In this document: positions 1 through 64,000 of the stretch, piece by piece
How the letters are laid out: each line of letters opens with the position of its first letter
How positions within the stretch are numbered: the stretch's first letter is position 1
Source of the DNA: Chloroflexota bacterium
GTDB taxonomy: Bacteria; Chloroflexota; Limnocylindria; P2-11E
DNA length: 64,000 bases
Direction: 5' to 3'
NCBI GenBank assembly: GCA_021787445.1
Contig: JAJYLV010000004.1
Location: 17,095-81,094 of the forward strand
Notes under the pieces: model-generated
Databases searched by the model: none
Seen by the model: the letters and a program-made list of their open reading frames with translations, nothing else
What the model was told of the DNA's origin: nothing
Made by a program: the position numbers and the translations under genes

Positions 1-9
1 CGACGATCG

Positions 10-1287
10 TCATACGCTCCAGCGGACGCGCGCGTAGCTCCGGGGGCCGTAGCGCACGATGTGCTCCGCGGCCGTCGTCACGATCGTCGACTCGTCCGCG
101 AGGACGTCGTCGACGCGCACCGCCTTCTGCTGCACGAGCCGGCGCGCGCTGCCCCGGCTGGGCTGGAGCTTCGCCCGCACGAGCAGGTCGACGATGGGAA
201 CGGCGTGCTCGCCGTCCTTTGACACGGTGACCACGGGGATCTCGGACACGTCCGGCATCTGGCGCTCGCGAAAGCGGCGCACGAACTCCGTGGCCGCCTC
301 GTCCGCGGCCGCGGCGGAGTGCAGCTCGGTCACGATCCGCCGCGCCAGGACCTCCTTCGCCTCGCGCGGGTGCAGCTCCCCGCGCGCCAGTGCGTCGACG
401 ATCCGGCGCACCTCCGGCAGCGGCATCTCGGTCGCCCACTCGAAGTAGTGCGCCATGACCGCGTCGGGGATCGACATGACCTTCCCGAACGCCTCATCCG
501 GCGGGTCGAGGAGCCACACCGCCGTCTGTGGCTTCGTCTTGCTCATGACGAGGCCGTCCGTGCCCTCGAGCATCTGCACCAGGAACACCTGCTGCGGCCG
601 CTGCCCGACCTCCTCCTGGAGCTCACGACCGGCGAGGATGTTGAACTTCTGGTCGGTGCCCCCGAACTCCACCTCGGCCTCGATCGCGACGGAGTCGTAG
701 GCCTGAAGGAGCGGGTACAGCAGGTCCTTGATCGGGATCGCCGTCCCCGCCGCCTGCCGCTTGCGGAACTCCTCGCGCGCGAGCATCTGCTGGACGGTGA
801 AGCGTGACGCAAGCCGGAAGACGTCCTTGAGCCCGAAGGCGCCGTACCACTCGGCCTGGTAGACGACGCGCGTGTTCTCGCGTGGGACGATGCGGTGGAA
901 CTGCTCGAGATACGTCCGCGCGTTCTCCAGCACCTGCTCGTGCGAGATCATCGGCCGGCTCTCGGACTTGTCGGTCGGATCGCCGATCTGCGTCGTGTAG
1001 TCCCCGATGATGATGACGATCTCGTGGCCCCAGCGAGCGAGCGTGCGGAGCTTCCGCAGGCCGATCGCGTGCCCGATGTGCAGGTTCGGCCGCGTCGGAT
1101 CGAAGCCCTGCTTGATCCGCAGCGGCCGATCCGCCCTCCGCAGGGCGGCCGCGAGCTCGTCGCGCGTGATGATCTCGGCGACCCCGCGCGTGAGGAACTC
1201 GTGGAGCTCTTCGTCGTTAGGGCGTGTGAGCATGACCTCTCTCTGCTCGGCCGCGGCGGCGTGAGCGGCCTCTAGACTAATGACCAT
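10..1287 (-). CDS. tyrS: tyrosyl-tRNA synthetase
   Basis: 425 aa ORF with the class I aaRS HIGH motif (LHIGHAIG) and a KMSKS-like motif (VMSKTK). The C-terminal S4-like region is present. An alternative ATG at 1233 with a GAGAGAGG SD is also possible. Confidence 0.9.
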   Translation of the reverse strand: MVISLEAAHAAAAEQREVMLTRPNDEELHEFLTRGVAEIITRDELAAALRRADRPLRIKQGFDPTRPNLHIGHAIGLRKLRTLARWGHEIVIIIGDYTTQIGDPTDKSESRPMISHEQVLENARTYLEQFHRIVPRENTRVVYQAEWYGAFGLKDVFRLASRFTVQQMLAREEFRKRQAAGTAIPIKDLLYPLLQAYDSVAIEAEVEFGGTDQKFNILAGRELQEEVGQRPQQVFLVQMLEGTDGLVMSKTKPQTAVWLLDPPDEAFGKVMSIPDAVMAHYFEWATEMPLPEVRRIVDALARGELHPREAKEVLARRIVTELHSAAAADEAATEFVRRFRERQMPDVSEIPVVTVSKDGEHAVPIVDLLVRAKLQPSRGSARRLVQQKAVRVDDVLADESTIVTTAAEHIVRYGPRSYARVRWSV

Positions 1288-1360
1288 CGGCTCCTCTCAC
1301 CGCGATCACGCGCTCCGGCGCGGCCCGTACCGGCCGCGTCGCCGGAGGAGCGGAGACCCC

Positions 1361-3784
1361 GTGCGGCGGGGCCTCACGTTCGTGCCGCCCGTGCTGATCG
1401 CCGTCCTCCTCGCGATCGCCGCCGTGCCCCTCGTGGGCGGCGCGATCGCCTTCGCCTCCATCACGGCCGACCTCCCCGCCCCCCAGGACCTGGCGAAGGA
1501 CCCGCTGGCGCTGGCGACGCACGTCTACGACCGCACCGGGAAGGATCTCCTCTACACGTTCGCGGAGCAGCAGCGCGAGCCGGTCACCATCGACGAGGTC
1601 CCCCAGACCATGATCGACGCGACCGTGGCGGCGGAGAACAAGACCTTCTGGACCGACCCCGGCGTCGACATCGGCGGGATCGTCCGCGCCGCGTTCGCCG
1701 ACCTCACCGGCCGAACGAGCGGCCAGGGCGGCGCCTCCACCATCACGCAGCAGCTGGTGAAGCAGCGGATCGTCGGCGACGAGTACAGCCTGACGCGGAA
1801 GATCCGCGAGGCCATCCTCGCCATCGAGGTGACGCGCACGTACTCCAAGCGGCAGATCCTGCAGCTCTACTTCAACCAGATCTACTACGGCGACCAGGCC
1901 TACGGGATACGCGCCGCGGCGCAGACCTACTTCGGCGTGACCGATCTCCACAAGCTCACCGTCGCGCAGTGCGCGCTCCTCGCCGGGCTGCCGCAGGCCC
2001 CCTCCGGCCTCGACCCCTCGAAGCCGGAGAACGTCGCGCGGGCGAAGGAGCGGCGCGCGTACGTCCTCTCGCAGATGGAGGACATGGGCAGCATCACGGC
2101 GCAGCAGGAGGCGCTCGCCGAAGCGGAGCCGATCAAGGTGAACGGGCCGCAGATCGCCACGATCACCGCGCCGCACTTCGTCTTCCAGGTCCGGGATCAG
2201 CTCACGAGGATCCTCGGCGGGGACGAGGGTGCCGTCATGCGCGGCGGCTACAAGGTCATCACCACGTTGGACATGAACAAGCAGAAGGCGGCCGAGGATC
2301 AGGTGAAGACCTGGGTCGGGAAGCTGAAGGACCACAACGTGTGGAACGCCGCTCTCGTCTCGATCGACCCCAAGACCGGTGAGGTCCTCTCCTACGTCGG
2401 CTCGGTCGACTACTACGACCGCACCGACCCCCGCGTCCAGGGACAGTACGATGCGGCCGGCATCGGCCTCCGCCAACCCGGATCGGCGTTCAAGGTCTTC
2501 AACTACCTCACGGCGCTCGAGAAGGGCGCGACCGAGGCGACCGTCGTCGTGGACGCCAAGACCGACTTCACCGGAAAGGCTCCCGCGACGGGCCCGCTGA
2601 ACCCGGCGACGTGCGGCTGGTGCCCGGACAACGCCGACGGCCGGTTCGACGGGCCCATCACGATGCGGCAGGCCATCCTCGAGTCACGCAACGTGCCCGC
2701 GGTCAAGTTCCTCCAGGAGTACTCGGGGATCGCCGACACGATCAAGACGGCGCAGGCGATGGGGATCACGACGCCCATGGACCCGAGCACGGTCGGCCTC
2801 TCGCTGACGCTCGGCACGCAGGTCGTGAAGCTCGTCGACATGACGAGCGCGTTCGGCGTCATCGACAACGGCGGCGTGCGCGTCGACCCCACGTACATCC
2901 TGAAGGTCGAGGACCCCACCGGGAAGGTCGTCTGGGAGCACAAGGACTACGCGCAGAAGCGCGTCCTCGACCCGGGGGTCGCCTTCGTCATGAACGACAT
3001 CCTCCGCGACTACACCAACCCGAACACGGACTTCGAGTTCGGGAGCTGGACGAACATCGGGCGGCCGGCGGCGCTCAAGACGGGCACCACGGACGACCTG
3101 AAGGACGTGTATTCGGTGGGCTACACACCCCAGGTCGTGACCGGAGTGTGGATGGGCAACAGCAACAACGAGCCGATGAGCGGACGCGACTTCCTCGCCG
3201 CGATGGGCCCCGGCCAGCTGTGGCGCGACTACATGAAGCAGATCCTCACCGGCGTGCCCGTGGAGAACTGGACGCCGCCCAGCGACGTCGTGAGGGAGAG
3301 CGTCGTCGTCGCGCCCGGCGCCTACGGCGGCTACGGGTCGGGCATGCTCCCCTCGAAGCTGTCCCCGTTCGCGACGCCGGAGTGGTTCGTGAAGGGGACG
3401 GAGCCGCGGACGGTCGACGATTGGTACGTGCCGGGCTGCCCCAAGCCCGACGGGACGACGACTGTCGGGATGCGCATCCAGGAGGTCGGCCCCGCTCTCT
3501 GGAAGCCGTACACCGATCGCTGGATCGCCGAGGCGCAGAAGGGCCTGCACTCGTACGGCCGCTTCGCCTGGAACCTCGTCGGCGAAGGCGCGTGCCCGAG
3601 CCCGTCGCCGACGCCGACGCCGACGCCCTCCGGCAGTGCTCACCCGAGCGGGTCCCCGGGAGCGTCGCCTTCGGGTCCTGGATCGAGCTCGACGCCGATC
3701 CCGACGATCCAGATCTCACTGCCGCCGGGCGTGACGTGGCCGCCCGGCCTCACGCCTACGCCGCGACCGACCCCGAAGCCCTAG
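1361..3784 (+). CDS. class A penicillin-binding protein (transglycosylase/transpeptidase, PBP1A family) with a Pro/Thr/Ser-rich C-terminal tail
   Basis: GT51 glycosyltransferase motifs (QGGSTITQQLVK), the transpeptidase SxxK motif (SAFK) and a KTGT motif. One N-terminal TM helix. The track ORF begins at 1280 but that ATG overlaps the divergent tyrS start, so a GTG at about 1361 (GGAGGAG SD 10 nt upstream, just before the TM helix) is the likelier start. Confidence 0.85.
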   Translation: MRRGLTFVPPVLIAVLLAIAAVPLVGGAIAFASITADLPAPQDLAKDPLALATHVYDRTGKDLLYTFAEQQREPVTIDEVPQTMIDATVAAENKTFWTDPGVDIGGIVRAAFADLTGRTSGQGGASTITQQLVKQRIVGDEYSLTRKIREAILAIEVTRTYSKRQILQLYFNQIYYGDQAYGIRAAAQTYFGVTDLHKLTVAQCALLAGLPQAPSGLDPSKPENVARAKERRAYVLSQMEDMGSITAQQEALAEAEPIKVNGPQIATITAPHFVFQVRDQLTRILGGDEGAVMRGGYKVITTLDMNKQKAAEDQVKTWVGKLKDHNVWNAALVSIDPKTGEVLSYVGSVDYYDRTDPRVQGQYDAAGIGLRQPGSAFKVFNYLTALEKGATEATVVVDAKTDFTGKAPATGPLNPATCGWCPDNADGRFDGPITMRQAILESRNVPAVKFLQEYSGIADTIKTAQAMGITTPMDPSTVGLSLTLGTQVVKLVDMTSAFGVIDNGGVRVDPTYILKVEDPTGKVVWEHKDYAQKRVLDPGVAFVMNDILRDYTNPNTDFEFGSWTNIGRPAALKTGTTDDLKDVYSVGYTPQVVTGVWMGNSNNEPMSGRDFLAAMGPGQLWRDYMKQILTGVPVENWTPPSDVVRESVVVAPGAYGGYGSGMLPSKLSPFATPEWFVKGTEPRTVDDWYVPGCPKPDGTTTVGMRIQEVGPALWKPYTDRWIAEAQKGLHSYGRFAWNLVGEGACPSPSPTPTPTPSGSAHPSGSPGASPSGPGSSSTPIPTIQISLPPGVTWPPGLTPTPRPTPKP

Positions 3785-4257
3785 AGGTCGCCGTCCCCGA
3801 GAGCTGTCATGCGGATGCCGCGCCCGTCGAGGTCGCGCGCGATCGCCTCCTCGGCGCCCGGCATGACGCCCGCGTCGTGTAGCTGCCTCAGCAGGACGGG
3901 ATGGGCTCCGCCGGGTCGCACCGCGCGCCATTCGACCGCCTCGCCGCCGATCCCGACGCGCGGAACGCCGATGACGAGCGCGCGGTACATGTGGACGCGC
4001 ATGCCTCTCGACGCAGCGGCGGCGTCGACGTCGTAGCGCCCGACGAGGCGGAGGTCGCGCGCCTCGAGACACGTCTCTTCGTGGAGCTCGCGGCGCGCGG
4101 CGTCCTCGAAGGACTCGCCGTCCTCGAGTCCGCCGCCCGGCAGGAGCCACTCGCCGGCGAATGGTCCCCCGCCCTGCCGCACCAGCAGGACGCGCCCGGC
4201 CGCGTCGAGGGTGAGCACGATGGCGCTCCGGCGGCGATCGCTCCGCTCGGCGGTCAC
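3781..4257 (-). CDS. NUDIX hydrolase
   Basis: Nudix box GEWLLPGGGLEDGESFEDAARRELHEETCL. GTG start overlaps the mutS2 stop (GTGA). Confidence 0.8.
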   Translation of the reverse strand: MTAERSDRRRSAIVLTLDAAGRVLLVRQGGGPFAGEWLLPGGGLEDGESFEDAARRELHEETCLEARDLRLVGRYDVDAAAASRGMRVHMYRALVIGVPRVGIGGEAVEWRAVRPGGAHPVLLRQLHDAGVMPGAEEAIARDLDGRGIRMTALGDGDL

Positions 4258-6578
4258 AGCGTCACGATGGTCGCGCCGTCGCCGCCCTCGTTCCGCCCGG
4301 CCGTCGCGACCTCGCGCGCGAGCGGATGCTGCGCGAGCGCCGTGCGGATCGCCGCGCGAAGCGCTCCCGTGCCTTTCCCGTGCACGATGCGCACGCGCTC
4401 GTAGCCGGCGACCGCGGCGTCGTTCAGGTACCGGTCGACGGCCGCGATCGCCTCCTCCGCGCGCGCGCCGCGGATGTCGAGCTGCAACGGCACCTGCGCG
4501 GCCGTCCCCTGCACGGTGGCGCGCGAGGAGCGGACCGGCGCGGCGTCCGGCACGGGAGCCTCGCGGAGCTCGCTCGCCGGCACGCGCAGCCGCAGCGCGC
4601 CGGCGGCGACCTCGGCGACCCCCTTTGCGTCCAGCGACAGGAGCGTCCCCGGCTCGCTCATGCCCCGGATGACCACGGGGGACCCGACGGCGATCGGCAC
4701 CGTCGCGGACGGCGGCGGCGCGGGCGCGACGGCGTCGCGCGCCGCCTCGGCCTCCGCGAGCGCCGCGCGCGCATCCTCGACGAGGTCGCGCCGCGACGCG
4801 CGGTCGCGCGCCTCCTCGGCTTGGCGGATCGCGCGCCGCGCCTGGAGGAGGAGGTCCTCCGCTTCGGTGCGTGCCCGGCGGAGGCGCTCGTGCGCCTCGC
4901 CGCGGATGCGATCGGCCTCCCTTCGCGCCCCCTCGAGCGCGCGCTCGGCCTCGCGGGCCGACAGCGTCGCGCCCTCGAGCCGCTCGGCGAGGTCGGTCCG
5001 CGCGCGCTCCGCCTCACGCAGCGTGCGCTCGAGCGAGCGGTGCAGCTCCGAGAGGTGCGCTTCCGCGCGCTCGAGGACCGACGGCGCTAGGCCGAGGCGC
5101 GAGGCGATCGCGAACGCGTTCGACGCTCCCGGGAGCCCGAGGTGGACCCGGTACGTCGGGCGCAGGGTGACCGGATCGAACTCGACGCTCGCGTTCATCA
5201 CGCCGCGCGTGTTGAGCGCGAACGCCTTGAGCTCCGGGTAGTGCGTCGTCGCGGCGACGAGCGTGCCCCGCTCGAGAAGCGTCTCGAGGACGGCCATCGC
5301 GAGCGCGGCGCCTTCGTCCGGGTCGGTCCCCGCGCCGATCTCGTCGAGCAGCGCGAGGTCTCCCCCGCCCGCCTCGGCGAGGGTGGCGACGACGTTCCGC
5401 AGGTGCGACGAGAACGTCGAGAGCGACTGCTGGATCGACTGCTCGTCGCCGATGTCCGCGAACACGCTGCGGACGACCGGGAGGGTCGTGCCCGGCGCGG
5501 CCGGCACGGGCAGCCCGCATGCCGCCATGAGCGCGAGCAGCCCGATCGTCCGCAGGGTCACCGTCTTACCGCCCGTATTCGGCCCGGTCACCACCAGGGC
5601 GCGCGTCTCGCCGCCCAACCGCACGTCGATCGGCACGACCGCGTCGCCGAGCTGTCGGACGAGCAGAGGGTGACGCGCGTGGATCAGATCGATGACGCCC
5701 TCCGCCGAAAGGACCGGACGCACGCACTCGAAGCTCTCCGCGAAGTGCGCCCGCGCGAGGACGAGGTCGAGCGCGGCGAGCGCCGCGAGCACGGCCTCGA
5801 GCTCGGTGGCGGCCGCTTCCACCTGTCGCGAGAGCCGCGCCAGGACGCGCTCGACCTCGGCCTTCTCAGCGAGCTCCGCCTCGCGGAGCGTGTTGTTCGC
5901 GTCGAGGATGTCGAGGGGCTCGACGAACACCGTCGCCCCGCTCGCGGAGCGGTCGTGCACGATCCCCTTCACGGCGCTCGCGTACTCGGCCTTGACGGGC
6001 ACGACGTATCGCCCGCCGCGCTGCGTGACGATCGGCTCCTGCAGCATCTTCGCGAGCGACGGCGAACGGAGGAGGCCGTCGACGCGCTGCTGGAGTCGCG
6101 CCAGCGCCGAGCGGAGCTCGGCGCGGGCGCTCGCGAGGGCGACGCTCGCGCGGTCGAGGACCTCCCCTTCGGGCGAGATGGCATGCTCGATCGCCTGCGC
6201 GGCCTCGGCCGGCGGCCGCGCGAAGCGAGCCCGCGCGGCGAGCGGAGGATACGTCCCGACCTGCCCGAACAGGGCCTCGGCGGCGCGGACGGTCGCGGCG
6301 ACCCCGTAGAGCTGCTCGGGATCGAGCACGCCGCCGAGGCGCGAGCGCCGCAGCGGCTCGCGGATGTCGCGCGCCCCGCGCAGCCCCGCCGACGGGACAG
6401 CGCGCATGAGGTCGCGCGCGGCGGCCGTCTCGTCCTGGAGGCGCTCGGCGTCGCCCAGGTCGGTGACCGGCTCCATGGCTTCGGCGAGCTCGCGCCCGGG
6501 CTGGAACGAGGTGCTCTCGGCGACGATCTCGCGCACCGCCGTCAGCTCGAGGACGCGCAGGGTGCGCTCGCTGGTCAT
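4254..6578 (-). CDS. mutS2: endonuclease MutS2 (MutS domain plus C-terminal Smr domain)
   Basis: 774 aa. Walker A GPNTGGKT, MutS ATPase core and a C-terminal Smr domain (LDIRGARAEEA...VRIVHGKGTGALR). Confidence 0.9.
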   Translation of the reverse strand: MTSERTLRVLELTAVREIVAESTSFQPGRELAEAMEPVTDLGDAERLQDETAAARDLMRAVPSAGLRGARDIREPLRRSRLGGVLDPEQLYGVAATVRAAEALFGQVGTYPPLAARARFARPPAEAAQAIEHAISPEGEVLDRASVALASARAELRSALARLQQRVDGLLRSPSLAKMLQEPIVTQRGGRYVVPVKAEYASAVKGIVHDRSASGATVFVEPLDILDANNTLREAELAEKAEVERVLARLSRQVEAAATELEAVLAALAALDLVLARAHFAESFECVRPVLSAEGVIDLIHARHPLLVRQLGDAVVPIDVRLGGETRALVVTGPNTGGKTVTLRTIGLLALMAACGLPVPAAPGTTLPVVRSVFADIGDEQSIQQSLSTFSSHLRNVVATLAEAGGGDLALLDEIGAGTDPDEGAALAMAVLETLLERGTLVAATTHYPELKAFALNTRGVMNASVEFDPVTLRPTYRVHLGLPGASNAFAIASRLGLAPSVLERAEAHLSELHRSLERTLREAERARTDLAERLEGATLSAREAERALEGARREADRIRGEAHERLRRARTEAEDLLLQARRAIRQAEEARDRASRRDLVEDARAALAEAEAARDAVAPAPPPSATVPIAVGSPVVIRGMSEPGTLLSLDAKGVAEVAAGALRLRVPASELREAPVPDAAPVRSSRATVQGTAAQVPLQLDIRGARAEEAIAAVDRYLNDAAVAGYERVRIVHGKGTGALRAAIRTALAQHPLAREVATAGRNEGGDGATIVTL

Positions 6579-6684
6579 GTCACCGGATGTTAGAGATCGG
6601 CGGGCTACACCCCTACGGCTGACAGCGGCCGGCGCAAGGGGCCGTCCGACCCGGATCGCTCCGGAGCGGCGGCGCGGCGAGCGC

Positions 6685-7257
6685 CTACGACCGGGGAGAC
6701 CGCGAGACGCCGCGCGAGCCGCGCACGTAGAAGCGCCACAGGCGGGACGAGGTGCGGCTCGGCGCGATCCCTATACGCGGCGAGCGGCCGACGGCAGACG
6801 CGGGTATGGGCGGGGCATCCCGCAGCGTCAGCGACGACGACACGAGGTCGAGGCCGCTGTCTGCCGTCGTCAGGCCGAAGCCGCGCCCGACGAGCCCCGG
6901 TCCCGCGAGCCCGCGCGGGTCGTCGGCGAAGCCCGCGAGCGGCTCCGCGCCGCGCAGCAGCACGGCACCGGCCGGACGCCCCGGAGGCTTGGCGACGACG
7001 TTCATGCAGTAGTGCACGCCGTAGCTGAGGTAGACGTACGCGTGGCCCGGCTCGCCGAACATCGGAGCGTTCCGCGGCGTCGCTCCGCGGAAGGCATGCG
7101 ACGCCGGATCGTCGAGCCCAAGGTAGGCCTCCACCTCGACGATCCGCGCGGCGCGGAGAGAGCCTCGCCGATCGCGGACAAGGACCTTGCCGAGGAGGTC
7201 GCGCGCCACCGCGAGCGTCTCCCGGGCGTAGAAGGACCGTGGGAGAACGCGCTCCAT
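6685..7257 (-). CDS. mpg: DNA-3-methyladenine glycosylase (AAG/Mpg family)
   Basis: 190 aa C-terminal part of a longer open frame. The Mpg family signature (AHAFRGATPRNAPMFGEPGHAYVYLSYGVHYCMNVV) is present. ATG at 7257. Confidence 0.85.
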   Translation of the reverse strand: MERVLPRSFYARETLAVARDLLGKVLVRDRRGSLRAARIVEVEAYLGLDDPASHAFRGATPRNAPMFGEPGHAYVYLSYGVHYCMNVVAKPPGRPAGAVLLRGAEPLAGFADDPRGLAGPGLVGRGFGLTTADSGLDLVSSSLTLRDAPPIPASAVGRSPRIGIAPSRTSSRLWRFYVRGSRGVSRSPRS

Positions 7258-7280
7258 GCCGCGCGGCCGGAAGGGCGCGG

Positions 7281-8210
7281 CTAGCGCTGGCGGTGCCGCG
7301 GGTCGAGCGCGTCCCGGAGTCCGTCGCCCACGTAGTTGATCGAGAGCACGATCAGGAAGATAGCGAGGCCCGGGAAGATCGACGTGTAGGGCGCGATGTC
7401 GAGGTAGTTCTGCGCGTCGTAGAGGAGACGCCCCCACGTCGGCACGTCCGAGGGGAATCCGAGGCCGAGGAACGAGAGGGTCGATTCGGTGATGATCGCG
7501 CCGCCCACGCCGATCGTCGCCGCGACGAGGACCGGGCTCAGCGCGTTCGGGAGGAGGTGCTGGAAGATGATCCGCGCGTCGGTGGCGCCGATGCAGCGCG
7601 CGGCCTCCACGAACTCCTTCTGCTTGAGCGAGAGGAACGAGGCGCGGACGAGACGCGCCACGGGCATCCAGTTGAGCACGCCGATCACGGCGACGATCAT
7701 GACGAAGATGCCCTCGACCTCGCCCAAGGTGCGCTGGAGGGTGTCCCGGAAGAGGTAGATGAGCACGAGCAGAACGGGCAGCGTCGGCAGCGACAGGAAG
7801 ATGTCGGTGACGCGCATGAGCAGGTTGTCGAGCTTGCCGAAGTAGCCCGCGAACGCGCCGATCGCCGTGCCCAAGGTCATGGCGATGACGATGGACACGA
7901 CGCCGACGGCGATCGAGATGCGCCCGCCGAAGAGGACCCGGGCCAGCATGTCCCGCCCCAGGTCGTCGGTGCCGAAGGGGTGCGCGAGCGTCGGCGGCTG
8001 GAGGGCGATCCCGTAGTCCAGCGCGTCCTTCGACTTCGTCCAGACGTACGGCCCCCCGAGGACGAGGATGACGATGACGATCGTGACCGCGAGGCCCGCG
8101 ACGGCGAGCTTGTCGCGCGTGAACGTGTACCACGCGTCCCGCCAGAGGGAGCGCGCCGGCCGGAGGGCTTCCCCTCCCCCGACCGCGATCTCTGCTTGGA
8201 TGGCGGCCAT
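7281..8210 (-). CDS. ABC transporter permease (DppC/OppC-like, peptide/nickel family)
   Basis: Six TM segments and the binding-protein-dependent transport signature. ATG at 8210 overlaps the stop of the upstream permease (ATGA). The long in-frame N-terminal extension in the track is Arg/Pro-rich junk. Confidence 0.85.
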   Translation of the reverse strand: MAAIQAEIAVGGGEALRPARSLWRDAWYTFTRDKLAVAGLAVTIVIVILVLGGPYVWTKSKDALDYGIALQPPTLAHPFGTDDLGRDMLARVLFGGRISIAVGVVSIVIAMTLGTAIGAFAGYFGKLDNLLMRVTDIFLSLPTLPVLLVLIYLFRDTLQRTLGEVEGIFVMIVAVIGVLNWMPVARLVRASFLSLKQKEFVEAARCIGATDARIIFQHLLPNALSPVLVAATIGVGGAIITESTLSFLGLGFPSDVPTWGRLLYDAQNYLDIAPYTSIFPGLAIFLIVLSINYVGDGLRDALDPRHRQR

Positions 8211-9169
8211 CAGCTGTACGTGATCCTCGGGTCGAGGACGGCGTACAGGACGTCGGCGATGAGGTTGAAGCCGACCACGAGCACCGCGAAGATCATGACG
8301 ACGTCGGCGACGACGGGCGTATCGCCCGTGAGGATCGATTCGATCAAGAGCTGCCCGATCCCCGGCACGTGGAAGATCTGCTCGGTGACGATGGCTCCGC
8401 CGAAGACGGTGGGGATCCCGAGCGCGATGAGGGTCACGACGGGGATGAGGCTGTTGCGCAGCACGTGCCCCAGGATCACCGCGCGCTCCCACAGGCCTTT
8501 AGCGCGTGCGGTGCGCACGTAGTCCAGCGGCAGGTGCTCGAGCATCTCGGAGCGGACGAAGCGAGTGAGGATCGCCGCGTCGAACAGCCCCAGCACGGCG
8601 ATGGGCATGATCGACTGCTGGACCTGCTCCCAGAACGTTTGCAGGCTCGTGACGTGCAGATTGCTGTTGTAGAGGAAGCTGAACCAGCCGAGCTTGATCG
8701 AGAAGATGATGATGAAGAGGACCCCGGTGAAGAAGGTCGGCATCGAGAAGCCGAAGTAGGCCAGCGTCGAGATCACGTGGTCGGTGATGCCGTTCCGCCG
8801 GACGCTCGAGAGCAGGCCCGCGGGGATCGCGATGACCACGCTGACGATGTACGCGATGCCCACGACCCACAGCGTGTTGGGCAGACGCTCTCGGATGAGC
8901 TCGGCGACCGGCACGTGCGACATGAACGACCACCCGAGGTCGCCGTGGACGAACGCGGTGACCCACTTGACGTAGCGGATGGGCCACGGCTGGTCGAGTC
9001 CGAGGCTGTGGCGGATCTGCTCCCGGACCGAGGGCGGGATGCGGGGGTCGGCGCCGAACTGCGATAGCGGATCGATCGGGGACAGCGCGAGGATCGCGTA
9101 CATGATGAAGCTGATGGCGATCAGCGTCGGGATAGCGACGATCAAGCGCCTGATGATGTAGCGACCCAC
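8210..9169 (-). CDS. ABC transporter permease (DppB/OppB-like)
   Basis: 319 aa polytopic membrane protein with the conserved EAA-type loop of peptide ABC importers. Confidence 0.85.
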   Translation of the reverse strand: MGRYIIRRLIVAIPTLIAISFIMYAILALSPIDPLSQFGADPRIPPSVREQIRHSLGLDQPWPIRYVKWVTAFVHGDLGWSFMSHVPVAELIRERLPNTLWVVGIAYIVSVVIAIPAGLLSSVRRNGITDHVISTLAYFGFSMPTFFTGVLFIIIFSIKLGWFSFLYNSNLHVTSLQTFWEQVQQSIMPIAVLGLFDAAILTRFVRSEMLEHLPLDYVRTARAKGLWERAVILGHVLRNSLIPVVTLIALGIPTVFGGAIVTEQIFHVPGIGQLLIESILTGDTPVVADVVMIFAVLVVGFNLIADVLYAVLDPRITYS

Positions 9170-9251
9170 CAGCTACCCCGCACTTCGCGGGGAGCCGCGG
9201 CGCGGCGGCCCCTGCCGCCGCGCCGCTTCCCCCGCTGTTCTCGCCTTTACG

Positions 9252-11063
9252 TTACTTGTACCAGTCCGCGATGTTCCACATCTCGGAGGCCCAGCCGTTC
9301 GGCTGCAGCCCCTTCAGGTCCTTCGAGGCGGCCGAGCTGACGTTGGTGCGGTCGACGAGCGTGATGTCGACGACATGCTCGGCGACCCACTGGTTCATCT
9401 GCTGGAAGATCACGTCGCGCTTCTCGGGGTCCGTCTCTTTCTTGCTGCTCGCCCAGAGAGCGTCGAACTGCTTGTTGCAGTAGCGCTCGTAGCCGCCGTT
9501 GTTCCAGTTGTTCGCCTTGGCGGCCATCTGGTCACACGTGTAGTTCTGGAAGAGCGCCGTCGGGTCGGGGTCGCCGCTGTTGGTGAACATCTCGACGTCC
9601 GCGTAGAACTTGTTCGCGCCGTCGGGCGCGGTGTTCGTGAAGAACGTGCTGGCCGAGCTGTTCCGCAGCGTGACGCCGAAGCCGGCCTGCTCCCAGCCCT
9701 GCTTGAGGATGGCCTGCTCCTTCTGGCGCAGGTCGTTCGTGGTGGTCTGGAAGATGATGTTGAGCTTGACGCCGTTCTTGGCGCGGACGCCGTCCGGGCC
9801 GGGGATCCAGCCGTCGTCCTGCAGCTCCTTCTTGGCCGCGTTGATGTCGAACTTGCACACGTCAGAGTTCTTGAGCGCGGGCGACACCACCGGCGGAGGT
9901 CCGGAGACGACGTCGCACGTCGGCCGGCCGGTGATCCCGCCGTAGAGCTGGGTCGCGATCGAGTCGCGGTCGCTGGCCATCGCCAGCGCGCGGCGGACGT
10001 GGGGATCGCTGAGGAACGGATGCTTGACGCCTGCTGGCCATGAGCTCGAATCGCCTTGGCCCGGCTCCGACCGCTTGTCGCCGAGCGAAGCGTCGGGGTT
10101 CGCGCGGTTCAGCAGGAGACGCTCCGTCGAGTTGCCGTACGCGGTGACCATGCGGCACTTGGCGCTCGATGCGTCCATCATCGGCTTCAGGACCGACGCC
10201 GCGACCTGCAGGTTCCACGCGTAGTCGACCTGACCGGTCTCGAAGCACGCGCGCGCCGCCGAGGTCGCGTCGCCGCCGCCCTTGAAGGTGACGGTCTTGA
10301 AGAACGGCTTGTTCGGGTCGCGGAAGTTCGGGTTCAGCGCGTAGTCGACGACGTCACCGGGCTTGAAGTCCTTGACCATGTAGGGCCCGGTGCCGATCGG
10401 CTTCAGGTTCGCGGGGCAGTTCTTGAGCGCGGCGCCGGTGCAGCTCTTGAACTGCGCCTCTTGCACGATGTCGGTGTTCTCGCCGACGCCCCACTGGTAG
10501 AAGTTCGCGTTCGGCGTCTTGTACTTCACCACGACCGTGTTCGCGTCCGGGGCCGTGACGCTGTCCACGTTGTCGCAGTAGCCGAAGGTCGAGGTGCCCG
10601 CCGTCTTGTCGCACATCAGCTTGTAGGTGAAGACGACGTCACTCGAAGAGAACGCGGATCCGTCGGACCACTTGAGGCCCGGCTTGAGCTTCCAGGTCAC
10701 GCTCGTGAGGTCCGTGGACACGCCGCCGTTGGCGACGGTCGGGATCTCGGCCGCGAGCTCCGGAACGGGCTTCGCGCTCGGGTCCCAGTCCGCGAGCGGC
10801 TCGAGCACGAGCCGGCTGGCGTCGAAGTCCTTCGTGCCCGTCGCGAGGTGCGGGTCGAGGATCGTCGGCGCTTCCCAGTACAGGATGTTGAGGTTGCCGC
10901 CCGCGCCGCGCGCCTGCTTCGGCGCGGAGCTCGCCGACGCCGCGGCGGACTGCGCCGCCGAGGGTGCCGACGAAGCCGCCGGTGCGTTCGAGCCGCACGC
11001 GGCGAGAAGGATCCCGAAGGTGCCAACGAGAGCGCTTGCGCGTTGCCAGCTGGGTATCTCCAT
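9252..11063 (-). CDS. ABC transporter substrate-binding lipoprotein, family 5 (peptide/nickel)
   Basis: SBP_bac_5-like sequence. N-terminal signal peptide with lipobox (LLAACGS). ATG at 11063 is preceded by a GGAGGAGG SD. The upstream in-frame extension is not supported. Confidence 0.85.
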   Translation of the reverse strand: MEIPSWQRASALVGTFGILLAACGSNAPAASSAPSAAQSAAASASSAPKQARGAGGNLNILYWEAPTILDPHLATGTKDFDASRLVLEPLADWDPSAKPVPELAAEIPTVANGGVSTDLTSVTWKLKPGLKWSDGSAFSSSDVVFTYKLMCDKTAGTSTFGYCDNVDSVTAPDANTVVVKYKTPNANFYQWGVGENTDIVQEAQFKSCTGAALKNCPANLKPIGTGPYMVKDFKPGDVVDYALNPNFRDPNKPFFKTVTFKGGGDATSAARACFETGQVDYAWNLQVAASVLKPMMDASSAKCRMVTAYGNSTERLLLNRANPDASLGDKRSEPGQGDSSSWPAGVKHPFLSDPHVRRALAMASDRDSIATQLYGGITGRPTCDVVSGPPPVVSPALKNSDVCKFDINAAKKELQDDGWIPGPDGVRAKNGVKLNIIFQTTTNDLRQKEQAILKQGWEQAGFGVTLRNSSASTFFTNTAPDGANKFYADVEMFTNSGDPDPTALFQNYTCDQMAAKANNWNNGGYERYCNKQFDALWASSKKETDPEKRDVIFQQMNQWVAEHVVDITLVDRTNVSSAASKDLKGLQPNGWASEMWNIADWYK

Positions 11064-11318
11064 GCCTCCTCCTAAATCCGCTCGCTCTCCCGACCACGTG
11101 TGCATCGCATCGACCCCATCCCGACGGCCGGAAGTGTCGGCAAGGTATACCGCGCTCACCACTTCCGCAACACGGAAGATCGCGGAAGGCACGGTGAACC
11201 TCGGTCGCGGAGCGGCGGTAGTCGTCAGTGCAGCGGGCGCTTTGCGTACCGCGATAAGCGCGCCGATGCGTGCGTGTGCGCGTGCGTCAGGGGCGGGGAG
11301 GCGCAGCCGAGCGGGCCC

Positions 11319-13751
11319 TTACGAGGCCCGGACGGTCGCCCCGAAGCGATGGAGCAGGCGCGCTTCGATCTTCCCGACCGAGCGCTCCACGTCCGCATCC
11401 GAGAGCGTCCCGCTCCGAGAGCGGAACGTGAGACGGACAGCGAAGCTCTTCTTTCCGGCGGGGATCTGCGCCCCGCGGTAGAGGTCGCGGAGCGCGACGT
11501 CCTCGAGTCCGCCCTTGACCCCGACGGCACGTATGTCGGTCTCGATCTCGAGCCACGCCGCCGCCTCGTCCACGACGAAGGCCAGGTCGCGCCACGCCGA
11601 CGGATAGCGCGGGGGCGCCGTGGCGGCGTTCGGCCGGCCGGACGCCAGCAGCAGCGCGAGGTCGACCTCCGCGACGAACGTCGCCTCCGGCAGCTCCCAC
11701 ATCTCGGCGACGCGCGGATGGAGCTGCCCGGCGACGACGGCGTCGCGTCCGTCGTCGACGATGCGCCACGACCGTCCCGGATGCAGCCCGGGAGCGCCCC
11801 GCTCCATCGTGCCGCGCCCCGACCGCGTCGCCCGATGCAGCGCGTCGACGATCCCTTCCAGGTCGAGAACGTCGAAGACGCGCTCCGGCGTGAGCCAGGT
11901 CTCGCCTTCGCGCACCGGCTCGGCGAGCCCCGCCAGCGCGATCCCGATGGTCCAGCGCTCCTCTGGCAGGTCGCCGGGCCGCGGCAGGTAGATGGGATCG
12001 ATCTCGAAGATCGCGAGGCCGCGACGGGTCTTCATGTTGCGGCTCGCGGTGTCGAGGAGGCTGGCGCGCAGGGTCGGGCGCAGGATCGCCTGCTGCGCGC
12101 TCGTCGGGTTCGTCACGCGGAGCGGCTCCGGCGCGAGAGGCGACCCGTCGGGCGTGAGGCGTGAGAGCCACTCCTCGTCGACGAGCGCGTACGAGATCGT
12201 CTCCTGGAGACCGGACCCGACCAGAGCGTCGCGCACGCGCTCGCGCATGACCTCGAGGGGGTGACGCTCGTGGAGCGGGAGGACGCCGGTCGGCTGCCGC
12301 GTCGGGATGCGGTCATAGCCGACGATCCGGGCGACCTCCTCGACGATGTCCTCAGGGATGGCGATGTCGGTCCGGATCGAGGGGGGCGTGACGACGAGCT
12401 GGTCGCCCAGCTCGGCGTAGGCGAAGCCGAGGCGGCGGAGGGCGTCGCCCGCCTCGTCGCGCCCGATGTCCGCGCCGAGGACGCGCCCGATGTCGCTGAA
12501 GCGCAGCTTCACGTTCGGCACCTGCCGCGGCCGGGGGTAGACGTCGACGGCGCCGACGAGCGTCGCGCCCGCGACCTCACGCAGGAGGTGAACGGCGCGC
12601 GCGAGACCGACCGGCGGAAGCTCCGGACTGAGGTCGAGGCTGAATCGCCGCGCCGCGGCGCTCCCGCTCGACCCCGACAGACCGTGCGCCTCCGCCGTCC
12701 TCCGCGTCCGCCGCGGCTCGAACGACGCCGCCTCGAGCGCGATCGTCGTCGTCGTCTCGCGGATCTCCGAGTCCTCGCCGCCCATGATCCCGGCGAGGCC
12801 GAGGACGCTCTCCTCGTCGGCGATGACGAGGTCCGACGGGCGGAGGATCCGCTCCACGCCGTCGAGGGTGCGCAGCGTCTCGCCCGGACGCGCGAGCCGC
12901 GCCGCCAGCAGGTGGCCGCTCAGACGCTCGGCGTCGTAGGCGTGCAGGGGCTGGCCGACCTCGAGCATCACGTAATTCGTGACGTCCACGACGTTGCTGA
13001 TGGGGCGCATGCCGGCGGCCGCCAGGCGCTGCTGCATCCACTGCGGCGACGGCCCCATGCGCACCCCGGTGAGGTACGCCGCGGTGAACCGCGGGCACGC
13101 CTCGTCGTCCTCCGTCCGCACGGTCAGGAGCGAGGGGTCGAGGTGGTGCGCGAGCGGCTCCAGGGGCGGCGCGCGGAAGTCCGTCGCCAGGATCGCCGCG
13201 GCCTCCCGCGCGATGCCCGTCAGGGAGAGCGCGTCCGGACGGTTCGGGGCGATCTCCAGCTGGATGACCGTCTCGCCGAGGACGTCGCGCAGCGGTGCGC
13301 CGACCGGGGCGGCGGGGTCGAGCAGCATGATCCCCTCGTGGTCGGGCCCGATCCCGAGCTCGAGCTCCGAGAGGACCATCCCGGCGCTCACGATCCCCCG
13401 CATCTTCCGAGGCTCGAGCGCCTTCACGCGGCCGGCGTGCGGGTCGAACAGCATGGCACCGGCTTCGGCGTAGGGGACGATCGCCCCGGTGGCCAGGTTC
13501 GGCGCTCCGGTCACGACGGTGGTGACCCGCCCCTCGCCGTACGAGACGGTCGCGAGGAGCAGCTTGTCGGCGTCGGGATGCTTCCGCAGCTCCTCGACGC
13601 GGCCCACCCACACGTTCTCCCAGCTCCACGTCCGCTCGACGTGGTCGACCTCCATCCCGGCCATGTGCAGCCTCTCGGCGAGCTCCGACGGCGGGACCCG
13701 GACGTCGACGTACTCGCGCAGCCACGACACCGGCACACGAAGGGACGGCAT
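11319..13751 (-). CDS. pheT: phenylalanyl-tRNA synthetase beta subunit
   Basis: MPSLRVPVSWLREYV N-terminus plus tRNA-binding, B3/B4 and B5 domains. The start overlaps the pheS stop (TAATG). The track's upstream extension (1045 aa) is junk. Confidence 0.9.
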   Translation of the reverse strand: MPSLRVPVSWLREYVDVRVPPSELAERLHMAGMEVDHVERTWSWENVWVGRVEELRKHPDADKLLLATVSYGEGRVTTVVTGAPNLATGAIVPYAEAGAMLFDPHAGRVKALEPRKMRGIVSAGMVLSELELGIGPDHEGIMLLDPAAPVGAPLRDVLGETVIQLEIAPNRPDALSLTGIAREAAAILATDFRAPPLEPLAHHLDPSLLTVRTEDDEACPRFTAAYLTGVRMGPSPQWMQQRLAAAGMRPISNVVDVTNYVMLEVGQPLHAYDAERLSGHLLAARLARPGETLRTLDGVERILRPSDLVIADEESVLGLAGIMGGEDSEIRETTTTIALEAASFEPRRTRRTAEAHGLSGSSGSAAARRFSLDLSPELPPVGLARAVHLLREVAGATLVGAVDVYPRPRQVPNVKLRFSDIGRVLGADIGRDEAGDALRRLGFAYAELGDQLVVTPPSIRTDIAIPEDIVEEVARIVGYDRIPTRQPTGVLPLHERHPLEVMRERVRDALVGSGLQETISYALVDEEWLSRLTPDGSPLAPEPLRVTNPTSAQQAILRPTLRASLLDTASRNMKTRRGLAIFEIDPIYLPRPGDLPEERWTIGIALAGLAEPVREGETWLTPERVFDVLDLEGIVDALHRATRSGRGTMERGAPGLHPGRSWRIVDDGRDAVVAGQLHPRVAEMWELPEATFVAEVDLALLLASGRPNAATAPPRYPSAWRDLAFVVDEAAAWLEIETDIRAVGVKGGLEDVALRDLYRGAQIPAGKKSFAVRLTFRSRSGTLSDADVERSVGKIEARLLHRFGATVRAS

Positions 13752-14884
13752 TACAGGCTCTCCAGGTACCGCAGGTCGTTCTGGTGGAAAAGGCGGATGT
13801 CGGGGGTGCCCGTCAGCAGCATGGCGAGCCGCTCGACGCCTCCGCCGAACGCGAAGCCCTGCACCTTCGCCGGGTCGTAGCCCACACGGCGCAGCGCCTC
13901 CGGGTGGACCATCCCGCAGCCCGCGGCCTCGATCCAGCCCGAGCCGCCGCACGTCGCGCAGCGGCCGGCGTCGGTCGTCCCCGATCCTTCGCAGACGAAG
14001 CAGTCGAACGCGATCTCGGCCGAGGGCTCGGTGAACGGGAAGTAGTCGGGACGGAAGCGCACTCTGCGCTCCCCGCCGAAGAGCTGCCGCGCGAAGGAGT
14101 ACAGGACGCCCTTGAGGTCGGCCATCGACAGCTGCTCGTCGATCGCCAGCCCTTCGTACTGGAAGAACACGCTCTCGTGCGTCGCGTCCGTCGCCTCGAA
14201 CCGGTAGCACCGGCCGGGCACGACGACGCGCACCGGGGGCCGTCGCTGCTCCATGACCCGGATCTGCATCGGCGAGGTGTGCGTCCGCAGCAGCATCGGC
14301 TGTTTCCGCCCCGCGTCGACGATCGTGCGCCCCGAGCCCGTCGCCGCCAGCGCGACCTCCATCGTTCCCTCGGCGTTGACCCACAGCGTGCTGAACTTGT
14401 CGCGCGCCGGATGACCCGGCGGGATGTTGAGGGCCTCGAAGTTGTAGTAATCCCACTCGACCTCGGGGCCCTCGATCGCCTCGAAGCCCATCCCGGCGAA
14501 GATGCGGGTTATCTCGCGGATGGTGCGCGAGATCGGGTGGTAGCGCCCGACACGGACGCGCCGCGGCGGCAGCGTGAGGTCGACGGCGCCCCCCGCGATG
14601 TCACGCGCGAGCGCCGCCTCGCGGAGGTCCGCCCCGCGCCGCTCGAGCGCGGCCTCGATCCTCTCGCGCGCCGCGTTCGCCGCGGCGCCGAAGGCGGGGC
14701 GCTGGTCCGCGGGCAGCGACGGCAGCGTCTTGAGCGCCTTCGTGATCTCGCCCTCGCGCCGACCGACGTAGCGGACGCGTAGCGCGTCGAGCGCGGCCTC
14801 GTCCGCCGCCGCCGCGATCTCCCGCTCGGCCGTGGCTGCCAGGTCCGCCAGGTCGCTCAGCGCGATCGTCACCTTCCGCTCCAA
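13751..14884 (-). CDS. pheS: phenylalanyl-tRNA synthetase alpha subunit
   Basis: Class II aaRS core (FRPDYFPFTEPSAEIAF, GSGWIEAAGCGMVHP). The start is TTG at 14884, or GTG at about 14872 which has a GGAGCGGAAG SD. Confidence 0.9.
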   Translation of the reverse strand: MERKVTIALSDLADLAATAEREIAAAADEAALDALRVRYVGRREGEITKALKTLPSLPADQRPAFGAAANAARERIEAALERRGADLREAALARDIAGGAVDLTLPPRRVRVGRYHPISRTIREITRIFAGMGFEAIEGPEVEWDYYNFEALNIPPGHPARDKFSTLWVNAEGTMEVALAATGSGRTIVDAGRKQPMLLRTHTSPMQIRVMEQRRPPVRVVVPGRCYRFEATDATHESVFFQYEGLAIDEQLSMADLKGVLYSFARQLFGGERRVRFRPDYFPFTEPSAEIAFDCFVCEGSGTTDAGRCATCGGSGWIEAAGCGMVHPEALRRVGYDPAKVQGFAFGGGVERLAMLLTGTPDIRLFHQNDLRYLESL

Positions 14885-14888
14885 GAGA

Positions 14889-14921
14889 AAGGCCCGCCCT
14901 TCGTCACGAAGGGCGGGCCGT
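14889..14921 (-). terminator. rho-independent terminator-like hairpin between rplT and pheS
   Basis: Perfect 13-bp stem GGCCCGCCCTTCG/CGAAGGGCGGGCC with a 3-nt loop, followed on the minus strand by UUUCUCUU. Confidence 0.7.
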
Positions 14922-14944
14922 CATCGCCACGAAAGAGGCGCTCC

Positions 14945-15322
14945 CTACGAGCGCTCGGCCTGCCCGGTAAAGGACCCGTCCTTGATCATCTCGACGTAGC
15001 GCCGGAACACCTTCGGGTCGCGGACGGCCATGTCCGCGAGGACCTTGCGGTCGAGCTGGACGCCCGCGGCGCGCATCGCCGCCATCAGCCGGCTGTAGGA
15101 GACGCCCGCCTCGCGCGAGGCGGCGTTGATGCGGGCGATCCACAGGGCGCGGAACTGCCCCTTCCGCGCGCGGCGGTCGCGGAGCGCGTACGCGAGGGCG
15201 TGGAGCGCGGCCTCGCGGGCCGGGCGGACCAGCTTGCGCTTCGCCCCGCGCCGGCCTTCGCCCTGCTCGAGGAGCTTCTTGTGCTTCTTGTGTGCGGCGA
15301 CGCCGCGCTTCACACGTGCCAT
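14945..15322 (-). CDS. rplT: 50S ribosomal protein L20
   Basis: MARVKRGVAAHKKHKKLLEQ... is typical bL20. Confidence 0.95.
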   Translation of the reverse strand: MARVKRGVAAHKKHKKLLEQGEGRRGAKRKLVRPAREAALHALAYALRDRRARKGQFRALWIARINAASREAGVSYSRLMAAMRAAGVQLDRKVLADMAVRDPKVFRRYVEMIKDGSFTGQAERS

Positions 15323-15337
15323 CGGACGATCCTTCTC

Positions 15338-15535
15338 CTAGTGCCCGGGCAGGAGCTTCCGCACGAGCGCGAGGTCGCCCTTTGCCACGAGCGACTTGCC
15401 CTGGTGCCGGCGCTTCCGGGCGGGGTCCTTGTGCTGGTTGAGATGCCCCTTGTAGGCCTTCGCGCGCCGCAGCTTCCCGCGGCCGGTCACCTCGAACCGC
15501 TTCTTCGCCCCGCTGTGGCTCCTGATCTTCGGCAT
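15338..15535 (-). CDS. rpmI: 50S ribosomal protein L35
   Basis: MPKIRSHSGAKKRFEVTGRGKLRRAKAYKGH, 65 aa. C-terminal part of a longer track ORF. Confidence 0.9.
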   Translation of the reverse strand: MPKIRSHSGAKKRFEVTGRGKLRRAKAYKGHLNQHKDPARKRRHQGKSLVAKGDLALVRKLLPGH

Positions 15536-15614
15536 CTGCCTCCCTCGTCGCACCTGCCGCGCGCGCGGACACGCGCTCGTCGGCGGGTGAAGGAGCCAGT
15601 GTAGGGGATGCGGC

Positions 15615-16337
15615 CTACGCGGGCCGCTGCGTGCGCGCGGGAGCCGGACGCGGTGGGGCTGGGCGGATCGTCCCCGGCGTCGCCGGCGTGGGACGCGCCG
15701 CCGGAGCGGACGCGGGACGAGGCGCCGCTGCGACGGGGCGCGGGGCGGCGCTCGCCACGGCGGCGGGGGGGCGCGGGGCCGGAGCAGCGGGGCGCGCCGG
15801 GGCTGACGGTGCGGGCGCCGCGGGCGCCGCACCGCGCACCGGATTCATGACCATGATCATCTGGCGGCCCTCGAGGAGGGGCGGCCTCTCGACGACGGCG
15901 ACCTCCTTCAGGCGATCGGCCATCTCGAGGAGCAGCACTCGCCCGCGCTCGGGATGCGCGAGCTCCCGTCCGCGGAACCGGACGACGAGCTTCATCTTGT
16001 CGCCGTGCTGAAGGAGCCGCGATGCGGTCTTGATCTTCGTGTCGAGGTCGTGCTCGTCGATCTTCGGAGCGATGCGGACCTCTTTCCACGTCACCTTCTG
16101 CTGCTTCTTCTTGGCCTCGCGCTCCTTCTGCTGGTTCTCGTAGCGCAGCTTGCCGTAGTCCCCGACCCGGCACACGGGGGGCACGGCGTTCGGCGCGACC
16201 TCGATGAGGTCGAGCCCCTCGCTCTGGGCGAGGGCCAGCGCGCGCGGCGTCGGGACGACGCCAAGCTGCTGACCGTCCGCTCCGAAGAGCCGGACGTTGG
16301 GGACGCGGATCTGGTCGTTGATCCGGAGCTCGGCTAT
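15615..16337 (-). CDS. infC: translation initiation factor IF-3 with a Pro/Ala-rich C-terminal extension; probable non-AUG (AUA) start
   Basis: IF3 N domain (IAELRINDQIRVPNVRLFGADGQQLGVV...GLDLIEVAPNAVPPVCRVGDYGK) and C domain (KEVRIAPKIDEHDLDTKIK...EGRQMIMV). No in-frame ATG/GTG/TTG is available, so the candidate start is ATA at 16337 with GGAAGAG upstream. Confidence 0.8.
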   Translation of the reverse strand: MAELRINDQIRVPNVRLFGADGQQLGVVPTPRALALAQSEGLDLIEVAPNAVPPVCRVGDYGKLRYENQQKEREAKKKQQKVTWKEVRIAPKIDEHDLDTKIKTASRLLQHGDKMKLVVRFRGRELAHPERGRVLLLEMADRLKEVAVVERPPLLEGRQMIMVMNPVRGAAPAAPAPSAPARPAAPAPRPPAAVASAAPRPVAAAPRPASAPAARPTPATPGTIRPAPPRPAPARTQRPA

Positions 16338-16431
16338 GAAGACACGCTCTTCCGCAGGCGGATCAGACGAGCTCCTCGGAGCAGAGATGCATCGACCGCT
16401 CAGAGTCTAGCAGCGCACGCGGTGCGCACCT

Positions 16432-17574
16432 CTAGCGCCGCCTGAGCCGCTCCTCGAGGCGCGCTCGCACGTCCGGCCACTCGCGATCGACGATCGAGTA
16501 GTAGCAGGCATCGCGGACGGTGCCGTTCGGCTGGATCCGCTCGTTCCGAATGACCCCGTCGAGCGTCGCCCCGATACGCTGGATGGCGCGCCGCGACCGC
16601 TCGTTCCGCACGTCGGTCTTCAGCCAGACACGGATCGCGCCGAGGTCGAACGCGTTCCGCAGCTGGAGGTACTTAGCCTCGGTATTCGCGGCCGTCCGGC
16701 GTGCCGATGCCGTCAGCATCGTCCAGCCGATCTCGACGGACCGATCCGGCCGGTCGATCGCGCCGTATCGCGTCGTGCCGATGACGGCGCCGTCGCTCGC
16801 GCGCCGCGTGATCCACGGCATGTGCTCGCCGCGTATCTGGAGGTCCAGTGCCGAGCGGACGTAGCGCTCGATGTCGGCGACCGACGCCGGCGGTTCCGTG
16901 CCGAGCCACGTCCAGATGCCGGGCTCGCGGACCGCCTCGTAGAGCGCCGCCGCGTGCTCCATGCGCAGGGGCTCGAGGACGACGTGCTCGCCGCGGAGGA
17001 CGATCGGGCGCGGATCGAACGCCGGGCGGACGCGGCCCGCGATGTACGCCATGCGCACGTCGTCCACGAAGATCCCGCGGTCGGTGAGGACCGCGTCGCG
17101 CTCGATGCCCTCGACCTCGAACCCGCACGCCTTGTACGAGGCGATGGCGCGGTCGTTGAAGGAGAGGACGCTCAGCGAGATGCGATGCGCGCCGAGGTCC
17201 TCGGTGAGGTGCCGGACGAGCGTGCCGAGCGCGTCGCGGCCCAGTCCGCGGGACCACAGCGCCGGCTCGCCGATCCCGATGCCGATCTCGGCGCTTCGCG
17301 GCTTGGGCCGCCAGTCGCGGTAGTTGGCGGATCCGACGGCCCGCCCCTCGTGCTCGATGACGAACAGCCGGCCGTCGGGCTCGACGAAACGCGCCATGAA
17401 GGCGACGGCCGCTTCCTGGTCCGGGAAGCGCCCGGGCGAGCGTCCCCACTGCATCCAGGCGAACTCCGGCACGGCGGCCCAGCGCACGAAGTCCGTCGCG
17501 TCGGCGTCACGCGCGGGGCGCAGCCTCACCCGCTCGCCGGCGAGGACGGGCTGCGGCAGCGTGCCCGCGCTCAC
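16432..17574 (-). CDS. tandem GNAT N-acetyltransferase (two RimL/RimJ-like GNAT domains)
   Basis: Two GNAT folds with acetyl-CoA-binding motifs (RGLGRDALG..., and the second domain). GTG start overlaps the thrS stop (GTGA). The upstream 120-aa extension is not supported. Confidence 0.75.
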   Translation of the reverse strand: MSAGTLPQPVLAGERVRLRPARDADATDFVRWAAVPEFAWMQWGRSPGRFPDQEAAVAFMARFVEPDGRLFVIEHEGRAVGSANYRDWRPKPRSAEIGIGIGEPALWSRGLGRDALGTLVRHLTEDLGAHRISLSVLSFNDRAIASYKACGFEVEGIERDAVLTDRGIFVDDVRMAYIAGRVRPAFDPRPIVLRGEHVVLEPLRMEHAAALYEAVREPGIWTWLGTEPPASVADIERYVRSALDLQIRGEHMPWITRRASDGAVIGTTRYGAIDRPDRSVEIGWTMLTASARRTAANTEAKYLQLRNAFDLGAIRVWLKTDVRNERSRRAIQRIGATLDGVIRNERIQPNGTVRDACYYSIVDREWPDVRARLEERLRRR

Positions 17575-19415
17575 CCGACGGCGTCCCCGACGCTCGGCTC
17601 CGCGGGCGAGAAGTCCGACGGCAGCTGCTGCGTGTCGCGCTCGCGCACGACGCGGTCGAGGAACGCGTCGAGCGCCACTCCGCGCTCCTCCTCGCCCTTC
17701 CCCGCCCCGCGCGGACGGACCGACACGGTCCCGCTCGCCGCCTCCCTGCCGCCGACGACGAGGATGTAGCTGGCGCGGCGGTGCTGCGCTTCGCGGATGC
17801 GCTCGCGCATGTCCGCGAGGGGCGGCTCGTCCAGATGGACCCGCAGCGCGCGCTCCTCGAGGCGCGCGGTCACCGAGCGCGCGTACTCCAGCGCGTCCTC
17901 GCGGATGGGCACTACGGCGACCTGCTCCCAGTTGAGCCACAGCGGGAAGCTCCCCGCGTAGTGCTCGATGAGGCCCCCGACGAAGCGCTCGAGGCTACCG
18001 AAGAGCACACGGTGGATCATGACGGCACGCTCCCGCTCGCCCTTCTCGTTGACGAAGGTGACGTCGAAGCGCTCCGGCAGGTTGAGGTCGATCTGGATCG
18101 TCGGTCCCTGCCACTCCCGGCCGATGGCGTCCCGCACCTTGATGTCGATCTTCGGCGCGTAGAAGACGCCGCCGCCCTCGTCGATCTTGTACGGGACCTC
18201 GCGCACACCGAGCGCCTCGCGCAGCGCGCCTTCGGCGCGGTCCCACATCTCGTCGGTACCGAGGCGCCGCTCCGGCCGCGTCGAGAGGTAGATGACCGGG
18301 TCGCTGTACCCGAAGAGCCGCATGAACTCCATGGCGAGGTCGAACACCTTGCCGATCTCGCCCTGCGCCTGGGCCCAGGTGCAGAAGATGTGGCTGTCGT
18401 CCTGGGTGAATCCCCGGACGCGCTGCATCCCGTGCAGCGTGCCGCCGCGCTCGTAGCGGTAGACGGTCCCGAGCTCGCCGATCCGCAGCGGCAGCTCGCG
18501 GTAGGAGCGGATGCGCGACTGGAACACCTTGATGTGCCCGGGGCAGTTCATCGGCTTGATCCAGAAGCGCTGCGTCCCCTCGTCGAGCAGGAGGGGGCCG
18601 TACATGTTCTCGCCGTACTTCTCGAGGTGTCCCGACCGCTCGTAGGTGCGCTCGTGGGCCATGTGCGGCGTGTACACGAGCGTGTACCCCCGCGCGCGGT
18701 GGACGCGCCGCCACCACGACTCCAGCTCCTCGCGGACGACCGAGAGACGCGGCAGCCACAGGACCAGCCCGCTCCCGAGCTCGTCGTCGATCCGGAACAG
18801 CTCGAGGTCGCGGCCGAGGACGCGGTGGTCGCGGCGCTCGATCTCCTTCAAGTGGTCGATGTAGGCGTCGAGCTCCTTCTGCGTCGGCCACACCGTCCCG
18901 TAGATCCGCGTGAGCTGAGGGCGGGTCTCGTCGCCGCGCCAGTAGGCGCCGGCGATGGACATGAGCTTGAACGCCGTGATGCGTCCCGTCCGCTCGACGT
19001 GGGGACCCTTGCAGAGGTCGACGAAGCCGCCGTGCCGGTAGATGCTGACGGTCCCGTCGTCGGCGCCTTCGGCGCGGTCGAAGCTCCGGATGAGGTCGAC
19101 CTTGAAGTCCTGGCCGTTCTCCGCGAAGAGCCGGAGCGCCTCGTCGCGCGGCATCTCGCTGCGCTCGAACGGCACGTCCGCCGCCGCGACCTCGCGCATC
19201 CGCGCCTCGATCCGCCCGAGATCCTCGGGCACGATCGGGCGCGGGGTCTCCAGGTCGTAGTAGAAGCCGTCCTTGATCGCGGGCCCGATCCCGAGCTTCG
19301 TACCGGGGAACAGATCGAGAACGGCGCCCGCCATGAGGTGCGCCGTGGAGTGCCGGAGGGGCTGGAGCGGATCCTCCCCGCCGTGTCCGGCCCTGCGTCC
19401 GAGCTGCTTCGCCAT
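17571..19415 (-). CDS. thrS: threonyl-tRNA synthetase
   Basis: 614 aa with class II core motifs and an HxxxH zinc site (HSTAHLMA). Anticodon-binding C-terminus. Synteny with infC-rpmI-rplT-pheST. Confidence 0.9.
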   Translation of the reverse strand: MAKQLGRRAGHGGEDPLQPLRHSTAHLMAGAVLDLFPGTKLGIGPAIKDGFYYDLETPRPIVPEDLGRIEARMREVAAADVPFERSEMPRDEALRLFAENGQDFKVDLIRSFDRAEGADDGTVSIYRHGGFVDLCKGPHVERTGRITAFKLMSIAGAYWRGDETRPQLTRIYGTVWPTQKELDAYIDHLKEIERRDHRVLGRDLELFRIDDELGSGLVLWLPRLSVVREELESWWRRVHRARGYTLVYTPHMAHERTYERSGHLEKYGENMYGPLLLDEGTQRFWIKPMNCPGHIKVFQSRIRSYRELPLRIGELGTVYRYERGGTLHGMQRVRGFTQDDSHIFCTWAQAQGEIGKVFDLAMEFMRLFGYSDPVIYLSTRPERRLGTDEMWDRAEGALREALGVREVPYKIDEGGGVFYAPKIDIKVRDAIGREWQGPTIQIDLNLPERFDVTFVNEKGERERAVMIHRVLFGSLERFVGGLIEHYAGSFPLWLNWEQVAVVPIREDALEYARSVTARLEERALRVHLDEPPLADMRERIREAQHRRASYILVVGGREAASGTVSVRPRGAGKGEEERGVALDAFLDRVVRERDTQQLPSDFSPAEPSVGDAVG

Positions 19416-19640
19416 GTCGCCCCCCTATGACAACAACGACCGCCCGTCTACTGGGACGAGGCGGTCGCTCGCGGTTCCACCCAGCTTCCGCCGGCCGACC
19501 GGCGGCGCTTCACTCCGGCTGTACGGGGCCGACCCTCGGCGCTCGGCGGTGGTCGCCCGTCGCCCGCTGCCCACCGGCTCTCACCCTCCCGGCTCGCTAG
19601 GGGGTGCTCGGCGGGGGCGCTGTCCGCGTCGTCGCGCCCG
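19416..19640 (-). promoter_or_regulatory. T-box riboswitch-like leader of thrS (specifier ACC)
   Basis: The minus-strand RNA contains AAGCUGGGUGGAACCGCG (matches the T-box core AAUUAGGGUGGNACCGCG), a candidate specifier ACCA (GCGACCACCGCC), AG-box/GNUGA-like elements (GUGAGAG, GGAGUGA) and a terminator hairpin CGACCGCC-N14-GGCGGUCG followed by UUGUUGU, 20 nt before the SD GGGGGG and the ATG. Confidence 0.55.
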
Positions 19641-19652
19641 CTGAGGATACCC

Positions 19653-20291
19653 CTACGTGAGGAGCACGCCGCTGAAGATGACGATCACGGCGACCATGTT
19701 CGTCCACTCGACGACGCCGGTCGCGCCGGTGAACGCCGCCGTCCCTCCCGCGGCCGCGATGAACACGCCCACCGCGATGATCACGTTCGCGACCGCGCGG
19801 CGTCCCTGGTGCCGCTTGCTCACGAACACCCACGCCGACCACAGCGCGCCGCCGATGAGGATGAGGCTCCCGATCCCGCTGCCGATGCCCGCGAGGATCC
19901 GCGGGAGCGGCACGGCGTCGAAGCCCTTCCCGGTGTCGGCGGCCGTCGCGAGATCGACCGGGCTCGCGGCGACGGCCGCGACCCCGACGACGGTGAAGGC
20001 GACGAGGACCCAGGTCGACCATCTCGCGACGCGCGGCGGGGTGAGCAGATAGATCGTGCCGAGGGCGAGCCAGGCCACGTTGAGGATGGCCCCGAAGAGG
20101 TAGAAGACCTTGTAGTCGAGCTCGGTGACGCCGGCGATCTGCCGTACGAGCCCCGCGAGCGATGCGAGGGCGAACATGCCGAACCCGATCGCCCAGGCCC
20201 CGAGGTAGGGACGCCGGCGGCTAGACCAGCGCACCGCGAGGTAGACGCAGAAGACGGCGCTGACGACGAACGAGAGCGTGGCGGCGGTCAT
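19653..20291 (-). CDS. hypothetical integral membrane protein (6 predicted TM helices)
   Basis: 212 aa, strongly hydrophobic with regularly spaced helices. No recognisable motif. Confidence 0.6.
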   Translation of the reverse strand: MTAATLSFVVSAVFCVYLAVRWSSRRRPYLGAWAIGFGMFALASLAGLVRQIAGVTELDYKVFYLFGAILNVAWLALGTIYLLTPPRVARWSTWVLVAFTVVGVAAVAASPVDLATAADTGKGFDAVPLPRILAGIGSGIGSLILIGGALWSAWVFVSKRHQGRRAVANVIIAVGVFIAAAGGTAAFTGATGVVEWTNMVAVIVIFSGVLLT

Positions 20292-20333
20292 GCCGCCGCC
20301 ACGCTACACGCTAGCGAGGGTGAGAGCGAGCGC

Positions 20334-21410
20334 CTACTGTCCGTAGACCTTCTTGATGAAGCCGCTCGTATCCAGCTCCTTGACGATGCTCATGTCGACG
20401 AGGTCCGCGACCTTCAGCTTCTTCGCCTTCGCGTTCTTGCTGGCGACCTCGTCGATCACCCGCTGCATGCCCTCCTGGCTCGGATAGGGGATCTGGGGGA
20501 AGACGTCCACGTATGCGGAATAGCCGGTGTCGATGAACTTCTGATCCTTCGACTTCAGGTACTTCGCGATGACGCCCTTCGCGAACGCGGCATCGGTCTT
20601 CCAGCGATGGATCGCCTCGATGCTGCCCTTGACGAGCGCGGTCGCGGCGTCCCGGTCGCTCGTGAGCCACTTCTTCGTCACGGCGATACCGACCTGCTGC
20701 TCCGGAATGTTCAGGGAAGCCATGTCGAACACCTGGTGCGCCCCGATGTTGAGCGCCAGCACGTCGTTGGGCGGCGACACCGCGATCGCGTCCACCTTTC
20801 GTTGCGCGAGGAACGACACCTGCCCGGTCGGGTTCTCCGCGCTGATGAAGTCGAAGCCGCTCATCGTCGTGCCGATCTTGCTGGCGATCGTCTCCCACGC
20901 GAAGTAGTCGGCGGTACCGACGCCCGTCACACCGACCCTCTTGTTCTTGAGCTGGTCGAGCGACGTGATGCCCGGCATGCTCATGATGCGGAAGATCGTC
21001 TTGTTCACCCAGCCCATGATCATGACGACGTCCTCGCCGCCGGCCTGGGCACCGACGACCGCCGACCCGGCCACGCTGGTCGCATCGATGTGTCCGCTGA
21101 CCATCGCGGCCATCCCCGCCGTGCTCTTGGCGATGTACTCGAGGTCGAAGGTGAGCCCGTACTTCTCGAAGTAGCCGGCATCAACGGCGACCGGCCAGAT
21201 CATCTGGTTCGCCGTCAGCGCGACCCATGCTCCCGACGCCTTCAGAGCCTTGGCCGCCGCGGACGCGCTCGGGCTCGGCGCTGCCGCCGTCGCCGCGGCG
21301 GACGCGGACGGTGACGGGGCCGCGGCGGGCGCGCACGATGAGATCACCACCAGCCCGCCGAGCGCGGCGGAGGATCGCAGCAGCGAACGGCGCGTGAGGC
21401 TCTGTCCCAT
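20334..21410 (-). CDS. ABC-type substrate-binding lipoprotein, NMT1/THI5-like (NitT/TauT family), Tat signal
   Basis: Twin-arginine motif (TRRSLLRSS) plus lipobox (ISSCA). NMT1-like periplasmic binding fold. No cognate permease or ATPase gene is adjacent. Confidence 0.75.
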   Translation of the reverse strand: MGQSLTRRSLLRSSAALGGLVVISSCAPAAAPSPSASAAATAAAPSPSASAAAKALKASGAWVALTANQMIWPVAVDAGYFEKYGLTFDLEYIAKSTAGMAAMVSGHIDATSVAGSAVVGAQAGGEDVVMIMGWVNKTIFRIMSMPGITSLDQLKNKRVGVTGVGTADYFAWETIASKIGTTMSGFDFISAENPTGQVSFLAQRKVDAIAVSPPNDVLALNIGAHQVFDMASLNIPEQQVGIAVTKKWLTSDRDAATALVKGSIEAIHRWKTDAAFAKGVIAKYLKSKDQKFIDTGYSAYVDVFPQIPYPSQEGMQRVIDEVASKNAKAKKLKVADLVDMSIVKELDTSGFIKKVYGQ

Positions 21411-21601
21411 GTAGCCCCTCCTTGTCGTGAGGGGATGCTAGCGTGCCGCTTCGGCGAAAGTGTGCGTTCCGCGACGTCCGGTCTTGAGCTCCTGGACGCG
21501 GAGGCGCCGGAGGTGCAGCGGCGACGCTTGCGGCTCGTGGGTCTCGCGTGGCGCATCGCGGACATCGCAGAGGTGACGCCGCTGCCGCGGATCTCAAGCC
21601 G

Positions 21602-21675
21602 TGGGCTGAAGAGGGCTCGAACCTCTGACCTCTTGCATGTCAAGCAAGTGCTCTGACCAGCTGAGCTACCAGCCC
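21602..21675 (-). tRNA. tRNA-Val (anticodon GAC)
   Basis: Cloverleaf: acceptor GGGCUGG/UCAGCCC, D arm GCUC...GAGC, anticodon arm CUUGC-UUGACAU-GCAAG, T arm AGAGG-UUCGAGC-CCUCU, discriminator A. No encoded CCA. Confidence 0.85.
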
Positions 21676-21690
21676 CGTCGAAGCACCAGT

Positions 21691-22815
21691 CTACCGCCAC
21701 GCGCGGGGGCGGTCGACCTCTCTGCGCTCCTGTCCGAACGCGCGAAAGCCCGCGGCCGGAGCGTCCTTCGCGAACAGGAGGACGCGGAACGCCCCCAGGC
21801 CGTTCGGATCGAGCAGCGTGTCCACGGCGGAGCGCCGGCTTGCGGCGCGCAGCTGCTCCAGGGGCGTCGACGGACGCGCCGCAGCCTCGCGGGCGCCGAG
21901 CGCGAGCAGCACCTCACGCTGCGTCCGTGCGCCGGCCAGCCGCAGCCCGGCGCCCTCGGCGGCGCGCCGTATCGCGGTGACGTTCACCGTCGCGGTGATG
22001 TCGATCTCCCCCGGACGCTGGAGCGGGTCGCCCATCAGGCGGTGCCGGCTGAACCCGCGGAGCGTCCCCTCGCCGAGGCGCGCGAGGAGACCCGCCTCGT
22101 CGTCGGCGTAGTCGATGAGGAGGAGGTAGCCGCGCGTGAGCGCGGCGGCGATCTGAGCGACCCAGCTTTCGGCCGCCAGGCTCACCTCCCAGCGCCCCCC
22201 CATCGGCAGCGTCTCCGGCACACGCCACCGCAGATCGGGCCGGCTGGCCGCGCGCAGCGTCTCCACGAGCCGGCTTCCCTCGGCGGCCACGTACACCTCG
22301 CGCACGCCGTCCTCGGTCCGCACCAGGACGTGGACCGGGAAGGCGTCGAGCACCTCGTTGCCGAAGATGAGACCGTGGATCGGCGCGAGCCCGTGCGCCG
22401 CCGTCGCCCACCGCAGCTCGCGCCCGCCGAGCGCGATCGCCTGGAGGTCGCGCAGGCGTGGCGACACCTCGACGATCGCGGGACGGGCTCCGCGCGCCGC
22501 GTCGGGACGCTCCCGCTCCAGAGCGGCGAGGAGGTCGCGCATGACGATGCCGCGCCCCGCGCCGGCCTCGACCAGGTCCCAGGCTGCGGGCCGCCCGAGC
22601 GCGGTGTGTGCGTCGATCGCCATCCGCGCGAGGGCGCGGCCGAAGGACGGACCGAGATCGCCCGACGTGAAGTAATCGGCGTCCTCGAAGCCGATCGCGG
22701 CGCGCGTGGTGTAGTAGCCGTCCTCGGGGTCGAAGAGGGCCGCTTCCATGAAGCTGGCGAAGGTGATGGGGCCGTTCGACCGGATACGCGCGATCAGACG
22801 GTCGGCCAGCGCCAC
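21691..22815 (-). CDS. SAM-dependent methyltransferase, MidA/NDUFAF7 family (DUF185, COG1565)
   Basis: LIARIRSNGPITFASFMEAALFDPEDGYYT N-terminus and Rossmann-like motifs (EAGAGRG). The start is uncertain; a GTG near 22815 is proposed. The track ORF extends to 23535. Confidence 0.7.
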   Translation of the reverse strand: MALADRLIARIRSNGPITFASFMEAALFDPEDGYYTTRAAIGFEDADYFTSGDLGPSFGRALARMAIDAHTALGRPAAWDLVEAGAGRGIVMRDLLAALERERPDAARGARPAIVEVSPRLRDLQAIALGGRELRWATAAHGLAPIHGLIFGNEVLDAFPVHVLVRTEDGVREVYVAAEGSRLVETLRAASRPDLRWRVPETLPMGGRWEVSLAAESWVAQIAAALTRGYLLLIDYADDEAGLLARLGEGTLRGFSRHRLMGDPLQRPGEIDITATVNVTAIRRAAEGAGLRLAGARTQREVLLALGAREAAARPSTPLEQLRAASRRSAVDTLLDPNGLGAFRVLLFAKDAPAAGFRAFGQERREVDRPRAWR

Positions 22816-23528
22816 GCGCCGAGGGTAGTCGCTCCCGACGGGCGGGAGGTCGCGCTCGGCGTCGGGAAGGGGTGGAAGCCGCTCTCGACGTAGTGGTCTC
22901 CGGCCCACGTGAACGTGCGCAGGATCCGCGGGTCGAAGCGTCCCCCGGCGACCCTGCCGCTCCCCTCGAGGACCGCCACGCGCCCCGGCGCGAGCTCGAT
23001 CTCCGCGAGCGCGCCGACGGGCCGGCGCAGAAGCTCCTCCATCCGCCCGCGCACCCATCGCGCGATCACGACCTCGTTCCGGCCGCAGGCCGTGCCGCCG
23101 CACTGGCCCACGACGTAGACGAGGTGCTCCTCGCCCGTGCCCGACGGGACGACAGCCAGCCTGAGGATGCGCCGCGCTTGTGCGGTCGCGGCGCTCTGGA
23201 ACGTGAGGTCGACGAGCGGCGACGCCGCGCCCGGCGGGCCGACACGCAGGTGCTGCGAGAGGACGGGCGGCTTCACCCTCACCCAGGTCTGGCGGAGCTC
23301 GACCTCGAGCGGTGGACCGCCCTGCTGTTCGATGGGGAAGGCGCAGCGCGCGTCGTTCCCCACCGGGAGGTACTGCCGCAAGGCGCAGAGGTCGTCGTCG
23401 ACGGGCGCCGCCGCGACCGCCGTCGAACGCGGCGCGAGAAGTCCCGACCAGTCGGCCAGGATCGCCCCGACCGCCGCCCAGGCGAGCACCGCGACGGAGA
23501 CCGCCAAGAGCCGCGCGCCCCTCCGCAT
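22794..23528 (-). CDS. hypothetical protein with N-terminal signal-anchor
   Basis: 244 aa. Hydrophobic N-terminus (LLAVSVAVLAWAAVGAIL), coding-like composition, and co-directional with the flanking genes. Confidence 0.45.
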   Translation of the reverse strand: MRRGARLLAVSVAVLAWAAVGAILADWSGLLAPRSTAVAAAPVDDDLCALRQYLPVGNDARCAFPIEQQGGPPLEVELRQTWVRVKPPVLSQHLRVGPPGAASPLVDLTFQSAATAQARRILRLAVVPSGTGEEHLVYVVGQCGGTACGRNEVVIARWVRGRMEELLRRPVGALAEIELAPGRVAVLEGSGRVAGGRFDPRILRTFTWAGDHYVESGFHPFPTPSATSRPSGATTLGAWRWPTV

Positions 23529-23575
23529 CCGGCAACGATCCTAACGGCGGGCATCGTCCGCGGCCCCGGTCCGGC

Positions 23576-25990
23576 TCAGGCCCCCCAGCGAGGCGGCGCC
23601 GGCGGACGGACCTCCGGCGGACGCACCCTTCCGCGACGCTCCTCGCCGTCGGTGGGGATGGCCTCGCTCGGCTTCCAGGTCCGCGCGACGGCCAGCTCCT
23701 CCTTGGCGACGACGGTCCGCCCGAAACGCTGGTACACGGAGAGCTCGAAGTTCGGCGTCTCGCCGAGCGCGGCGTGGGGGCACACTTCGACGCAATCGCC
23801 GCAGTAGATGCAGCGGGTGATGTCGAGCTCCCACGTCTCGAGGTCGCGCTCGCGCATCATGAGCGCGCCCGTCGGGCACGTCTCCGCGCACGCCCCGCAC
23901 GACACGCAGTCGGTGTACTGGAGCGACACGTTCCACGGGGTCGTGACGATCGAGTCGTACCCGACGCCCATGAGGCCGTAGCAGTTCGCGCCGATCACGT
24001 CGCGGCAGATGCGCACGCACTGCGTGCAGTTGATGCACTTGTTGAGGTCGCGAAGGATGAAGTCGTGGCTGAAGTCGTACTCGTAGTCGTGGAAGTCGCG
24101 CGGCTCCGCCCGGTGGAAGCGGTTATCGGTCAGGCCGTGCTCGAGCGAGAGGCGCTGCAGGTGGCAGCGGCCGACGTCCGGGCACACGCACTGTAGGCAG
24201 CGCGCGGCCTCCTTCTCGGCCTGCGGCTTGGCGTATCCGTTCTCGATGAGCTGGAAGCTCTGCACCCGCTGGTCGAAGGGCAGGAACGGCATGCGGACCT
24301 GCGGCTCCTCGGGCTTGTAGGGCACGATGTCGATGAGCTCCGGCACCGACTCCTCTTCGGTGATCTCGGCGGCGACGCGCGCCATGTCGGCGCCGCTCAG
24401 GTACTGATCGATCGCTTTCGCCGCGAGCTTGCCCTGCGCGACCGATTGGATGACCGTGACCGCGCCCATCTGACAGTCGCCGCCGGCGAAGACGCCGGGG
24501 CGGTCCGTCATGAGCGCACCGCTGGCGACGATCGTCTCGCGCCGCGTCTTGCGCAGCCCCGGCGACCCCTCATACCAGTCGAGGTTCGGGACCTGGCCGA
24601 TCGCGGGGATGACGGTGTCGCACTCGATGACGAAGTCGGAGCCCTCGATCGGGACGGGACGCCGCCGGCCGGAGGCGTCCGGCTCGCCGAGCGCCATGCG
24701 CTGGAACTCGACGCCGCCCACGCGGCCGTCCTTCTCGACGACCTTCACCGGGGCCGCGAAGAACTCCAGCCGGATGCCCTCGTGCTCGGCGTCGTCGACC
24801 TCGCTGTAGTGCGCACCCATCTCCTTGCGCGAGCGGCGGTACACCACCGTCACGTCCGCGCCGAGGCGGCGCGAGGTGCGCGAGCAGTCGAACGTCGTGA
24901 AGCCTCCGCCGATGACGACGACCCTGCTGCCCTTCCCCACCGGCACCGGGTCGCCGGAGGCGTTCTGGTTCAAGTAGCTGATGGCCTCGATGACGCCGGG
25001 AAGATCCTCGCCGGGGATGCGGAGCTCGTTGCTCCGCCACGCGCCGAGCCCGAGGAAGACGGCGTCGTAGCCCTGCGCGAAGAGGTCATCGACCGTGAAG
25101 TCTCGGCCGAGCATCATCCCGCCCTTGAACTCGGCACCCAGCTGCCACACGCAGTTGAGCTCCTTGTCGAGCTTCACCTTGGGCAGGCGGTACTCGGGGA
25201 TGCCGTAGCGGAGCATCCCGCCCTGCTTCGGCATCATGTCGAACACCGTCACCTGGTGGCCCTTGAGCGAGGAGTAGTAGGCGCACGTCATCCCCGCGGG
25301 TCCCGCGCCGACGACGGCGACCCTCTTCCCCGTCGCCGGCGCCTGCGGGAACGGCGTCGGCGCCTTCTCCATCTCCGCGGAGAGCTCGCCGAAATAGCCG
25401 TGGCACTGGCGGATGGCGATCTCCTCCTCCACCAGGCCGCGGCGGCAGACCTCCTGGCACGGCGCCGGACAGACGAGGCCGAGCGCGTACGGGAACGGAA
25501 GCGTCTCCTTGAGCACGCGCGCGGCCTCGATGTGCTGGCCCTTGGCCTCGAGCTCGAGGAAGCCGGGGATGTCGATGTGCGTCGGGCAGCCGACCTGGCA
25601 GGGCGGCATGCAGTAGGCGTTGTGATCGCTGAGGATGTACTCGAGGTTCTGGCGTCGCTTCGTGAAGAGGCCGTCGCTCGTCGCCTTGATCTTCATGCCG
25701 GGCTGGACGGGCAGGTGGCACGACGGCATCGGCCGCTCGAAGCCCTCGATCTCGACGAGACACATGCGGCACGCCGCCGCGGGAGCGAGCTTCTCGTCGT
25801 CGCACAGCGTCGGGATGTTGTATCCGGCGCGTTGGGCCGCGCGGAGGATCGACTCGCCGATGGCGGCGGTGACCTCCTGGCCGTCGATCTCGATCGTGCA
25901 CGTGGGCATCCCCGAGGGGATCTCCCCGTGGTGCGACACGGTGGGGATCTGCGACTCGGTCGATTGGACGTACCGTTCGAGGATGCTCAC
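23576..25990 (-). CDS. multidomain iron-sulfur flavoprotein: NuoG-like N-terminal [2Fe-2S] ferredoxin + GltD-like FAD/NAD(P)H oxidoreductase + NuoG-like [4Fe-4S] motif + 2x[4Fe-4S] ferredoxin
   Basis: N-terminus TIEIDGQEVTAA...CDDEKLAPAAACRMCLVEIEG...PSCHLPVQPG (NuoG/2Fe-2S). Then CMPPCQVGCPTHIDIPGFL...LVCPAPCQEVC...KRVAVVGAGPAGMTCAYY...YGIPEYRLPK (GltD family). Then CINCTQCVRIC (NuoG N4-like), CVSCGACAETCP and CIYCGDCVEVCP. Confidence 0.8.
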   Translation of the reverse strand: MSILERYVQSTESQIPTVSHHGEIPSGMPTCTIEIDGQEVTAAIGESILRAAQRAGYNIPTLCDDEKLAPAAACRMCLVEIEGFERPMPSCHLPVQPGMKIKATSDGLFTKRRQNLEYILSDHNAYCMPPCQVGCPTHIDIPGFLELEAKGQHIEAARVLKETLPFPYALGLVCPAPCQEVCRRGLVEEEIAIRQCHGYFGELSAEMEKAPTPFPQAPATGKRVAVVGAGPAGMTCAYYSSLKGHQVTVFDMMPKQGGMLRYGIPEYRLPKVKLDKELNCVWQLGAEFKGGMMLGRDFTVDDLFAQGYDAVFLGLGAWRSNELRIPGEDLPGVIEAISYLNQNASGDPVPVGKGSRVVVIGGGFTTFDCSRTSRRLGADVTVVYRRSRKEMGAHYSEVDDAEHEGIRLEFFAAPVKVVEKDGRVGGVEFQRMALGEPDASGRRRPVPIEGSDFVIECDTVIPAIGQVPNLDWYEGSPGLRKTRRETIVASGALMTDRPGVFAGGDCQMGAVTVIQSVAQGKLAAKAIDQYLSGADMARVAAEITEEESVPELIDIVPYKPEEPQVRMPFLPFDQRVQSFQLIENGYAKPQAEKEAARCLQCVCPDVGRCHLQRLSLEHGLTDNRFHRAEPRDFHDYEYDFSHDFILRDLNKCINCTQCVRICRDVIGANCYGLMGVGYDSIVTTPWNVSLQYTDCVSCGACAETCPTGALMMRERDLETWELDITRCIYCGDCVEVCPHAALGETPNFELSVYQRFGRTVVAKEELAVARTWKPSEAIPTDGEERRGRVRPPEVRPPAPPRWGA

Positions 25991-26005
25991 GACGTCACTC
26001 TCTCC

Positions 26006-27241
26006 CTAGGGCTGCGCCATCGTCTCGTAGCGCCGCGCGCGGACCGGCGTGCAGGTCCCCTCCGGACAGCGGCGGTCGACGATGTGCGTGCGGTAGTCAT
26101 CCGGGAACTCGGCGAGCGTCGTCCGCACGATCGACGCGCTCGTGATCCCGAAGCCGCACAGCGAGAAATCGCTCAGGTGATCCGCGAGCTGGCCGAGCCA
26201 CGCGAGGTCGTCGTCGCGGCCGAGCCCCGAGGAGACGGACTCGAGGATCCCCCCGACGCGCTTGGTCCCGACGCGGCACGGCACGCAGATCGCGCAGGTC
26301 TCCTTCGACAGGTACTCGAAGAGGCGCGCCGCCTCCGCGACGATGCAGGTGCCCTCCGGGATCGCGCGCACCTGTCCGGATCCCATGTACGTTCCCGCCG
26401 CGCGAAGGTCCTCGTAGTCGTAGCGCACGCCTGTCCGGGTCGAGCTGAGGATCCCGCACGTCGGCCCTCCGACGTGGATCGCCTTGAGCGCGTGGGTCAC
26501 CCCGCCCGCCGTCTGGACGATCTCGCCGAGCGTCGTCCCGAGGCTCACCTCGTACACACCGGGCTCCACGACGGCTCCCGTGACCGAGACGAGCTTCGTC
26601 CCGCGGGAGCCCTCCCGGCCCCCGAAGGAGTCCGGGCCGTCGCGCACGATGAGGGGAAGCGCCGCGAGGGTCTCCGCGCACGAGACGAGCGTCGGCCGCA
26701 TCGCCCGCCCCTGCTCCGCCGGCCACGGCGGCCGCTGGCGCGCCATCGCGCGCTTGTTCTCGAGGACCGCGAGCAGCGCGCTCTCCTCCCCGCCCATGAA
26801 GCCGCCGGGGCCGAGCGCGATCTCGATCGACACGTCCGTCCTGCCGTCGCGCGAGGCGATGGCCCTCTCCGCGGCGCTCCGCGCGTCCGCCGCCTCGGGG
26901 CGCAGGTAGAGGTAGGCCTGGCGCGCCCCGACCGCCCGTGCCGCGATGAGGATCCCGTCGACGACGAGCTCGGGCGAGCGCCGCAGCAGCGTCTGCGACA
27001 GGGGGCTGGCGGGGTCCGCGTCGTACGCGTTGGCGACGAGGTAGGCGGCCCCGCCCGCGAGCTCGGCCGCGGTCCGCGTGGCCCGCATCTTCTCTCCGAG
27101 GGGGAAGCCGGCGCCGCCGCGTCCGCGCAGCGCCGCGCTCTCCACCAGCCCGATCGTCTCGTCGGGCGAGAGCGAGAGAGCGCGCTCGAGGGCGCCCGAC
27201 GGGTCGGCCCCCAGGACGCGGAACGCCGTCTCAGTCGGCAT
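26006..27241 (-). CDS. nuoF: NADH dehydrogenase 51-kDa subunit homolog (NuoF-like; FMN/NADH binding, [4Fe-4S])
   Basis: GRGGAGFPLGEKM, GEESALLAVLENKRA and the cluster N3 motif ETCAICVPCRVG...LCGFG. Confidence 0.85.
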   Translation of the reverse strand: MPTETAFRVLGADPSGALERALSLSPDETIGLVESAALRGRGGAGFPLGEKMRATRTAAELAGGAAYLVANAYDADPASPLSQTLLRRSPELVVDGILIAARAVGARQAYLYLRPEAADARSAAERAIASRDGRTDVSIEIALGPGGFMGGEESALLAVLENKRAMARQRPPWPAEQGRAMRPTLVSCAETLAALPLIVRDGPDSFGGREGSRGTKLVSVTGAVVEPGVYEVSLGTTLGEIVQTAGGVTHALKAIHVGGPTCGILSSTRTGVRYDYEDLRAAGTYMGSGQVRAIPEGTCIVAEAARLFEYLSKETCAICVPCRVGTKRVGGILESVSSGLGRDDDLAWLGQLADHLSDFSLCGFGITSASIVRTTLAEFPDDYRTHIVDRRCPEGTCTPVRARRYETMAQP

Positions 27242-27953
27242 ACGCGGGCTCCAGCGGTTGCTCTATCTCCGATTCGTGCAGCCTGTCGTACGCCGGAGGC
27301 GGCGACACCGGCGGCCACGCGCCGGCGATGCCGAGGTTGCCCGTGTAGCGCCGGCCACCGCGGGGCACCGGGGTCCCTCTGCCCGCGGGAGCGCCGTGGA
27401 AGTTCGGCAGCATCGAGGCCGCCGTGTAGATGCTCGTCATGGTCATGTCGAACTCCGCGGCGATGAGCTCGGCGGCGGTCCACGGCAGGTATCCGTACGC
27501 CTGGTGCGCCGCGTAGAGCACGCGGTGAAGGCGGTCCGCGGTGTGCGGCGTCTCGGTGAGGATGCGACGCATGGGTCCGAGGTCGAGCGCGGTCTCCTCC
27601 TCCGCGGGAACGGTCGTCACCACCTGCGACATCGGCCGGCGCGCCCCGTAGGGCGCGGAGCAGACCATGCGGATCCGGTAGTAGGCCATGCGCGGCGCCA
27701 TCGTCGGGCGCTTGCGGAAGCCGTTGCGGAACGTGTACGAGATCGAGATCGCGCGCGGCGGGCACGCTTTCTCGCACATGAGGCACGACTCGCACTTGAA
27801 AATGTCCGTCTCCGGCTCGAGGAGGAGCGCGATGAGGCCGCGGCTCCGCTCGGGGAGCTCCCGCTTCTCGTACGGGTACTTCCGCGTGACGGCCTTGTGC
27901 CGCAGCAGGTGGTCCATCGTCCGGCGCAGCCCGATGAAGATGCCGCTGATCAT
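27231..27953 (-). CDS. chimeric or degenerate ORF: NuoI-like N-terminal half (one CxxCxxCxxxCP motif) fused to a NuoE-like N-terminal helical domain that lacks the [2Fe-2S] cysteines
   Basis: Residues 1-95 match NuoI (RKYPYEKRELPERSRG...KCESCLMCEKACPPRAISI...YYRIRMVC) but the second ferredoxin motif is missing. Residues about 125-190 match the NuoE N-terminal domain (LHRVLYAAHQAYGYLPWTAAELIAAEFDMTMTSIYTAASMLPNFHGAPAGR). No Cys-bearing continuation is found in any frame. Confidence 0.5.
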   Translation of the reverse strand: MISGIFIGLRRTMDHLLRHKAVTRKYPYEKRELPERSRGLIALLLEPETDIFKCESCLMCEKACPPRAISISYTFRNGFRKRPTMAPRMAYYRIRMVCSAPYGARRPMSQVVTTVPAEEETALDLGPMRRILTETPHTADRLHRVLYAAHQAYGYLPWTAAELIAAEFDMTMTSIYTAASMLPNFHGAPAGRGTPVPRGGRRYTGNLGIAGAWPPVSPPPAYDRLHESEIEQPLEPAYAD

Positions 27954-27966
27954 CGCCCGCCGCTCC

Positions 27967-29163
27967 TCACCTATCGACGTCCCCGAGCACGATGTCGATC
28001 GAGCCGAGGATGGCCACGAGGTCGGCGATGAGGCGACCCTTGAGCAGCCACGGCAGGATCTGCAGGTTCATGAAGGACGGGCCGCGCATCTTCGCGCGGA
28101 ACGGATCCGGGTTCGACCCGCCGCTGCTGATCATGTAGAACCCGACCTCGCCCTTGGCGCCTTCGACCGTGTAGTAGGCCTCGCCGCGCGGGCACTTCCA
28201 CACGTGGCCTTGGCGCGAGCGGACGGGGCCCGCCGGCAGCTTGTCGATGGCCTCGCGGATGAGCGCGATCGAGAGCTTCATCTCGTTCACGCGGACCTGA
28301 TAGCGCGCGAACGCGTCGCCCTCGGAGAAGACGACCGGCTTGAGCGTCTTCAGCTCGGGGTAGATCGAGTACGGACGGTCACGCCGGAGGTCCCAGTCGA
28401 CGCCCGACCCGCGCGCCATCGGGCCGGTGAGCCCGTACTGGACGGCCACCTCCTTGGGGATGACGCCGATGCCCACCGTCCGCTCGAGGAAGATCTCGTT
28501 GCCCTCGAGGATCTCGCGGTAGTCCCGGTCGATCGACTTCTCCCAGCCGTCGAGGAAGCGCTCGATCTTGCCCAGGACGCCCTGGGGGAAGTCGTAGAGG
28601 AGCCCGCCGGGGCGGTAGTAGTTGTGGTTCATCCGCGACCCGCAGATCTCCTCGAGGATATCGAGGATGTACTCGCGGTCGCGCATGCACCACAGGAACG
28701 GCGTCGTCGCGCCGACGTCGAGGCCGTACGTCCCCAGCCAGATACAGTGCGACGCGGAGCGCGAGAGCTCGTCGACGATGACGCGCAGGAACTCGGCGCG
28801 GCGCGGGACCTCGACGCCGGCGATCGCCTCGGCCGCGCCGCAGTAGGCGTGCTCGTTGAGCATGGCCGAGACGTAGTCGGCCTGGTCGGCGTAGCGCGGC
28901 CCCTGCTGGTAGGTCCGCCACTCGAAGATCTTCTCGAGCCCGCGGTGGAGGTAGCCCACGACCGGCACGCAGTCGACGACCATCTCGCCGTTCAGCTTGA
29001 GGACGAGGCGGAGGACGCCGTGCGTGGAGGGGTGCTGCGGCCCGAGGTTGAGGATGAGCTCCTCGGTCTCGAGCCCTTCGCCGATGGTCTCGATCTCCGG
29101 CGGTCCGGCCTCCGCGGGCACGCCGCCCTGCTGCTCGTGCCGGGTGTCGGTCTCGGTGGCCAT
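27967..29163 (-). CDS. nuoD: NADH dehydrogenase 49-kDa subunit homolog (NuoD-like, not a [NiFe] hydrogenase large subunit)
   Basis: LNLGPQHPSTHGVLRLVLKLNGEMVVD...YLHRGLEKIFEW and a C-terminus ending VLGDVDR. Neither the N-terminal RxCGxC nor the C-terminal DPCxxC Ni-binding motif is present. Confidence 0.85.
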   Translation of the reverse strand: MATETDTRHEQQGGVPAEAGPPEIETIGEGLETEELILNLGPQHPSTHGVLRLVLKLNGEMVVDCVPVVGYLHRGLEKIFEWRTYQQGPRYADQADYVSAMLNEHAYCGAAEAIAGVEVPRRAEFLRVIVDELSRSASHCIWLGTYGLDVGATTPFLWCMRDREYILDILEEICGSRMNHNYYRPGGLLYDFPQGVLGKIERFLDGWEKSIDRDYREILEGNEIFLERTVGIGVIPKEVAVQYGLTGPMARGSGVDWDLRRDRPYSIYPELKTLKPVVFSEGDAFARYQVRVNEMKLSIALIREAIDKLPAGPVRSRQGHVWKCPRGEAYYTVEGAKGEVGFYMISSGGSNPDPFRAKMRGPSFMNLQILPWLLKGRLIADLVAILGSIDIVLGDVDR

Positions 29164-29172
29164 CAGATCCGC

Positions 29173-29757
29173 TCAACCACCCCGGAAGATCTTCTCGCGG
29201 AGCCGCAGGATGCCCTCGATCAGCGCCTCGGGGCGCGGCGGGCAACCGGGAACGTACACGTCGACCGGGACGACCGTGTCGACCCCCTGCAGCGTCGCAT
29301 AGCTGTCCCAGAACTCTCCGCCCGACGACGCGCAGTTGCCCATCGCGATCACCCACTTCGGCTCGGGCATCTGCTCGTAGAGGCGCCGCAGCCGCGGCGC
29401 CATCTTGTGCGTCACCGTGCCCGCGACGATCATGACGTCCGCCTGCCGGGGGCTCGAGCGGAAGACCTCGGCGCCGAACCGCGCGAGGTCGTGATGCGAG
29501 GCGGAAGCCGCCATCATCTCGATGGCGCAGCACGCCAGGCCGTAGCCGAGCGGCCACGGGCTGCGCGAGCGCGCCCAGCTCATGAGGTCCTTGACCGTCG
29601 CGAACACGACGTTGTCCTCGTTCGCGATCGCGCCGGGGGTCGGGGCGACGTAGTCGGGCGCCCCAAGGCCTGTCTGGGTGGTCGTCGGCCGCTGCTTCAG
29701 CGCGTCCGAGATCTCGAAGTGGATCGGCCGCGCGGGGGGCTTCTGGTCGACTGCCAT
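29173..29757 (-). CDS. nuoB: NADH dehydrogenase 20-kDa subunit homolog (NuoB-like, cluster N2 ligands present)
   Basis: [15 protein letters not shown] and GCPPRPE motifs. Confidence 0.85.
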
Positions 29758-29769
29758 CTGAGGTGGAGT

Positions 29770-30603
29770 CTAGGGAAGATCGCGCGGACCTTGCACGCGA
29801 AGCAGCAGCGCGACGAGGGCCTGGTGTATCCCCGGCCCGCTCGCGACCAGCGTCGGTGCGTCCGGCCGTACGCCCTTCGTCTCGCTGAGCATCCCTCCCG
29901 CCTCCGACACGAGGAGCCGTCCGGCCGCGCAGTCCCACTCGTGCCCGCCCGATTCCGCGTACGCATCCAGTCGCGACCCGGCGACCCACGCGAGGTCGAG
30001 CGCCGCCGATCCCATGCGTCGCACGTCGCGGACGGCCGGCACGATGAGCGCTTCGCGGCGCGCTTGCTCGCGCCGCTCCTCGGCGCTGTACGAGAACCCG
30101 TCGGCCAGGAGCGCGAGGCCCAGGTCGGCGACGCGGCTCACCGCGAGGCGGCGTGCCCCTGACGCGTCCGCCGACGCCCGCAGCCAGGCGCCCTCGCCGC
30201 GCACCGCGGAGAAGAGCTCATCGCGCGTCGGGTCGTAGGTCACTCCGACGAGGGGTCCGCGTGCGTCCGCGCACGCGATCGTCACGCACCACTGCGGGAT
30301 CCGGTAGAGGTAGTTCACCGTTCCGTCGAGGGGATCGACGAGCCAGCGCCGTCCCGAGGTCCCGCCCGAGCCGCCGCCCTCCTCCGAGACGATCGCGTCG
30401 TCGGGATACGTGCGACGGATCGCCGCCACGATGAGCGCTTCCGAGGCGCGGTCGGCGTCGCTCACCTCGTCCGTCGGCGTCGTCTTCGTCGCGCGCCCGG
30501 TCGCCGGGCCGCTCCAGCGATCGAGGAGGAGGCGGCCGGCGGCGACCGCGGCGCCTTCCGCCGTCGCGAGCACGTCGGCGCACGACCTCGGCGGCGCCGT
30601 CAC
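29770..30603 (-). CDS. inositol monophosphatase family protein (SuhB/ImpA-like)
   Basis: WLVDPLDGTVNYL and WDCAAGRLLVSEAGG motifs. GTG start overlaps the upstream stop (GTGA). C-terminal part of a longer track ORF. Confidence 0.8.
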   Translation of the reverse strand: MTAPPRSCADVLATAEGAAVAAGRLLLDRWSGPATGRATKTTPTDEVSDADRASEALIVAAIRRTYPDDAIVSEEGGGSGGTSGRRWLVDPLDGTVNYLYRIPQWCVTIACADARGPLVGVTYDPTRDELFSAVRGEGAWLRASADASGARRLAVSRVADLGLALLADGFSYSAEERREQARREALIVPAVRDVRRMGSAALDLAWVAGSRLDAYAESGGHEWDCAAGRLLVSEAGGMLSETKGVRPDAPTLVASGPGIHQALVALLLRVQGPRDLP

Positions 30604-32228
30604 TCCGTGGTGACGCGTCCCGCGCTGACGGGGGAGATCGGCGAGCGTGCGGCCAGGTAGGCCGCGACGACGTCGAGATCGACGTCGCCGTAGATCACGT
30701 TCGAGCCCTGCGTGAACACGGTGTGCCCATCGCCCCCGCCCTGAAGGTAGTCGACCGTCGCGACGTGGTAGACGCGCCCGGGATCGAGCGGCTGTCCGGC
30801 GATCGTCGCCCGCGCGACGCGGTCCCCCACCCTCGCGGACGATCGGTACGCGAGCGTCGCTCCGGACACGAAGAGCCTCCCCGCCGCGCCGGCCATCCCT
30901 TCGAACACCTCCCTCAGCTGAGCGCCGGTGAGGTCGACGCTCACCACGGTGTCCTGGAACGGCAGGACCTCCGCCAGGCGCTCGTACGTGACGTCGCCGC
31001 GCGGGATCGAGGCGCGGATGCCCGCGGCGTTGTAGAAGGCGAGGTCGCTGCGCCATCCCTCCCGTCGGCCGTAGTCGAGCAGCGCGTCGGCGACCAGCTC
31101 CCCCAGTGCGTTGTTCATGTCGCGGTCGGCGGCGAACGTCGCGCTCGCGGTCCCGACGACGCGCTTGCCGTACTTGTCGGCGTCGGCGCGGCGCTGCGCC
31201 ACGAGCGCGGCGACGCTCGCCAGAGGCGCGGCCGCCCCCGTCGTGACCGCAAGGATCACGTTGGACGTCCGCACCGACGCGACGTGCCGCGTCGCCGGGT
31301 CCACCGTGACCTCGACCCGCCCGAGCTCGCGTCCGTAGGCGCCGGCCTGGAAGATCATCGTCGGGCCCACGCTCCGGGGGGTCGTCAGCGTGATGTGATC
31401 GTGCCCGCCGATGATGAGGTCGATGCCCGGCACGGCCCCCGCGAGGGCGGTGTCGCCGCCCGCGATGCGCGACGTGCCGCCCTCGATGCCCAGATGGCTG
31501 AGGACGACGACGACGTCGGCCCGCCGCCGCACCTCCGGCAGGTATCTCCGCACGCTCTCGATCCCCGGCAGGAACACCAGGCCCTTCGTGCTGGTCGCCT
31601 TGATGATCGACGCGCTCGGATACGTCAGCCCGATGATCCCGACCCGCGCGATCCCGAGGTCCTTGACGATGTAGGGCGTCGCCCACGCCGGCGGCCTGCC
31701 GGTCGCGGACTCCACCACGTTCGCCGCGAGGAACGGGAAGCTCGCCTCCGCCGCCCGCTTCGCCAGCTCTTGCTGTCCCCAGTCGAGGTCGTGGTTGCCG
31801 ATCGTCTGCGCGTCGTACCCGATCAGGCTCATCGCCTTGGTCATCGACGCGCCGTGGTCCATTGCGGCGATCAGAGTGCCGCTGAGGGCGTCACCCGCGT
31901 CGAGCGTGAGCGTCCTAGTGGGAGCGCGCGAGCGCTGCAGCTGGATCATCCCACCGAGGAGCGCCATCCCGCCCTGCTCGACCGTCCGCCCCGCCGTCGT
32001 CGCGTCGAGGTGGCCGTGGATGTCGTTGGTGTGGAGGATCTGGAACGCGTTCGGCGGGAGGGAGGCGAGCGCGGCGACGCCCGGCGCGGTGCGCCCGGCG
32101 GACGGCGTCGCGGCGATCGGCGCGCTGGCCGTGCACGCCGCCGCGATGACCGCGGCGACGAGGAGAGCGAGAGCGCTACGCCGGCTGATGCGCCCGGTAC
32201 TGCAGCTCGTAGAGGCGATGGTAGACAC
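30600..32228 (-). CDS. secreted 5'-nucleotidase / bifunctional metallophosphatase (UshA-like), Tat signal lipoprotein
   Basis: TNDIHGHL and GNHD calcineurin-like motifs plus a 5'-nucleotidase C-terminal domain. Signal peptide with RRSALALL and AACTA lipobox. The GTG start overlaps the 3' end of the upstream ABC gene by about 50 nt. Confidence 0.75.
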   Translation of the reverse strand: MSTIASTSCSTGRISRRSALALLVAAVIAAACTASAPIAATPSAGRTAPGVAALASLPPNAFQILHTNDIHGHLDATTAGRTVEQGGMALLGGMIQLQRSRAPTRTLTLDAGDALSGTLIAAMDHGASMTKAMSLIGYDAQTIGNHDLDWGQQELAKRAAEASFPFLAANVVESATGRPPAWATPYIVKDLGIARVGIIGLTYPSASIIKATSTKGLVFLPGIESVRRYLPEVRRRADVVVVLSHLGIEGGTSRIAGGDTALAGAVPGIDLIIGGHDHITLTTPRSVGPTMIFQAGAYGRELGRVEVTVDPATRHVASVRTSNVILAVTTGAAAPLASVAALVAQRRADADKYGKRVVGTASATFAADRDMNNALGELVADALLDYGRREGWRSDLAFYNAAGIRASIPRGDVTYERLAEVLPFQDTVVSVDLTGAQLREVFEGMAGAAGRLFVSGATLAYRSSARVGDRVARATIAGQPLDPGRVYHVATVDYLQGGGDGHTVFTQGSNVIYGDVDLDVVAAYLAARSPISPVSAGRVTTE

Positions 32229-34065
32229 CGCGCTCCGCGAGGAGCTCGCGATGCGTCCCCGACTCCACCACGCGACCCTTGTGCAGGACGATGATCCGGT
32301 CGACGTTCTGGATCGTCGACAGGCGATGCGCGATGACGATCGACGTGCGGCCGCGCATGAGCTTCTCGAGCGCGTCCTGGATGAGGTGCTCCGTCTCGGT
32401 GTCGACCGACGACGTCGCCTCGTCGAGGACGAGCAGGATCTCCGGGTTGAACGCGATCGCGCGCGCGAAGGCGAGCAGCTGCTTCTGGCCGACGCTCAGC
32501 ATCGACCCACGCTCCGTCACGACCGTCGCGTACCCGTCCGGCAGCCGCTCGATGAAGCGATCGGCGTTGACGAAGCGCGCGGCGGCGCGCACGCGCTCGT
32601 CCGAGATCGAGGCGTCGTTGAGCCGGATGTTCGACGCGATCGTGCCGGCGAAGATGAAGGGGTCCTGGAGGACGACGCCGATGTGCCGCCTCAGGTCCTG
32701 CTGCCGGACGGAGCGCACGTCGACGCCGTCCAAGAGGACGCGTCCTCGCTGGACGTCGTAGAAGCGCGAGGCGAGGCTGATGATCGACGTCTTCCCCGCG
32801 CCGGTCGCTCCCACGATCGCGACGCTCTCGCCGGCGGCGATCGTGAATCCGACGTCCTTGAGGATCCAGTCGAGCCCCGCCCCGCCCTCGCGGGGTCCGT
32901 CCGGGCGCGCGTCCGGGAGCGCGGCTTCGGCCGCGAGCTGGTACGAGAACCAGACGTGGTCGAACCGCATCTCGCCGCGCACGTGCTTGAGCTGCACGGC
33001 GTCCGGCGGATCGGCGACGGCCCGCGGCGTGTCGAGCAGCCGGAACACGCGCTCGGACGAGGCCATCGCGGCTTGCAGGACGTTGTACTTGTCGGAGAGG
33101 TCGAGCACCGGCTGGAAGAACTGCGAGATGAGCTGCCAGAACGCGAGCAGCGTCCCGATGGTCATCTGTCCCTGGAGGATCCAGTAGCTGCCAGCGAGGA
33201 GGAGCACCGCGCTCGTCGTCGCGCGGGTGAAGCTCACCGACGGCTGGAAGGTGCTCATCGCGCGCACCGCGCCCCGATTCGCGTGATAGAGGTCCGTGTT
33301 GAGGACGTCGAACCGGCGGAACGTTTCCGTCTCGCGCGTGAACAGCTGGATGACGGACATGCCCGACAGGCTCTCGTTGAGGTAGGCGTTGACGCGCGCG
33401 AGCCGGACGCGGATCGCGCGGAAGGAGTCGCGCATCATCCCGCGGAAGTACACGCTCATGACGACGAGGATCGGCAGCGAGACGAACGTGACGAGCGCGA
33501 GGCGGACGTCCAGGAAGAGCATCACGATCATGACGCCGGCTAGCACGAACACGTCGCCGAAGATCGAGACGACGCCGCGGCTCACGAGGTCGATGAGGGC
33601 GTCGATGTCGTTCGTGATGCGCGTCATGAGCCGGCCCACGGGGTTGCGGTCGTAGAACGAGAGCGGCAGGTACTGGAGGTGCCGGAAGAGCTCGAGCCGG
33701 AGGTCGTACATCGCGCGCTGCCCGGCGATCGCCGTCAGCAGAGCCTGCGTGTAGCGGATCGCCGACGACAGGACGAGGACGCCGAAGTACAGCGCGCCAT
33801 ACAGCGCGAGGCGCGAGAGCCCCTCGTCGACGGGGATCTTGCCGTCGACGACCGGCGTGATCGAACGGTCGACGACCTCCTTGGCCAGGATCGGCGGGAT
33901 GACCTGCGACGCGGAGTACAGGAGCAGGAGCAGCATCGCGACGGCGACGATCGTCGTGTACGGCCGCACGTAGTGCAGCAGCCGGCGCATGAGCCGCCCG
34001 TCGTACGCCTTGCCGAGGATCTCGTCCTCCTGGAAGAAGTCGGTGCCCCCGTGCCCGTGGGCCAT
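32176..34065 (-). CDS. ABC transporter ATP-binding/permease protein (type I exporter, MsbA-like), second gene of a pair
   Basis: 629 aa. Six-TM domain plus NBD with Walker A (GATGAGKTS), signature (LSVGQKQ) and Walker B (LVLDEATS). ATG at 34065 overlaps the stop of the first exporter (ATGA). Confidence 0.85.
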   Translation of the reverse strand: MAHGHGGTDFFQEDEILGKAYDGRLMRRLLHYVRPYTTIVAVAMLLLLLYSASQVIPPILAKEVVDRSITPVVDGKIPVDEGLSRLALYGALYFGVLVLSSAIRYTQALLTAIAGQRAMYDLRLELFRHLQYLPLSFYDRNPVGRLMTRITNDIDALIDLVSRGVVSIFGDVFVLAGVMIVMLFLDVRLALVTFVSLPILVVMSVYFRGMMRDSFRAIRVRLARVNAYLNESLSGMSVIQLFTRETETFRRFDVLNTDLYHANRGAVRAMSTFQPSVSFTRATTSAVLLLAGSYWILQGQMTIGTLLAFWQLISQFFQPVLDLSDKYNVLQAAMASSERVFRLLDTPRAVADPPDAVQLKHVRGEMRFDHVWFSYQLAAEAALPDARPDGPREGGAGLDWILKDVGFTIAAGESVAIVGATGAGKTSIISLASRFYDVQRGRVLLDGVDVRSVRQQDLRRHIGVVLQDPFIFAGTIASNIRLNDASISDERVRAAARFVNADRFIERLPDGYATVVTERGSMLSVGQKQLLAFARAIAFNPEILLVLDEATSSVDTETEHLIQDALEKLMRGRTSIVIAHRLSTIQNVDRIIVLHKGRVVESGTHRELLAERGVYHRLYELQYRAHQPA

Positions 34066-35912
34066 CAGGACGTCCCCTCGCCGAAGCCGTCGCCCGGCAT
34101 CCGCGGCGACGGGCGGAGCGCGTCGGCGCTCGCGTCCGGATGCACACGGCGCTCGTGCTCGGCCTGCTCGACGTCCACCTCGAGCTCCTCTTCCAGCAGC
34201 TGCCGGCGATACATCTGCGCGTACAGCCCGCCGTGCTCGAGAAGCTGCGCGTGGGTCCCGCGCTCGACGATCCGGCCGTCGTCGAGCACGAGGATCTCGT
34301 CGGCGTCCTTCACCGTCGAGATGCGGTGCGCGACGACGATGCTCGTCCGCTCGCGCATGACGCCGCGCAGCCGCCGCAGGATCTCCGACTCGGTGTACGT
34401 GTCGACGGCCGAGAGCGCGTCGTCGAGGATGAGGATGCGCGGGTCCTTCGCCACGGCGCGCGCGATCGCGGCACGCTGCTTCTGCCCGCCGGACAGCGTG
34501 ACGCCGCGCTCGCCGATCATCGTGTCGTACCGCGCCGGGAAGTCCTCGACGTCCTTGTTCAGCTGCGCGACGTCGGCCGCCCACTCGAGCTTCTCCTCCG
34601 ACAGCTCCTCCTGGGTGCCGAAGCCGACGTTCTCGCGCAGGGGCACGGAGAACAGATACGTCTCCTGCGGGACGTACCCGACGGCATCGCGGAGCACGCG
34701 GAGCGGATAGCGCCGCACGTTCACGCCGTCGATCAGCACCTCGCCCTGCCCCGCGTCGAAGAGGCGCGGTATGAGGTTCACGAGGGTCGTCTTCCCGGAG
34801 CCCGTCGGGCCCACGATCGCGAGCGACCCCCCCGCGGGAACGCTGAAGCTCACGTCCCGCAGGACCGTCGCGCTGCCGTATGCAAAGGTCACGTGGCGGA
34901 GCTCGACGCGACCCCCGATCGCGGCCGTCGCCGCGTCCGCCGGGTCGGCGATCGCGGGCCGCGCGTCGAACAGCTCCTGCAGGCGCTCGAGCGATGCCCA
35001 CCCCTGCTGGAACATGTTCGTGATCTCGCCGAAGGAGATCATCGGCCACTGCAGGAGGTAGAGGTAGGCCACGAACTGGATCAGCTCGCCCACGGTCAGC
35101 TTCTTGTCGATCGCGTCGACGCCGCCCACGTACAAAGCGGCGAGGACGGCGCAACCCATGATGAAGTTCATCGCCGGCCACACCAGCCCGTTCAGGCGGG
35201 CCAGATCGATCGCGCGCCGCACGTACTCCCCGTTGACCTCGGCGAAGGAGCCGATCTCGGGCTCCTCCTGCGAGTAGGCCTTCACGACGCGGATCCCCGA
35301 GAAGTTCTCCTGGGCCTTCGTCGACATGTCGCCGAACTGCGCCTGCAGCTTCTGGAACCGCTCGTTCACACGTCGGCCGATCGCCCAGAAGCTGACGGAG
35401 GCGATCGGCATCAGGAGCAGGCTCAGGACCGTGAGCTTGACGTTGACCTGCAGCATCGAGGCGATGGAGAGGAGGAGCACCGACGTCGTCGACACGAGCT
35501 GGAGGATCCCGAAGCCGTACATCTGGCGGACGGCGGCGAGGTCGTTCGTGAGCCGGGCCATCAGGTCGCCGATGCGCTGGTGCTGGAAGTAGCCGAGCTC
35601 CATCTCCTCGAGGTGCGAGAGGAGGTCGTTGCGGACCTCGTACTCGGTCCGCCGGGAGGCGTCGATGATCCGATAGCGGCCGAAGCCTCGGGTGAGCGCC
35701 TCCAGCGCCGCGACGCCGACCATCCCGAGCGCGAGGACGGCGATCGCCGACAATGGCGCCCTGCCGTTCACGTCGTCGACGATCGCGCCGATGAACCGCG
35801 GCGGGATCACGGCGAAGAACGACGACGCGACGAGCAGGATCGTCCCAGCGGTGAGGCTCGATCGGTGGCGGCGGAGGTAATGGAGGAACGTCGACCGGGA
35901 GCGTGGGGCCAC
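34065..35912 (-). CDS. ABC transporter ATP-binding/permease protein (type I exporter), first gene of a likely heterodimeric pair
   Basis: 615 aa. TMD plus NBD (GPTGSGKTT, LSGGQKQR, LILDDALS). GTG start. Confidence 0.85.
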   Translation of the reverse strand: MAPRSRSTFLHYLRRHRSSLTAGTILLVASSFFAVIPPRFIGAIVDDVNGRAPLSAIAVLALGMVGVAALEALTRGFGRYRIIDASRRTEYEVRNDLLSHLEEMELGYFQHQRIGDLMARLTNDLAAVRQMYGFGILQLVSTTSVLLLSIASMLQVNVKLTVLSLLLMPIASVSFWAIGRRVNERFQKLQAQFGDMSTKAQENFSGIRVVKAYSQEEPEIGSFAEVNGEYVRRAIDLARLNGLVWPAMNFIMGCAVLAALYVGGVDAIDKKLTVGELIQFVAYLYLLQWPMISFGEITNMFQQGWASLERLQELFDARPAIADPADAATAAIGGRVELRHVTFAYGSATVLRDVSFSVPAGGSLAIVGPTGSGKTTLVNLIPRLFDAGQGEVLIDGVNVRRYPLRVLRDAVGYVPQETYLFSVPLRENVGFGTQEELSEEKLEWAADVAQLNKDVEDFPARYDTMIGERGVTLSGGQKQRAAIARAVAKDPRILILDDALSAVDTYTESEILRRLRGVMRERTSIVVAHRISTVKDADEILVLDDGRIVERGTHAQLLEHGGLYAQMYRRQLLEEELEVDVEQAEHERRVHPDASADALRPSPRMPGDGFGEGTS

Positions 35913-35923
35913 TCGCGCTCAGT

Positions 35924-37258
35924 CTATCGGGATGCTCCTGTATCGCGCGATACGTTCGCGAGGCCGCGATCGATCAGAGCCGTGTGTCGCACGCGTCGAC
36001 CACCCATCCAGACGGCGATCACGAGCGCCGCCGCGCCGACGAACACCGGAGCGATCCCCCACAGGTCGGCGACGGGACCGACGAGGAGCAGCGGCAGCAG
36101 GCTGAACACCGACACGAGCATGTTGAGCACGCCGAACACGCGTCCGCGGATGACCTCGGGGAGCTCCTCCTGGATGTACGTCATCGAGGGAACGGTCACG
36201 AAGGCGTACGCGACACCGAAGACGAATGCCGTGAGGGTGACGACGCCGATGAAGTACGGCAGTCCCTCCAGACCTCCGCCCTTCGCGGCGCGTCCGGCGA
36301 TCGCGGCGACCGGTCGCGCCGCGGCGAGGACGATGAGGGCGGCGACCGTGGTCCCGAGCCCCAGACCGACGACGCGACCGTGGCCCACGCGCGGGGTCAC
36401 GAGGTTCAAAGCACCGAGGCCGGCGACGACCCCGATGCCCGCGGGCGCCACCAGCAGGGCGAAGGACCGCTCGGGCAACAGGAGCACTTCGCGCACGTAC
36501 CCCGGCGCGAGCGCCCCGGCCATGGCGACGAGCGTGTACATCACGGCGATGTAGATGAGCGACCACGCGATGGCGCGCCGCGTGGCGAGGAATCCGAGCG
36601 CTTCTCCGATGTCGCGGCGCCCGCGTTCGATCGCCTGCCCCGCGACGTCGACGCCCAGCCGCTCCACCAGCGGTCCGCTGGGCGGGAGGGTGGCGCACAG
36701 CGCGGCGGCCGCCGCGAACATGACGATGATGGCGGCGAACAACGCCGTGTAGCCGGCGAACGCGACGACGAGCGGTGCCAGGATGATGAAGCCGAGCAGG
36801 AACGCGCCGTTGAACGTGAACGTGAAGAGCGAGTTCGCGGTGAGCAGGTCGCGCTTCCGGACGATCGCCGGCAGCGTCGCTGCCTCGGCCGGCACGAAGA
36901 ACACCGTCACCGAAGCCACGAGGAAGTTGACCGCGTAGGCGGTCACGAGGTTCCGTTCGAAGAGCAGCGTCAGCGTCACGGCCAGCGCGCGTAGCGCGTT
37001 CGTGACGACCATCACGAGCCGCTTGTCGGTGCGGTCGACGAAGAGGCCGGCGAGGATGCCGAAGAGGACCGGCGGGATGACCGCGAAGAGGATGAGCAAA
37101 GAGGACGAGGTGTTGGACTTCGTGACCTCCGCGACGAGCGCGATGAGCGCCGACGTGAGGGCGTTCGCGGCGGTCATCGACAGGATCTGCGCCGACCACA
37201 CCGCGAGGAACGCGCGGTTGCGCAGGAGCCCCTGCTGAGCCGCGGTCTCGATCTCCAT
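35924..37258 (-). CDS. MFS transporter
   Basis: 444 aa with 12 predicted TM helices and MFS-type loops. ATG at 37258. The 51-aa upstream extension in the track is discounted. Confidence 0.75.
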   Translation of the reverse strand: MEIETAAQQGLLRNRAFLAVWSAQILSMTAANALTSALIALVAEVTKSNTSSSLLILFAVIPPVLFGILAGLFVDRTDKRLVMVVTNALRALAVTLTLLFERNLVTAYAVNFLVASVTVFFVPAEAATLPAIVRKRDLLTANSLFTFTFNGAFLLGFIILAPLVVAFAGYTALFAAIIVMFAAAAALCATLPPSGPLVERLGVDVAGQAIERGRRDIGEALGFLATRRAIAWSLIYIAVMYTLVAMAGALAPGYVREVLLLPERSFALLVAPAGIGVVAGLGALNLVTPRVGHGRVVGLGLGTTVAALIVLAAARPVAAIAGRAAKGGGLEGLPYFIGVVTLTAFVFGVAYAFVTVPSMTYIQEELPEVIRGRVFGVLNMLVSVFSLLPLLLVGPVADLWGIAPVFVGAAALVIAVWMGGRRVRHTALIDRGLANVSRDTGASR

Positions 37259-37260
37259 TT

Positions 37261-37473
37261 TCAGTCCGTCGGCGCCAGCGGTCTCTCCACGAACCGCTTG
37301 ATGTCGCGCTCCACGGCGCTGCGGCGCACCAGCACGCGGTGCCCGCACGTCAGACAGCGAAGCCCGATGTCCGCGCCGAGGCGCACGATACGCCACGTAT
37401 CTCCGCCGCACGGATGCCGCTTCCGCAGGGCGACGACGTCATCCATATACAGCGCTATGGGCGGCCCAGGCAT
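37261..37473 (-). CDS. small zinc-ribbon protein, DUF951-like
   Basis: RKRHPCGGDTWRIVRLGADIGLRCLTCGHRVLVRRSAVERDIKRF matches the DUF951 pattern (HPCG..W.I.R.GADI..C..CGH.V). The start may be the internal Met (MDDVV). Confidence 0.6.
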   Translation of the reverse strand: MPGPPIALYMDDVVALRKRHPCGGDTWRIVRLGADIGLRCLTCGHRVLVRRSAVERDIKRFVERPLAPTD

Positions 37474-37485
37474 GCGCGGCGGAGT

Positions 37486-38136
37486 CTATTGGCCCGCGAG
37501 CGCAGGCAGATCCAGTGAGTCCTCGCGCGTCACCGTGAATCGAGTGTGCGCGTAGATCAGCTGGAACTGGCCCATGATGCCGCCCGTGCGCGTCATCGCC
37601 ACGTACAGCACGTCGGGCGCGCCGATCGAGCGCACCGTCCACGGTCCGGGAACGACCGCACCGTCCACCACGACCTCTCCGTTCGGCCCCCGCCCGAACC
37701 ACGTCCGCGGGCCGACGCGCGCGCCGTTGACGGCGATCGCCTCGGCTCCGGCATTGCGCAGCTCGTTGACGAGATCGGAGAGCGCGTGCTCGTCGAACGC
37801 GCCGTCGATCCGTATCGTGATGCCGGGCCCCGCGACGGCGCTCTGTCCCGAGAAGACCTCGAGCTGCTCGAGCTGGCGCTGTGACTCCTCGAGCGTTCCT
37901 TTGCCACCGGCGACCTCGGTCTGCGCACGGTCGACGCGCAGCTGGAGGTCGAAGATCTCCGACCGCAGCTCGCGGTTGCGATCATTGAGGTCGGCGATGA
38001 GGGTCGCCAGCGTCTCCGGCGTCTCCTGCTCAAGGCTTCGCGAGTACACGTCGCGCGATCGGAACTGCGACACCACGAGGGTGCCGAGGAACAACGCGAC
38101 CGCCGCGACCGCGACGGGTCCGAGACGCGACCTCAC
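37486..38136 (-). CDS. DUF881 family protein (YlxW/YlxX-like, cell-envelope/division associated), paralog 2
   Basis: N-terminal TM, coiled-coil and DUF881 core (GPGITIRIDG...NELRNAGAEAIAVNGAR). GTG start overlaps the stop of paralog 1 (GTGA). Confidence 0.75.
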   Translation of the reverse strand: MRSRLGPVAVAAVALFLGTLVVSQFRSRDVYSRSLEQETPETLATLIADLNDRNRELRSEIFDLQLRVDRAQTEVAGGKGTLEESQRQLEQLEVFSGQSAVAGPGITIRIDGAFDEHALSDLVNELRNAGAEAIAVNGARVGPRTWFGRGPNGEVVVDGAVVPGPWTVRSIGAPDVLYVAMTRTGGIMGQFQLIYAHTRFTVTREDSLDLPALAGQ

Positions 38137-38849
38137 CGCGCCACCGCCGAACGGACGATGACCGGACCCTCGTAGCCGTGGAGCGTCACGTCGGGAACGC
38201 GCGCGATCCGCAGGTCCACGATCTGCTGATCGCGTCGCTGCTTCAGATCGGTCAGCTCCGCCGGATCGTTCATGACCGCGAGGATCCCGGAGGGCGGCCC
38301 GACGGCGGTCACGGTGAAGGGAGACGAGACGATGCTCCCGTTCACCACGATCGTTCCGCCGACGCAGTAGACGCTCGACGATGCGACGATCCGCTCGTCG
38401 TCGATCGCGACGGCGCGCGCGCCACCTCTCCAGGCGGCGTTGACGATGTCGGTGAGGTCCGGAGCGAAGCACGGAAGGCGGTCCTGCCCGAGATCGGCCG
38501 CGGCGCGCGTCATGTCGAAGGCAACGACGACCCCCTCGCCCGATACCGCGGTCAGTCCGGCGCGGTCCCGCAGGCCCTCGAGGCGCGTCGTGAGCTCCTG
38601 CACGCTGCCGTTCTCGGCCGCCCCGGTCTGCTGCAACCGGTCGAGCCTGGCGCGCACGTCCGCGAGCTGCGCCTTCAGCGCGGTCTGCTCGTTCTCGAGG
38701 CTCGTCACCGTCGAGCTCAGCGGGTCGATGTAGCGCAGGCTTACGGCCCGCGACGCGGCGACGGTCGCCCACTGCGCCGCCACGAGGAAGCCGAAGACGA
38801 GCGCGGGGACCGCGAGCGCGAGGCCCTTTTGCAGCTTGGTCGCGCCCAT
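38133..38849 (-). CDS. DUF881 family protein, paralog 1
   Basis: N-terminal TM, coiled-coil and DUF881 core (GEGVVVAFD...AAWRGGARAVAIDDERI). Confidence 0.75.
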   Translation of the reverse strand: MGATKLQKGLALAVPALVFGFLVAAQWATVAASRAVSLRYIDPLSSTVTSLENEQTALKAQLADVRARLDRLQQTGAAENGSVQELTTRLEGLRDRAGLTAVSGEGVVVAFDMTRAAADLGQDRLPCFAPDLTDIVNAAWRGGARAVAIDDERIVASSSVYCVGGTIVVNGSIVSSPFTVTAVGPPSGILAVMNDPAELTDLKQRRDQQIVDLRIARVPDVTLHGYEGPVIVRSAVAR

Positions 38850-38880
38850 CAGAATGGAAGTGTCGCTCTCGTGGCTCCGC

Positions 38881-38953
38881 GGGGCTGTAGCTCAGAGGAC
38901 AGAGCAGGTCCGTCCTAAGGACTTGGTCGTGGGTTCGACTCCCACCAGCCCCT
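38881..38953 (+). tRNA. tRNA-Arg (anticodon CCU)
   Basis: Acceptor GGGGCUG/CAGCCCC, D arm GCUC-AGAGGACA-GAGC, anticodon arm GGUCC-GUCCUAA-GGACU, T arm GUGGG-UUCGACU-CCCAC. Discriminator U (atypical). Confidence 0.75.
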
Positions 38954-39015
38954 CCGCCGGACCGGAGATCGCTGGTCGCCGTGCCCTTACGCTGCCCCTT
39001 ACACTGAACCGTCAG

Positions 39016-39088
39016 CGGGGTGTAGCGCAGTTGGTAGCGCGCAGCGTTCGGGACGCTGAGGTCGCCGGATCGTGCCCGGCCACCCCGA
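39016..39088 (+). tRNA. tRNA-Pro (anticodon CGG) with an atypical T-loop (A54/U58 swap)
   Basis: Acceptor CGGGGUG/CACCCCG, D arm GCGC-AGUUGGUA-GCGC, anticodon arm CAGCG-UUCGGGA-CGCUG, T arm GCCGG-AUCGUGC-CCGGC, discriminator A. Confidence 0.65.
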
Positions 39089-39130
39089 CAGTCGTGGCCT
39101 GGCAGGCATCCCTTCAGGTCGTGTCGCCTC

Positions 39131-39778
39131 TTGCGTTTGATAGAACAGGCGTTCTATGGTCGATCCGTGCCCGCAGAGCTTCACGCCACGTACCAGCTCT
39201 GCACCCGCTGCGGCAGCCTCAAGCCCCTTGAAGAGTTCCATCGCCGCGGAGCGGCCCGACAGCACTGGTGCAAGTCATGTCGCAAGGTGTGGGACTCCGC
39301 CTATCACGCACGAACGAAGCCGGTCCGTTTACGCCAGAAGCGCGCGCACAAGCGTCGCTTGCTGGAGTGGATGCGCGATATCAAGACGTCGCGACCATGC
39401 GCCGATTGCGGCGGCCGTTTCCATCCAGCCGCCATGACGTTCGACCATTTGCCTGGCCAGAAGAAGATCGCCGCCATAGCCGAGCTCGTGAAAAGGGGAT
39501 GTACAGGACTCGCGGAGGCGGAGATCCTCAAGTGCGAAGTCGTCTGCGCGAACTGCCATGCCGTCCGCACCTACGAGCGGCGCGAGGCCGAGAGGCGGGC
39601 ACGCGCGATACCGGATCATTCGATCCGTGAGGGACGCGGTCGTTATGCGTCTTGCCCTCTCGATCAGATCGTCGCCGCCGAGACCGACATCACCGGCGGC
39701 AGGTACTGGGCGACGAGCGCCCACGTGCGGCCCTCGTCGGCGCTTCCCCAGACCTCGCCGCCTTCGGTCCCGAAATAG
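39131..39778 (+). CDS. HNH endonuclease family protein (Cys-rich zinc-finger N-terminus plus HNH motif), atypically low GC
   Basis: CTRCG...CKSCRK, CADCGG, FDHLPGQKK...CANCHAVRT (HNH nuclease signature). GC about 60% with low GC3 against about 72% locally. TTG/GTG start. The 3' end overlaps the convergent BNR gene by about 115 nt. Confidence 0.65.
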   Translation: MRLIEQAFYGRSVPAELHATYQLCTRCGSLKPLEEFHRRGAARQHWCKSCRKVWDSAYHARTKPVRLRQKRAHKRRLLEWMRDIKTSRPCADCGGRFHPAAMTFDHLPGQKKIAAIAELVKRGCTGLAEAEILKCEVVCANCHAVRTYERREAERRARAIPDHSIREGRGRYASCPLDQIVAAETDITGGRYWATSAHVRPSSALPQTSPPSVPK

Positions 39779-40824
39779 ATCCCCGCCGGGTCGAGCCGGT
39801 CCACCGCCATCCCTTCGCGGAGCACCTCGGAGCGCGCCCCCTTCGGCAGACCGCGCGCGTGGCGCTTCCACGACCGGCCCGCATCGGTCGTGGCATAGAC
39901 CGCGATGCCGGGGTCCGGCGCGATCCGCGTCTGCCCTTCGAGCGGGATCACGTACGCCGTCTTCGGGTCACGCGGGTGGATCGCCGATGCGAAGCCGAAC
40001 GAATACTTGTCGAACTGCAGGCTCGCCTCGGGGAGCCCGGCGCTCGTCTCGTGCCAGCCCGCTTCTCCATCGTTCAGCCAGTACACCCCGAAATGGTTCT
40101 GCTGGAAGCGCACCCCCGGGGTCGTCGGGTGGGCGACGAGGTGATGCACGCAGAACCCGACCTCGGGCTCCTTCTGCGGATCCATCGGGTTGGCGAGCCC
40201 CTTGTTGCGCGTGGCCCACGTCCTCCCGCCGTCCGCCGACTCGAACACGCCCACCGCGCTGATGCCCACCTGCATCTTCTTGGCATCCGCGGCGTCGATG
40301 GCGATCGAGTGCAGGATCAGGCCGCCGGCGCCGGGGTTCCACTGGTCGTGCGTCGGATGATCGGTGAGCGACGCGACCTCGCTCCACGTCTCGCCGCGGT
40401 CATCGCTGCGGAAGAGCGCCGCCGGCTCGATGCCCGCCCACATGACCTTCGGCTGCGAGGAATGGCCCGGCTCGATGTGCCACGTGCGCTCGAACACGAG
40501 CTCACGCGTCACCTGCTTCGGCATCTGCTCGCCTTCGACCCAGGTGTGGTACGTCGCCACCCTGCCCTTGGCGAACGCGGGGTTCGAGACCACTTTCCAC
40601 GTCTTCCCCTGATCCCGGCTGACGCGGATCTTCGGGCCGCCCCACGTGAGGTTGCACGCCGCGAACATCGACTCGCCGTCGCGTGGATCGAACGCCATGT
40701 GGTGTACGGGCTCACCGGGAAAGAGCGGCCCTTCCGCCGTCCACCGCTTGCGCCCGCCGCCGGCGCGAAAGATATACGCGCCCTTCTTGGTGCCGACGAG
40801 CACCGCGACCTTCTTCGCCGCCAT
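39664..40824 (-). CDS. cytoplasmic BNR/Asp-box repeat beta-propeller protein (sialidase-like fold)
   Basis: Five Asp-box repeats (SRDQGKTW, SDDRGETW, SADGGRTW, TTDAGRSW, SADEGRTW). No signal peptide. ATG overlaps the stop of the upstream MoaD-like gene (ATGA). Confidence 0.75.
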   Translation of the reverse strand: MAAKKVAVLVGTKKGAYIFRAGGGRKRWTAEGPLFPGEPVHHMAFDPRDGESMFAACNLTWGGPKIRVSRDQGKTWKVVSNPAFAKGRVATYHTWVEGEQMPKQVTRELVFERTWHIEPGHSSQPKVMWAGIEPAALFRSDDRGETWSEVASLTDHPTHDQWNPGAGGLILHSIAIDAADAKKMQVGISAVGVFESADGGRTWATRNKGLANPMDPQKEPEVGFCVHHLVAHPTTPGVRFQQNHFGVYWLNDGEAGWHETSAGLPEASLQFDKYSFGFASAIHPRDPKTAYVIPLEGQTRIAPDPGIAVYATTDAGRSWKRHARGLPKGARSEVLREGMAVDRLDPAGIYFGTEGGEVWGSADEGRTWALVAQYLPPVMSVSAATI

Positions 40825-41105
40825 CAGTCCCCTCCCGACATCGCCGGCACGAGGGTGAGGACGTCGCCCTCGCGGAGGGGCGTCTTCTCTCCCTTCAGCC
40901 GGCGGATCTCGTCCTCGTTCCGGAAGACGTTCAGATGCTGACGGATGCGGCCCTGTTCGTCACGGATGCGCTCGCGCAGCCCCGGCAGCTCGCCCGGCAA
41001 CACGTCGAGCGCCTCGCCGACCGTTCGCGCATCGATCGCGACGTGGCGCACGCCGCCCGCCATCTCGCTGAAAGCGCCGTGGAGCCGCACCGTCACGCGC
41101 GCCAT
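40824..41105 (-). CDS. MoaD/ThiS-family beta-grasp (ubiquitin-like) protein ending GlyGly-Asp
   Basis: 93 aa with the MoaD-like pattern and a C-terminus ...LTLVPAMSGGD. Nine nt downstream of the kinase gene. Confidence 0.7.
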   Translation of the reverse strand: MARVTVRLHGAFSEMAGGVRHVAIDARTVGEALDVLPGELPGLRERIRDEQGRIRQHLNVFRNEDEIRRLKGEKTPLREGDVLTLVPAMSGGD

Positions 41106-41114
41106 CGCCGGACG

Positions 41115-42059
41115 CTACTCCGAGCGCGACCCCGTGTCACCCACGACGCCCGCGCCGATGTCGACGAGCGACCGCAGCAGGCGATAGCGCTCGTCGACGG
41201 CCTCCGGCGTCGCTCGGGCGACGCCGTCGACGCTGAAGGTCTCGACGGCGAACGACGCGCTCACCGTTCCGTGCACGACCGCGCGCCGGAGCTCCACGGG
41301 GTCCGTCCGTCCTACTGCGGCGAGGTGACCGACGAATCCTCCGGCGAAAGAGTCCCCCGCACCGGTCGGGTCCTGCACCTTCTCGAGCGGGTACGCCGGC
41401 GACCAGAACACGCCGCCGTCGTGCAGGAAGAGCATCGCGCCGTGCTCGCCGCGCTTGACGACGAGGGCCGTCGGGCCGAGATCGAGGATCTCGCGCGCCG
41501 CGCGGATGATGCTGAACGTCTGGGCGAACTGGCGAGCCTCGCCCTCGTTGATGCACACGACGTCGGCGCGGGACATCACCGTGGCCACCGCGTCGCGCTT
41601 GAATTCCAGCCAGTAGTTCATCGAATCCATGGCGATGAGCTGCGGCCTCCCGACCTGGTCGAGGAGGTCCAGCTGGATGTCCGGATCGATGTTCGCCAGG
41701 AACACGTACGGCACGTCCCGCTTGCCGTCCGGGACGACCGGATGCCAGTCCGCGAAGACGCCGAGGTCCGTGTTGAGCGTCTCGGCCGCGCTCATGTCGT
41801 AGTCGTAGCGCCCGTGCCAGCGGAACGAGCGGCCGGGGCGGCGCTCGATCCCGGCCACGTCGATGCCCTCGGCGCGCAGCCGCTCGATGTCCCCTTCTCG
41901 GAAGTCCTCGCCCACCACGGCGACGACGTGGACCGGCGCGTAGCGGCTGGCCGCGAGCGCGAAGTACGACGCGGCGCCGCCGAGGACGTCGCGGCGCCGA
42001 TCGAACGGCGTCTGGACGTCGTCGTACGCCACGGAGCCGACGACGAGGATCTCCGGCAC
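41115..42059 (-). CDS. PfkB-family carbohydrate/nucleoside kinase (ribokinase-like)
   Basis: PfkB signature 2 DPTGAGDSFAGGF and an N-terminal GG-type motif (VVGSVAYDD). GTG start 18 nt after the CoA-transferase stop. Confidence 0.8.
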   Translation of the reverse strand: MPEILVVGSVAYDDVQTPFDRRRDVLGGAASYFALAASRYAPVHVVAVVGEDFREGDIERLRAEGIDVAGIERRPGRSFRWHGRYDYDMSAAETLNTDLGVFADWHPVVPDGKRDVPYVFLANIDPDIQLDLLDQVGRPQLIAMDSMNYWLEFKRDAVATVMSRADVVCINEGEARQFAQTFSIIRAAREILDLGPTALVVKRGEHGAMLFLHDGGVFWSPAYPLEKVQDPTGAGDSFAGGFVGHLAAVGRTDPVELRRAVVHGTVSASFAVETFSVDGVARATPEAVDERYRLLRSLVDIGAGVVGDTGSRSE

Positions 42060-42076
42060 GCGATGGACGATACGGG

Positions 42077-43483
42077 CTAGATCGCGCCCTCGCGCCGCAG
42101 CGCCTCGATCTCCGCGCCGCTGTACCCGAGCTCTCCGAGGACCTCGTCGGTGTGCTCGCCCAGGAGCGGAGGGTGCCGGCGGACCGACGGCGGCGTGAGG
42201 TCCATGCGGACGGGGATCCCGGGAGCGCGGACCCGGCCGGCGACGGGGTGGTCGGTCTCGGCGATGAGACCGAGGTGCTTCACGACCGGGTCGTGGAAGA
42301 CCTCCTGCAGGTCGTTGATCGGCCCGACGGGGACGTTCGCTTCGCGCAGCCTCCGCACGACCTCCGCCTTCGGGAGGTCGCCGATACGGGTGGACATCGC
42401 GGCGACGAGCGCGTCGCGATTCCGTAGACGCGCACGATTGCCGGCGAAGCGCTCGTCGCTCGGGAGATCCTCGAGGTCGAGCGCGTGGCAGGCGCGCCCG
42501 AACAGGGCGTTGTTGCCACAGCACACGTTCACGTAGCCGTCCGACGCCTTGAACGTCTGATACGGCGCGATGGAAGCGTGGAGGTTCCCCTCGGGCCGCG
42601 GCACGGTGCCGTCCGCGAAGTAGCGTGCGGCCTGTCGCGAGAGGAGCGCCACCTGGCCCCCGATCATCGTCGCGTCGATGACCTGGCCCGTGCCGGTCCG
42701 CGCGCGCGCGTGGAGCGCGGCCACGATGGCGAACGCCGCGAACATGCCCGCGACCATGTCGCCCTGCGGGACGCCGACCATCGTCGGCATGCCGCCCGGC
42801 TGGCCGGTCAGACTCATGATGCCGCCCATCCCCTGGACGATGAGGTCGTACGCCGCCCACGCACGGCCGGGGCCGTCCTGGCCGAAGCCGGAGATCCGGC
42901 AGAGGACCGCGCGCGGCGCGATCGCGCGGATCCGCTCGGGCGGGAAGCCGAGGCGCTCGAGCGTGCCGGGGCTGAAGTTCTCGACGACGACGTCCGCGTC
43001 CTCGATGAGGCGCTCGAGGATCCTCTTGCCCTCCGCGTTCTTCAGGTCGATCGTCACGCTCCGCTTGTTGCGGTTGATGGAGAGGTAGTAGGCCGAGACG
43101 CCGTTCACGTCGGGCGGCGCCCACTCCCGGGTCTCGTCGCCGGTCCCGGGCATCTCGACCTTGATGACGTCCGCGCCGTGGTCCCCCAGCATCAGCGTGC
43201 AGTACGGCCCGGCGAGAGCGCGCGTGAGGTCGACCACGCGGATGCCGTCGAGCGCGCCCCCCGTGCCGCCGCTGATCGCCGGCAGCACCTCGATCGTGTC
43301 GCCGGCGCGCAGCCTCATCGAGGCCTCGCACTGCTCGCCGTTCAGTACGTAAGCGGCCGTCGCGCCGGTCGGTATCCCGACGGCCGACAAGACCTCGGCG
43401 ACCGTCAGTCCGTCACCGTGGACCTCGAGGACCTTCCCGGGCGCGAACTGGCGGAGCTCCCCGTGGAGGATGAGGCGGACCAC
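42077..43483 (-). CDS. fusion protein: N-terminal ThiS/MoaD-like beta-grasp domain (ends ...PAISGG) + family III CoA-transferase (CaiB/BaiF/Frc family)
   Basis: Residues 1-73 MVRLILHGELRQF...VAEVLSAVGIP...AAYVLNGEQCEASMRLRAGDTIEVLPAISGG fit the ThiS/MoaD pattern. They are followed directly by the CoA-transferase III N-terminus TGGALDGIRVVDLTRALAGPYCTLMLGDHGADVIKVE. No stop or start lies between the two parts. Confidence 0.75.
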   Translation of the reverse strand: MVRLILHGELRQFAPGKVLEVHGDGLTVAEVLSAVGIPTGATAAYVLNGEQCEASMRLRAGDTIEVLPAISGGTGGALDGIRVVDLTRALAGPYCTLMLGDHGADVIKVEMPGTGDETREWAPPDVNGVSAYYLSINRNKRSVTIDLKNAEGKRILERLIEDADVVVENFSPGTLERLGFPPERIRAIAPRAVLCRISGFGQDGPGRAWAAYDLIVQGMGGIMSLTGQPGGMPTMVGVPQGDMVAGMFAAFAIVAALHARARTGTGQVIDATMIGGQVALLSRQAARYFADGTVPRPEGNLHASIAPYQTFKASDGYVNVCCGNNALFGRACHALDLEDLPSDERFAGNRARLRNRDALVAAMSTRIGDLPKAEVVRRLREANVPVGPINDLQEVFHDPVVKHLGLIAETDHPVAGRVRAPGIPVRMDLTPPSVRRHPPLLGEHTDEVLGELGYSGAEIEALRREGAI

Positions 43484-43571
43484 TTCGGGCGGACGATACC
43501 CCGCCCTTCGCAGGGCGCCCGCCGCCGGTTACCGTGGGGACGTGAGCGACGACGCCGTCTCGCGCGCGCCT

Positions 43572-44228
43572 ATGGCGCTGCCGCTGTTCCCGCTGAACAG
43601 CGTGCTCTTCCCCGACATGCTCATGCCGCTGCACATCTTCGAGCCGCGCTACCGCCTCCTCGTGCAGCGGTGTCTCGAGGACGGCACGCCTTTCGGCATC
43701 GTCCTCATCCAGGAAGGAGAAGAGGTGGGGCCCGAAGCGATACCCCACCGTGTGGGAACGAGCGCCGAGATCGTCGCGCACGCCCCGCTTCCCGACGGTC
43801 GCTCGCTCATCACCGTCCGTGGCGGCAAGCGCTTCGAGATCGACTCGGTGCAGAGCGACGCCGCGCCGTACCTCGTCGGCCACGTGCGCTACCTCGACGA
43901 CGCGCCGGAGGAGGCCGCGCGCCGGCTCGCCGACGTCGTCGCGGAGGCGTACGCCGACTACGTCGTGGGCGTCGTGGCGGCGACCGGCGGCGTGCGGCGC
44001 GAGGTCCCTGTCGTCGACGAGATCCAGGGCGGCTCGCCCTGCGACGTCTCCTACCGCGTCGCGGCCGGTCTCGCCGTCGAGGACGACGAGCAGCAGATGC
44101 TCCTCGAGACGGCGACGGCGCACGAGCGCCTCGTCCGCGAACGGGAGATCATCTCGCGAGAATGCGCGCTGCTCACCGAGATGCTGGTGCGCATGCGCGC
44201 CCGTGGGGAAGGACCGACGCTGCACTAG
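43572..44228 (+). CDS. Lon N-terminal (LON substrate-binding, PUA-like) domain protein, stand-alone
   Basis: LPLFPLNSVLFPDMLMPLHIFEPRYRLLVQRCLEDGTPFGIVLIQEG matches the Lon N-domain/COG2802. Divergent from the ThiS-CoA-transferase operon. GTG at 43542 is an alternative start. Confidence 0.7.
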   Translation: MALPLFPLNSVLFPDMLMPLHIFEPRYRLLVQRCLEDGTPFGIVLIQEGEEVGPEAIPHRVGTSAEIVAHAPLPDGRSLITVRGGKRFEIDSVQSDAAPYLVGHVRYLDDAPEEAARRLADVVAEAYADYVVGVVAATGGVRREVPVVDEIQGGSPCDVSYRVAAGLAVEDDEQQMLLETATAHERLVREREIISRECALLTEMLVRMRARGEGPTLH

Positions 44229-44246
44229 CGGGCCCGCGGCGGATGC

Positions 44247-45821
44247 CTAGGCGATACCCTCGGCGAAGCGCACGACCCCATCGACCACCGTCGCGCTGAC
44301 ATGGAGGCCCGGCCAGTCCGGCGGCGGCACGCGGGCGAGGTCGGCCGATACGACGGTCGCGTCGCAGCGCTTGCCCACCTCGAGCGTCCCGAGCTCGGCC
44401 TCGCGGCCGAGCGCGTACGCGACGCCCGCGCTGTAGGCGCCGAGCGCCTCGTCCAGCGTGAGCGCCTGCTCCGGATGCCACGGCCCCGCGTCGCCCGGGC
44501 GCATCCGCGTCACGGCGGCGTGGATCCCGAGGAGCGGGTCGATCGGCTCGACGGGCGCGTCCGACCCGAACGCGAGCACCGCACCGCCGTCGCTCAGGCT
44601 CCGCCAGGGGTAGGCGCGCGCGGTGCGCGCAGCGCCCCAGTAGCGATCGGCGAGGTCGCGATCGCTCGTCGCGTGGATCGGCTGCATGGAGGCGACGATC
44701 CCGAGCGCGCCGAAGCGCGAGAGGTCATCGCTCCGGACGAGCTGGATGTGCTCCACCCGCTGTCGCAGCTGCGGGGCCGTGCGGCGCGTCGGCTCGATCG
44801 CGTCGAGCGCGACGTGCACGGCCCGGTCGCCGATGGCGTGGATGGCGACGGAGATGTCCGCCGCCGCGGCCGTCGCCACACGCTCCGCGAGCCGGTCGGG
44901 CTCGATGGTGAGGACGCCTCGGTCGCGCGTCCCTCCGTATGGCTCCTCGAGCGCAGCGGTCTGCGATCCGAGCGCGCCGTCGGTGAAGATCTTGAGCGGC
45001 CCGATCCGCAGGAGGTCGTCGCCGTATCCGGTGCGCAGCCCGAGCGCGATCGCTTCGTCGAGCCGCGCGAGCGGCAGCCCTTGGTGGATCCGCAGCCCGA
45101 GCTCGCCTCGGGCGCGCATGCGGTCGAACGCGCCCAGGGGGATCGTGCCGACGAAGTCGTCGAGGCATCCGATGAGCGTCAGCCCGCGGCGCCACGCCTC
45201 GGCCTGCCCGAGCCGCGCGAGCTCGTAGCGCTCCTGGGCGTCGGGCTGCGGGAGCACGCGGTCGACGAGGCCGATCGCGTTCTCCTTGAGGATGCCGGTG
45301 GGGGCGCCGCCCGCGTCGCGCTCGACGACGCCGCCGGGCGGCACACGGGTGTCGGCGCGGATCTCGGCGATCTCGAGCGCTCGCGTGTTGGTCCACCGCG
45401 CGTGGCCGTCACGGCTGCGCAGCGCCGCGGGGCGCCCGTGGGAGACGCGGTCGAGCTCCTTCGCCGTCGGCCAGCGTCCCCACGCGTTCTTGTCGAAGCG
45501 ACCGCCGAGGATCCATCGTCCCTCCGCGAGACCGCTGGCGTAGGCGTCGATCCGCGACAGCGCCTCGTCGATCGTCGCCGCGTCGCTGATGTCGATGCGG
45601 CTCATCTGCTGCGCCCACCACACGAAGTGGCAGTGCACGTCGCCCCATCCGGGGACCATGAGGCCGCCACGAAGGTCGATCCGCTCCGCGCCGCCGGCCT
45701 CCCGCGCGAGATCCTCCGCGCGCCCCACCGCCGCGACGCGCCCGTCGCGCGCGAGGAGCGCCTCCGCGCTCGTACCGCCCTTCACCTGAACGCGACCGCC
45801 GTGGAAGAGGACCGCGTTCAC
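44247..45821 (-). CDS. metal-dependent amidohydrolase (amidohydrolase 3 / YtcJ-like family)
   Basis: 524 aa. HxH metal motif (DVHCHF) and amidohydrolase_3 C-terminal motifs (FGSDAPV). GTG start overlaps the HAD gene stop (GTGA). Upstream track extension discounted. Confidence 0.75.
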   Translation of the reverse strand: MNAVLFHGGRVQVKGGTSAEALLARDGRVAAVGRAEDLAREAGGAERIDLRGGLMVPGWGDVHCHFVWWAQQMSRIDISDAATIDEALSRIDAYASGLAEGRWILGGRFDKNAWGRWPTAKELDRVSHGRPAALRSRDGHARWTNTRALEIAEIRADTRVPPGGVVERDAGGAPTGILKENAIGLVDRVLPQPDAQERYELARLGQAEAWRRGLTLIGCLDDFVGTIPLGAFDRMRARGELGLRIHQGLPLARLDEAIALGLRTGYGDDLLRIGPLKIFTDGALGSQTAALEEPYGGTRDRGVLTIEPDRLAERVATAAAADISVAIHAIGDRAVHVALDAIEPTRRTAPQLRQRVEHIQLVRSDDLSRFGALGIVASMQPIHATSDRDLADRYWGAARTARAYPWRSLSDGGAVLAFGSDAPVEPIDPLLGIHAAVTRMRPGDAGPWHPEQALTLDEALGAYSAGVAYALGREAELGTLEVGKRCDATVVSADLARVPPPDWPGLHVSATVVDGVVRFAEGIA

Positions 45822-46735
45822 AGGCCGCGTTCGACCAGGGACGGGATCTCGGTAAGGTCGCGGACGATCGCGTCCGGACGCACCCGAATGCCCGCCGGCG
45901 CCCCGCAGCCACCGCACATCACCGTCCCGTCGCGCAGGAAGAGATCCTCCGACGGGTGCTCGCAGCTTTCGGGACCGCGCCGACGCGGCTCCCGCCACGG
46001 GCTCGACGGGACATCGCCCTCGCGAGCCAGCGCGTCGGCGTAGTCCGACCGGCGCCAGATCCCGCGCATGCCGATCTGCTGCGCCCCCCAGACATCGGCG
46101 ATCAGGTTGTCGCCGACGTGGAATGCCTCCTCCGGACGCGCGTCCGCGATCTCCAGCGCCCGCTCGAATATCGCGGGGTGCGGCTTCCGCCAGCGCGCGC
46201 TGTGCGAGCTCACCACGCCGTACACCGCGTCCTCCAGGCCGAAGCACCGCCAGTCGTCGAGCACCTCCGCGTCCCCGCGCGAGAGGGTGTTCGTCACGAG
46301 AACGACGCGAAGTCCGCGGTCGCTGCACCAGCGGACCGTATCGAGGGCGCCGCGCACCGGGGTCGAGACATCCCGCAGAGGGACGCACATGAGCACCCGA
46401 AGCCGATCGAGGTCGAGGCCGTCGAGCTCGAGGCCCCGCCGTTGGAACCACGCGCGGATCCACTCCAGGGTCTCCTGGCGCGCGTCCTGCGGCGCGAAGC
46501 GATCTCCCCTTTCGTCCCGCGCCGCGAGGGCCTTCGCGAGCGGCACCGACCAGCCGGGCTCGAGGTGCGCGTCCATGAGATCGTCAAGCCACGCTTGCTC
46601 ACCGAGCTCAGCGCACACCTGCTCCCGCATCCGGCTCCGCAGCAGCTCCCGTGGCGCCCAATGCTCGACGAGCGTGTCGCCGACGTCGAAGAACGCCGCT
46701 CGCAGCGTCACCTGGGTATCGTACGGATCGCGCAC
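45818..46735 (-). CDS. HAD-family hydrolase with a Cys-rich C-terminal tail
   Basis: HAD motif I FFDVGDTLV, motif II VLVTNT, conserved Lys (KPHPAIF) and motif III HVGDNLIADV. C-terminal CGGCG. GTG start. An alternative GTG at about 46711. Confidence 0.75.
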   Translation of the reverse strand: MRDPYDTQVTLRAAFFDVGDTLVEHWAPRELLRSRMREQVCAELGEQAWLDDLMDAHLEPGWSVPLAKALAARDERGDRFAPQDARQETLEWIRAWFQRRGLELDGLDLDRLRVLMCVPLRDVSTPVRGALDTVRWCSDRGLRVVLVTNTLSRGDAEVLDDWRCFGLEDAVYGVVSSHSARWRKPHPAIFERALEIADARPEEAFHVGDNLIADVWGAQQIGMRGIWRRSDYADALAREGDVPSSPWREPRRRGPESCEHPSEDLFLRDGTVMCGGCGAPAGIRVRPDAIVRDLTEIPSLVERGL

Positions 46736-46737
46736 TC

Positions 46738-47187
46738 ATGATGGACTTCGAACAGCTCGCCTTCATCGAGAAGTGGCGGCAGCGGGCCTCCCGCGGCATC
46801 GTCGTCGCGCTCGACGGACGCCACGGCGACATCCTCATCACCGTGCGGGTCGGGGAGCTCGGCGAGCGCCTCGACCTCCGAGGGCGCGACGCCACCGGCG
46901 CGATCCGCAAGTCGCGTCTCACCATCGGCGACCGCGTCTTCATCGCCGTCGAGTACGCGGCGACGGACGCCCTCCCCGGCGGCGGCGGCGCGAGCGTGGG
47001 CGGAGGCATCGTGCAGCCGGGCGCGACGGTGGAGGGGACGCTCGTGTCCGTCGGCGAGATCAGCGTCGTTCAATGCGGAGCCGACGTGCTCGTCCGGGGC
47101 GACACGCTCGGCGGCTTCTCCGCGGGCGACCCCGTCCGCTTCCGCGTCGCCGAGGAAGGGAAGGCCTACATCATCCCGACCCGGTAG
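46738..47187 (+). CDS. hypothetical protein with internal two-fold repeat
   Basis: 150 aa from MMDF. High GC3 coding-like composition. Two similar halves (...GDRVFIAVEYAATDA / ...GDPVRFRVAEEGKAY). Convergent with the peroxiredoxin gene, with zero-nt spacing. Confidence 0.5.
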   Translation: MMDFEQLAFIEKWRQRASRGIVVALDGRHGDILITVRVGELGERLDLRGRDATGAIRKSRLTIGDRVFIAVEYAATDALPGGGGASVGGGIVQPGATVEGTLVSVGEISVVQCGADVLVRGDTLGGFSAGDPVRFRVAEEGKAYIIPTR

Positions 47188-47691
47188 CTACGGGATCTTC
47201 TTCAGCTCGTCCTCGATCTCGGCCATGTCGGGGACCTCGCGGAGCGCGTGCACGTCGATGTAGCGCACGATCCCCGCACGGTCGATCACGAAGATCGCCC
47301 GCTCCGGCCGCCCGACGCCCTCGTTGAAGACGCCGTAGGCGCGGGAGAGCGCGCCGTGCGGCCAGAAGTCGGAGCAGAGCGGGATCTCGACGCCCTTCAG
47401 CTCGTCGGCCCACGCCTTCAGCGCGTACACCGTGTCGCACGAGATGCCCAGCACCTGGACACCGTCCGCGCCCGCCTTCCGCTGAAGGCCGCCGAGCGCG
47501 GGGATCTCGCTGTTTCAGGTGTTGGTGAAGGCGAACGCGAAGAACGCGACGACGACCTTCTTCCCGAGGAAGGCGCCGAGCACGATCTCGCGCCCGTCGT
47601 GCGACCGAAGGGTGAACGCCGGAGCGGCGTCCCCGACCCTGAGGGTCGCCGTGTCGCTCGCGAGCTTCGTGCGTCCGACGGGCGCGGTCAC
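47188..47691 (-). CDS. AhpE-like 1-Cys peroxiredoxin with in-frame TGA at the peroxidatic position (candidate selenoprotein)
   Basis: Two adjacent track ORFs (47515..47958 and 47188..47454) lie in the same frame, separated only by TGA at 47515-47517. Joined sequence ...VVVAFFAFAFTNT-U-NSEIPALGG...VLGISCDTV...IPLCSDFWPHGALSRAYGVFNE...FVIDRAGIVRY aligns with AhpE/Prx (FFPLAFTGIC...). GTG start at about 47691. Confidence 0.65.
47455..47503 (-). promoter_or_regulatory. putative bacterial SECIS-like hairpin downstream of the in-frame UGA
   Basis: Starting about 13 nt after the UGA: CCCGCGC-UCGGCG-GCCUUC-AGCG-GAAGGC-GG-GCGCGGG. Two stacked GC-rich helices with a G-containing apical loop. Confidence 0.45.
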
Positions 47692-47709
47692 GCCCGCTAG
47701 AGTACCGGC

Positions 47710-47913
47710 GTGCCGACCGACGTTCAGCCCACGCGGATCGAGGCGGATCGCGCCCGCTTCCTCGCCTACCAGGTCGCATGTCCCTTCGACGGGACGCTGG
47801 TGGGCCCGCGCTTCGTGACGCGCGAGCAGCTCGACGTGCCCCCGAGCCCGCCGTACGCCGCGACGGTGCGCTGCCCCAACGACAAGCAGCTCTTCGAGGT
47901 GGTCTTCCGCTAG
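47710..47913 (+). CDS. hypothetical small protein (67 aa)
   Basis: GTG start, high GC3 and non-repetitive composition (LAYQVACPFDGTLVGPRFVTREQLDV...VRCPNDKQLFEVVFR). Divergent from the peroxiredoxin gene. Confidence 0.45.
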   Translation: MPTDVQPTRIEADRARFLAYQVACPFDGTLVGPRFVTREQLDVPPSPPYAATVRCPNDKQLFEVVFR

Positions 47914-47962
47914 GTGCCGGACCGGCGATGCCGGCGCCGCCCGCCCGCGGCGCCTCATCGCA

Positions 47963-48022
47963 TCAGAGCGGAGCTACTTCTTCTTCGCGCTCTTCTTCGC
48001 TGACTTCTTGGCAGCCTTCTTC
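47963..48022 (-). CDS. Lys-rich mini-protein (19 aa, MPAKKKAAKKSAKKSAKKK)
   Basis: ATG preceded by a strong SD GGGAGGGAGGUGAUCUCG. Co-directional with and 52 nt downstream of the HTH gene. Confidence 0.5.
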   Translation of the reverse strand, partial: EEGCQEVSEEEREEEVAPL

Positions 48023-48074
48023 TTGGCGGGCATCGAGATCACCTCCCTCCCTTCAAGCTGATCCGGCGGATCCC

Positions 48075-48365
48075 CTAGAAGAGCCGGCGCTGGCGCCCGG
48101 AGGTCGTCGAGACAGCTCCGGAACGCGCGAGCCACTCTTCGAACTCTCGACGAGGGATCCGCCAGACCCGACCGACCCTGACCGCGGGGATGCGGCCCGG
48201 GTCCGCGTCGTCCATCGCGCCGAGCCGGCGCAGGATGGTCGTGGGGTGGACGCGCAGGCGGCGTGCGACCTCCTCGGTCGTGAGGTACTCATCCTCGACG
48301 CCACCGGCTGCACTCGCTGCGTTCGCTGCATCTCCGGGCGCTGCCTGCTTCACCTGCGTGCACAC
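48075..48365 (-). CDS. small HTH DNA-binding protein, excisionase/MerR-like (BldC-like)
   Basis: LTTEEVARRLRVHPTTILRRL...PAVRVGRVWRIPRREFEEWL matches the HTH_17/excisionase-family fold used by BldC-type regulators. GTG start. Confidence 0.65.
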   Translation of the reverse strand: MCTQVKQAAPGDAANAASAAGGVEDEYLTTEEVARRLRVHPTTILRRLGAMDDADPGRIPAVRVGRVWRIPRREFEEWLARSGAVSTTSGRQRRLF

Positions 48366-48474
48366 ATTCTGCGGGCACTGTCAAGCAGGCGCTGCTGGGG
48401 CAAGCGCCATGCAGCCACCCGCGAACGGGAGTAGATCTCCGAGTAACGCGATCGGATATCCGTGAGGTGACGCA

Positions 48475-49374
48475 GTGCCCGAAACGATCGGCGACCGGCT
48501 CGTCCGCGGCGACAAGGGAAGCTTCCTCGACGGCCTGGGGAACGCCGCCGGCGCCGTCGTCGGCGGCTTCTACCGCATCGGGGGAACGCGCGCCCTCAAG
48601 GACGCGCTTCACGGCACGTGGCCGCTCCGACATCCGCTCCATCCCGCGGTCACGGACGCGGTCGTGGGCGGATACACGATCGTCGCCCTCCTCGACGTCG
48701 TCTACCTCGTCACCGGCGACGCGGCCCTCTTCCGCGCCACCGACATCGCGCTCGTCGCGTCGCTGATCTTCAGCCTCGGCGCTCTCGCGAGCGGCCTCAC
48801 CGATTGGAACGAGACCTACGGGAACGAGCGACGCCTCGGCGTCCTCCACGGGACGCTCATGCTGCTCATCAGCGTCGGCTACCTCATCTCGCTCTGGCTG
48901 CGCGTCGGCGGCGGCTCGCGCGACGCCGCGATCGGGCTCGGTCTCGCGTGCTGGGTCCTCCTGGGGATCACGTCGTACCTGGGCGGCGAGATGTCCTTCG
49001 GGTTCGGCACGGGCGTGGACCGGCTCGCGTGGTCCGAGGTCGGCGCGGACTGGGAGACGCTCGAGCTTCGCGCCGATGGGCTCGAGGAGCGCAAGGTCGT
49101 GCGCGCGCGGATGAGCAATGGCTTCGCCCTCGCGGTCGTCAAGCTGGACGGCGCCGTGCGCGCGATCGGCGCCGTCTGCACGCACGCGAGCGGTCCGCTC
49201 GACGAGGGCGAGCTCGTCGGCGCCGACGGGTGCGACGTCAAGTGTCCGTGGCATGGATCGGTGTTCTCGTTCCGCAGCGGCTCCGCCCGGCACGGACCGG
49301 CGACGATGGACGAGCCCGCATTCGAGACGCGCGTCGCCGCGGACGGGCGCGTCGAGGTGAAGCTGAGGTCGTGA
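48475..49374 (+). CDS. membrane-anchored Rieske [2Fe-2S] domain protein
   Basis: N-terminal polytopic membrane domain plus a C-terminal Rieske motif CTHASGPL...CPWHGSVF. GTG start. Confidence 0.75.
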   Translation: MPETIGDRLVRGDKGSFLDGLGNAAGAVVGGFYRIGGTRALKDALHGTWPLRHPLHPAVTDAVVGGYTIVALLDVVYLVTGDAALFRATDIALVASLIFSLGALASGLTDWNETYGNERRLGVLHGTLMLLISVGYLISLWLRVGGGSRDAAIGLGLACWVLLGITSYLGGEMSFGFGTGVDRLAWSEVGADWETLELRADGLEERKVVRARMSNGFALAVVKLDGAVRAIGAVCTHASGPLDEGELVGADGCDVKCPWHGSVFSFRSGSARHGPATMDEPAFETRVAADGRVEVKLRS

Positions 49375-49428
49375 TCCCCGTCGCACGCGCGACAGGCTCG
49401 AGGGTGACCCCGCTATCGAACGTTAGAC

Positions 49429-49504
49429 TGACGTTCAGCGGGGTGTGGCCCAGTCCGGTCCAGGGCAACAGTCTGGGGGACTGTAGATCGAGGGTTCAAA
49501 TCCC
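49429..49504 (+). tRNA. tRNA-Pro (anticodon GGG)
   Basis: Acceptor CGGGGUG/CACCCCG, D arm GCCC-(11 nt loop)-GGGC, anticodon arm ACAGU-CUGGGGG-ACUGU, T arm GAGGG-UUCAAAU-CCCUC, discriminator A. Confidence 0.85.
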
Positions 49505-49524
49505 TCCACCCCGACAGTAGATAT

Positions 49525-50097
49525 CTAGGAGACGGCCCTCAGCGCGTATGCGACGAACTCCAGCTGCGTCGGCGGGACGCGCATCCGCATGAGGTCGGCG
49601 GGCTCCACGAATCGCGGAGAGCTCACCGCAGGATCGGTCCCCGCGGCCGGCTCCGACGAGGTACCGGCCGCATAGATGAGCTGCAGGAAGTCGGGATAGG
49701 GGTAGTAGGCGGGCAGGTCGGCACGGGGTCCTCCGAGATCGTGGAAGACCGACAGCCCGAGCAGCCGCGCCTCGCCGTCCATGACGCAACGGACCTCCTC
49801 CCATATCTCGCGGCGCAGGGTGTCCGCGATCGTCTCGCCCGGCTCGATCCTCCCGCCGGGGACGATGTGCGACCAGCCCCCCGGCGAGTCGTAGACGAGG
49901 ATCCGTCCCTGCTGAACCAGGATGGCGCGCGCCCGCATCACGAGGTCGAGCGGCGGCAGGCGGTCCGTGAAGTAGTTCGTCACCTCGAGGTCGATCCCAC
50001 GGGGCCAGCGCACGGTCTCGACGGCGCCCCGGACGAGGCCGGAGAGCGCGGCGCCGACCCGCGTGTCGTAGGGGACCGGCGCCGCGGGGCCCGTCAT
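49525..50097 (-). CDS. NUDIX hydrolase
   Basis: Nudix box GGRIEPGETIADTLRREIWEEV. ATG overlaps the stop of the RibD_C gene (ATGA). Upstream track extension discounted. Confidence 0.75.
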   Translation of the reverse strand: MTGPAAPVPYDTRVGAALSGLVRGAVETVRWPRGIDLEVTNYFTDRLPPLDLVMRARAILVQQGRILVYDSPGGWSHIVPGGRIEPGETIADTLRREIWEEVRCVMDGEARLLGLSVFHDLGGPRADLPAYYPYPDFLQLIYAAGTSSEPAAGTDPAVSSPRFVEPADLMRMRVPPTQLEFVAYALRAVS

Positions 50098-50927
50098 CGC
50101 CGGAACGCGTAGCGCAGGAGGAGGTAGTCGTCGGAGCGCTTCACACCCAGCAGGTCCGCCCACGGCGCGCGCTCCGGGTGGAACGCCGTCGGCTCGACGA
50201 GGCTCATCCCGCGACGCTCCTCGGAGCGCCCGGCGACGTGCGGCGACAGCGTGAGGAACAGCTCGTCCACGACGTGCTCGGCGAGCATGCGGCCGAACAA
50301 TGTCGGACCGGCCTCCGACAGGATCAGACGAGCACCCGTCTCGGCCACGACGGCGTCGATGACCTGGCGCATCGTCGGCTCGCGCTCCCCCACCGCGCGC
50401 ACGGGCACGTCGCGGGTCCGTCCGGCGAGGCGCTCCGCGCCCGCGACGGACGTCACGATGAGAGGCTCGACGTCGGGCGAGTGGAAGACGCCGAGTGAGA
50501 TGTCCACGTCGCCGCTGGCGGTGACGATCGCCACCCGCGTCCGCGGCGGAAGGCCGCGTGCCCGGCGCATCTCCGCGAAGAGGTCCGCGGCCTTCGGGAA
50601 CACCTGCCGCGGCGTCCAGGTCACCCTCGGCTCCGCCCGGAGGGTGCCCGCCCCCGCGACCACCACGTCGGCCGCCGCGCGGAGGATGCCCATCACCGCG
50701 CGGTCGCCGGCGTTGCCCTTGCTGATGGTCGCGGCGCCCAGGAGGCCCGGCAGCCCGAAGGAGACGAGGCCGTCGATGGTCGAGACGAAGTTGGCGAAGA
50801 CGTGCGGCGCACCCACGGGGAACGACAGCTGGCCGCCGTAGCACTGGCGCAGGGCGTCGGGGAGCGGCAGCGGCGATCCCTGCGGCCGCTCGTACAGGGT
50901 CTCGAGCCGGGGCAGCGCCGCGGCCAT
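50094..50927 (-). CDS. RibD C-terminal domain reductase (dihydrofolate reductase-like)
   Basis: 277 aa. RibD_C/DHFR-like fold motifs (VSTIDGLVSF, VVVAGAGTL, LILSEAGPTLFGRML). Confidence 0.7.
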   Translation of the reverse strand: MAAALPRLETLYERPQGSPLPLPDALRQCYGGQLSFPVGAPHVFANFVSTIDGLVSFGLPGLLGAATISKGNAGDRAVMGILRAAADVVVAGAGTLRAEPRVTWTPRQVFPKAADLFAEMRRARGLPPRTRVAIVTASGDVDISLGVFHSPDVEPLIVTSVAGAERLAGRTRDVPVRAVGEREPTMRQVIDAVVAETGARLILSEAGPTLFGRMLAEHVVDELFLTLSPHVAGRSEERRGMSLVEPTAFHPERAPWADLLGVKRSDDYLLLRYAFRR

Positions 50928-50932
50928 CGCGC

Positions 50933-51646
50933 TCAGCCCGAGCGCGCGCCCGCCAGGTGGAAGAACTCCTTCCGCAGCTCGGCGTCGTCCGCGTAGAAGC
51001 CTCGCCACGTGAGCGTGCGTGTCTTCGGGTTGACCGCGCGAACGCCGCGCATCTGCGTGCACAGGTGATGCGCCTCCATGTGCACCGCGACGCCGTGGGC
51101 GTTCACCAGGCGGTAGAGCGAGTTCGCGATCTCCTCGCCCAGGCGCTCCTGCACCGTGAAGCGGCGCGAGAAGACGCGGACGAGGCGCGTCAGCTTCGAG
51201 ATCCCGATGATCCGGTCGTGTGCGATGTACCCCAGGTACGCCTGCCCGTAGAAAGGCAGGGCGTGGTGCTCGCACAGCGCGAAGAAGTGGATGGGGCCCT
51301 CCACGATCTGGTCGACGTGGCACGCCGCGCCGCCCTTGCACTCCGTCGGGAACGTCGTCAGGAGCTTCGGGTCGCCCTCATAGCCGTCGGTGGCGTCGAA
51401 GATGGCCCGCACGAAGCGGCGCGGGGTCGCCCTCGTCCCCGGCTGATCGAGATCGAGCCCGAACGCGGTGAACATCTCCGCCACGTAGCCCTCGAACCGC
51501 TGCCACTGGTCGTCGCTGAGGTCGCGCTTGCGAACGAGGAGGGGCGAGCGCAGCTCCTCGTCGTCGGTGGGCAGGTGCATGTGCGCGACCGCCGCCTGGC
51601 GGATGGGAACGGGCGCATTCTTCCCGCGGCCTTGCTCGGCGCTCAT
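50933..51646 (-). CDS. folE: GTP cyclohydrolase I
   Basis: FolE signature (CEHHALPFYGQAYLGYIA...RIIGISKLTRLV...QERL). ATG at 51646 with a GGAGG SD. Confidence 0.85.
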   Translation of the reverse strand: MSAEQGRGKNAPVPIRQAAVAHMHLPTDDEELRSPLLVRKRDLSDDQWQRFEGYVAEMFTAFGLDLDQPGTRATPRRFVRAIFDATDGYEGDPKLLTTFPTECKGGAACHVDQIVEGPIHFFALCEHHALPFYGQAYLGYIAHDRIIGISKLTRLVRVFSRRFTVQERLGEEIANSLYRLVNAHGVAVHMEAHHLCTQMRGVRAVNPKTRTLTWRGFYADDAELRKEFFHLAGARSG

Positions 51647-51669
51647 GTCGACCTCCGGGGCCTCCCCGC

Positions 51670-51921
51670 TCACGTTCGATCGCCGGCCGGCCCGGACGGG
51701 AGGCCCAGGTACTGGCGCGTGAACTCGTACAGCTTCTCGCGGTCCTCGCGCAGCGCCGGCCGGAGACCATAGTGGTTTATCACGCGGATCTGCGCCTGGA
51801 GCCACTCCTTCCAGCATTCGGCGCAGATCCCGCGCTCGATCCCGTCCCCGAGCGGCCCCGGGAGGACCCGCCCCGCGCCCTCGCGCGTCTCTCCGCACCG
51901 CGCGCACGTCACCTCGACCAC
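51670..51921 (-). CDS. YggX-like Fe(2+)-trafficking protein (COG2924)
   Basis: 83 aa. CARCGE...LPGPLGDGIERGICAECWKEWLQAQIRVINHYGL resembles the YggX family. Confidence 0.6.
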   Translation of the reverse strand: MVEVTCARCGETREGAGRVLPGPLGDGIERGICAECWKEWLQAQIRVINHYGLRPALREDREKLYEFTRQYLGLPSGPAGDRT

Positions 51922-51956
51922 ATCCTCATGGTACGAGCGATGCAGTCCTTCACGGC

Positions 51957-52271
51957 GTGCGCGAGCAGGCGCGGCGCGCGGCGCTGGTACGGGCCGCGGA
52001 GCGGATCGCGGAGTGGAACATCGAGCGCGGCGACGACATTCAGGACCGCGCGATGGGCGAGATCCATCTCGCGACGGATGCGTTCCGCGACGCCGAGGGC
52101 GACCTTCCCGCGGCCGGCGCCGATCCCGCCTTCGATGCGCTCATGCGTCTGCGGAGCGACCTCGACGCATCGCCCGCGGCGGTCTCGCGCGCCTGCGACC
52201 GCGCGCTCGAGATCGCCGGCGTCCTCGGCGCCGAGATGCCTCGCGCGGCGCCGACGAGGCGCTCGGCCTAG
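51957..52271 (+). CDS. hypothetical small helical protein (104 aa)
   Basis: GTG start, GC3 about 90%, non-junk composition. It sits in an otherwise unexplained 346-bp gap and has no homology clue. Confidence 0.35.
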   Translation: MREQARRAALVRAAERIAEWNIERGDDIQDRAMGEIHLATDAFRDAEGDLPAAGADPAFDALMRLRSDLDASPAAVSRACDRALEIAGVLGAEMPRAAPTRRSA

Positions 52272-53794
52272 GGCAGCCCGGTCCGCGGCAGCACGACGTC
52301 GAGGCCGACGTCGCCGGTCACGCTCACCCGCTGACCGACCACCGACAGGGCATCGATCCGCGGCGGGAACACGTCCACCGTGTAGTCGCCCCGCGGCAGC
52401 GCGATGGAGTAGTGGCCGTGGATGTCCGTCGTGCCGAAGTAATGCGGTCCCGAGGCGTCGTTCACGTTCACCGTCGCCGCCTCGACCGGCGCGCCGCTCG
52501 CGTCGCGGATCGTCCCGCCCAGCCGGACGCCGCGCGGCAGCGCGATGTCGACGCGCGCGTCCCCCGGCCCGACGGCGATCGGCCGCGCCTTCGTCCAGTC
52601 GGGCACCGCGTTCGGCCAGTAGCCGGCGATCGCGTCGCTGTCCGCCGGGGGCACGACGTTGACGACGTACGTCTCCGGGCGCGTCGCCACCTGGTAGGTC
52701 CCATCGTCGGCGGTCGTCCGGCAGATCTTCCCCGTCGGGAACGGCGTGTCGACGCACACGAGCGCGAGCGCGACGGGAGCGCCGTCGGTCGTGGTCACGC
52801 GGCCGCGGAGGACGGGCCCCTCGGGCAGCGCGACGTCCAGCGAGCGGTCGCGACGGAGGTCGAAGGGCGTGGCGTCGACCCCGGTCAGCGCCCCCGCGTA
52901 GTACTGGTAGATCGCCCGTGAGGAGCGGTCGCCCGGCGGGATGACCCAGATCCAGTACGTGTCCGGCTCGCGGATGAGCGTGTAGCGGCCGTTCTTGTCG
53001 GTGCGGTCGCAGTCCCACCCCAGCGGGATCGAGAACGCGTACGTGCACACCTGCGCGTCCTTCTGCGGGGAGCCGTCATGGGCCGACACGACGGTCCCGC
53101 TGAGAACGACCCCCGGACGGAGCACGACATCCACGCCGGTCGCGTCCGCGGTCCGCGTGTCGACGACGTCCGCTTCGTCCGAGGACGCGCGCCCGCGCGC
53201 CCACTGCGGGATGAGGCGGGAGCCGTTCGGTGGGCCGCTGATCTCGAGCTTGTAGAAGCCCGGCCGGACGTCGACGGCGTACCTGCCGCCGTCGCCCGCG
53301 GCGGCGCAGGGCACGGCGTCCGTCTCGAGCGAGTGCGCGCACACCTCCGCCCCCGGGAGGCCCTGTCCGCGCTCGTCCCTGACGGTGCCGGAGATCGTCG
53401 CGCGCCCTTCGAGCGTGACGACGGCGCTCGTGCTGTCGTCGAGGTCGACCGTCGCGACGCCCTCCGCCATCCGCGCTCCCGTGGGCGGCGTCGCCCGGAT
53501 GTCGTAGATCCCTCGCGGCAGCTCGACGACGGCGCGGCCGTCGCGCCCCGTCGTGCCGCAGCGGGTCGTCCCGCCCAGAAGGGTGGCGCAGACCGACGCG
53601 CCGCCGACCGGCCCGGCGGGCCCGACCGCCTCCACCGAGACCGGTCGCGAGGCCGACGCCGAGGGGAACGGGAGCGGCACCGCCGGCAGCGGGGGGACGA
53701 GCGCGGAGGGGGGCGCGCTCGGCGTGCACGAGGCGACGAGGACGAGTGCCGCGGCGGCGACGAGCCGGTGCGCCGTCGCCCGGCGCGGGCGCAT
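52268..53794 (-). CDS. secreted lipoprotein with tandem carboxypeptidase-regulatory-like / Cna-B-like beta-sandwich repeats
   Basis: Signal peptide plus lipobox (LVLVASCT). About five repeats of the form G-x-V-x-D-x(2)-G-x-P-x(3)-A-x-V-C...DG-x-Y. Upstream extension in the track discounted. Confidence 0.65.
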   Translation of the reverse strand: MRPRRATAHRLVAAAALVLVASCTPSAPPSALVPPLPAVPLPFPSASASRPVSVEAVGPAGPVGGASVCATLLGGTTRCGTTGRDGRAVVELPRGIYDIRATPPTGARMAEGVATVDLDDSTSAVVTLEGRATISGTVRDERGQGLPGAEVCAHSLETDAVPCAAAGDGGRYAVDVRPGFYKLEISGPPNGSRLIPQWARGRASSDEADVVDTRTADATGVDVVLRPGVVLSGTVVSAHDGSPQKDAQVCTYAFSIPLGWDCDRTDKNGRYTLIREPDTYWIWVIPPGDRSSRAIYQYYAGALTGVDATPFDLRRDRSLDVALPEGPVLRGRVTTTDGAPVALALVCVDTPFPTGKICRTTADDGTYQVATRPETYVVNVVPPADSDAIAGYWPNAVPDWTKARPIAVGPGDARVDIALPRGVRLGGTIRDASGAPVEAATVNVNDASGPHYFGTTDIHGHYSIALPRGDYTVDVFPPRIDALSVVGQRVSVTGDVGLDVVLPRTGLP

Positions 53795-53808
53795 CACCGC
53801 GCGACGGT

Positions 53809-54909
53809 CTAGGGCGTCGGGCGCGCGGTCACGGCCGGGGCCTGGTCCCCGCGCCGTGCTGCGGCGAGCTGCGTGACGAGCCGCGCGACGTCCGCCAGCG
53901 GGCCGGCGATCTCTTCGCCCCGTTCGCGGTCCATGAGGTCGCGCATCGCGCTGCGGATCGGCTTGCCGCCGAAGAGGACGAGGTAGGTCTGCTCGGTGAT
54001 CGGCATCGTCACCCCTATCCGCTGTGCCGCCGCGTGCGTCGCTTCCGTCGTGCCGATCCCCTCGGCCACCTGCCCACCGAGGCGCTCGCGGACCTGCGCG
54101 AGCGAGCTCCCTCGCGCCAGCAGCTCCCCCACCAGCCGATTGCGCGAATGCTTGCTCATGCACGTCGCGATGAGGTCGCCGAAGCCGGCGAGGCCCGCGG
54201 TCGTGAGGGGGTTCGCGCCCTGGGCGAAGGCGAAGCGCGCGATCTCGGCCAGCCCGCGCGTCATGAACCCCGCCTTCGCGTTGTCCCCGTAGCCCATGCC
54301 GTCGATCGCGCCCGCGCCGAGCGCGACGATGTTCTTCAGCGCTCCGCAGAGCTCGACGCCGACGACGTCGTCGTTCGTGTACGCGCGGAACATGCGCGTC
54401 CCCACCAGGTCCTGGAAGTGACGCGCCGTGGTGGGCGACGCCGACGCGACGACCGTCGGCGAGGGCAACCCCGCCGCGATCTCGCGCGAGATGTTCGGTC
54501 CCGAGAGCACCGCGACCCGATCGGCGCCCACCGCCTCGGACCACAGCGTGCTCATGCGCGTCCCGTCCTCGGGTGCGAGGCCCTTCGTCGCGGACAGCAC
54601 GCGGTGCTCGGGGCGCAGGTGCGGGACGACACGCTCCCTGAACGCGCGCACGCCCTCGGCCGGTACCGCGACGATGAGGTCGGGCGCCTCGGCGGCGCGC
54701 GAGAGCTCGCCGGTGATCTCGACCCCGTCGGGGATGCGGATGCCCGGGAGGTACCGCCGATTCTCGCGGCGCGACGCCAGCTCCTCGACCTGCCTCGCAT
54801 CGCGCGTCCACAGGACGACGCGCCGCTGGGCGTCGCGAGCCAGGATCGTCGCCAGCGTCGTTCCCCACGACCCCGCCTGCAGCACGCCGACCTCCGGCGC
54901 GCCGGTCAC
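53809..54909 (-). CDS. gpsA: NAD(P)H-dependent glycerol-3-phosphate dehydrogenase
   Basis: GSWGTTLA NAD-binding motif and the GpsA C-terminal domain (LKNIVALGAG, GFGDLIATC). GTG start overlaps the plsY stop. Confidence 0.9.
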   Translation of the reverse strand: MTGAPEVGVLQAGSWGTTLATILARDAQRRVVLWTRDARQVEELASRRENRRYLPGIRIPDGVEITGELSRAAEAPDLIVAVPAEGVRAFRERVVPHLRPEHRVLSATKGLAPEDGTRMSTLWSEAVGADRVAVLSGPNISREIAAGLPSPTVVASASPTTARHFQDLVGTRMFRAYTNDDVVGVELCGALKNIVALGAGAIDGMGYGDNAKAGFMTRGLAEIARFAFAQGANPLTTAGLAGFGDLIATCMSKHSRNRLVGELLARGSSLAQVRERLGGQVAEGIGTTEATHAAAQRIGVTMPITEQTYLVLFGGKPIRSAMRDLMDRERGEEIAGPLADVARLVTQLAAARRGDQAPAVTARPTP

Positions 54910-55580
54910 GTGAAGACCCGCGGCTCCGCGCCCCTCATGAGGCGCTCGATATTCGGGCGGTGCCGCCACACGATGATCGCGCCCGCGACGAGGGTGAAGG
55001 CGAGGGTCGCCGGATGGAAGCCGATGATGCCGAACGCCGACAGGAGAACGTACGCGAGGACGCCGCCGGCGACGGACGCGAGCGATCCGACGGAGACGAT
55101 CCGCGTGACCGCGAGAGCGAGGACGAACGCGAGGACCGCGCCGATCCACGCGCCCGTCGCGATGAAGACGAACGCGCCGAAGGCGGTCGCGACGCCGCGG
55201 CCTCCTCGACCTTCGAGCAGCGCCGGCCAGCAGTGCCCCGCGACCGCGCCCATCGCGGCGATCGCCTGCGCCACGACCAGGAGCTCGCCACCGACCGGGA
55301 CGACCGCCCGCGCGAGCCATACCGCGAGCGCGCCCTTCGTGATGTCGAACACGGCGACGAGCGCGCCCGCGCCCGGGCCGAGCGTCCGGAACGTGTTGGT
55401 CGCGCCGGTCGATCCGGATCCGACCCGCCGCAGGTCGACGTTCCGGTAGATCTTGCCGACGAGGAATCCGCTCGATATCGAGCCGATGAGGTAAGAGGCG
55501 ACACCGATCAGGGCGAGGAGGAGCACGACCACGAGCCCGGCGCCGCTGACCGGGACGCCGGGGATCGGCGTACCCGTCAT
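54906..55580 (-). CDS. plsY: glycerol-3-phosphate acyltransferase PlsY
   Basis: GSGSTGATN motif, five TM helices. ATG overlaps the der stop (ATGA). Confidence 0.9.
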   Translation of the reverse strand: MTGTPIPGVPVSGAGLVVVLLLALIGVASYLIGSISSGFLVGKIYRNVDLRRVGSGSTGATNTFRTLGPGAGALVAVFDITKGALAVWLARAVVPVGGELLVVAQAIAAMGAVAGHCWPALLEGRGGRGVATAFGAFVFIATGAWIGAVLAFVLALAVTRIVSVGSLASVAGGVLAYVLLSAFGIIGFHPATLAFTLVAGAIIVWRHRPNIERLMRGAEPRVFT

Positions 55581-56890
55581 TCCCGCGCCCCCTTCAGCTC
55601 GATCCGGATCGGCGTCCCGAGGAACTCGAACCGCTCGCGGATCTTGTTCTCGAGATAGCGCCGATACGTGAAGTGCACGGCGTCGGGGCGATCGACGAAG
55701 AACACGAACGTCGGGGTCGCTGCCTTCGCCTGCGTCACGTGGCGAAAGCGTACCTGCCGGCCCTTGTCGGTCGGCGCAGGGTGCGCCGCGATGGCGTCGA
55801 CGAGGAGTCGGTGGAGGTCCGCTGTCGCGATCCGCTGCGTGCGGACCTCGACGACCCCGAGGGCGTCGTCGAGCGTCGCCGCGACGTTGCGGCCCGTCTT
55901 CGCCGACACGAACCGATGCCCCATCCACGGCGCGAAGGGGAACTCGCGCTCGATGATCGCTTCCACCTCGTGCGTGCGCTCCTCGCTGCGCTCGACAGCA
56001 TCCCACTTGTTCACCGCCAGGACCAGACCGACGCCGGCCTCGATCGCGTACCCGGCGATGTGGGTGTCCTGGGCGGTGATCCCCTCCGTCGCGTCGACGA
56101 GGAGGATCGCGACGTCGGCGCGCTCGAGCGCATGGATGGTGCGGAGGAGCGCGTACTGCTCGATCCCCCGCTCGATGCGGCCGCGGCGGCGGATCCCGGC
56201 GGTATCGACCAGCCGCACGCGCCGCCCGCTGTGGACGAACGTCGTGTCGATCGTGTCGCGCGTGGTCCCCGGCTCCTCGCCCACGACGGCGCGCTCCTCG
56301 CCGACGAGACGGTTGAGGAAGCTCGACTTCCCGACGTTCGGGCGGCCGACGATCGCGACCCCGGGCTCGGCCCGCTCCTCCTCGACCGTGCGCCGCGGCG
56401 GCAGTGCGGCGACGACGGCGTCGAGGAGATCCCCCGTGCCGTGCCCCTGCAGGGCCGAGACGGCGTGCACCTCGCCGAGGCCGAGCTCGTACGCTTCCGC
56501 GGCCTGCGCCTCGCCGCGCCACGAGTCCGCCTTGTTGGCCGCGAGGATGACGCGCTTGCCGCTCCGGCGGAGCTGCTCCGCGACGTCGTGGTCGACGGGG
56601 ACGATCCCCGTCTTGGCGTCGACGAGGAAGAGGACGACGTCGGCCTCCTTGATCGCCACCTCGGCCTGCCTCCTCACGGCCTGGGGGATCTCGGCCTTCT
56701 CGTCGTCGAGCCCGCCCGTGTCCACGAGCGACATCTCGCGTCCGTTCCACTCGACCGTGCCGTAGATGCGGTCGCGCGTCGTCCCCGGAAGGTCCTCGAC
56801 GATCGCGAGGCGCTCACCGATGAGGCGATTGAAAAGGGTGGACTTGCCGACGTTCGGCCGTCCGACCACCGCGACGATCGGCCGGGCCAC
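55577..56890 (-). CDS. der: ribosome-biogenesis GTPase Der (EngA), two GTPase domains + KH-like domain
   Basis: Two G domains (GRPNVGKST and GRPNVGKSS, each with DTAG/DTGG and NKxD). GTG start. Confidence 0.9.
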   Translation of the reverse strand: MARPIVAVVGRPNVGKSTLFNRLIGERLAIVEDLPGTTRDRIYGTVEWNGREMSLVDTGGLDDEKAEIPQAVRRQAEVAIKEADVVLFLVDAKTGIVPVDHDVAEQLRRSGKRVILAANKADSWRGEAQAAEAYELGLGEVHAVSALQGHGTGDLLDAVVAALPPRRTVEEERAEPGVAIVGRPNVGKSSFLNRLVGEERAVVGEEPGTTRDTIDTTFVHSGRRVRLVDTAGIRRRGRIERGIEQYALLRTIHALERADVAILLVDATEGITAQDTHIAGYAIEAGVGLVLAVNKWDAVERSEERTHEVEAIIEREFPFAPWMGHRFVSAKTGRNVAATLDDALGVVEVRTQRIATADLHRLLVDAIAAHPAPTDKGRQVRFRHVTQAKAATPTFVFFVDRPDAVHFTYRRYLENKIRERFEFLGTPIRIELKGARE

Positions 56891-56893
56891 GCG

Positions 56894-57784
56894 CTACGCC
56901 GTCGCGGCCGCGCGCTCCGTCGATCCTCCGAGTGGCGGCTGCGCGCCGAGCGCCTCGATGCGCCGCTTCACCTCGAGGAGCGTGTCCATGGGCGTCGACG
57001 TCCCGCCGATCAGCCCGACCGTGTCCTCTCCCGCGAACCACTCAGCATGCAGCTCGTCCGCACTCTCGATGTGGTGGGCATTGCGTCCGCGCATCCGCGC
57101 GAGGTTGGCGAGCTCCCGCGTGTTCGCCGAGTTCCTGCCTCCGACGACGACGATCGTGCGCACCTGCTCGGCGAGGTCGCTCGCCGCGACCTGCCTCTTC
57201 ACCGTGACGGGGCAGACCGTGTTGAAGACCTTCATCTCCTGCGCGATGGTCGCGACGTGCGCGACGAGCGCCGTGAACGCCCACGGCGGCTGCGTCGACT
57301 GCGCGACGACGCCGGCCTTCTTCATCTTCGGCAGGGCGTTCCACTGCTCCTCGGTCTCGACGACCACGTGGTCGCGTCCGGCGAAGCCCCTCAGGCCGAC
57401 GACCTCCGGGTGGTCGGGCGTTCCGAGGATCACTACCGTGTAGCCCTCGTCGGCGAGCTGCGTGGTGAAGCGCTGCGCCCGGAGCACGAGCGAGCACGTC
57501 GCGTCCACGCACTGGAGGCCGCGCTCCTCGATCTCACGGCGGACGGCCGGCGGCACGCCGTGGGCGCGGACGACGACGATGCCGTCCTTCGCCTCGCCCA
57601 CGTCCCTGATGACCGTGACGCCGCGGTCCGCGAGACGGCGCGAGATGGTCGGGTTGTGCACGACCTGACCGAGGTTGTGGACGGCGGATCCGCCCTCGGC
57701 GGCGGCCTCCGTCAGCTCGACGGCCTTCTTCACGCCGAAGCAGAACCCGTTCTCGCGCGCGAGGAGCACGTGCATCTCGCTCAT
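56894..57784 (-). CDS. ispH: 4-hydroxy-3-methylbut-2-enyl diphosphate reductase
   Basis: LytB/IspH motifs (GFCFGVKKAV, VHN, CPVT). ATG at 57784 lies 4 nt after the plsC stop. A GTG at 57811 is an alternative. Confidence 0.85.
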   Translation of the reverse strand: MSEMHVLLARENGFCFGVKKAVELTEAAAEGGSAVHNLGQVVHNPTISRRLADRGVTVIRDVGEAKDGIVVVRAHGVPPAVRREIEERGLQCVDATCSLVLRAQRFTTQLADEGYTVVILGTPDHPEVVGLRGFAGRDHVVVETEEQWNALPKMKKAGVVAQSTQPPWAFTALVAHVATIAQEMKVFNTVCPVTVKRQVAASDLAEQVRTIVVVGGRNSANTRELANLARMRGRNAHHIESADELHAEWFAGEDTVGLIGGTSTPMDTLLEVKRRIEALGAQPPLGGSTERAAATA

Positions 57785-57788
57785 GAGT

Positions 57789-58451
57789 CTAGGAGGTGTC
57801 CGCGTACGCACCGCGCATCGCCTCGGGGAGCAGCCCGGCGACGCGGCGCATGATCGCGTCCGCGACCGCTTGGTCGTTCGTCCCGGCGGCCACGAGCTCT
57901 GACGCAGCGATGGGAGCTCCGACGCGGACGAGCACGCGCGTCCGCCGGCCGAGCGAGATGCGGGCGTGGCGCGTTCCCATGACCGCGACGGGGACGACGG
58001 GAACGCCCGACCTGCGCGCCAGGAGGGCGATCCCCGGCTTCGCGCGGCGCAGACACCCGTCCTTCGAGCGCGTGCCCTCGGGAAAGAAGCCCACGGGCTG
58101 GCCCGCGGCGAGAACGCGCAGGGCGGTCTCGAGCGCCCGGCGGTCGCTCTCGCCGCGGCGTATGGGGAAGTTCCCGATGGCGCGCAGCACGAAGCCGATC
58201 ACGGGCACCGCGAACACCTCGCGCTTGGCCATGAACCGGATGGGCTCGCCGAGCGCGAACTCGAGCATGGGCGGGTCGAGCCAGGAGATGTGGTTCGAGA
58301 CCAGCAGGTACCCTCCGGCGCCGGGGAGGTTCTCGCGTCCCTGAAGCTGCACGGGGACGATCGCGTTCACGATCGCCCGGACCGGCGGGAAGCCGATCCG
58401 CCACAGCCAGAGGCGCTCGCGCGGCCACTCCGGCCGGCCGGCCCAGCTCAC
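57789..58451 (-). CDS. plsC: 1-acyl-sn-glycerol-3-phosphate acyltransferase
   Basis: HxxxxD motif (SNHISWLD) and FPEGTRS motif. GTG start overlaps the cmk stop (GTGA). Confidence 0.85.
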   Translation of the reverse strand: MSWAGRPEWPRERLWLWRIGFPPVRAIVNAIVPVQLQGRENLPGAGGYLLVSNHISWLDPPMLEFALGEPIRFMAKREVFAVPVIGFVLRAIGNFPIRRGESDRRALETALRVLAAGQPVGFFPEGTRSKDGCLRRAKPGIALLARRSGVPVVPVAVMGTRHARISLGRRTRVLVRVGAPIAASELVAAGTNDQAVADAIMRRVAGLLPEAMRGAYADTS

Positions 58452-59146
58452 GTCCGCTGCTCGGCCTCGGTCTTCCTGACGACCTGGAGCACCTGCTCGA
58501 GCGCCTGGCCCACGGTGGACCCGTCGGTCTGCACCACGATCGCGTCCTGCGCCGGGCGCAGCGGCGACATGACACGCTCGCTGTCCAGCCGATCGCGGCG
58601 AAGGATCTCGCGCAGCAGCTCCTGTCGCGGGCGGACCTCCCCGCGCGCCGCGAGCTCCTCTCCACGCCGCCTGGCGCGCTCCGCCGCGGATGCGGTGAGG
58701 AAGATCTTGCGGTCCGCGCCGGGCAGCACGACGGTCCCGATGTCGCGCCCGACCATGACGACGCGGCCGCGGCCCGCGAGCGTTCGCTGCTGCGCCACCA
58801 TCGCGTCGCGCACCGCGGGGATCCGAGCGACCTGCGAGACGACCAGATCGACCTCGGCCGAGCGGATCGCCCACGTCACGTCGTCGCCGTCGAGGAGGAC
58901 GGTGTACGCGCGTCCGTCGCGGACCGTGGGCGGACCGATCGCGATGCGCACCTCGCGCGCGAGGACGCCGAGCCCTTCGCCGTCATCGGGATCGAGCCCC
59001 CGCCGCAGCGCCGCGAGGGCGACGGCGCGGTACATCGCGCCCGTATCGAGGAAGAGGTACCCCAGACGCTCGGCGACGAGGGCGCCGATGGTGCTCTTTC
59101 CCGCCCCTGCGGGGCCGTCGATCGCGATCGTCCGCGGCGTCGCCAT
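58448..59146 (-). CDS. cmk: cytidylate kinase
   Basis: IAIDGPAGAGKST P-loop and Cmk core. ATG overlaps the rluB stop (ATGA). Confidence 0.9.
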   Translation of the reverse strand: MATPRTIAIDGPAGAGKSTIGALVAERLGYLFLDTGAMYRAVALAALRRGLDPDDGEGLGVLAREVRIAIGPPTVRDGRAYTVLLDGDDVTWAIRSAEVDLVVSQVARIPAVRDAMVAQQRTLAGRGRVVMVGRDIGTVVLPGADRKIFLTASAAERARRRGEELAARGEVRPRQELLREILRRDRLDSERVMSPLRPAQDAIVVQTDGSTVGQALEQVLQVVRKTEAEQRT

Positions 59147-59913
59147 CAGGCCGCTCCCCGCTCGCGTGCCACCCTGGCGAGCGCGCCGACCTCGCGCGGC
59201 GTCAGCTCCCGCCATTGGCCGGACCGGAGCCGGCCGAGCCGCAGCGCGCCGATCCGCACGCGGACGAGGCGCTCGACGCGCAGGCCGACGCTCGCGCACA
59301 TCCGCCGCAGCTGTCGCTTCCACCCCGTCCGCAGGACGACCCGGACCGTCCCGCGGCGCGCGTCGCGCTGGACGACCGTCACGCGCTCCGCCCGCGCGAT
59401 GCCCTCGTCGAGCCGCACGCCGTGCCGCAGGCGCGCCAGCGCCTCGTCGGTGAGCGCTCCCGAGACGCGCGCCTCGTACTCGCGCTCATGCCCATACCGC
59501 GGGTGAAGGACGCGCTCCGCCCACTCGCCGTCGTTCGTGAGGAGCACGAGCCCCTCCGAATCGACGTCGAGGCGGCCGACGGGGTACAGCCGCTCGCGCC
59601 CGCCGACGAGGTCCGCGACGCTGCGCCGTCCGCGCTCCGCCCGGGCGCTCGACACCACCCCGACGGGCTTGTTGAGCGCGACGTAGCGATGCCGCTCCGC
59701 TCCGCCGACGGCGACGCCGTCGACCTCGACGCGCGCGTCCGTGCCGACCTGCGTGCCGAGCTCGCTCACGACGTGGCCGTTCACCGTCACGCGGCCCGCC
59801 GCGATGAGCTCGTCGGCCCGCCGACGTGACGCGACCCCGCGCTCCGCGAGGACCTTGTTGAGGCGCGCCTCGGCGCGCCGACGAGGAGCACGGCCCCGCG
59901 GCGGCGGCGTCAC
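59146..59913 (-). CDS. rluB: RNA pseudouridine synthase (RsuA/RluB family) with S4 domain
   Basis: S4 domain (RLNKVLAERGVASRRRADELI) plus catalytic GRLDVDSEGL. GTG overlaps the scpB stop (GTGA). Confidence 0.85.
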   Translation of the reverse strand: MTPPPRGRAPRRRAEARLNKVLAERGVASRRRADELIAAGRVTVNGHVVSELGTQVGTDARVEVDGVAVGGAERHRYVALNKPVGVVSSARAERGRRSVADLVGGRERLYPVGRLDVDSEGLVLLTNDGEWAERVLHPRYGHEREYEARVSGALTDEALARLRHGVRLDEGIARAERVTVVQRDARRGTVRVVLRTGWKRQLRRMCASVGLRVERLVRVRIGALRLGRLRSGQWRELTPREVGALARVARERGAA

Positions 59914-60461
59914 GCCGGCGCGCCGGGCGCGTCCTCGGGCAGCGCGGTCACCACACCCTCGGGCGTCATGACGGTCGGCAGCCGATCGAGGCTCGCCAGC
60001 CCGAAGCACTCGAGGAACTCCCACGTCGTGCCGTAGAGGATCGGTCGCCCCGGCGTCTCCTTCCGCCCGCGCTCCTCGATGAGGCGCCGCGACATGAGCG
60101 TGTAGATCGTCTGATCGCAGTTGACGCCGCGGATGGCCTCGACCTCGGCGCGCGTGATCGGCTGGCGGTACGCGATGACCGCCAGCGTCTCGAGCGAGGC
60201 CGGCGACACGCGCAGGCGGTCGGCGCCGAGGTACGTGGCGACGAACGAGGACATCTCCGGCGCCGTAACGATCTGCCATTCGTCGTCGCCGTGCTGCAGG
60301 CGCAGTCCGGATCCCTCATAGGCGGACGCGAGCTCGGCGAGCGCCGCGTCGAGCTGCCGCGGCGTGCAGCCGACGATCCGCGCGAGCTCGGAACGCGGGA
60401 CCGGCTTCTCCGCGACGAAGAGGACCGCCTCCGCCCTATTCGCCAGGTCGCTCCTCGGCAT
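59910..60461 (-). CDS. scpB: segregation and condensation protein B
   Basis: Tandem winged-helix ScpB (AEAVLFVAEKPV...IAYRQPITRAEVE). Confidence 0.85.
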   Translation of the reverse strand: MPRSDLANRAEAVLFVAEKPVPRSELARIVGCTPRQLDAALAELASAYEGSGLRLQHGDDEWQIVTAPEMSSFVATYLGADRLRVSPASLETLAVIAYRQPITRAEVEAIRGVNCDQTIYTLMSRRLIEERGRKETPGRPILYGTTWEFLECFGLASLDRLPTVMTPEGVVTALPEDAPGAPA

Positions 60462-61209
60462 CGCGCGCCACCTCCTTCCTCCGGATGCGGATCTCTCCGT
60501 ACAGCTCGTCCTGGTCGAGGTCGATGACCAGACGCCGGTAGAGGTCCAGCAGCGCTATGAACGTCACGATCGCGAACGCGAGCGTCGGGTCGTCACCGAG
60601 GAGCGTAGCGAAGGTGACGGACCCCTCGCGCGTGACGGTCTCCTCGATCTCGCGCGTGCGCTGCTGCACCGAGTAGCGCTCCGGCGGGACCGTGACCTCC
60701 TCTCGCCGCTTGTGCAGCGCGATCTGGAGGACGCGCGACCACGCCGCGGCGAGAGCGTCGCTGTCGCCGCCCCTCGGCGGCAGCTCGACGGTCCCACCTT
60801 CGCGGTGGAACGCCCGCTCCCCCGCGCGCAGCCGCTCGCCGAGGACCGCCGCGCGCTCCTTGACCGCCGCGTACTCGATGAGGCGCGCGCGGAGCTCCTC
60901 CTCGCTGACCTCCTCATCCTCCTCCGCGACCGGGTCGAGGGACGGGAGCAGGCTGCGCGCCTTGAGGAGCACGAGGCGCGAGGCGAGCCACAGGAAAGCC
61001 GCGGCCTCCCCGGCCGGCAGCTGGCCGAGGGCGCGCACGCGCGCGAGGTACTCGCCGGCGAGGTCGCCGAGGCGGACGCTGAGGATGTCGAGCTTCTTCT
61101 CCTCGACGAGCTCGAGGAGGAGGTCGAGCGGCCCCTCGAACCCCTCGACCGTGACGTGAGGGAGCCGGACGCCGATGACGCGGGGCGCGTCCTCGCCGCC
61201 GAGCGTCAC
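60436..61209 (-). CDS. scpA: segregation and condensation protein A
   Basis: ScpA kleisin N-terminus (FEGPLDLLLELVEEKKLDI) and C-terminus. GTG overlaps the upstream stop. Confidence 0.85.
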   Translation of the reverse strand: MTLGGEDAPRVIGVRLPHVTVEGFEGPLDLLLELVEEKKLDILSVRLGDLAGEYLARVRALGQLPAGEAAAFLWLASRLVLLKARSLLPSLDPVAEEDEEVSEEELRARLIEYAAVKERAAVLGERLRAGERAFHREGGTVELPPRGGDSDALAAAWSRVLQIALHKRREEVTVPPERYSVQQRTREIEETVTREGSVTFATLLGDDPTLAFAIVTFIALLDLYRRLVIDLDQDELYGEIRIRRKEVARDAEERPGE

Positions 61210-61610
61210 GGCAGGGCCGCGCGGTCCGCGTCGTGGAGCGCGCGCTCGTCCGCCGTGCGTGGACGGTCGTGGTGGCGCGCGATGAGGCGCGCCACACGGT
61301 CCGGCGCGCCGCGCCGCCGCGCCTCCTCGGCGCCGCGCCGAGCGTGGTCGAGGTACCGCGCGAGCACGCCGTCGCCCCCGGCGAGGCGGCGCCGCAGGAC
61401 GGGGAGCGGCTCGAGGAGGACGCCGGCGACGCGGTGCCAGAGGCGCGTCTCCGCGGGCTTCGCCACGTCGTGGAGCAGGCCCGCGAGGACGAGCTCGGCG
61501 TCCGCGCCACGGGCGCGCAGGATCTCGGCCGTTCGCGCGGCGTGCCGCTCGTCGGCGCCGCGCCCGCGCGCGTAGCGGCGCGTCTGCTCGACGCGGTGCC
61601 ACACCTCCAT
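61206..61610 (-). CDS. HD-domain phosphohydrolase-like protein
   Basis: HD motif (LLHDVAKP) about 134 aa from the internal Met (MEVWH). ATG overlaps the stop of the S2P gene (ATGA). The upstream 51-aa extension is discounted. Confidence 0.65.
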   Translation of the reverse strand: MEVWHRVEQTRRYARGRGADERHAARTAEILRARGADAELVLAGLLHDVAKPAETRLWHRVAGVLLEPLPVLRRRLAGGDGVLARYLDHARRGAEEARRRGAPDRVARLIARHHDRPRTADERALHDADRAALP

Positions 61611-62359
61611 CACGGGAGCCCGCCGCCGATGAAGAACGACGCGATCGCCTGCCCCGGACGCACGACGAGCGGCGTGATGACGTCGACGCCGAGGTACGGC
61701 AGGAAGAAGAGGATCGCCAGCAGGATCACGAGCCCGTACTGCTGGTACGAGCGCCACGTCCACGCCTCTCGCGGCGGGAGCAGGCCGTAGACGACGTTCG
61801 ATCCGTCGAGCGGCGGCACCGGCAGAAGGTTGAAGACGCCGAGCAGGCAGTTGATCTCCACGATCGTGAGAAGGATGCGTTCGTAGTCGGTCCCGAGCGC
61901 GGCGCCCGCTCCGAAGCGCAGCGGGATCGCGGCCACCGCCGCGAGCACGAAGTTCGTGAGCGGCCCGGCCAGCGAGACCAGCGCCATGCCGAGCCGGCCC
62001 GGCGAGAGGCGGGACTCGTTGACCGGGACGGGCTTGCCGTACCCGAAGCCAAGGAAGACGATGAGCAGCGATCCCCAGAGATCGAAGTGCGCGCGGGGAT
62101 CGAGCGTCATGCGTCCGAGGAGGCGGCCCGTGTCGTCGCCGAAGCGGTGCGCCGTGTAGGCGTGCATGAACTCGTGAACGGTGACCCCCAGCACGATGGC
62201 GATGAGGAAGGCCGCGAAGCCCACGGGGTCGCTCGACGCGTTCCGGATCGGCGACGCGACGCCGCCGACGAGGAACGCGTAGGCGAGGAAGAGGAGAACG
62301 AGCCAGGGAAGCGCGTTGCCCCCACCGAACGGGCCGCCCCGGCTGCCGCGCGCGACCAC
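61610..62359 (-). CDS. site-2 protease family (M50) membrane metalloprotease
   Basis: HEFMHAYTA HExxH motif, polytopic membrane protein, LDG motif. Confidence 0.85.
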   Translation of the reverse strand: MVARGSRGGPFGGGNALPWLVLLFLAYAFLVGGVASPIRNASSDPVGFAAFLIAIVLGVTVHEFMHAYTAHRFGDDTGRLLGRMTLDPRAHFDLWGSLLIVFLGFGYGKPVPVNESRLSPGRLGMALVSLAGPLTNFVLAAVAAIPLRFGAGAALGTDYERILLTIVEINCLLGVFNLLPVPPLDGSNVVYGLLPPREAWTWRSYQQYGLVILLAILFFLPYLGVDVITPLVVRPGQAIASFFIGGGLP

Positions 62360-62396
62360 TCTCCGTCTCAGTCTAGGGAGATGAGGCGGACGATCT

Positions 62397-63707
62397 TCAG
62401 CGGGACGTCACGCGACCGAGGATGAGCCGCGGGCGCGCGACCCGGGCGCGCCTCCAGGCGAAGGCGCGTCGGACGAGCTCGATCGCGTCCGCATCGCCGG
62501 GGCGCCCGTCGCGGTGGACCTCGGCGTAGACCTCGCCCTTCGCCACGCGGTCGCCGACCGTCGCGCGGAGCACGACCCCCGTCGCGTGGTCGATCGGCTC
62601 GCCCTTCTTCTCGCGGCCCGCACCGAGCCGGACGGACGCGAGCCCGACCGCGGCCGCGTCGAGGCGCGCGACGTACGCCGTGCGTTCGGCGCGCAGCTCC
62701 TCCACGTCGCGCGCGCGCGGCAGCCGCGTCGGGTCGTCCACCTGTGTCGCGTCGCCTCCCTGCGCCTCCACCAGCTGGCGCAGCTTCGCGAGGCCACGAC
62801 CGTCGGCGATCGCGCTCTCGAGCATCGCGCGGGCCTTCTCGCGCGTCCGCGCGCGACGCCCGTAGACGAGCATCTCGGCACCCGCGGCCAGCGCGACCTC
62901 CCGGAGGTCTCGCGGACCCTCGCCGCGCAGGGTCTCGATGGCCTCCGCGGCCTCCAGTGCGTTCCCGACCGCGCGCCCCAGCGGCGCGTCCATCGACGTC
63001 AGCTCCGCCGTCACCTCGAGGCCGTGCGCCTTCCCGATAGCGACCATGAGCCGCGCCAGCTCCCTCGCGCGCGCGGGCGTCCGCATGAACGCGCCGGCGC
63101 CCACCTTGACGTCGAGGACGACGGCCCGAGCGCCGGCGGCGATCTTCTTCGACATGATGCTCGAGGCGATGAGCGGGATCGACGGGACCGTCCCCGTCTG
63201 ATCGCGCAGCGCGTACATGAGGCCGTCCGCGGGCGCGAGCTCCGCGGTCTGCCCCGTCACCACGATGCCGATGCGCCCGAGCTGCGCCAGGAACTCCGCG
63301 GTCGAGAGGTCGACGCGGTAGCCGGCGAAGGACTCGAGCTTGTCGAGGGTGCCGCCGGTGATCCCGAGCCCCCGGCCGCTCATCTTCGCGACGGGCGCGC
63401 CGCACGCGGCGACGAGCGGCGCGACGACGAGCGTCACCTTGTCGCCGATCCCGCCCGTGGAGTGCTTGTCCACGACGCGCCCGAAGCGCGAGAGATCGAG
63501 GCGCTCGCCCGACCGCACCATCGCGTCGGTCAGCAGCGCGGTCTCCTCGTCGTCCATCCCGCGCCACACGACGGCCATGAGGAACGCGGCCATCTGGCCG
63601 TCGGGGACATCGCACCTCGTGAAGCCGAGGACGATGCTGTCGATCTCGTCCTTCGAGAGCTTCGCGCCGTCGCGCTTGCGCTCGATGATCTCGACGACGC
63701 GCATCAC
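62397..63707 (-). CDS. deoA: pyrimidine-nucleoside (thymidine) phosphorylase
   Basis: DKHSTGGIGDK and TGGTLDKLE signatures, 436 aa. Confidence 0.9.
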   Translation of the reverse strand: MMRVVEIIERKRDGAKLSKDEIDSIVLGFTRCDVPDGQMAAFLMAVVWRGMDDEETALLTDAMVRSGERLDLSRFGRVVDKHSTGGIGDKVTLVVAPLVAACGAPVAKMSGRGLGITGGTLDKLESFAGYRVDLSTAEFLAQLGRIGIVVTGQTAELAPADGLMYALRDQTGTVPSIPLIASSIMSKKIAAGARAVVLDVKVGAGAFMRTPARARELARLMVAIGKAHGLEVTAELTSMDAPLGRAVGNALEAAEAIETLRGEGPRDLREVALAAGAEMLVYGRRARTREKARAMLESAIADGRGLAKLRQLVEAQGGDATQVDDPTRLPRARDVEELRAERTAYVARLDAAAVGLASVRLGAGREKKGEPIDHATGVVLRATVGDRVAKGEVYAEVHRDGRPGDADAIELVRRAFAWRRARVARPRLILGRVTSR

Positions 63708-63755
63708 GGGTGGCGATAGCCGCGCAGCCGGGTGCGTCGCCGCCCGAGCGCTGCG

Positions 63756-64000
63756 CTAGAGACGGGCGACGACACCTTCGATCACCTTCGCGAGCCGCTT
63801 CCCCGCACGCTCCGCCACCTCGAGCACGGCATCCGAGCTGACATGCTCGATCTGCCCGGGGATACCCGTCGCCATGTCCGTCACCGTCGCGATCGCCAGG
63901 ATGCGCATGCCCAGCTGGCGCGCGACGAGGATCTCGGGCACGGTGCTCATCCCCACCGCGTCGCCGCCGAACCCGCGCAGCATGCGCAGCTCGGCCGGCG
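63756..64000 (-). CDS. punA: purine nucleoside phosphorylase (PNP/PunA family), 3' part only; gene continues beyond the window
   Basis: C-terminal GMSTVPEILVARQLGMRILAIATVTDMA. The frame is open to the window edge. Confidence 0.75.
   Translation of the reverse strand, partial: PAELRMLRGFGGDAVGMSTVPEILVARQLGMRILAIATVTDMATGIPGQIEHVSSDAVLEVAERAGKRLAKVIEGVVARL

Follow-up and report, generated by a model that had tools for sequence, protein, structure and literature searches.

A chimeric NuoI/NuoE subunit in Limnocylindria and a candidate split NuoI in complex I-related gene clusters

Complex I is usually described as an assembly of fixed modules, namely N (NuoEFG), Q (NuoBCDI) and P (the membrane arm). 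The [2Fe-2S] cluster of its NuoE subunit lies off the main electron path and is required only for electron bifurcation; this cluster is N1a and corresponds to cluster C1 of the Bfu enzymes. In the latter, C1 is the NuoE-type [2Fe-2S] cluster (PMC11829005), and the bifurcating site is made up of B1, FMN and C1, with C1 and B3/B4 being essential (PMC11829005; PMC10482914). NuoI (also known as Nqo9, TYKY or NDUFS8) carries the ligands of clusters N6a and N6b as two ferredoxin motifs in one chain and is devoid of any NuoE-type extension. NuoE (Nqo2, the 24-kDa subunit or NDUFV2), HydC, StnA and NfnC associate a helical N-terminal domain, which is the part sitting on NuoF, with a thioredoxin-like [2Fe-2S] domain.

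Several described systems combine such subunits differently. The NADPH-dependent transhydrogenases StnABC (8OH5) and NfnABC (9BOV, 9N5U) are encoded by a three-gene module specifying an E-like protein, an F-like protein and a NuoG-N/GltD fusion. The complex I variants (Nuo14, Nuo13 with its NuoCD fusion, Nuo12 and an 11-subunit form without NuoEFG) have bona fide NuoB and NuoD with N2 and a quinone site, and the input module of the operon variants lies between D and H. Subunit fusions are a known theme in complex I operons and, in Mbx-like operons, a GltD-related flavoprotein takes the place of NuoI (PMC4758237).

The protein addressed here, I/E, is encoded in a 64-kb stretch of Chloroflexota DNA, the whole of which is called the window below. 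The original prediction read its ORF as half NuoI-like and half NuoE-like, and as either a genuine chimeric or degenerate scaffold subunit or a trace of deletion and rearrangement. A literature search did not find any specific description of a split NuoI, nor of a GltD/Stn-type input module on a complex I, the nearest case being the GltD substitution of Mbx-like operons (PMC4758237).

The I/E gene and its two halves

The I/E ORF begins with an ATG that follows a GGAG located about 9 nt upstream, and its GC content by codon position (0.63/0.53/0.93) gives the same coding signature as that of the neighbouring genes. The coordinates confirm a 240-aa ORF that overlaps the nuoF-like ORF by 11 nt (27231-27241), and an identical overlap is found at loci L001 and L003 (Table 1). 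The sources name the protein 'hypothetical protein' or 'ferredoxin', without any precomputed Pfam domain.

Table 1. Features of the I/E gene cluster (positions are those of the window)
Feature	Coordinates	Strand	Basis or description
PF02636 (Methyltransf_28) methyltransferase	21691..22770	minus	Pfam E 2.4e-53; start codon uncertain
G', 804 aa, StnC/NfnA-like	23576..25990	minus	Pfam, NCBIfam, PDB matches, cysteine map
NuoI C-terminal half, G' residues 713-775	23666..23854	minus	TIGR01971 positions 69-111/121
Orphan third G' motif, C727-C737	23777-23812	minus	Cysteine map, TIGR01971
nuoF-like flavoprotein, 411 aa	26006..27241	minus	Pfam, NCBIfam
I/E gene	27231..27953	minus	240 aa: NuoI N-half, NuoE N-terminal helical domain, conserved Pro/Gly-rich tail
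I/E lineage-specific conserved tail, residues 193-240	27231..27377	minus	Alignment, conservation; low AlphaFold2 confidence
I/E NuoE/HydC/StnA-type N-terminal helical domain, residues 126-192	27378..27578	minus	PF01257, StnA match, AlphaFold2, Foldseek
I/E NuoI-like N-half, residues 1-100	27654..27953	minus	TIGR01971, PDB TYKY/NuoI chains, conservation
I/E CxxCxxCxxxCP motif, residues 54-65, CESCLMCEKACP	27759..27794	minus	Equivalent of NuoI motif 1
nuoD, 398 aa	27967..29163	minus	NF008974 6e-138
nuoB, 194 aa	29173..29757	minus	NCBIfam NuoB 6e-73

The N-half of I/E comprises an amphipathic N-terminal helix, a RKYPYEKR...RG segment, one ferredoxin motif and a YYRIRMV strand, the equivalent of which precedes motif 2 in NuoI. 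I/E and NuoI share the T-x-x-YP-x-EK...RG segment and the first CxxCxxCxxxCP. The NuoI model TIGR01971 matches residues 9-82 over its positions 2-72/121 (E 2.7e-10), the NuoI-like region spanning residues ~4-82, and a profile built from Limnocylindria sequences only matches the TYKY/NuoI chains of the PDB (E 9e-10); the total TIGR01971 score of I/E is 39.9 bits, far below the curated cut-off of 113.05 bits. The predicted NuoI-like start with a single motif is thus recovered by both models. A second ferredoxin motif is absent. The cysteines of I/E are those at 54, 57, 60 and 64 and C98, which is variable in the Limnocylindria alignment.

The claim that Fe-S ligands are missing in both halves holds for the NuoE half but was overstated for the NuoI half. 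Indeed, the Limnocylindria alignment shows no variation at C54, C57, C60, C64 and P65, and neither does the distant family, where overall identity goes down to 22%; the four cysteines, the RG pair and a GYLP motif are kept in relatives at 22-44% identity. No part of I/E is better conserved than the NuoI-like half, in which 57 of 100 columns are invariant among 76 orthologues. An AlphaFold2 model of I/E alone does not settle the fold of this half, owing to its low confidence (pLDDT <50 at residues 20-33, 36-47 and 55-110, the N-terminal helix being better).

Unlike NuoI, the I/E chain runs on into a NuoE-type domain. PF01257 matches residues 129-192 over its positions 2-65/145 (E 1.2e-4), with a score of 22.4 bits that is just below the gathering cut-off of 24.8, and the Limnocylindria-only profile matches StnA (8oh5_A, 1.6e-8) and HydC (1.5e-7) over residues ~120-195. 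Here the AlphaFold2 model reaches pLDDT values >90 at ~121-170 and ~80 up to 190, and Foldseek searches with this model match only the N-terminal helical domains of NuoE, FdsG, HydC, StnA and NfnC, with an rmsd of about 1.7-3.7 Å over 62-77 columns. I/E therefore shares with the NuoE-type proteins their NuoF-binding helical domain and, with NuoE, a gene position immediately upstream of nuoF with a translational overlap. This domain does not include any cysteine. Furthermore, I/E has neither a thioredoxin-like domain nor [2Fe-2S] cysteines, PF01257 positions 66-145 being unmatched and no cysteine occurring past residue 98, in agreement with the original reading of a NuoE helical domain that stops before the cluster domain. 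Unlike NuoE, HydC, StnA and NfnC, I/E carries at the place of the thioredoxin-like [2Fe-2S] domain its lineage-specific tail (PRGGRxxTG...WP...P.P.HD.L.E...EP.A), the last 11 nt of which form the overlap with the nuoF start, and a NuoI half at its N-terminus.

Gene cluster, distribution and distant relatives

The nuoF-like protein has an FMN loop, a GGEE sequence and the cysteines of the [4Fe-4S] cluster N3/B1, ligands that are invariant in 61/61 orthologues. Its closest relatives are the BfuB proteins of the Bfu family, but its best PDB matches (HydB, NfnB and StnB) concern their core only (residues ~130-540 of ~600), and it has neither the N-terminal cluster domain of the bifurcating BfuB/StnB nor their C-terminal ferredoxin domain (clusters B3/B4), these terminal domains being those that carry B2-B5. 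As in the complex I variants, NuoB and NuoD are bona fide. NuoB has all four cysteines of the N2 cluster (C76, C77, C142 and C172), invariant in 57/57 orthologues. In NuoD, the alignment reveals the equivalents of H38, Y87 and D139 of Thermus thermophilus Nqo4, which are invariant in 59/59 orthologues; these quinone-site residues are intact and the NiFe cysteines are absent. Taken together, the quinone-site residues of D and all ligands of B, F and G', which are invariant in 40-61 orthologues, indicate that the putative redox chain is intact.

G' successively carries a [2Fe-2S] NuoG N-domain, a GltD-type insert with FAD and NADPH motifs and 2x[4Fe-4S], an all-Cys cluster site, an F-domain made of two ferredoxin motifs and, after it, the C-terminal half of a NuoI. 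Over residues 32-733, it matches 9bov_A (1e-168) and 8oh5_C (StnC, 2e-159, aligned over StnC 4-695); it also matches 9n5u_A (NfnA, 6e-149), and its motif cysteines are all invariant (40/40 orthologues). Among its three ferredoxin motifs, motifs 1 and 2 (8 Cys) already form a complete HydA/StnC-type F-domain and motif 3 is therefore an orphan. The region that includes the latter consists of a WELDITR strand, the third motif CIYCGDCVEVCP and a NuoI-type tail (LGETPNFELS...KEEL), an arrangement identically found in G' of L006 and L093. Canonical StnC and NfnA have neither a third motif nor such a tail here but an FDH-like CxxCxxxC domain. The three-gene module is thus shared with StnABC and NfnABC, from which the present systems differ in that NuoB/NuoD accompany it, as does the whole complex I membrane arm in relatives.

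In 43 loci, the cluster is followed downstream by the gene of a PF02636 methyltransferase, which we take to belong to the NDUFAF7/MidA family and which adjoins nuo operons elsewhere too (L094). PF02636 is labelled NDUFAF7 in bioRxiv 10.1101/2021.02.01.429150.

Full-length I/E homologues number 645 (protein clusters, independent assemblies), with ~239 aa each and 71-86% identity. In GTDB species-representative genomes, tblastn confirmed I/E-related stretches at 259 places, the best 80 of which are almost all from Candidatus Limnocylindria. The order nuoB-nuoD-[I/E]-nuoF-G' is constant wherever the flanking sequence reaches far enough, and the mean identity to orthologues is higher for I/E (72%) than for NuoF (63%). 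I/E is therefore a real, selected and conserved subunit and not a broken gene. Members of the I/E family are abundant among the Chloroflexota of soils and freshwater.

A tblastn search of the Limnocylindria loci and the window with proteins of L005 and L006 did not detect nuoA, nuoC, nuoH or nuoJ near the cluster. Likewise, no NuoA, C, H or J-N is encoded within 10 kb in ~80 Limnocylindria loci, nor in the examined parts of the window, and none of the five cluster proteins has transmembrane segments. The class Limnocylindria also has a second, membrane-type operon.

Distant relatives have complete operons with the order nuoA-B-C-D-H-[I/E]-F-G'-J-K-L/M/N, one of which (L094) does not include any separate nuoI. 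In these related operons, I/E directly follows nuoH, i.e. the position of NuoI, and G' lies just before nuoJ, whereas the window has neither of these two genes. Their gene order therefore corresponds to the canonical H-I-J with E-F-G' inside nuoI. The subunits A, B, C, D, H, J, K, L, M and N are common to these relatives and the operon variants of complex I, but in the relatives the input module is located between H and J, NuoI is split and not fused, and an NADPH/FAD entry is added. A GltD-type NAD(P)H domain at the NuoI position of a complex-I-like core is also encountered in Mbx-like operons (PMC4758237); there, NuoI is substituted, whereas here both of its halves are kept and GltD lies inside a NuoG/StnC-like chain alongside a NuoF flavoprotein. 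Globally, the middle of nuoI seems to have received an NAD(P)H module related to the electron-bifurcating Stn/Nfn enzymes.

The NuoE [2Fe-2S] domain has been lost stepwise among the relatives. Indeed, all four cysteines of its cluster are kept in P0151, P0152 and P0229, the set is partial in P0139, P0146, P0191 and P0213, and none is left in P0125, P0128, P0131, P0140, P0200 and Limnocylindria. In P0166, I(N), E(N) and F are joined in a triple fusion of 607 aa, in keeping with an E domain that acts as a tether.

A candidate NuoI rebuilt from two chains

The TIGR01971 matches of the two proteins are complementary, I/E covering positions 2-72 and the G' tail positions 69-111, and the same holds for L006 and L093. 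When I/E(1-97) and G'(727-804) are joined in silico, they give one collinear match over positions 2-111/121 with a score of 80 bits, which is lower than the curated NuoI cut-off of 113, while the halves scored singly give 42.8 and 45.4 bits; for L006, a comparable join reaches 82.9 bits. Each of the six lineages inspected for them (the window, L006, L093, L094, L097 and L090) has both the I/E and the G' orphan motif. These sequence comparisons point to a NuoI that the insertion of an Stn-like NAD(P)H module probably split in two, and whose di-cluster domain would be rebuilt from two chains. In L090, however, the orphan pair lies on a 7.8-kb contig that lacks NuoB, D and H and offers a soluble Stn-like/POR context, so that either nuoI was split or an already-split module was recruited.

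The NADH-input module (NuoE, F and G) of this complex-I-related enzyme thus appears to have been replaced by an Stn/Nfn-like trio. In the gene arrangement, the first half of NuoI, consisting of the N-terminal docking segment and motif 1, is fused in front of the NuoE-like protein, and the second half, with motif 2 and the C-terminal tail, ends G' in place of the formate-dehydrogenase-like domain of StnC/NfnA. In the proposed assembly, C54-C64 of I/E and C727-C737 of G' would meet in trans and restore the NuoI 2x[4Fe-4S] domain with equivalents of N6a and N6b. In this fold, three cysteines of one motif and a single cysteine of the other hold each cluster, so that both clusters would bridge the I/E and G' chains. 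The NuoE-like helical domain probably clamps the NuoF-like flavoprotein, so that I/E would tie the nucleotide-oxidising module to the NuoB/NuoD module. Electrons might enter from NADH at the FMN of F and from NADPH at the FAD of the G' GltD domain, and would flow along the G' cluster chain to the split-NuoI clusters, then to N2 of NuoB and to the NuoD/NuoB acceptor site. The ferredoxin motifs resemble each other, and the generic di-cluster model PF12838 also pairs motifs 2 and 3 of G' (residues 695-741); another wiring is therefore possible.

Other readings of I/E have to be weighed against this one. Looked at as a single sequence, I/E consists of half-domains and lacks both the second ferredoxin motif and the [2Fe-2S] cysteines, and it could pass for the decaying remains of separate nuoI and nuoE genes destroyed by a recent deletion, rearrangement or frameshift, or for an artefact of assembly. 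This is scarcely credible in view of a constant length and architecture in the 645 homologue clusters and 259 genomic places, of the GC3 of 0.93 and the conserved 11-nt overlap, and of an identity that exceeds that of NuoF, together with the invariant N-half columns; the 67-86% identity spread of the orthologues excludes a single clonal contaminant. Deletion and rearrangement, or a sequencing indel, are thus refuted by an architecture that recurs, conserved, among homologues. The homologues, the constant five-gene cluster and the distant complex I operons instead support the other proposal of the original prediction, a genuine chimeric scaffold subunit, for which 'degenerate' is a poor description since its NuoI-like half is the best conserved and the NuoI motif that it lacks is invariant at the C-terminus of G'. 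Such an adaptor might nevertheless not pair its motif with G'. Motifs 2 and 3 of G' would then form an ordinary NuoI-like 2x[4Fe-4S] domain and motif 1 a single NuoG-N4-like cluster, the I/E motif being structural or holding its own extra cluster with a non-Cys or foreign fourth ligand. This arrangement agrees with the Pfam di-cluster models, which take G' 695-741 as a single domain, with the NuoI model covering both G' motifs in L093 (positions 41-111) and with the NuoI of E. coli and T. thermophilus, which align to G' from motif 2 on. We consider it rather unlikely, as it makes the fourth cysteine of motif 1 (C662) superfluous for a single-cluster N4 site, goes against the alignment of motifs 1 and 2 with the two-cluster F-domain of StnC, NfnA and HydA, and leaves the four invariant cysteines of I/E without a complete ligand set, while I/E and the G' tail fall on complementary, non-redundant stretches of the NuoI model.

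The similarity of G', F and the E-part to subunits of Stn/Nfn (StnC/NfnA, StnB/NfnB and StnA/NfnC) and other Bfu enzymes could also suggest an electron-bifurcating transhydrogenase of Stn/NfnABC type, using NADPH, NAD+ and ferredoxin, to which NuoB and NuoD would be accessory. Of the Bfu flavobicluster, F retains the B1 (N3) cysteines and the FMN loop, but C1 is absent from I/E, the 411 aa of F leave no room for the cluster domains found at both ends of HydB/StnB/NfnB, and a NuoI tail occupies the place of the FDH-like domain of StnC. Furthermore, the invariant N2 ligands of NuoB and quinone-site residues of NuoD argue for a working exit at this point. With C1 and B2-B5 absent, this candidate was rejected as very improbable. 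As the missing C1 is needed only for bifurcation, the enzyme is expected to act as a simple NAD(P)H dehydrogenase that does not bifurcate electrons.

Returning to a NuoI split between I/E and G', it is about equally likely that the Limnocylindria cluster encodes a free-standing or peripheral enzyme and that its products dock on a membrane arm encoded elsewhere. The combined proposal that the NuoI di-cluster domain is built from the I/E and G' chains and that the Limnocylindria assembly is a free-standing, non-pumping NADH/NADPH dehydrogenase without any membrane arm is accordingly tentative, and we regard it as possible but doubtful. If the two-chain domain is real, it would be a natural 'split ferredoxin', and the chain would have a second, NADPH/FAD entry point. 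The graded loss of the NuoE [2Fe-2S] domain provides a natural experiment on the purpose of N1a and on how complex I gained its input modules. Finally, the Limnocylindria cluster, which keeps NuoB, NuoD and the quinone site with no membrane-subunit genes beside them, could show whether a Q-module is able to function off the membrane arm.

The I/E gene and its two halves

The I/E ORF, in which an N-terminal half of NuoI is fused to the N-terminal helical domain of NuoE, has the position and length reported in the original prediction. Its ATG start is preceded by GGAG about 9 nt upstream, and its codon-position GC (0.63/0.53/0.93) is like that of the flanking genes. The 11-nt overlap with nuoF is also present in the window and is conserved.

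The composite nature that had been proposed is borne out by several agreeing approaches. The NuoI model TIGR01971 (NCBIfam) matches residues 9–82 at model positions 2–72 of 121 (E 2.7e-10), and PF01257 (Pfam) matches residues 129–192 at positions 2–65 of 145 (E 1.2e-4), with a score of 22.4 bits that is slightly below the gathering score. In PDB, a profile made solely of close homologues retrieves TYKY/NuoI chains (9e-10), StnA (1.6e-8) and HydC (1.5e-7), the NuoI-type and StnA/HydC-type matches falling on separate halves of the protein. The AlphaFold2 model has a pLDDT above 90 at about residues 121–170 and of about 80 up to residue 190, and Foldseek matches it to the N-terminal helical domains of NuoE, FdsG, HydC, StnA and NfnC, and to nothing else. 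Conservation of cysteines is limited to C54, C57, C60 and C64, which together form CESCLMCEKACP; C98 is not conserved in the homologue alignment.

A search of 5.8 billion protein clusters found 645 I/E homologues; the 120 listed are 230–252 aa long, 71–100% identical and, where a taxon is named, carry the label Chloroflexota or Candidatus Limnocylindria. With one genome scanned per species, 259 I/E stretches were confirmed, the best 80 of which are essentially all from Limnocylindria MAGs, with a few contigs among these 80 in bins named for other phyla. Constraint on I/E, as judged from 76 distinct orthologues, is strongest in the NuoI-like half (57 of 100 columns invariant, against 12 of 67 in the NuoE-like domain). 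Mean identity to the window copy is ~72% for I/E, ~76% for NuoD and ~63% for NuoF. The original prediction had considered that the ORF could result from deletion and rearrangement. Since a conserved architecture recurs in the homologues, an outcome that the prediction had itself named as a refutation, this reading is rejected; the number of homologues and genomic stretches and the constraint on the NuoI-like half rule out the wreck of a deletion or indel.

Five window-type loci with 68–72% identity (L034, L035, L049, L066 and L082) come from MAGs that bear the labels Udaeobacter, Saccharimonadales, Acidiferrales, Bathyarchaeia and Dormiibacterota; binning contamination seems more likely here than real transfer. 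The MAG SMAG_U4607 carries the cluster on three contigs, which suggests mixed strains.

A putative NuoI domain shared by I/E and G'

The 804-aa StnC/NfnA-like protein G' starts with a NuoG/HoxU-type [2Fe-2S] domain, followed by a GltD-type FAD/NADPH domain present as an insertion and containing two [4Fe-4S] sites, a cluster site made up of Cys only (C598–C609), two ferredoxin motifs (C652–662 and C695–705) and a third one (C727–737) that precedes LGETPNFELS...KEEL. Its best solved relatives are NfnA from Caldicellulosiruptor (9bov_A, 1e-168), StnC from Sporomusa ovata (8oh5_C, 2e-159) and an archaeal NfnA (9n5u_A). Motifs 1 and 2 provide eight Cys, i.e. a complete two-cluster F-domain alignable with StnC and NfnA, whereas these two proteins continue past the F-domain with a formate-dehydrogenase-like domain (CxxCxxxC) and carry no third ferredoxin motif. 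The third motif of G' is consequently a NuoI-type orphan, and the I/E motif its matching orphan. Both orphan motifs are co-present in all six lineages examined (the window, L006, L093, L094, L097 and L090), and a separate nuoI is absent from the complete operon L094. The main rival wiring, in which motifs 2 and 3 of G' would form a conventional domain and leave the I/E motif standing alone, appears rather improbable.

TIGR01971 is matched in two complementary pieces, positions 2–72 by I/E and positions 69–111 by G' (residues 713–755). The same two-piece match is found in two distant lineages, L006 (I/E, 1–67; G', 71–117) and L093 (I/E, 1–65; G', 41–111). Joining I/E(1–97) to G'(727–804) in silico gives one collinear match over positions 2–111 that scores 80 bits, the pieces taken singly scoring 42.8 and 45.4 bits; a similar join in L006 scores 82.9 bits over positions 1–117. 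Both joined scores fall below the curated NuoI cut-off of 113 bits and the domain is therefore divergent.

We infer that I/E C54–C64 and G' C727–C737 assemble in trans to give a NuoI-type domain with two [4Fe-4S] clusters. In this fold, three of the four Cys of a cluster come from one motif and the remaining one from the other; both clusters would thus bridge I/E and G'. The N-terminus of I/E would dock on NuoB/NuoD as in NuoI, and its E domain would sit on F, the 411-aa nuoF-like flavoprotein. A 607-aa triple fusion (P0166), in which the N-half of NuoI and the helical domain of NuoE precede NuoF, fits a helical domain that tethers the NuoI half to the flavoprotein; one member of the P0166 cluster is labelled Thermoleophilia bacterium.

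F is nearest to the core of HydB, NfnB and StnB, whose cluster domains at the N- and C-terminus it does not have. NuoB and NuoD are complex I proteins of the ordinary kind, and equivalents of H38, Y87 and D139 of Thermus thermophilus Nqo4 are present in the aligned NuoD. Across 40–61 distinct orthologues, no variation is seen in any cluster ligand of B, F and G', in the FMN loop and GGEE, or in the His/Tyr/Asp/Arg of NuoD; as judged from sequence, the B/D/F/G' redox chain appears to be working, not decaying.

The C-terminus of F bears a conserved H-I-V-x-x-x-CP-x-G-x-C-x-P motif, also found in L006, L093, L094 and L097, and C392 and C397 of F are invariant in 61/61 orthologues. This motif may be a relic of the linker to the C-terminal ferredoxin domain of BfuB, or a small metal site. 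Conserved Pro-rich tails end both I/E (PRGGRxxTG…WP…P.P.HD.L.E…EP.A) and G' (…WKPSE.IP…VRPPEVRPPAPPRWGA); they are specific to the Limnocylindria window type, being absent in L093, L097 and L006, and may be docking or membrane-association elements.

Operon contexts in Limnocylindria and beyond

In the window, the genes from the phosphatase to the PF02636 methyltransferase are spaced by 9–47 nt or overlap. The B-D-I/E-F-G' block is found in every Limnocylindria locus of sufficient extent, accompanied by the methyltransferase gene in 43 loci and by the inositol-monophosphatase gene in 55, in some (L003) with genes in between; no functional link of the latter gene to the cluster is evident. Neither nuoA, nuoC, nuoH nor nuoJ occurs within 10 kb in any Limnocylindria locus, none of the genes examined elsewhere in the window belongs to a nuo family, and B, D, I/E, F and G' contain no transmembrane-like segment.

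Coordinates and gene orders of the cluster and related loci (window positions unless a locus is named)
Feature or locus	Coordinates	Strand	Remarks
Inositol-monophosphatase-family gene	29770–30600	minus	12 nt from its end to nuoB
nuoB	29173–29757	minus	
nuoD	27967–29163	minus	
I/E ORF	27231–27953	minus	ATG start, 240 aa
I/E Pro-rich tail	27231–27377	minus	
nuoF-like gene (F)	26006–27241	minus	
F C-terminal motif	26006–26090	minus	
G' gene	23576–25990	minus	804 aa
G' Pro-rich tail	23576–23720	minus	
244-aa ORF	22794–23528	minus	N-terminal hydrophobic segment, poorly conserved
PF02636 (Methyltransf_28) methyltransferase	21691–22770	minus	
PF02636 gene, L001	14985–16070		
PF02636 gene, L003	14637–15704		
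PF02636 gene, L094	4889–5323		
L005			nuoA-B-C-D-H-[I/E]-F...
L006			(C)-D-H-[I/E]-F-G'-J-K
L088			D-H-[I/E]-F-G'
L090	1804–7726		soluble Stn-like trio beside pyruvate:ferredoxin oxidoreductase genes
L093	9392–14515		B-[I/E]-F-G' only
L094	5625–20570		PF02636, then A-B-C-D-H-[I/E]-F-G'-J-K-L/M/N
L095			nuoH-[I/E]-F-G', second I/E type; Limnocylindria MAG GCA_036279195.1
L097	6481–17865		A-B-C-D-H-[I/E]-F-G', then unrelated genes; Chloroflexi MAG GCA_016190715.1

The PF02636 gene lies downstream of the cluster in Limnocylindria and upstream of the complete operon in L094. We take its product to belong to the NDUFAF7/MidA family. In mitochondria, the target of methylation by NDUFAF7 is an Arg of the NuoD homologue, which presumably corresponds to NuoD R52 in HGVLR, a residue invariant among window-type orthologues. 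The 244-aa ORF has a hydrophobic N-terminal segment (KD19 2.47), no Pfam match and relatives in 4 loci only (tblastn); a 219-aa gene takes its place in L001 and L002, though not in L003 and L004.

An exhaustive profile search retrieved 1046 proteins at E up to 0.001 and 72 at E up to 1e-10. Most of the weaker matches are conventional NuoI-type proteins, aligned through their N-terminal half, and the stronger ones include full-length NuoI(N)-NuoE relatives with 22–44% identity. In related operons, the canonical order H-I-J becomes H-[I(N)-E]-F-[G'-I(C)]-J, the expected outcome if an stnABC-like cassette went into nuoI.

The genes that follow G' in L097 encode a flavin reductase, a ferredoxin and a pyruvate:ferredoxin oxidoreductase; its 10-kb flank contains no nuoJ-N, and this system may be a non-pumping, membrane-anchored form. 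L093 unexpectedly has nuoB without nuoD within 10 kb and shows that a cluster of this kind can also be dispersed over the genome. In L090, the NuoE-like subunit (P0229) has the N-terminal orphan ferredoxin motif, and in the StnC-like subunit (1060 aa) the third motif leads into a C-terminal domain of another kind. As the orphan pair occurs in this soluble trio, the split di-cluster unit would not be confined to complex I contexts.

Proposed electron entry and acceptor site, and novelty

The thioredoxin-like domain of NuoE shows a graded series across the family: all four [2Fe-2S] Cys are kept in P0151, P0152 and P0229, the set is altered or partial in P0139, P0146, P0191 and P0213, and it is fully lost in P0125, P0128, P0131, P0140, P0200 and Limnocylindria. 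In electron-bifurcating Bfu enzymes, the NuoE-like [2Fe-2S] cluster C1 belongs to the bifurcating site; Stn from which C1 has been deleted no longer bifurcates, though it still oxidises NADPH, and bifurcation also needs clusters B3/B4 (PMC10482914; PMC11829005). Since C1 and the terminal BfuB domains bearing B2–B5 are absent from the window system, we infer that the enzyme does not bifurcate and that hydride enters it at two points, the FMN of F for NADH and the FAD of G' for NADPH, both of which would feed one chain toward N2. Two features speak for the use of NuoB/NuoD as a real acceptor site: the invariance of the quinone-site residues and the linkage to the PF02636 methyltransferase.

The class Limnocylindria also harbours a second type of I/E, which is more distant (22–25% identical to the window copy) and about 281 aa long (~241–282 aa; 540 clusters, several labelled Limnocylindria). 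It is found in L094 and in L095-type operons, the latter resembling the complete operon of L094. The class seems to have two paralogous systems and, because the second I/E type occurs in membrane-type operons, the window-type cluster resembles a paralogous set confined to the peripheral arm. An enzyme that stands alone or is attached peripherally would be in keeping with the lack of nuoC/nuoH nearby and with the conserved, lineage-specific tails of I/E and G'; on loci with 10-kb flanks, a free-standing and a docked enzyme are about equally probable.

All the parts (NuoI, NuoE, NuoF, StnC/NfnA, NuoB and NuoD) are of known kinds. The nearest published system found is an Mbx-like operon where a flavoprotein of the GltD type stands in for NuoI (PMC4758237). 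Literature searches returned no account of a NuoI split between two chains, of complex I operons that have incorporated an NADPH-capable input module of the Stn/Nfn type or of a widespread derivative devoid of membrane genes, and it is these three features that would be new to the complex I family.

Follow-up and report, generated by a model that had tools for sequence, protein, structure and literature searches.

Homing-type endonucleases encoded next to tRNA genes are already known from phage T4 and from the tRNA arrays of phages and mycobacteria. The best-characterised model of tRNA-linked homing is SegB of phage T4, a GIY-YIG homing endonuclease whose free-standing gene lies among the tRNA genes of the T4 tRNA region; the enzyme targets tRNA-gene DNA through a site that includes a conserved T-arm motif, and close relatives have homologous tRNA regions that lack its gene (PMC2330249). 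HNH genes within tRNA arrays have also been documented (PMC5966550, PMC6582537). Two DNA-damage regulons have recognisable promoter elements: GAAC-N4-GTTC is the LexA (SOS/Cheo) box in Gram-positive-type lineages (PMC3323433), and GTC[CG]G-N10-TANNNT is the PafBC motif (PMC8635444). SOS-induced putative HNH endonucleases have been reported in M. tuberculosis (PMC8151990).

The gene described here is found in a 64-kb stretch of Chloroflexota DNA (the window, meaning the whole stretch analysed), in which an ORF of 215 amino acids is open on the + strand from a TTG at 39131 to 39778, the GTG at 39167 being its probable start codon (Table 1). Directly upstream are tRNA-Arg(CCU) and tRNA-Pro(CGG) genes, as an earlier note on this sequence had stated, and ARAGORN and Rfam agree on both. 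The tRNA-Pro(CGG) has a normal cloverleaf fold with an unusual T-loop, AUCGUGC, at 39069-39075. The genes of the neighbourhood are MFS, DUF951, DUF881 (two copies), BNR, ThiS, PfkB and CoA-transferase, and the window holds no second HNH copy, the surroundings of tRNA-Pro(GGG) at 49439 and of tRNA-Val at 21601 included.

Table 1. Features of the HNH locus and its immediate surroundings, in window coordinates
Feature	Positions	Strand	Basis or remark
DUF881 gene	38133-38849	-	Pfam DUF881 E=1.5e-29; neighbour beyond the tRNA pair, outside the element
tRNA-Arg(CCU)	38881-38955	+	ARAGORN; Rfam 62 bits; 5' of tRNA-Pro
tRNA-Pro(CGG)	39016-39089	+	ARAGORN; Rfam 60 bits; tRNA to which this HNH lineage is tied
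Insert segment, missing from empty-site relative L166	39090-39663	none	Locus comparison with relatives
Predicted promoter	39131-39160	+	Sequence reading and layout in homologues
16-bp palindrome TAGAACAGGCGTTCTA, LexA-box-like putative operator	39141-39156	none	Core 39143-39154
HNH endonuclease gene (predicted activity), GTG start probable	39167-39778	+	ORF call, PHROG, alignments, model
N-terminal four-Cys zinc ribbon	39200-39280	+	Near-invariant Cys; model
HNH / putative beta-beta-alpha-metal core	39398-39559	+	Invariant columns; PHROG, 4H9D profile, weak Foldseek
Non-conserved C-terminal read-through tail	39661-39778	+	Homologues stop earlier
Convergent BNR/Asp-box repeat gene	39664-40824	-	Pfam BNR E=2.1e-10; bounds the insert, outside the element

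The 3' end of the ORF overlaps that of the convergent BNR gene by exactly 115 nt (39664-39778), matching the estimate in the earlier note. The conserved part of the gene finishes at about 39660, homologues terminate ~35 amino acids before the window ORF, and most of the overlapping tail is unconserved. The tail is long because the window has no stop codon after an '..EG..RYA..' motif; a frameshift or sequencing error was considered as its cause and rejected, as the frame is consistent with this weakly conserved motif in the closest homologues. RNA structure in the 3' part of the ORF (39600-39670) was not significant (z=+0.36). The unconserved tail, the likely GTG start at 39167, the SOS-box promoter and the family-wide tRNA linkage are all absent from the earlier note.

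The ORF appears to encode an HNH/His-Me finger family protein with predicted nuclease activity. It contains the HNH signature highlighted in the earlier note (FDHLPGQKK...CANCHAVR), for which the word 'textbook' went a little far: the assignment is backed by PHROG profiles (phrog_2255, 'HNH endonuclease', E=4e-27; phrog_3106, E=1.9e-21), by annotated phage homologues and by the structure model, but Pfam and NCBIfam scans returned no HNH model at a useful threshold, giving Stc1 at E=0.0078, under the cut-off, plus noise. PHROG 'endonuclease VII' families also match, over the N-terminal region. The family is very large, and the phage HNH matches that the earlier note had expected are abundant (302 phage records with a homologue), many of them annotated as HNH endonuclease.

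The two Cys-rich motifs that the earlier note had pointed out are two four-Cys clusters, both invariant or nearly so across homologues: the zinc-ribbon cysteines C24/C27/C47/C50 (numbering of the 215-aa ORF) and a second cluster, C90/C93/C139/C142, a predicted structural zinc site formed by two C-x2-C pairs that flank the core. The core residues are C90-x2-C93, H98, D105-H106, K112 and C139-A-N141-C142-H143, and the core columns, including D105-H106 with the putative catalytic His and N141-C142-H143 with the putative distal metal-binding N/H, are invariant in both alignments (21 and 70 sequences). The structure model is confident (pLDDT 91) and starts with beta-hairpins followed by a long helix, giving a domain plan of N-terminal zinc ribbon, long helix and HNH (His-Me finger) domain; the conserved core is ~165 aa, against ~200 aa for the ORF. 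A single-sequence search against PDB sequences returned zinc-finger noise only, and Foldseek matches of the model were weak, including 4h9d, 1e7l and 3fc3, none with E <= 0.001. The nearest solved structure by profile is the Gme HNH nicking endonuclease (PDB 4H9D), a marginal match (E=0.02) that is among the top Foldseek matches and shares the C-x2-C ... DH ... core. The window protein differs from it, and from terminase-associated HNH proteins, by the added N-terminal zinc ribbon and long helix and by having no terminase or portal gene nearby. A terminase-associated HNH of the HK97 gp74 / Gme HNH type was rejected, as the neighbourhood holds no phage structural or packaging genes, and so was a colicin E7/E9-type bacteriocin, as the core holds a zinc ribbon and HNH domain only and no partner gene is conserved across the homologue loci.

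Linkage to tRNA genes extends through the whole family. A tRNA gene, mostly a tRNA-Pro on the same strand, lies within a few hundred nucleotides in 82 of the 83 cellular homologue loci; the hosts are soil Actinomycetota, Chloroflexota and some Acidobacteriota, and the tRNAs are single chromosomal tRNA-Pro or tRNA-Arg genes. Viral homologues stand less than 400 nt from tRNAs in 36/79 cases, mostly within arrays, as in Streptomyces phage TomSawyer, where a tRNA array encloses gp149 and gp150, the latter sharing 15 nt with tRNA-Gly. Orthologous genes occur 28-96 nt 3' of tRNA-Pro(CGG) in L004-L007, L010, L074 and L165, on contigs labelled Limnocylindria, Chloroflexia, Dehalococcoidia or Chloroflexota. 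Actinomycetota carry the HNH gene 5' of the tRNA and overlapping it, and the stop codon falls within the tRNA gene, or the ORF abuts it, in 51 of the 65 loci with a downstream tRNA; in the former case RNase P, in processing the tRNA, would therefore strip the stop codon from the mRNA. Protein clades track the identity of the tRNA and the side on which it lies.

The HNH genes of phage, plasmid and mycobacterial tRNA arrays (PMC5966550, PMC6582537; TomSawyer gp149/gp150) are 35-42% identical over their full length to the window family and have in common with it the zinc-ribbon plus HNH architecture, a position on the same strand as the adjoining tRNAs, sometimes overlapping the tRNA 5' end, and a GC content usually under that of the flanks. 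They differ in setting, as the window gene stands not in an array but beside a single chromosomal tRNA-Pro (paired with tRNA-Arg), and the cellular clade is 50-66% identical internally, has a LexA-box or PafBC-type promoter, and has been resident long enough for conserved synteny in Gaiellales. T4 SegB is also free-standing and patchily present, but its GIY-YIG fold is unrelated to HNH, it is a phage rather than a chromosomal gene and it has no SOS operator; its cleavage and homing have been demonstrated, whereas those of the window gene are predicted.

The HNH gene is accessory, being present or absent at an otherwise homologous locus, and the comparison of relatives proposed in the earlier note bore out this variation. 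The BNR gene was used as the query for retrieving syntenic relatives, which are roughly equidistant (BNR identity 70-77%). The tRNA-Arg(CCU) and tRNA-Pro pair is also found in L163, L165 and L166, and the DUF881 / tRNA-Arg, tRNA-Pro / BNR-ThiS synteny is occupied in L165 and empty in L166; L163 is without the HNH gene too. The L165 copy is degenerate, with the first zinc knuckle lost and a C93R change. In the empty site of L166, tRNA-Pro is ~57 nt from the BNR stop codon, and this interval contains a hairpin and, after it, a T run; no gene remnant was found there. Had orthologues of the same low GC stood at this position in all related genomes, the earlier note would have taken the gene as ancient and fixed; they do so, close to tRNA-Pro(CGG), under several Chloroflexota labels, but the sites of L166 and L163 are empty.

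What has been inserted between tRNA-Pro(CGG) and the BNR gene is one gene of ~0.57 kb, intergenic and not within an intron or intein. Its left boundary is unconserved, the tRNA-to-box distance ranging from ~27 to 95 nt. The earlier note was right that neither an integrase nor an att repeat accompanies it: the surroundings of the tRNAs hold no integrase and, for several kb, no further phage-like gene, neither tRNA has its final 12-18 nt repeated in 36000-46000 at <=1 mismatch, and a repeat search around the insert gave chance-level pairs only. The homologue in PMG1 is bordered by D3-like flanking genes, yet is annotated as similar to a mycobacteriophage gene, and this arrangement suggests an insertion relative to phage D3.

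The low GC content of the gene (about 60%) had been read in the earlier note as a sign of recent horizontal acquisition. The direction of the difference holds and its size was slightly overstated, the ORF measuring 62.9-64.2% against 69-72% for its neighbours and 71.2% for the whole window, with a GC3 of 0.72-0.76 against 0.87-0.95 in neighbour genes. Because in all 79 homologous loci GC3 of the HNH gene is under that of the genes beside it, with a deficit of ~0.15 against host genes, and because GC is below the flanks in most phage copies, low GC is a family trait and not a date stamp. It is not evidence for recent transfer, and that part of the earlier reading is not supported.

Upstream of the gene, a -35-like TTGCGT (39131-39136) and a -10 element TATGGT (39155-39160) can be read from the sequence with a spacer of 18 nt, and the GTG start codon follows 6 nt past the -10, so that the mRNA is predicted to be leaderless. 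The layout GTTC-TATNNT-(1-9 nt)-GTG/ATG is shared by L005, L006, L007, L010, L074 and L165. As a simple sigma-70 scan did not detect the proposed promoter, we infer it from this comparison; terminator and sigma-70 scans of 38700-40000 made no calls. The palindrome TAGAACAGGCGTTCTA, with the core GAAC-N4-GTTC, occupies the spacer and abuts the -10. It is the single such site in the whole window, and one site per 64 kb is not significant (27/100 shuffles have at least one). The case for a LexA-type box rests on conservation: 14 of the 84 homologue loci have the exact core at the promoter, whereas 0.17% of background windows contain it, an enrichment at this position of roughly 100-fold, and the extended box with the -10 layout also precedes an ImuA-like gene in relative L176, the one canonical SOS gene of the lineage that was checked for it. 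These data point to a LexA/SOS-like putative operator, with LexA binding and regulation predicted.

The Gaiellales/Thermoleophilia homologues have the PafBC motif instead (28/84 loci, against 0.2% of background), and the promoters of the cellular homologues usually look DNA-damage inducible. The same operator core touches the promoters of SOS regulon genes in Gram-positives and Actinobacteria (PMC3323433, PMC8151990), and the SOS-induced putative HNH endonucleases of M. tuberculosis (PMC8151990) are under damage control, as the window gene is predicted to be. The window gene differs from the latter in its tRNA linkage, in its HEG-like patchy distribution and in that its LexA binding is a prediction.

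On balance we lean towards a free-standing HNH endonuclease gene of the homing type that is linked to tRNA genes and induced by DNA damage, with its activity, target, LexA binding and homing all predicted; a free-standing homing-type nuclease at a tRNA locus was one of the options offered by the earlier note, and it is the one that the present comparisons favour. LexA bound to the GAAC-N4-GTTC palindrome against the -10 of the leaderless promoter would keep the gene silent. DNA damage or incoming single-stranded DNA would inactivate LexA, and the nuclease would be made at a time when RecA is induced. By analogy with T4 SegB, the enzyme might then cut or nick a tRNA-Pro allele without the HNH gene, or DNA close to it, and recombinational repair from the occupied allele would copy the gene in. 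Fixed copies may subsequently decay or persist under purifying selection. The degenerate L165 copy, the loci without an intact core motif and the cross-phylum protein clades would fit such a cycle of invasion, spread and decay; strong purifying selection and the conserved gene order in Gaiellales speak against it. The tRNA genes beside the HNH genes can offer conserved sequence, a possible target and homology for recombination. A change of target or immunity was sought by comparing tRNA-Pro(CGG) between occupied and empty loci, and no consistent difference was found; occupied L005 and L007 have exactly the tRNA-Pro(CGG) sequence of empty L163, and therefore no immunity change is obvious in the tRNA itself. 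Either any target reaches across the insertion junction or is situated elsewhere, or cleavage has to be tolerated by the resident copy.

It is possible, at a lower level of confidence, that the gene is instead a domesticated, damage-inducible nuclease kept by the host, for instance to process branched or broken DNA in the SOS response or to attack incoming tRNA-carrying phage or tRNA-integrating DNA, the tRNA linkage being a historical relic or a co-transcription device. Purifying selection is clear in close pairs of Gaiellales (dN/dS 0.08-0.24), and in Gaiellales and Thermoleophilia the gene is in conserved synteny across many species; these observations fit an active selfish gene and equally one that has long been resident and may be useful to the host. 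The recruitment of two damage-type promoter designs in different lineages, the N-terminal match to 'endonuclease VII' families and the precedent of M. tuberculosis (PMC8151990) also favour a host function. Such a function leaves unexplained, however, why nearly every copy, phage copies included, adjoins a tRNA, why the GC3 deficit recurs in every locus compared and why close relatives with the same locus have no copy or a degenerate one; in addition, the intact core motif is missing in 15/81 loci, about a fifth, to which MAG sequencing errors may contribute.

A more far-reaching proposal, which we consider rather improbable, is that the cellular clade is more than a stranded homing gene of phage type and that nuclease and tRNA form a conserved, damage-inducible and host-relevant module, fused to housekeeping tRNA-Pro or tRNA-Arg genes in three phyla. 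Such a module would have been wired independently into the actinobacterial LexA and PafBC regulons and the SOS regulon of Chloroflexota. It would serve, for example, for damage- or conjugation-triggered cutting of incoming tRNA-gene DNA (phage arrays, tRNA-integrating elements) or, alternatively, recombination targeted at tRNA loci, with expression coupled to tRNA maturation.

We regard it as distinctly unlikely that this is an ordinary ancient gene, inherited vertically and lost in some lineages, with a GC content lowered by amino-acid content or embedded promoter signals and a palindrome that is not a LexA site. The conserved synteny in Gaiellales, the same-site orthologues on contigs labelled as different Chloroflexota classes and the insignificance of the box by itself in the window would all suit this explanation. 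Against it, Actinomycetota and Chloroflexota homologues are about equally similar to the window protein (53-58% identity), the HNH tree contains two separate Chloroflexota clades, one of them nested among Gaiellales, and phage relatives lie within tRNA arrays. The L166 site is cleanly empty, the deficit is in GC3 and not just in GC1/GC2, and the box is strongly enriched at its position and recurs upstream of the ImuA-like gene. The remnant island of the earlier note, that is, a larger island or prophage integrated at the tRNA-Pro(CGG) 3' end and deleted down to one gene, is very improbable: a site directly 3' of a tRNA gene is a classic integration spot, the relatives are mostly phage-annotated and GC is below that of the neighbours, but the insert is a single gene with neither integrase, att-like repeat nor phage-like neighbour, the identical one-gene arrangement recurs in >80 independent genomes, and integration at a tRNA 3' end cannot produce the Actinomycetota copies, which lie on the other side of the tRNA.

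The preferred reading, a homing-type nuclease gene tied to tRNA genes and switched on by damage, gives the locus a corrected annotation as a free-standing HNH endonuclease gene (predicted activity) with a likely GTG start at 39167, a predicted SOS-box promoter and an unconserved C-terminal tail. In the literature searched, we found no description of a cellular clade that keeps to single chromosomal tRNA-Pro and tRNA-Arg genes, of HNH genes that often borrow their stop codon from a tRNA, or of HNH genes with promoters of two DNA-damage regulons. The hosts of this clade are abundant uncultured soil lineages (Gaiellales, Thermoleophilia, Solirubrobacterales, Limnocylindria). If the damage control is true, it would offer a testable idea of how a selfish nuclease could restrict its toxicity and confine its expression to times of active recombination or of foreign DNA entry, and the gene would be a predicted new member of the little-known SOS and PafBC regulons in these phyla.

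The low-GC gene between tRNA-Pro(CGG) and the convergent BNR gene is a real feature: a free-standing, tRNA-associated homing-type HNH endonuclease gene inserted 3' of tRNA-Pro(CGG). Its GC content does not mark it as a recent arrival, and it is not the remnant of an island. ARAGORN, Rfam and ORF calling confirm the tRNA pair, the ORF position and the 115-nt overlap with the BNR gene described in an earlier note made from the sequence by eye. The pairing of ThiS and BNR genes is kept in most of the relatives retrieved.

Features of the HNH locus in the window, and of a second low-GC3 gene in Gaiellales contigs (L-numbers)
Feature	Position	Strand	Evidence
tRNA-Arg(CCU)	38881-38955	+	ARAGORN, Rfam
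tRNA-Pro(CGG)	39016-39089	+	ARAGORN; Rfam 60 bits
HNH ORF, 215 aa	TTG 39131 to stop ending 39778	+	ORF call
BNR/Asp-box gene, convergent on the HNH ORF	39664-40824	-	Pfam BNR E=2.1e-10
Separate small ThiS-family gene, directly upstream of the BNR gene	40824-41105	-	
Family III CoA-transferase with N-terminal ThiS-like (ubiquitin-fold) domain	42077-43483	-	
Second low-GC3 gene	L013 ~9446, L014 ~2878, L018 ~10444, L019 ~8557	+	
Second low-GC3 gene	L030 ~11956, L033 ~2857	-	

No Pfam or NCBIfam HNH model matches the window protein, and none of the homologues listed carries a precomputed Pfam domain. The PHROG profiles phrog_2255 and phrog_3106, annotated as HNH endonuclease, match strongly (E=4e-27 and E=1.9e-21), and homologues at 34-42% identity occur in 302 phage records, many with the same annotation. 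In alignments of 21 and 70 homologues the four-Cys sites C24/C27/C47/C50 and C90/C93/C139/C142 are invariant or nearly so, and H98, D105-H106, K112 and N141-C142-H143 are invariant. A confident AlphaFold model from the 70-sequence alignment (pLDDT 91) runs from a zinc-ribbon-like beta region through a 40-residue helix to a strand-strand-helix unit. The Gme HNH nicking endonuclease 4H9D was a weak profile-search match (E=0.02), and the likewise weak Foldseek matches, none at E ≤ 0.001, included 4h9d, T4 endonuclease VII (1e7l), Hpy99I and T5 SciA. The family is very large: when 1.84 billion cluster representatives were searched with its profile, 39,299 passed E ≤ 0.001, and 644 of these passed E ≤ 1e-30. 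In many representatives (P0123, P0136, P0160, P0170, P0172 and others), which are 230-450 aa long, the 142-position profile aligns to 2-5 separate segments; such proteins could be tandem or fused copies, or neighbouring genes called as one.

Homologues are 130-170 aa long and align from about 10 residues ahead of the first Cys to about residue 165. The closest end after a weak '..EG..RYA..' motif that they have in common, whereas the window ORF runs about 35 codons further into the BNR gene, which indicates that most of the overlap is a read-through tail, not conserved, in DNA rich in GC and poor in stop codons. Neither a terminator nor significant RNA structure was found in the tail region. 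At the other end, the N-terminal extensions of several database homologues proved to be translations of a tRNA gene and a conserved 'E(Q/R)xFY' stretch, and so exposed two features at the DNA level, the tRNA linkage and a damage-type promoter.

The linkage was assessed in 83 cellular loci, 80 from a scan of one genome per species and three from metagenome contigs, belonging to Candidatus Limnocylindria and other Chloroflexota, to Gaiellaceae, Thermoleophilia and Solirubrobacterales (Actinomycetota) and to two Pyrinomonadaceae (Acidobacteriota). In all but one (82/83), a tRNA gene lies no more than a few hundred nucleotides away, nearly always on the same strand. The gene lies 28-96 nt downstream of tRNA-Pro(CGG) in the window's clade and mostly immediately upstream of tRNA-Pro(UGG) in Actinomycetota; tRNA-Arg(UCU) adjoins the Solirubrobacterales copies, tRNA-Pro(GGG) lies upstream of both Pyrinomonadaceae copies, and two copies are housed in chromosomal tRNA arrays. 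Where the tRNA is downstream, the HNH ORF abuts or overlaps its 5' end in 51 of 65 loci, with overlaps peaking at 10-11 nt and 23-24 nt, which we read as probable use of the TAG triplets of tRNA positions 8-10 and of the D-loop. The ORF stop lies inside tRNA-Pro(UGG) in L001, L003, L009 (tRNA start 6385, stop ending 6408), L012, L019, L054 and about 45 other Actinomycetota loci. At such loci the HNH mRNA would lose its stop codon once the tRNA 5' end is processed.

Of 79 viral-contig homologues, 36 are no more than 400 nt from tRNAs, most of them within arrays that count 10-36 tRNAs; the array of Streptomyces phage TomSawyer holds a homologue, gp149, together with another HNH gene, gp150, which overlaps tRNA-Gly by 15 nt. 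HNH endonucleases have been noted earlier in tRNA arrays of mycobacteria and of mycobacterial plasmids and phages (PMC5966550, PMC6582537). T4 SegB, whose gene lies in a tRNA gene region that it also targets, is a proven homing endonuclease with a T-arm motif as part of its recognition site (PMC2330249).

The T-loop of the window tRNA-Pro(CGG) (39069-39075) reads ATCGTGC, where all 11 other tRNA-Pro(CGG) compared have the usual TTCGAAT or TTCAAAT; positions 54 and 58 are apparently exchanged (A54/T58), with the cloverleaf fold retained. Since SegB recognises a T-arm motif, an escape change would be a possible explanation for the altered loop beside a nuclease gene; a normal T-loop at other HNH-occupied loci counts against this. 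A simple tRNA-targeting model is opposed by the identity of tRNA-Pro(CGG) between the occupied loci L005 and L007 and the empty L163, from which it would follow that any nuclease target must span the junction or lie elsewhere.

With the BNR neighbour as probe on metagenome contigs, the locus was found in four relatives (BNR identity 70-73%). L165 has exactly the window's arrangement, DUF881, then tRNA-Arg, tRNA-Pro(CGG) and HNH, then BNR and ThiS; its HNH copy, at only 56% identity, is degenerate, having lost the first zinc knuckle and replaced zinc ligand C93 by Arg. L166 has the same synteny and no HNH gene, with only about 57 nt, holding a hairpin and then a T run, between tRNA-Pro and the BNR stop codon. 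The gene is also absent from L163, where the ThiS-BNR block is inverted, and from L164. As the five genomes are roughly equidistant (BNR identity 70-77%), this pattern needs at least two gains or losses. No integrase, att-like repeat or second HNH copy was found at the locus, and the neighbours are of housekeeping type. In Pseudomonas phage PMG1, the homologue is annotated as similar to a mycobacteriophage gene and its flanks as D3-like, which suggests an insertion relative to phage D3. The remnant island that the earlier note entertained thus gains no support, and the evidence fits its other proposal, a free-standing homing-type gene. Gene order around the tRNA/HNH site (window 37486-41105) also differs in L007 and L065, which have DUF881-related ORFs on the opposite flank of the HNH gene, and the site may be a breakpoint of rearrangements. 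The HNH gene, LexA-box promoter, tRNA-Arg(UCU) and flanks occur in near-identical form on two contigs of one Solirubrobacterales MAG (L043, L044), through a true segmental duplication or through duplication in assembly or binning.

The HNH ORF has a GC content of 62.9-64.2% against 69-72% in flanking genes (whole window 71.2%), and GC3 of 0.72-0.76 against 0.87-0.95, a drop in the direction previously noted and slightly smaller. It had been taken as a sign of recent horizontal acquisition. The gene has a lower GC than its flanks at all cellular loci and a lower GC3 than the conserved genes around it in 79/79 (medians 0.72 and 0.87), and most phage copies show the same offset; composition therefore cannot date acquisition in the window genome.

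Long residence and function are favoured by dN/dS of 0.08-0.24 in close HNH pairs and by flanking synteny kept within Gaiellales groups. For a mobile, homing-type life style count the patchy occupancy, the degenerate L165 copy and the persistently low GC3, together with protein clades that track tRNA identity and side, not taxonomy: Chloroflexota proteins form two separate clades, one nested among Gaiellales, and identity to the window protein (53-58%) is equally high in Actinomycetota and other Chloroflexota. On the same side, an intact core motif is missing in 15/81 loci and 14 retain the HNH core alone, counts to which MAG errors and contig ends contribute.

Between tRNA-Pro and the HNH gene lies the palindrome TAGAACAGGCGTTCTA (39141-39156), whose GAAC-N4-GTTC core is the only such site in the 64-kb window, a count not significant alone (at least one in 27/100 shuffles). 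GAAC-N4-GTTC is the LexA motif of Dehalococcoides (Chloroflexi). LexA of Bacillus subtilis and Mycobacterium tuberculosis binds the same motif (PMC3323433). The same box occupies the corresponding place in L005, L006, L007, L010, L074 and L165, always followed directly by TATNNT and, 1-9 nt further, by GTG/ATG. The exact core stands at the promoter in 14/84 loci, among them many of the Solirubrobacterales copies, against 0.17% of background windows. At 880-1651 of L176, a relative's contig (BNR 56% identity), a 236-aa gene for a RecA-fold, ImuA-like protein (NCBIfam ImuA E=2.8e-8, Pfam RecA E=1.7e-12) has TTAGAACATCCGTTCTATGG 43 nt ahead of it. A classic SOS cassette begins with ImuA, and the L176 gene is likely the start of such a mutagenesis cassette; its site helps define the LexA box of the window organism's lineage. 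From the conserved placement, the enrichment and the L176 site we infer a promoter with TTGCGT (39131-39136) as -35-like element and TATGGT (39155-39160) as -10, separated by an 18-nt spacer that the LexA box takes up, and with a putative leaderless GTG start at 39167; a simple sigma-70 scan did not call it. The HNH gene is probably under SOS control; its nuclease activity, target and homing are inferences, as is this control by LexA.

The LexA box is absent from Gaiellaceae and Thermoleophilia homologues. These carry GTC[CG]G-N10-TANNNT just ahead of a leaderless start (28/84 loci strict, 39 relaxed; background 0.2% and 0.7%), matching the mycobacterial PafBC motif tGTCgg(N10)tA(N3)T, a -26 element plus -10 without a -35 (PMC8635444). 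In L023, L024, L027, L032, L061, L080 and others, GTCCG-N10-TAnnnT lies about 20-45 nt upstream of the tblastn HNH match, followed by a leaderless ATG/GTG, often with part of the element arranged as a TGTC...GACA palindrome around the -10. In six Gaiellales genomes a second low-GC3 gene, about 227 aa long (GC3 0.72-0.82) and 2-4 kb from the HNH-tRNA-Pro pair, stands behind the same type of leaderless PafBC-like promoter. It has an N-terminal HTH_23 domain and, by eye, a LAGLIDADG-like C-terminal part ('LFWAEGSRSRN..F.NSD'), and is a candidate for a further damage-controlled homing-type gene.

HNH genes in tRNA arrays were known already; the cellular clade linked to single tRNA-Pro or tRNA-Arg genes and bearing damage promoters is apparently new, no description having been found in the literature searched. 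That one gene family carries damage-response promoters of two different types suggests selection for its expression during DNA damage.

Follow-up and report, generated by a model that had tools for sequence, protein, structure and literature searches.

An in-frame fusion of a ThiS/MoaD-type beta-grasp domain and a family III CoA-transferase in Ca. Limnocylindria

In uncultured soil and freshwater bacteria of the group Ca. Limnocylindria (Chloroflexota), a gene was found in which a ThiS/MoaD-type beta-grasp (Ubl) domain ending in GlyGly is continued, in frame, by a family III CoA-transferase predicted to be catalytically intact. Profile searches confirm both parts, and the recurrence of the predicted protein indicates that the fusion is genuine and specific to this lineage. 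Comparative sequence evidence shows the Ubl and the transferase to be functional partners at the pathway level, since the pair persists fused, as translationally coupled genes and as a ThiS~methyltransferase followed by the transferase. The nearest known parallel is the machinery of thiocarboxylic acid biosynthesis.

The fusion gene and its surroundings

The fusion gene is followed on the (-) strand by genes for a PfkB kinase, a free SAMP1-like Ubl and a BNR propeller, with 17 nt ahead of pfkB, 9 nt between pfkB and the Ubl gene and a 1-nt overlap (-1 nt) at the last junction (Table 1). Every sequence statement that an earlier note had made on this locus checks out. The fusion ORF (42077..43483, (-)) opens with a GTG start codon and encodes 468 aa. 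Its N-terminal ~73 residues, described in that note as a beta-grasp running unbroken into the transferase, match Pfam ThiS (PF02597) at aa 6-73 with 38.3 bits (E=2e-9; cutoff 22.5 bits) and also Ub-Mut7C (PF14451) with 23.1 bits (cutoff 23 bits), and the whole CoA_transf_3 profile (PF02515) is matched over aa 78-445 with 438 bits. In the beta-grasp, a strand-strand-helix-strand-strand-strand order is predicted, with pLDDT 75-94 across aa 1-67; the full-length model, at pLDDT 58.7, is too low for domain geometry. The junction reads in a single frame as ...IEVLPAISGG-TGG-ALDGIRVVDLTRALAGPYC, and neither a stop nor an in-frame start codon was found from the GG to the first transferase strand.

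Table 1. Features of the fusion locus and of the flanking genes
Feature	Position	Strand	Evidence
ThiS/MoaD-type beta-grasp (Ubl) domain of fusion, aa 1-73, end PAISGG (Gly72-Gly73)	43265..43483	(-)	Pfam ThiS 38.3 bits, Ub-Mut7C 23.1 bits; predicted strands/helix; GG in 118/118 homologues
Linker Thr-Gly-Gly, aa 74-76, from GlyGly to transferase	43256..43264	(-)	Most variable stretch; no in-frame start codon
Family III (CaiB/BaiF) CoA-transferase, single-domain, aa 77-468 and stop codon	42077..43255	(-)	PF02515 438 bits; SUGCT 9BR7 match
Catalytic Asp242 codon of transferase (predicted)	42758-42760	(-)	Aligned with QGDMVAG Asp of 9BR7; invariant in alignment A1
PfkB-family kinase, 314 aa, DPTGAGD motif	41115..42059	(-)	PF00294 82.7 bits; synteny
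Free SAMP1/MoaD-like Ubl, 93 aa, end SGG-D, first gene of Ubl + propeller pair	40824..41105	(-)	NCBIfam SAMP1 68.1 bits
Cytoplasmic BNR/Asp-box beta-propeller, 386 aa, PDB 3B7F family orthologue, second gene of pair	39664..40824	(-)	BNR/Asp-box repeats, AlphaFold, Foldseek, phmmer
Stand-alone Lon N-terminal (substrate-binding) domain protein, divergent from fusion gene	43572..44228	(+)	PF02190 123.9 bits; synteny
Amidohydro_3 hydrolase, upstream neighbour	44247-45821	(-)	Pfam; synteny
HAD phosphatase, upstream neighbour	45818-46717	(-)	Pfam; synteny

The beta-grasp is under constraint, its mean pairwise identity being 62% against 80% for the transferase. The GlyGly is invariant in all 118 fusion sequences, conservation ends abruptly there and the residues beyond it differ in sequence and length; the linker, 3-5 aa in most sequences, spans 3-13 aa across 51 orthologues.

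The solved structure nearest to the transferase is human SUGCT (succinate-hydroxymethylglutarate CoA-transferase, PDB 9BR7; E=2e-98, 45% identity), and the top NCBIfam model is succinate--glutarate CoA-transferase, in which the fusion scores 365 bits, far under the equivalog cutoff of 750 bits. These matches point to a single-domain enzyme of the SUGCT/YfdE (dicarboxylate) type, full-length and with catalytic Asp and fold signature kept, but with an additional N-terminal ThiS domain. No acyl-CoA synthetase was found by Pfam among the genes next to the fusion.

The Lon N-terminal protein gene is retained in most related loci, and the Amidohydro_3 and HAD phosphatase genes (44247..46717) are conserved upstream neighbours that do not demonstrably share in the function of the locus. 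The PfkB gene is syntenic with the transferase across Limnocylindria, often with a small membrane-protein gene in between (a ~175-aa ORF in L012 and L020), and is a mere syntenic neighbour, no part of the fusion's machine.

That neither an E1 nor a JAMM protease lies near the locus, as the earlier note had stated, was borne out in the window, that is, the whole 64 kb stretch of DNA analysed. In particular, the ThiF/MoeB E1 motif ([ST]NLxR[QH]), which recovered the real ThiF genes of the control loci L091 and L094, was absent from all frames of the window; neither E1 nor JAMM Pfam families were found among ~40 genes scanned at 16-60 kb of it, and no E1 within ~8 kb of the fusion in ~95 related loci. 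No JAMM motif was seen in any frame of the window or in the ~95 loci, with a pattern that had no positive control.

Distribution and alternative architectures

Proteins with the fusion architecture, 467-472 aa long and 72-100% identical, make up at least 120 independent clusters from NCBI, JGI, ENA and Logan assemblies. At the level of loci, about 65 contain the fusion, ~20 among 30 from GTDB species and ~45 among 60 from metagenomes, and all belong to Ca. Limnocylindria. The earlier note had considered a frameshift artefact, that is, a sequencing or assembly error joining two genes. Split versions do exist in some MAGs, but their genes overlap cleanly by 4 nt and they group in a clade apart, and the recurrence in frame, with its constant length and GlyGly, rules out chance and refutes the frameshift explanation, whose probability is practically nil.

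In the split form, found in sister lineages, the Ubl and the transferase are two translationally coupled genes, with a start/stop overlap of 4 nt (TTGA or GTGA) in L018, L019 and L090, while in L148-L153 a separate 76-aa ThiS ORF stands directly upstream of the transferase. The split-form Ubls measure 75-77 aa and all end in GG plus exactly two residues. In a third architecture (L098, L101 and L102), a ThiS~SAM-methyltransferase precedes a transferase 66-71% identical, with a 4-nt overlap seen in L098, and the orthologous amidohydrolase is adjacent. The ThiS domain is missing altogether from at least seven species-level orthologues, which nest at no fewer than three places within the fused clade and reflect at least three losses in sister lineages; as their transferases are 77-79% identical, the enzyme evidently works without a dedicated Ubl.

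The closest free-standing relatives of the beta-grasp, 73-90 aa long and many of them ending exactly in GG, adjoin ThiF, rhodanese-ThiF and AOR genes, and these relatives are, judging from such neighbours, real sulfur carriers. The same subfamily is also found N-terminal on a CN_hydrolase (P0138) and on a methyltransferase (P0129).

The SAMP1-like protein and its propeller partner

The free Ubl, identified in the earlier note as a capped MoaD-like protein, fits that description: it ends in AMSGGD, matches Pfam ThiS at 42 bits and, among SAMP1/MoaD-like proteins, clears the NCBIfam SAMP1 cutoff of 60 bits, yet no UbaA-type E1 is nearby. The terminal Asp is not special: among orthologues GG is followed by nothing or by D, N, R, S, G, TV, GQ or STAN, and sulfur carriers with such caps had already been described as a class (PMC6006322). 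The BNR start codon overlaps the Ubl stop codon (TGATG), and the Ubl gene is always directly upstream of the BNR gene. The propeller model (pLDDT 94.9) superposes on 3B7F (Reut_B4987, 'glycosyl hydrolase, BNR repeat') with Foldseek TM scores of 0.88/0.92 and 37% identity (phmmer E=1.3e-71), making it a structural and sequence orthologue. A literature search for a conserved Ubl and propeller pairing found no paper describing it.

The earlier note had treated the four genes as one system, and a single pathway thiolating or acylating a phosphorylated small molecule would agree with their tight same-strand packing, seen in the source genome and in its closest relative (L001), and with the presence of all four within a few kb in L136, L137 and L147. 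Against it, the SAMP1-like and BNR pair is found with neither fusion nor pfkB in five unrelated contexts, with unrelated neighbours on contigs from Dormibacteraeota and from other metagenomes; in the Limnocylindria MAG JBGPKU01 the pair and the fusion lie on different contigs (L022 versus L085); many relatives have ECF sigma/anti-sigma genes, joined in L019 by an ABC transporter, between pfkB and the pair; and most fusion loci have no such pair within 8 kb. The one-pathway reading is largely refuted by these comparative data and is now improbable. The SAMP1-like and BNR genes are a separate, widely conserved two-gene module, apart from the fusion's machine, and the cluster is two or three unrelated modules set side by side by chance. 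The pair probably reached pfkB in the present lineage through loss of the intervening sigma/anti-sigma genes.

Candidate functions of the fusion

The gene combination, presented in the earlier note as lacking a described system, has a documented precedent. In fact, pdt/qbs operons combine a ThiS/MoaD Ubl, an E1-rhodanese, a JAB and a CaiB-like CoA-transferase (PMC1779556, Table 1 row 4a), and the pairing was demonstrated biochemically for PtmU4, an enzyme of the type III CoA-transferase family with a required conserved Asp, which makes a thioacid from an acyl-CoA with GG-exposed carriers (PMC6006322). The thioacid cassette consists of PtmA3/PtmU4 with PtmS1-S4 in Streptomyces platensis, with the homologues QbsK/QbsL (thioquinolobactin), PdtI/PdtJ (PDTC) and YtkF/YtkG (yatakemycin) (PMC6006322; PMC1779556 Table 1 row 4a). 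It shares with the present locus a ThiS/MoaD-type GG carrier and an Asp-dependent transferase-family enzyme; its carriers are often capped by one or two residues after GG, similarly to those seen here, and the cluster need not itself include the E1 and JAMM genes (PMC6006322). PtmU4-type enzymes, instead, carry two transferase domains in tandem and branch separately from the one-domain enzymes, whereas the fusion has one, SUGCT-like domain, and its locus contains no adjacent acyl-CoA synthetase; the locus fails to show two defining features of the cassette. Carrier and enzyme are here fused or translationally coupled, an arrangement undescribed for PtmU4-type systems, and the neighbourhood is a conserved part of the core genome rather than a natural-product cluster.

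Other fusions of a Ubl to an enzyme, from sulfur-transfer pathways, are ThiS-ThiG, ThiS-sulfite reductase and MoaD-AOR (PMC1779556). As in those, and in MoaX, the fused domain retains its GG, carrier and enzyme serve one pathway, and fused and split forms alternate by lineage; a CoA-transferase partner is absent from the fusions listed in PMC1779556, and the domain is here dispensable in several sister species, with cleavage at GG hypothetical. The Ub-Mut7C domain of Mut7-C RNases is likewise a ThiS/MoaD-related beta-grasp N-terminal to a larger, although different, enzyme; for this family RNA binding was proposed, with no conserved gene context (PMC1779556).

Tentatively, and with somewhat less than even chances, the fusion can be read as a single-domain, fused variant of the chemistry of thioacid-forming sulfur carriers and type III CoA-transferases. 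It is nearly as likely that the beta-grasp is a permanent, uncleaved accessory part of an ordinary dicarboxylate CoA-transferase, where it could serve folding or solubility, regulation or partner docking, with GlyGly as an inherited family feature. The very short linker, the repeated loss of the domain with the enzyme kept, the absence of E1 and JAMM motifs near any locus (for JAMM, by a pattern lacking a positive control), the presence of the same subfamily on unrelated enzymes, Mut7-C RNases included (PMC1779556), and the resemblance to SUGCT and YfdE all suit such an accessory role. On the other hand, an accessory domain should not recur as a separate, translationally coupled protein, nor be carried by a methyltransferase encoded ahead of the transferase gene. 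The abrupt halt of conservation at GG, and the fact that the nearest free relatives are carriers linked to E1 genes, also speak against it.

It is very unlikely that, as in the second hypothesis of the earlier note, the transferase uses the GlyGly carboxylate of the Ubl as CoA acceptor and forms a Ubl-CoA thioester, acting as an ATP-independent substitute for an E1. A GG-bearing Ubl is indeed coupled, physically or translationally, to an enzyme making CoA thioesters from carboxylates, but the missing local E1 is weak evidence, since most bacteria have MoeB/ThiF elsewhere in the genome. Furthermore, as encoded, the GG carboxylate is never free, the Ubl being fused or capped by two variable residues, close transferase orthologues have no Ubl at all, a methyltransferase domain can separate the two, and active site and sequence match small-dicarboxylate enzymes.

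Several observations weigh against the preferred thioacid reading: the absence of an E1 in the window and in ~95 loci, and of a JAMM motif (pattern with no positive control); the orthologues that have dispensed with ThiS; the affinity of this one-domain enzyme to ordinary dicarboxylate CoA-transferases rather than to the two-domain PtmU4 type, with no acyl-CoA synthetase adjacent; and the need for cleavage across a linker so short. Thiocarboxylation of a fused Ubl requires cleavage, so that the thioacid mechanism requires a cut at GG. MoaX (MoaD-MoaE) of M. tuberculosis is cleaved at this position, and a similar processing of the fusion, the first hypothesis of the earlier note, is possible.

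According to the thioacid reading, the Ubl and the transferase would act like the known pairs of sulfur carrier and type III CoA-transferase-family enzyme in thiocarboxylic-acid biosynthesis. The transferase would draw CoA from a donor thioester and keep a small carboxylic acid in the form of acyl-CoA or of an acyl-Asp242 anhydride; a peptidase encoded elsewhere would free or trim the Ubl at Gly73, and an E1, also encoded elsewhere, would thiocarboxylate it, after which the Ubl could pass its sulfur to the activated acyl group, yielding a thioacid that, in the lineages with the methyltransferase variant, could be methylated next.

The ThiS-transferase fusion and its locus

The gene of interest is followed on the minus strand by three others; successive genes are 17 nt and 9 nt apart and, in the last case, overlap by 1 nt.

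Positions in the window of the four clustered genes and of the other genes discussed
Feature	Position	Strand	Length
ThiS~CoA-transferase fusion gene	42077-43483	minus	468 aa
PfkB kinase	41115-42059	minus	
Free Ubl (ThiS/MoaD-like beta-grasp protein)	40824-41105	minus	93 aa
BNR/Asp-box protein	39664-40824	minus	386 aa
LonN-only protein	43572-44228	plus	
AhpC/TSA peroxiredoxin gene	47188-47973	minus	
tRNA-Arg(CCT), tRNA-Pro(CGG) and Cys-rich ORF	38881-39778		
Cys-rich ORF	39131-39778	plus	215 aa

In the fusion, the Pfam ThiS profile (PF02597) matches aa 6-73 with 38.3 bits against a family cutoff of 22.5, and CoA_transf_3 (PF02515) matches aa 78-445 with 438 bits, from profile position 1 to 366 of 366. 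The junction, PAISGG-TGG-ALDGIRVVDLT, is read in a single frame in which an internal start is not possible. In the AlphaFold model, aa 1-67 have pLDDT values of 75-94 and the predicted order of strands and helix (E2-6, E18-21, H28-35, E42-47, E50-52, E63-68) is that of a beta-grasp fold. The full-length model is poor (mean pLDDT 58.7, pTM 0.43, from a 51-sequence alignment), with the transferase core mostly below 50, probably owing to the shallow alignment and to the modelling of an interlocked dimer as a monomer.

Over its whole length the transferase domain aligns with human SUGCT (9BR7, E=2e-98), the next-closest solved relatives being the CaiB/BaiF-family protein 4ED9, formyl-CoA transferase and YfdE. 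The catalytic Asp242, in the motif QGDMVAG, falls opposite the active-site region of SUGCT in the alignment and does not vary among 51 orthologues, and the top NCBIfam model is succinate--glutarate CoA-transferase, at a score far under its equivalog cutoff. On these three grounds the domain looks like an active small-(di)carboxylate CoA-transferase. The ThiS half, as encoded, does not present the free C-terminal Gly-Gly carboxylate at which carriers of this family are adenylated, since in the fusion the Gly-Gly lies inside the chain (aa 72-73 of 468) and in the split forms described below two residues cap it; its carboxylate could be exposed only via proteolysis.

A motif scan in any frame of the whole 64 kb window detected neither ThiF/MoeB nor JAMM signatures, and no E1-like (ThiF/MoeB) gene was found there or in the regions flanking about 95 related loci; the E1 pattern, unlike the JAMM one, had a positive control, in which real ThiF genes were picked up in control loci. 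The approximately 40 genes scanned with Pfam at 16-60 kb are housekeeping genes (NADH dehydrogenase subunits, ABC and MFS transporters, DUF881, LonN, Amidohydro_3, HAD, peroxiredoxin, FolE, GpsA, PlsY, Der, IspH and Cmk). Scans of the locus returned no promoter and one terminator-like site on the wrong strand, both results being uninformative at such GC content, and a defence-system reading was discarded as none of six locus proteins matches a PADLOC defence model. What an earlier note had read from the sequence alone, namely the two domains and their in-frame junction, a free Ubl ending SGGD and the lack of E1 or JAMM genes nearby, is confirmed, also by the two profiles that it had proposed to search.

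Two other genes of the window deserve mention. The peroxiredoxin gene has an in-frame TGA at the expected peroxidatic Cys (FAFAFTNT-[TGA]-NSEIPAL), kept in 14/14 orthologous loci found, with 57-80% identity continuing beyond it and a GC-rich hairpin beginning 16 nt 3' of the TGA; these features suggest a peroxiredoxin that contains selenocysteine, with a SECIS-like element. The Cys-rich ORF, preceded by the two tRNA genes, is convergent with the BNR gene, whose 3' end it overlaps, and has no Pfam, NCBIfam or PADLOC match; its homologues lie at other positions in two related loci (L018, L112), which suggests a mobile HNH-like gene.

Distribution, arrangements and ancestry of the ThiS-like domain

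A homologue search of 5.8 billion proteins recovered at least 120 clusters with the same architecture (467-472 aa, 72-100% identity, both Pfam domains); those that are named belong to Chloroflexota/Ca. Limnocylindria, with one labelled Methylomirabilota, and the idea that the fusion is an artefact is essentially refuted, its likelihood being negligible. The Gly-Gly is invariant in 118/118 sequences and is followed by 3-13 residues of varying sequence. Mean pairwise identity is 62% in the beta-grasp versus 80% in the transferase, the former being less conserved and yet clearly under constraint. Outside the class Limnocylindria the closest transferases show about 50% identity and have no ThiS domain, and three candidate fusions suggested by tblastn (L045 and L047, from 'Bacillati bacterium ANGP1', and L071) were rejected as alignment artefacts, an unrelated upstream gene reaching its stop codon just before the transferase. 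The earlier note had considered that the architecture might already be annotated with a known function: an automatic JGI label, 'CaiB-like acyl-CoA transferase/sulfur carrier protein', does exist for some clusters, but the function is undescribed.

A survey of 30 GTDB species-representative loci, 60 metagenome loci and several look-ups distinguished four states of the pair. The fused form accounts for the majority of loci. In the split form, a ThiS-like protein of 75-77 aa ends in Gly-Gly plus exactly two variable residues (IA, RA, VR, AA, RE, GT, RT, GA, GQ or HT); in loci L018, L019 and L090 the stop codon of its gene and the start codon of the transferase overlap (TTGA or GTGA), and in L148-L153 it is a separate 76-aa ORF just upstream. 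In a third state, found in L098, L101 and L102, an orthologous amidohydrolase precedes a ThiS~SAM-methyltransferase fusion, which is immediately followed by a 66-71% identical transferase, with a 4-nt overlap in L098. The linkage between ThiS-like domain and transferase persists in these three architectures. The fourth state has no ThiS domain (L020, L021, L023-L026, L028): the transferase, whose domain shows 77-79% identity, begins 30-50 nt away from the adjacent gene. In a neighbour-joining tree such forms fall at no fewer than three places within the fused clade, so that the ThiS domain has been lost repeatedly. From the four states it follows that the ThiS-like protein is a pathway-level partner of the transferase rather than a rigid structural part of it, and that the transferase can do without a dedicated ThiS copy.

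In this third variant of the locus (L098 3565-5591, L101, L102) the ThiS~SAM-methyltransferase (277-279 aa) directly precedes the transferase gene, and L098 carries YjeF_N in place of LonN on the opposite strand. In loci L134 and L135 (protein P0122, 101 aa) the ThiS ORF continues, frame-shifted, for 26 residues past the Gly-Gly, and the transferase is picked up again only after these; the cause is an assembly frameshift or else a natural split of recent date.

When the beta-grasp alone was searched against 1.8 billion representatives, and its distant relatives were searched by profile, most matches were free MoaD/ThiS-family proteins of 73-90 aa, many of them with GG as their very end. Where context is readable, these relatives lie in classical carrier contexts, such as AOR-ThiS-ThiF in Pseudodesulfovibrio and ferredoxin - rhodanese-ThiF - oxidoreductase - ThiS in the metagenome locus L094, and one is fused to CN_hydrolase with an AOR gene adjacent. 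The N-terminal domain of the fusion thus derives from bona fide E1-activated carriers. Three long repetitive proteins (P0121, P0128, P0131) were dismissed as low-complexity matches. In the CN_hydrolase fusion, P0138 (locus L095, 5001-6074), a ThiS/Ub-Mut7C-type domain with its GG kept sits on this nitrilase-family enzyme, in a cluster that has AOR, aminotransferase and alanine dehydrogenase; this beta-grasp subfamily is repeatedly fused at the N-termini of unrelated enzymes.

Gene order and the separate Ubl-propeller pair

In the earlier note the fusion, PfkB, free Ubl and BNR genes had been proposed as a single system. The conserved Limnocylindria order is HAD - Amidohydro_3 - LonN (opposite strand) - [ThiS]transferase - pfkB, and many relatives have a small membrane-protein gene (about 175 aa) inserted before pfkB. 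The Ubl/BNR pair is absent within 8 kb of most fusion loci and, where present, is preceded in many genomes by an ECF sigma/anti-sigma pair and in one by an ABC transporter. The four genes do not co-occur across genomes as the parts of one functional system would; the proposal fails on the separability of the pair, on the intervening sigma/anti-sigma genes and on the majority of fusion loci devoid of the pair, and a common pathway of the four is essentially refuted and very improbable. By gene order, what the window contains is a juxtaposition: the ThiS-transferase unit, PfkB as a syntenic neighbour, and the autonomous module of Ubl and propeller. The comparative data remove the four-gene system as a false lead. 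Two gaps were considered as sites of the missing enzymes and rejected: the approximately 550-bp transferase-pfkB gap of many relatives encodes the membrane protein instead of a JAMM peptidase, and the approximately 1.4-kb gap before the SAMP1-like Ubl gene holds the sigma and anti-sigma factors instead of an E1.

The LonN-only gene divergently adjoins the ThiS-transferase gene in most Limnocylindria loci, and a 33% identical LonN-only gene (L094 628-1167) lies beside the ferredoxin - rhodanese-ThiF - oxidoreductase - ThiS cluster of a metagenome contig of unrelated origin, which may be due to chance or reflect a LonN-Ubl link.

The MoaD/SAMP1-like Ubl and the 3B7F-type BNR propeller form an undescribed pair, more widely conserved and separate from the fusion; a literature search found no paper treating MoaD/ThiS and BNR together. 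The Ubl, ending SGGD, scores 42 bits against Pfam ThiS and 68.1 bits against NCBIfam SAMP1 (NF041918, cutoff 60), a match that has no bearing on sampylation in a bacterium. In every context examined the BNR gene is directly preceded by a ThiS-family gene, overlapping it or less than 25 nt away (window 39664-41105, minus strand; loci L081-L087, L099, L100, L130, L136, L137, L147). A regulator often comes before the pair: in Dormibacteraeota it is of the ArsR type, and a rhodanese gene lies opposite the pair. A second Limnocylindria pair adjoins ECF sigma factor and YCII genes, in a MAG that has the fusion as well but on another contig, and the pairing recurs in two more unrelated metagenome contexts. 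The cap after the GG of these Ubls varies (none, D, N, R, S, G, TV, GQ, STAN). The propeller, modelled with pLDDT 94.9, is an orthologue of the structural-genomics entry 3B7F (TM 0.9, 37% identity), and the family has invariant H227, H232 and H244, with C225 in the set compared. Directly upstream of the pair in many Limnocylindria are an ECF sigma factor and an approximately 260-aa anti-sigma-like membrane protein (e.g., L009 3832-5176; L012, L018, L019, L034, L003), absent from the window and from L001, and L085 also has an ECF sigma factor there; the pair may thus be under ECF control.

Relation to thioacid cassettes and alternative readings

The earlier note saw no precedent for the combination of Ubl and CoA-transferase. 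In fact, Iyer, Burroughs and Aravind described PDTC and quinolobactin operons with a ThiS/MoaD-like Ubl, E1-rhodanese, JAB, CaiB-like CoA-transferase and AMP-ligase (PMC1779556), and Dong et al. reported that PtmU4, a type III CoA-transferase-family protein with a required conserved Asp, converts acyl-CoA to thiocarboxylic acid using GG-exposed carrier proteins (PMC6006322). The Ptm carriers bear caps after the GG (GG-MV, GG-C) and depend on a JAMM protease, carriers, E1 and protease being encoded outside the cluster, and PtmU4 homologues have two domains and stand apart from all one-domain enzymes (PMC6006322). Unlike these, the enzyme studied here has a single transferase domain (aa 78-445) and groups among ordinary transferases, and the acyl-CoA synthetase found within two genes in PtmA3/PtmU4 cassettes is absent from its neighbours (LonN, Amidohydro_3, HAD, PfkB, Ubl, BNR). 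Since it fails these two defining features, the locus is not filed as a cassette member, and it may work like one. Its GG carrier domain, physically linked to the transferase, would be a candidate sulfur donor. ThiS-ThiG and MoaD-MoaE fusions join a carrier to the enzyme using it, and by that logic the same thioacid chemistry is indicated here.

We tentatively regard the pair as a single-domain, carrier-linked variant of thioacid formation. The acyl substrate would be activated by CoA transfer, replacing ATP-dependent ligation; the Ubl would be released at Gly73 and thiocarboxylated by enzymes encoded elsewhere, and would then supply the sulfur. A slightly less favored alternative, nearly as probable, is that the ThiS domain is a permanent accessory domain of the transferase, as the very short linker, the repeated loss of the domain and the lack of E1 or JAMM motifs near the loci would suggest; however, it fits the split and methyltransferase-fused forms more poorly. 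A reading related to the second hypothesis of the earlier note, in which the Ubl carboxylate, freed at Gly73, is itself the CoA acceptor of the attached transferase and gives a protein-CoA thioester, is disfavored and highly unlikely; if true, it would represent an ATP-independent, E1-free activation of a Ubl for sulfur uptake or conjugation.

The fusion is most reasonably seen as a new variant within the already known sulfur-carrier/CoA-transferase pairing, not as an unprecedented multi-gene system. If its ThiS domain is a permanent accessory, it would add to the clear examples of ThiS-type folds that have been put to a use other than that of a carrier. If, instead, the pair makes a thiocarboxylate, the fusion would serve as a Rosetta-stone pair in the hunt for the substrate. 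Thioacid chemistry, hitherto known from the two-domain enzymes of a few antibiotic and siderophore clusters, would then extend to a simpler form with one domain and no ligase, and this form would belong to the conserved core genome of the Limnocylindria, an uncultured class that is abundant in soil and freshwater.
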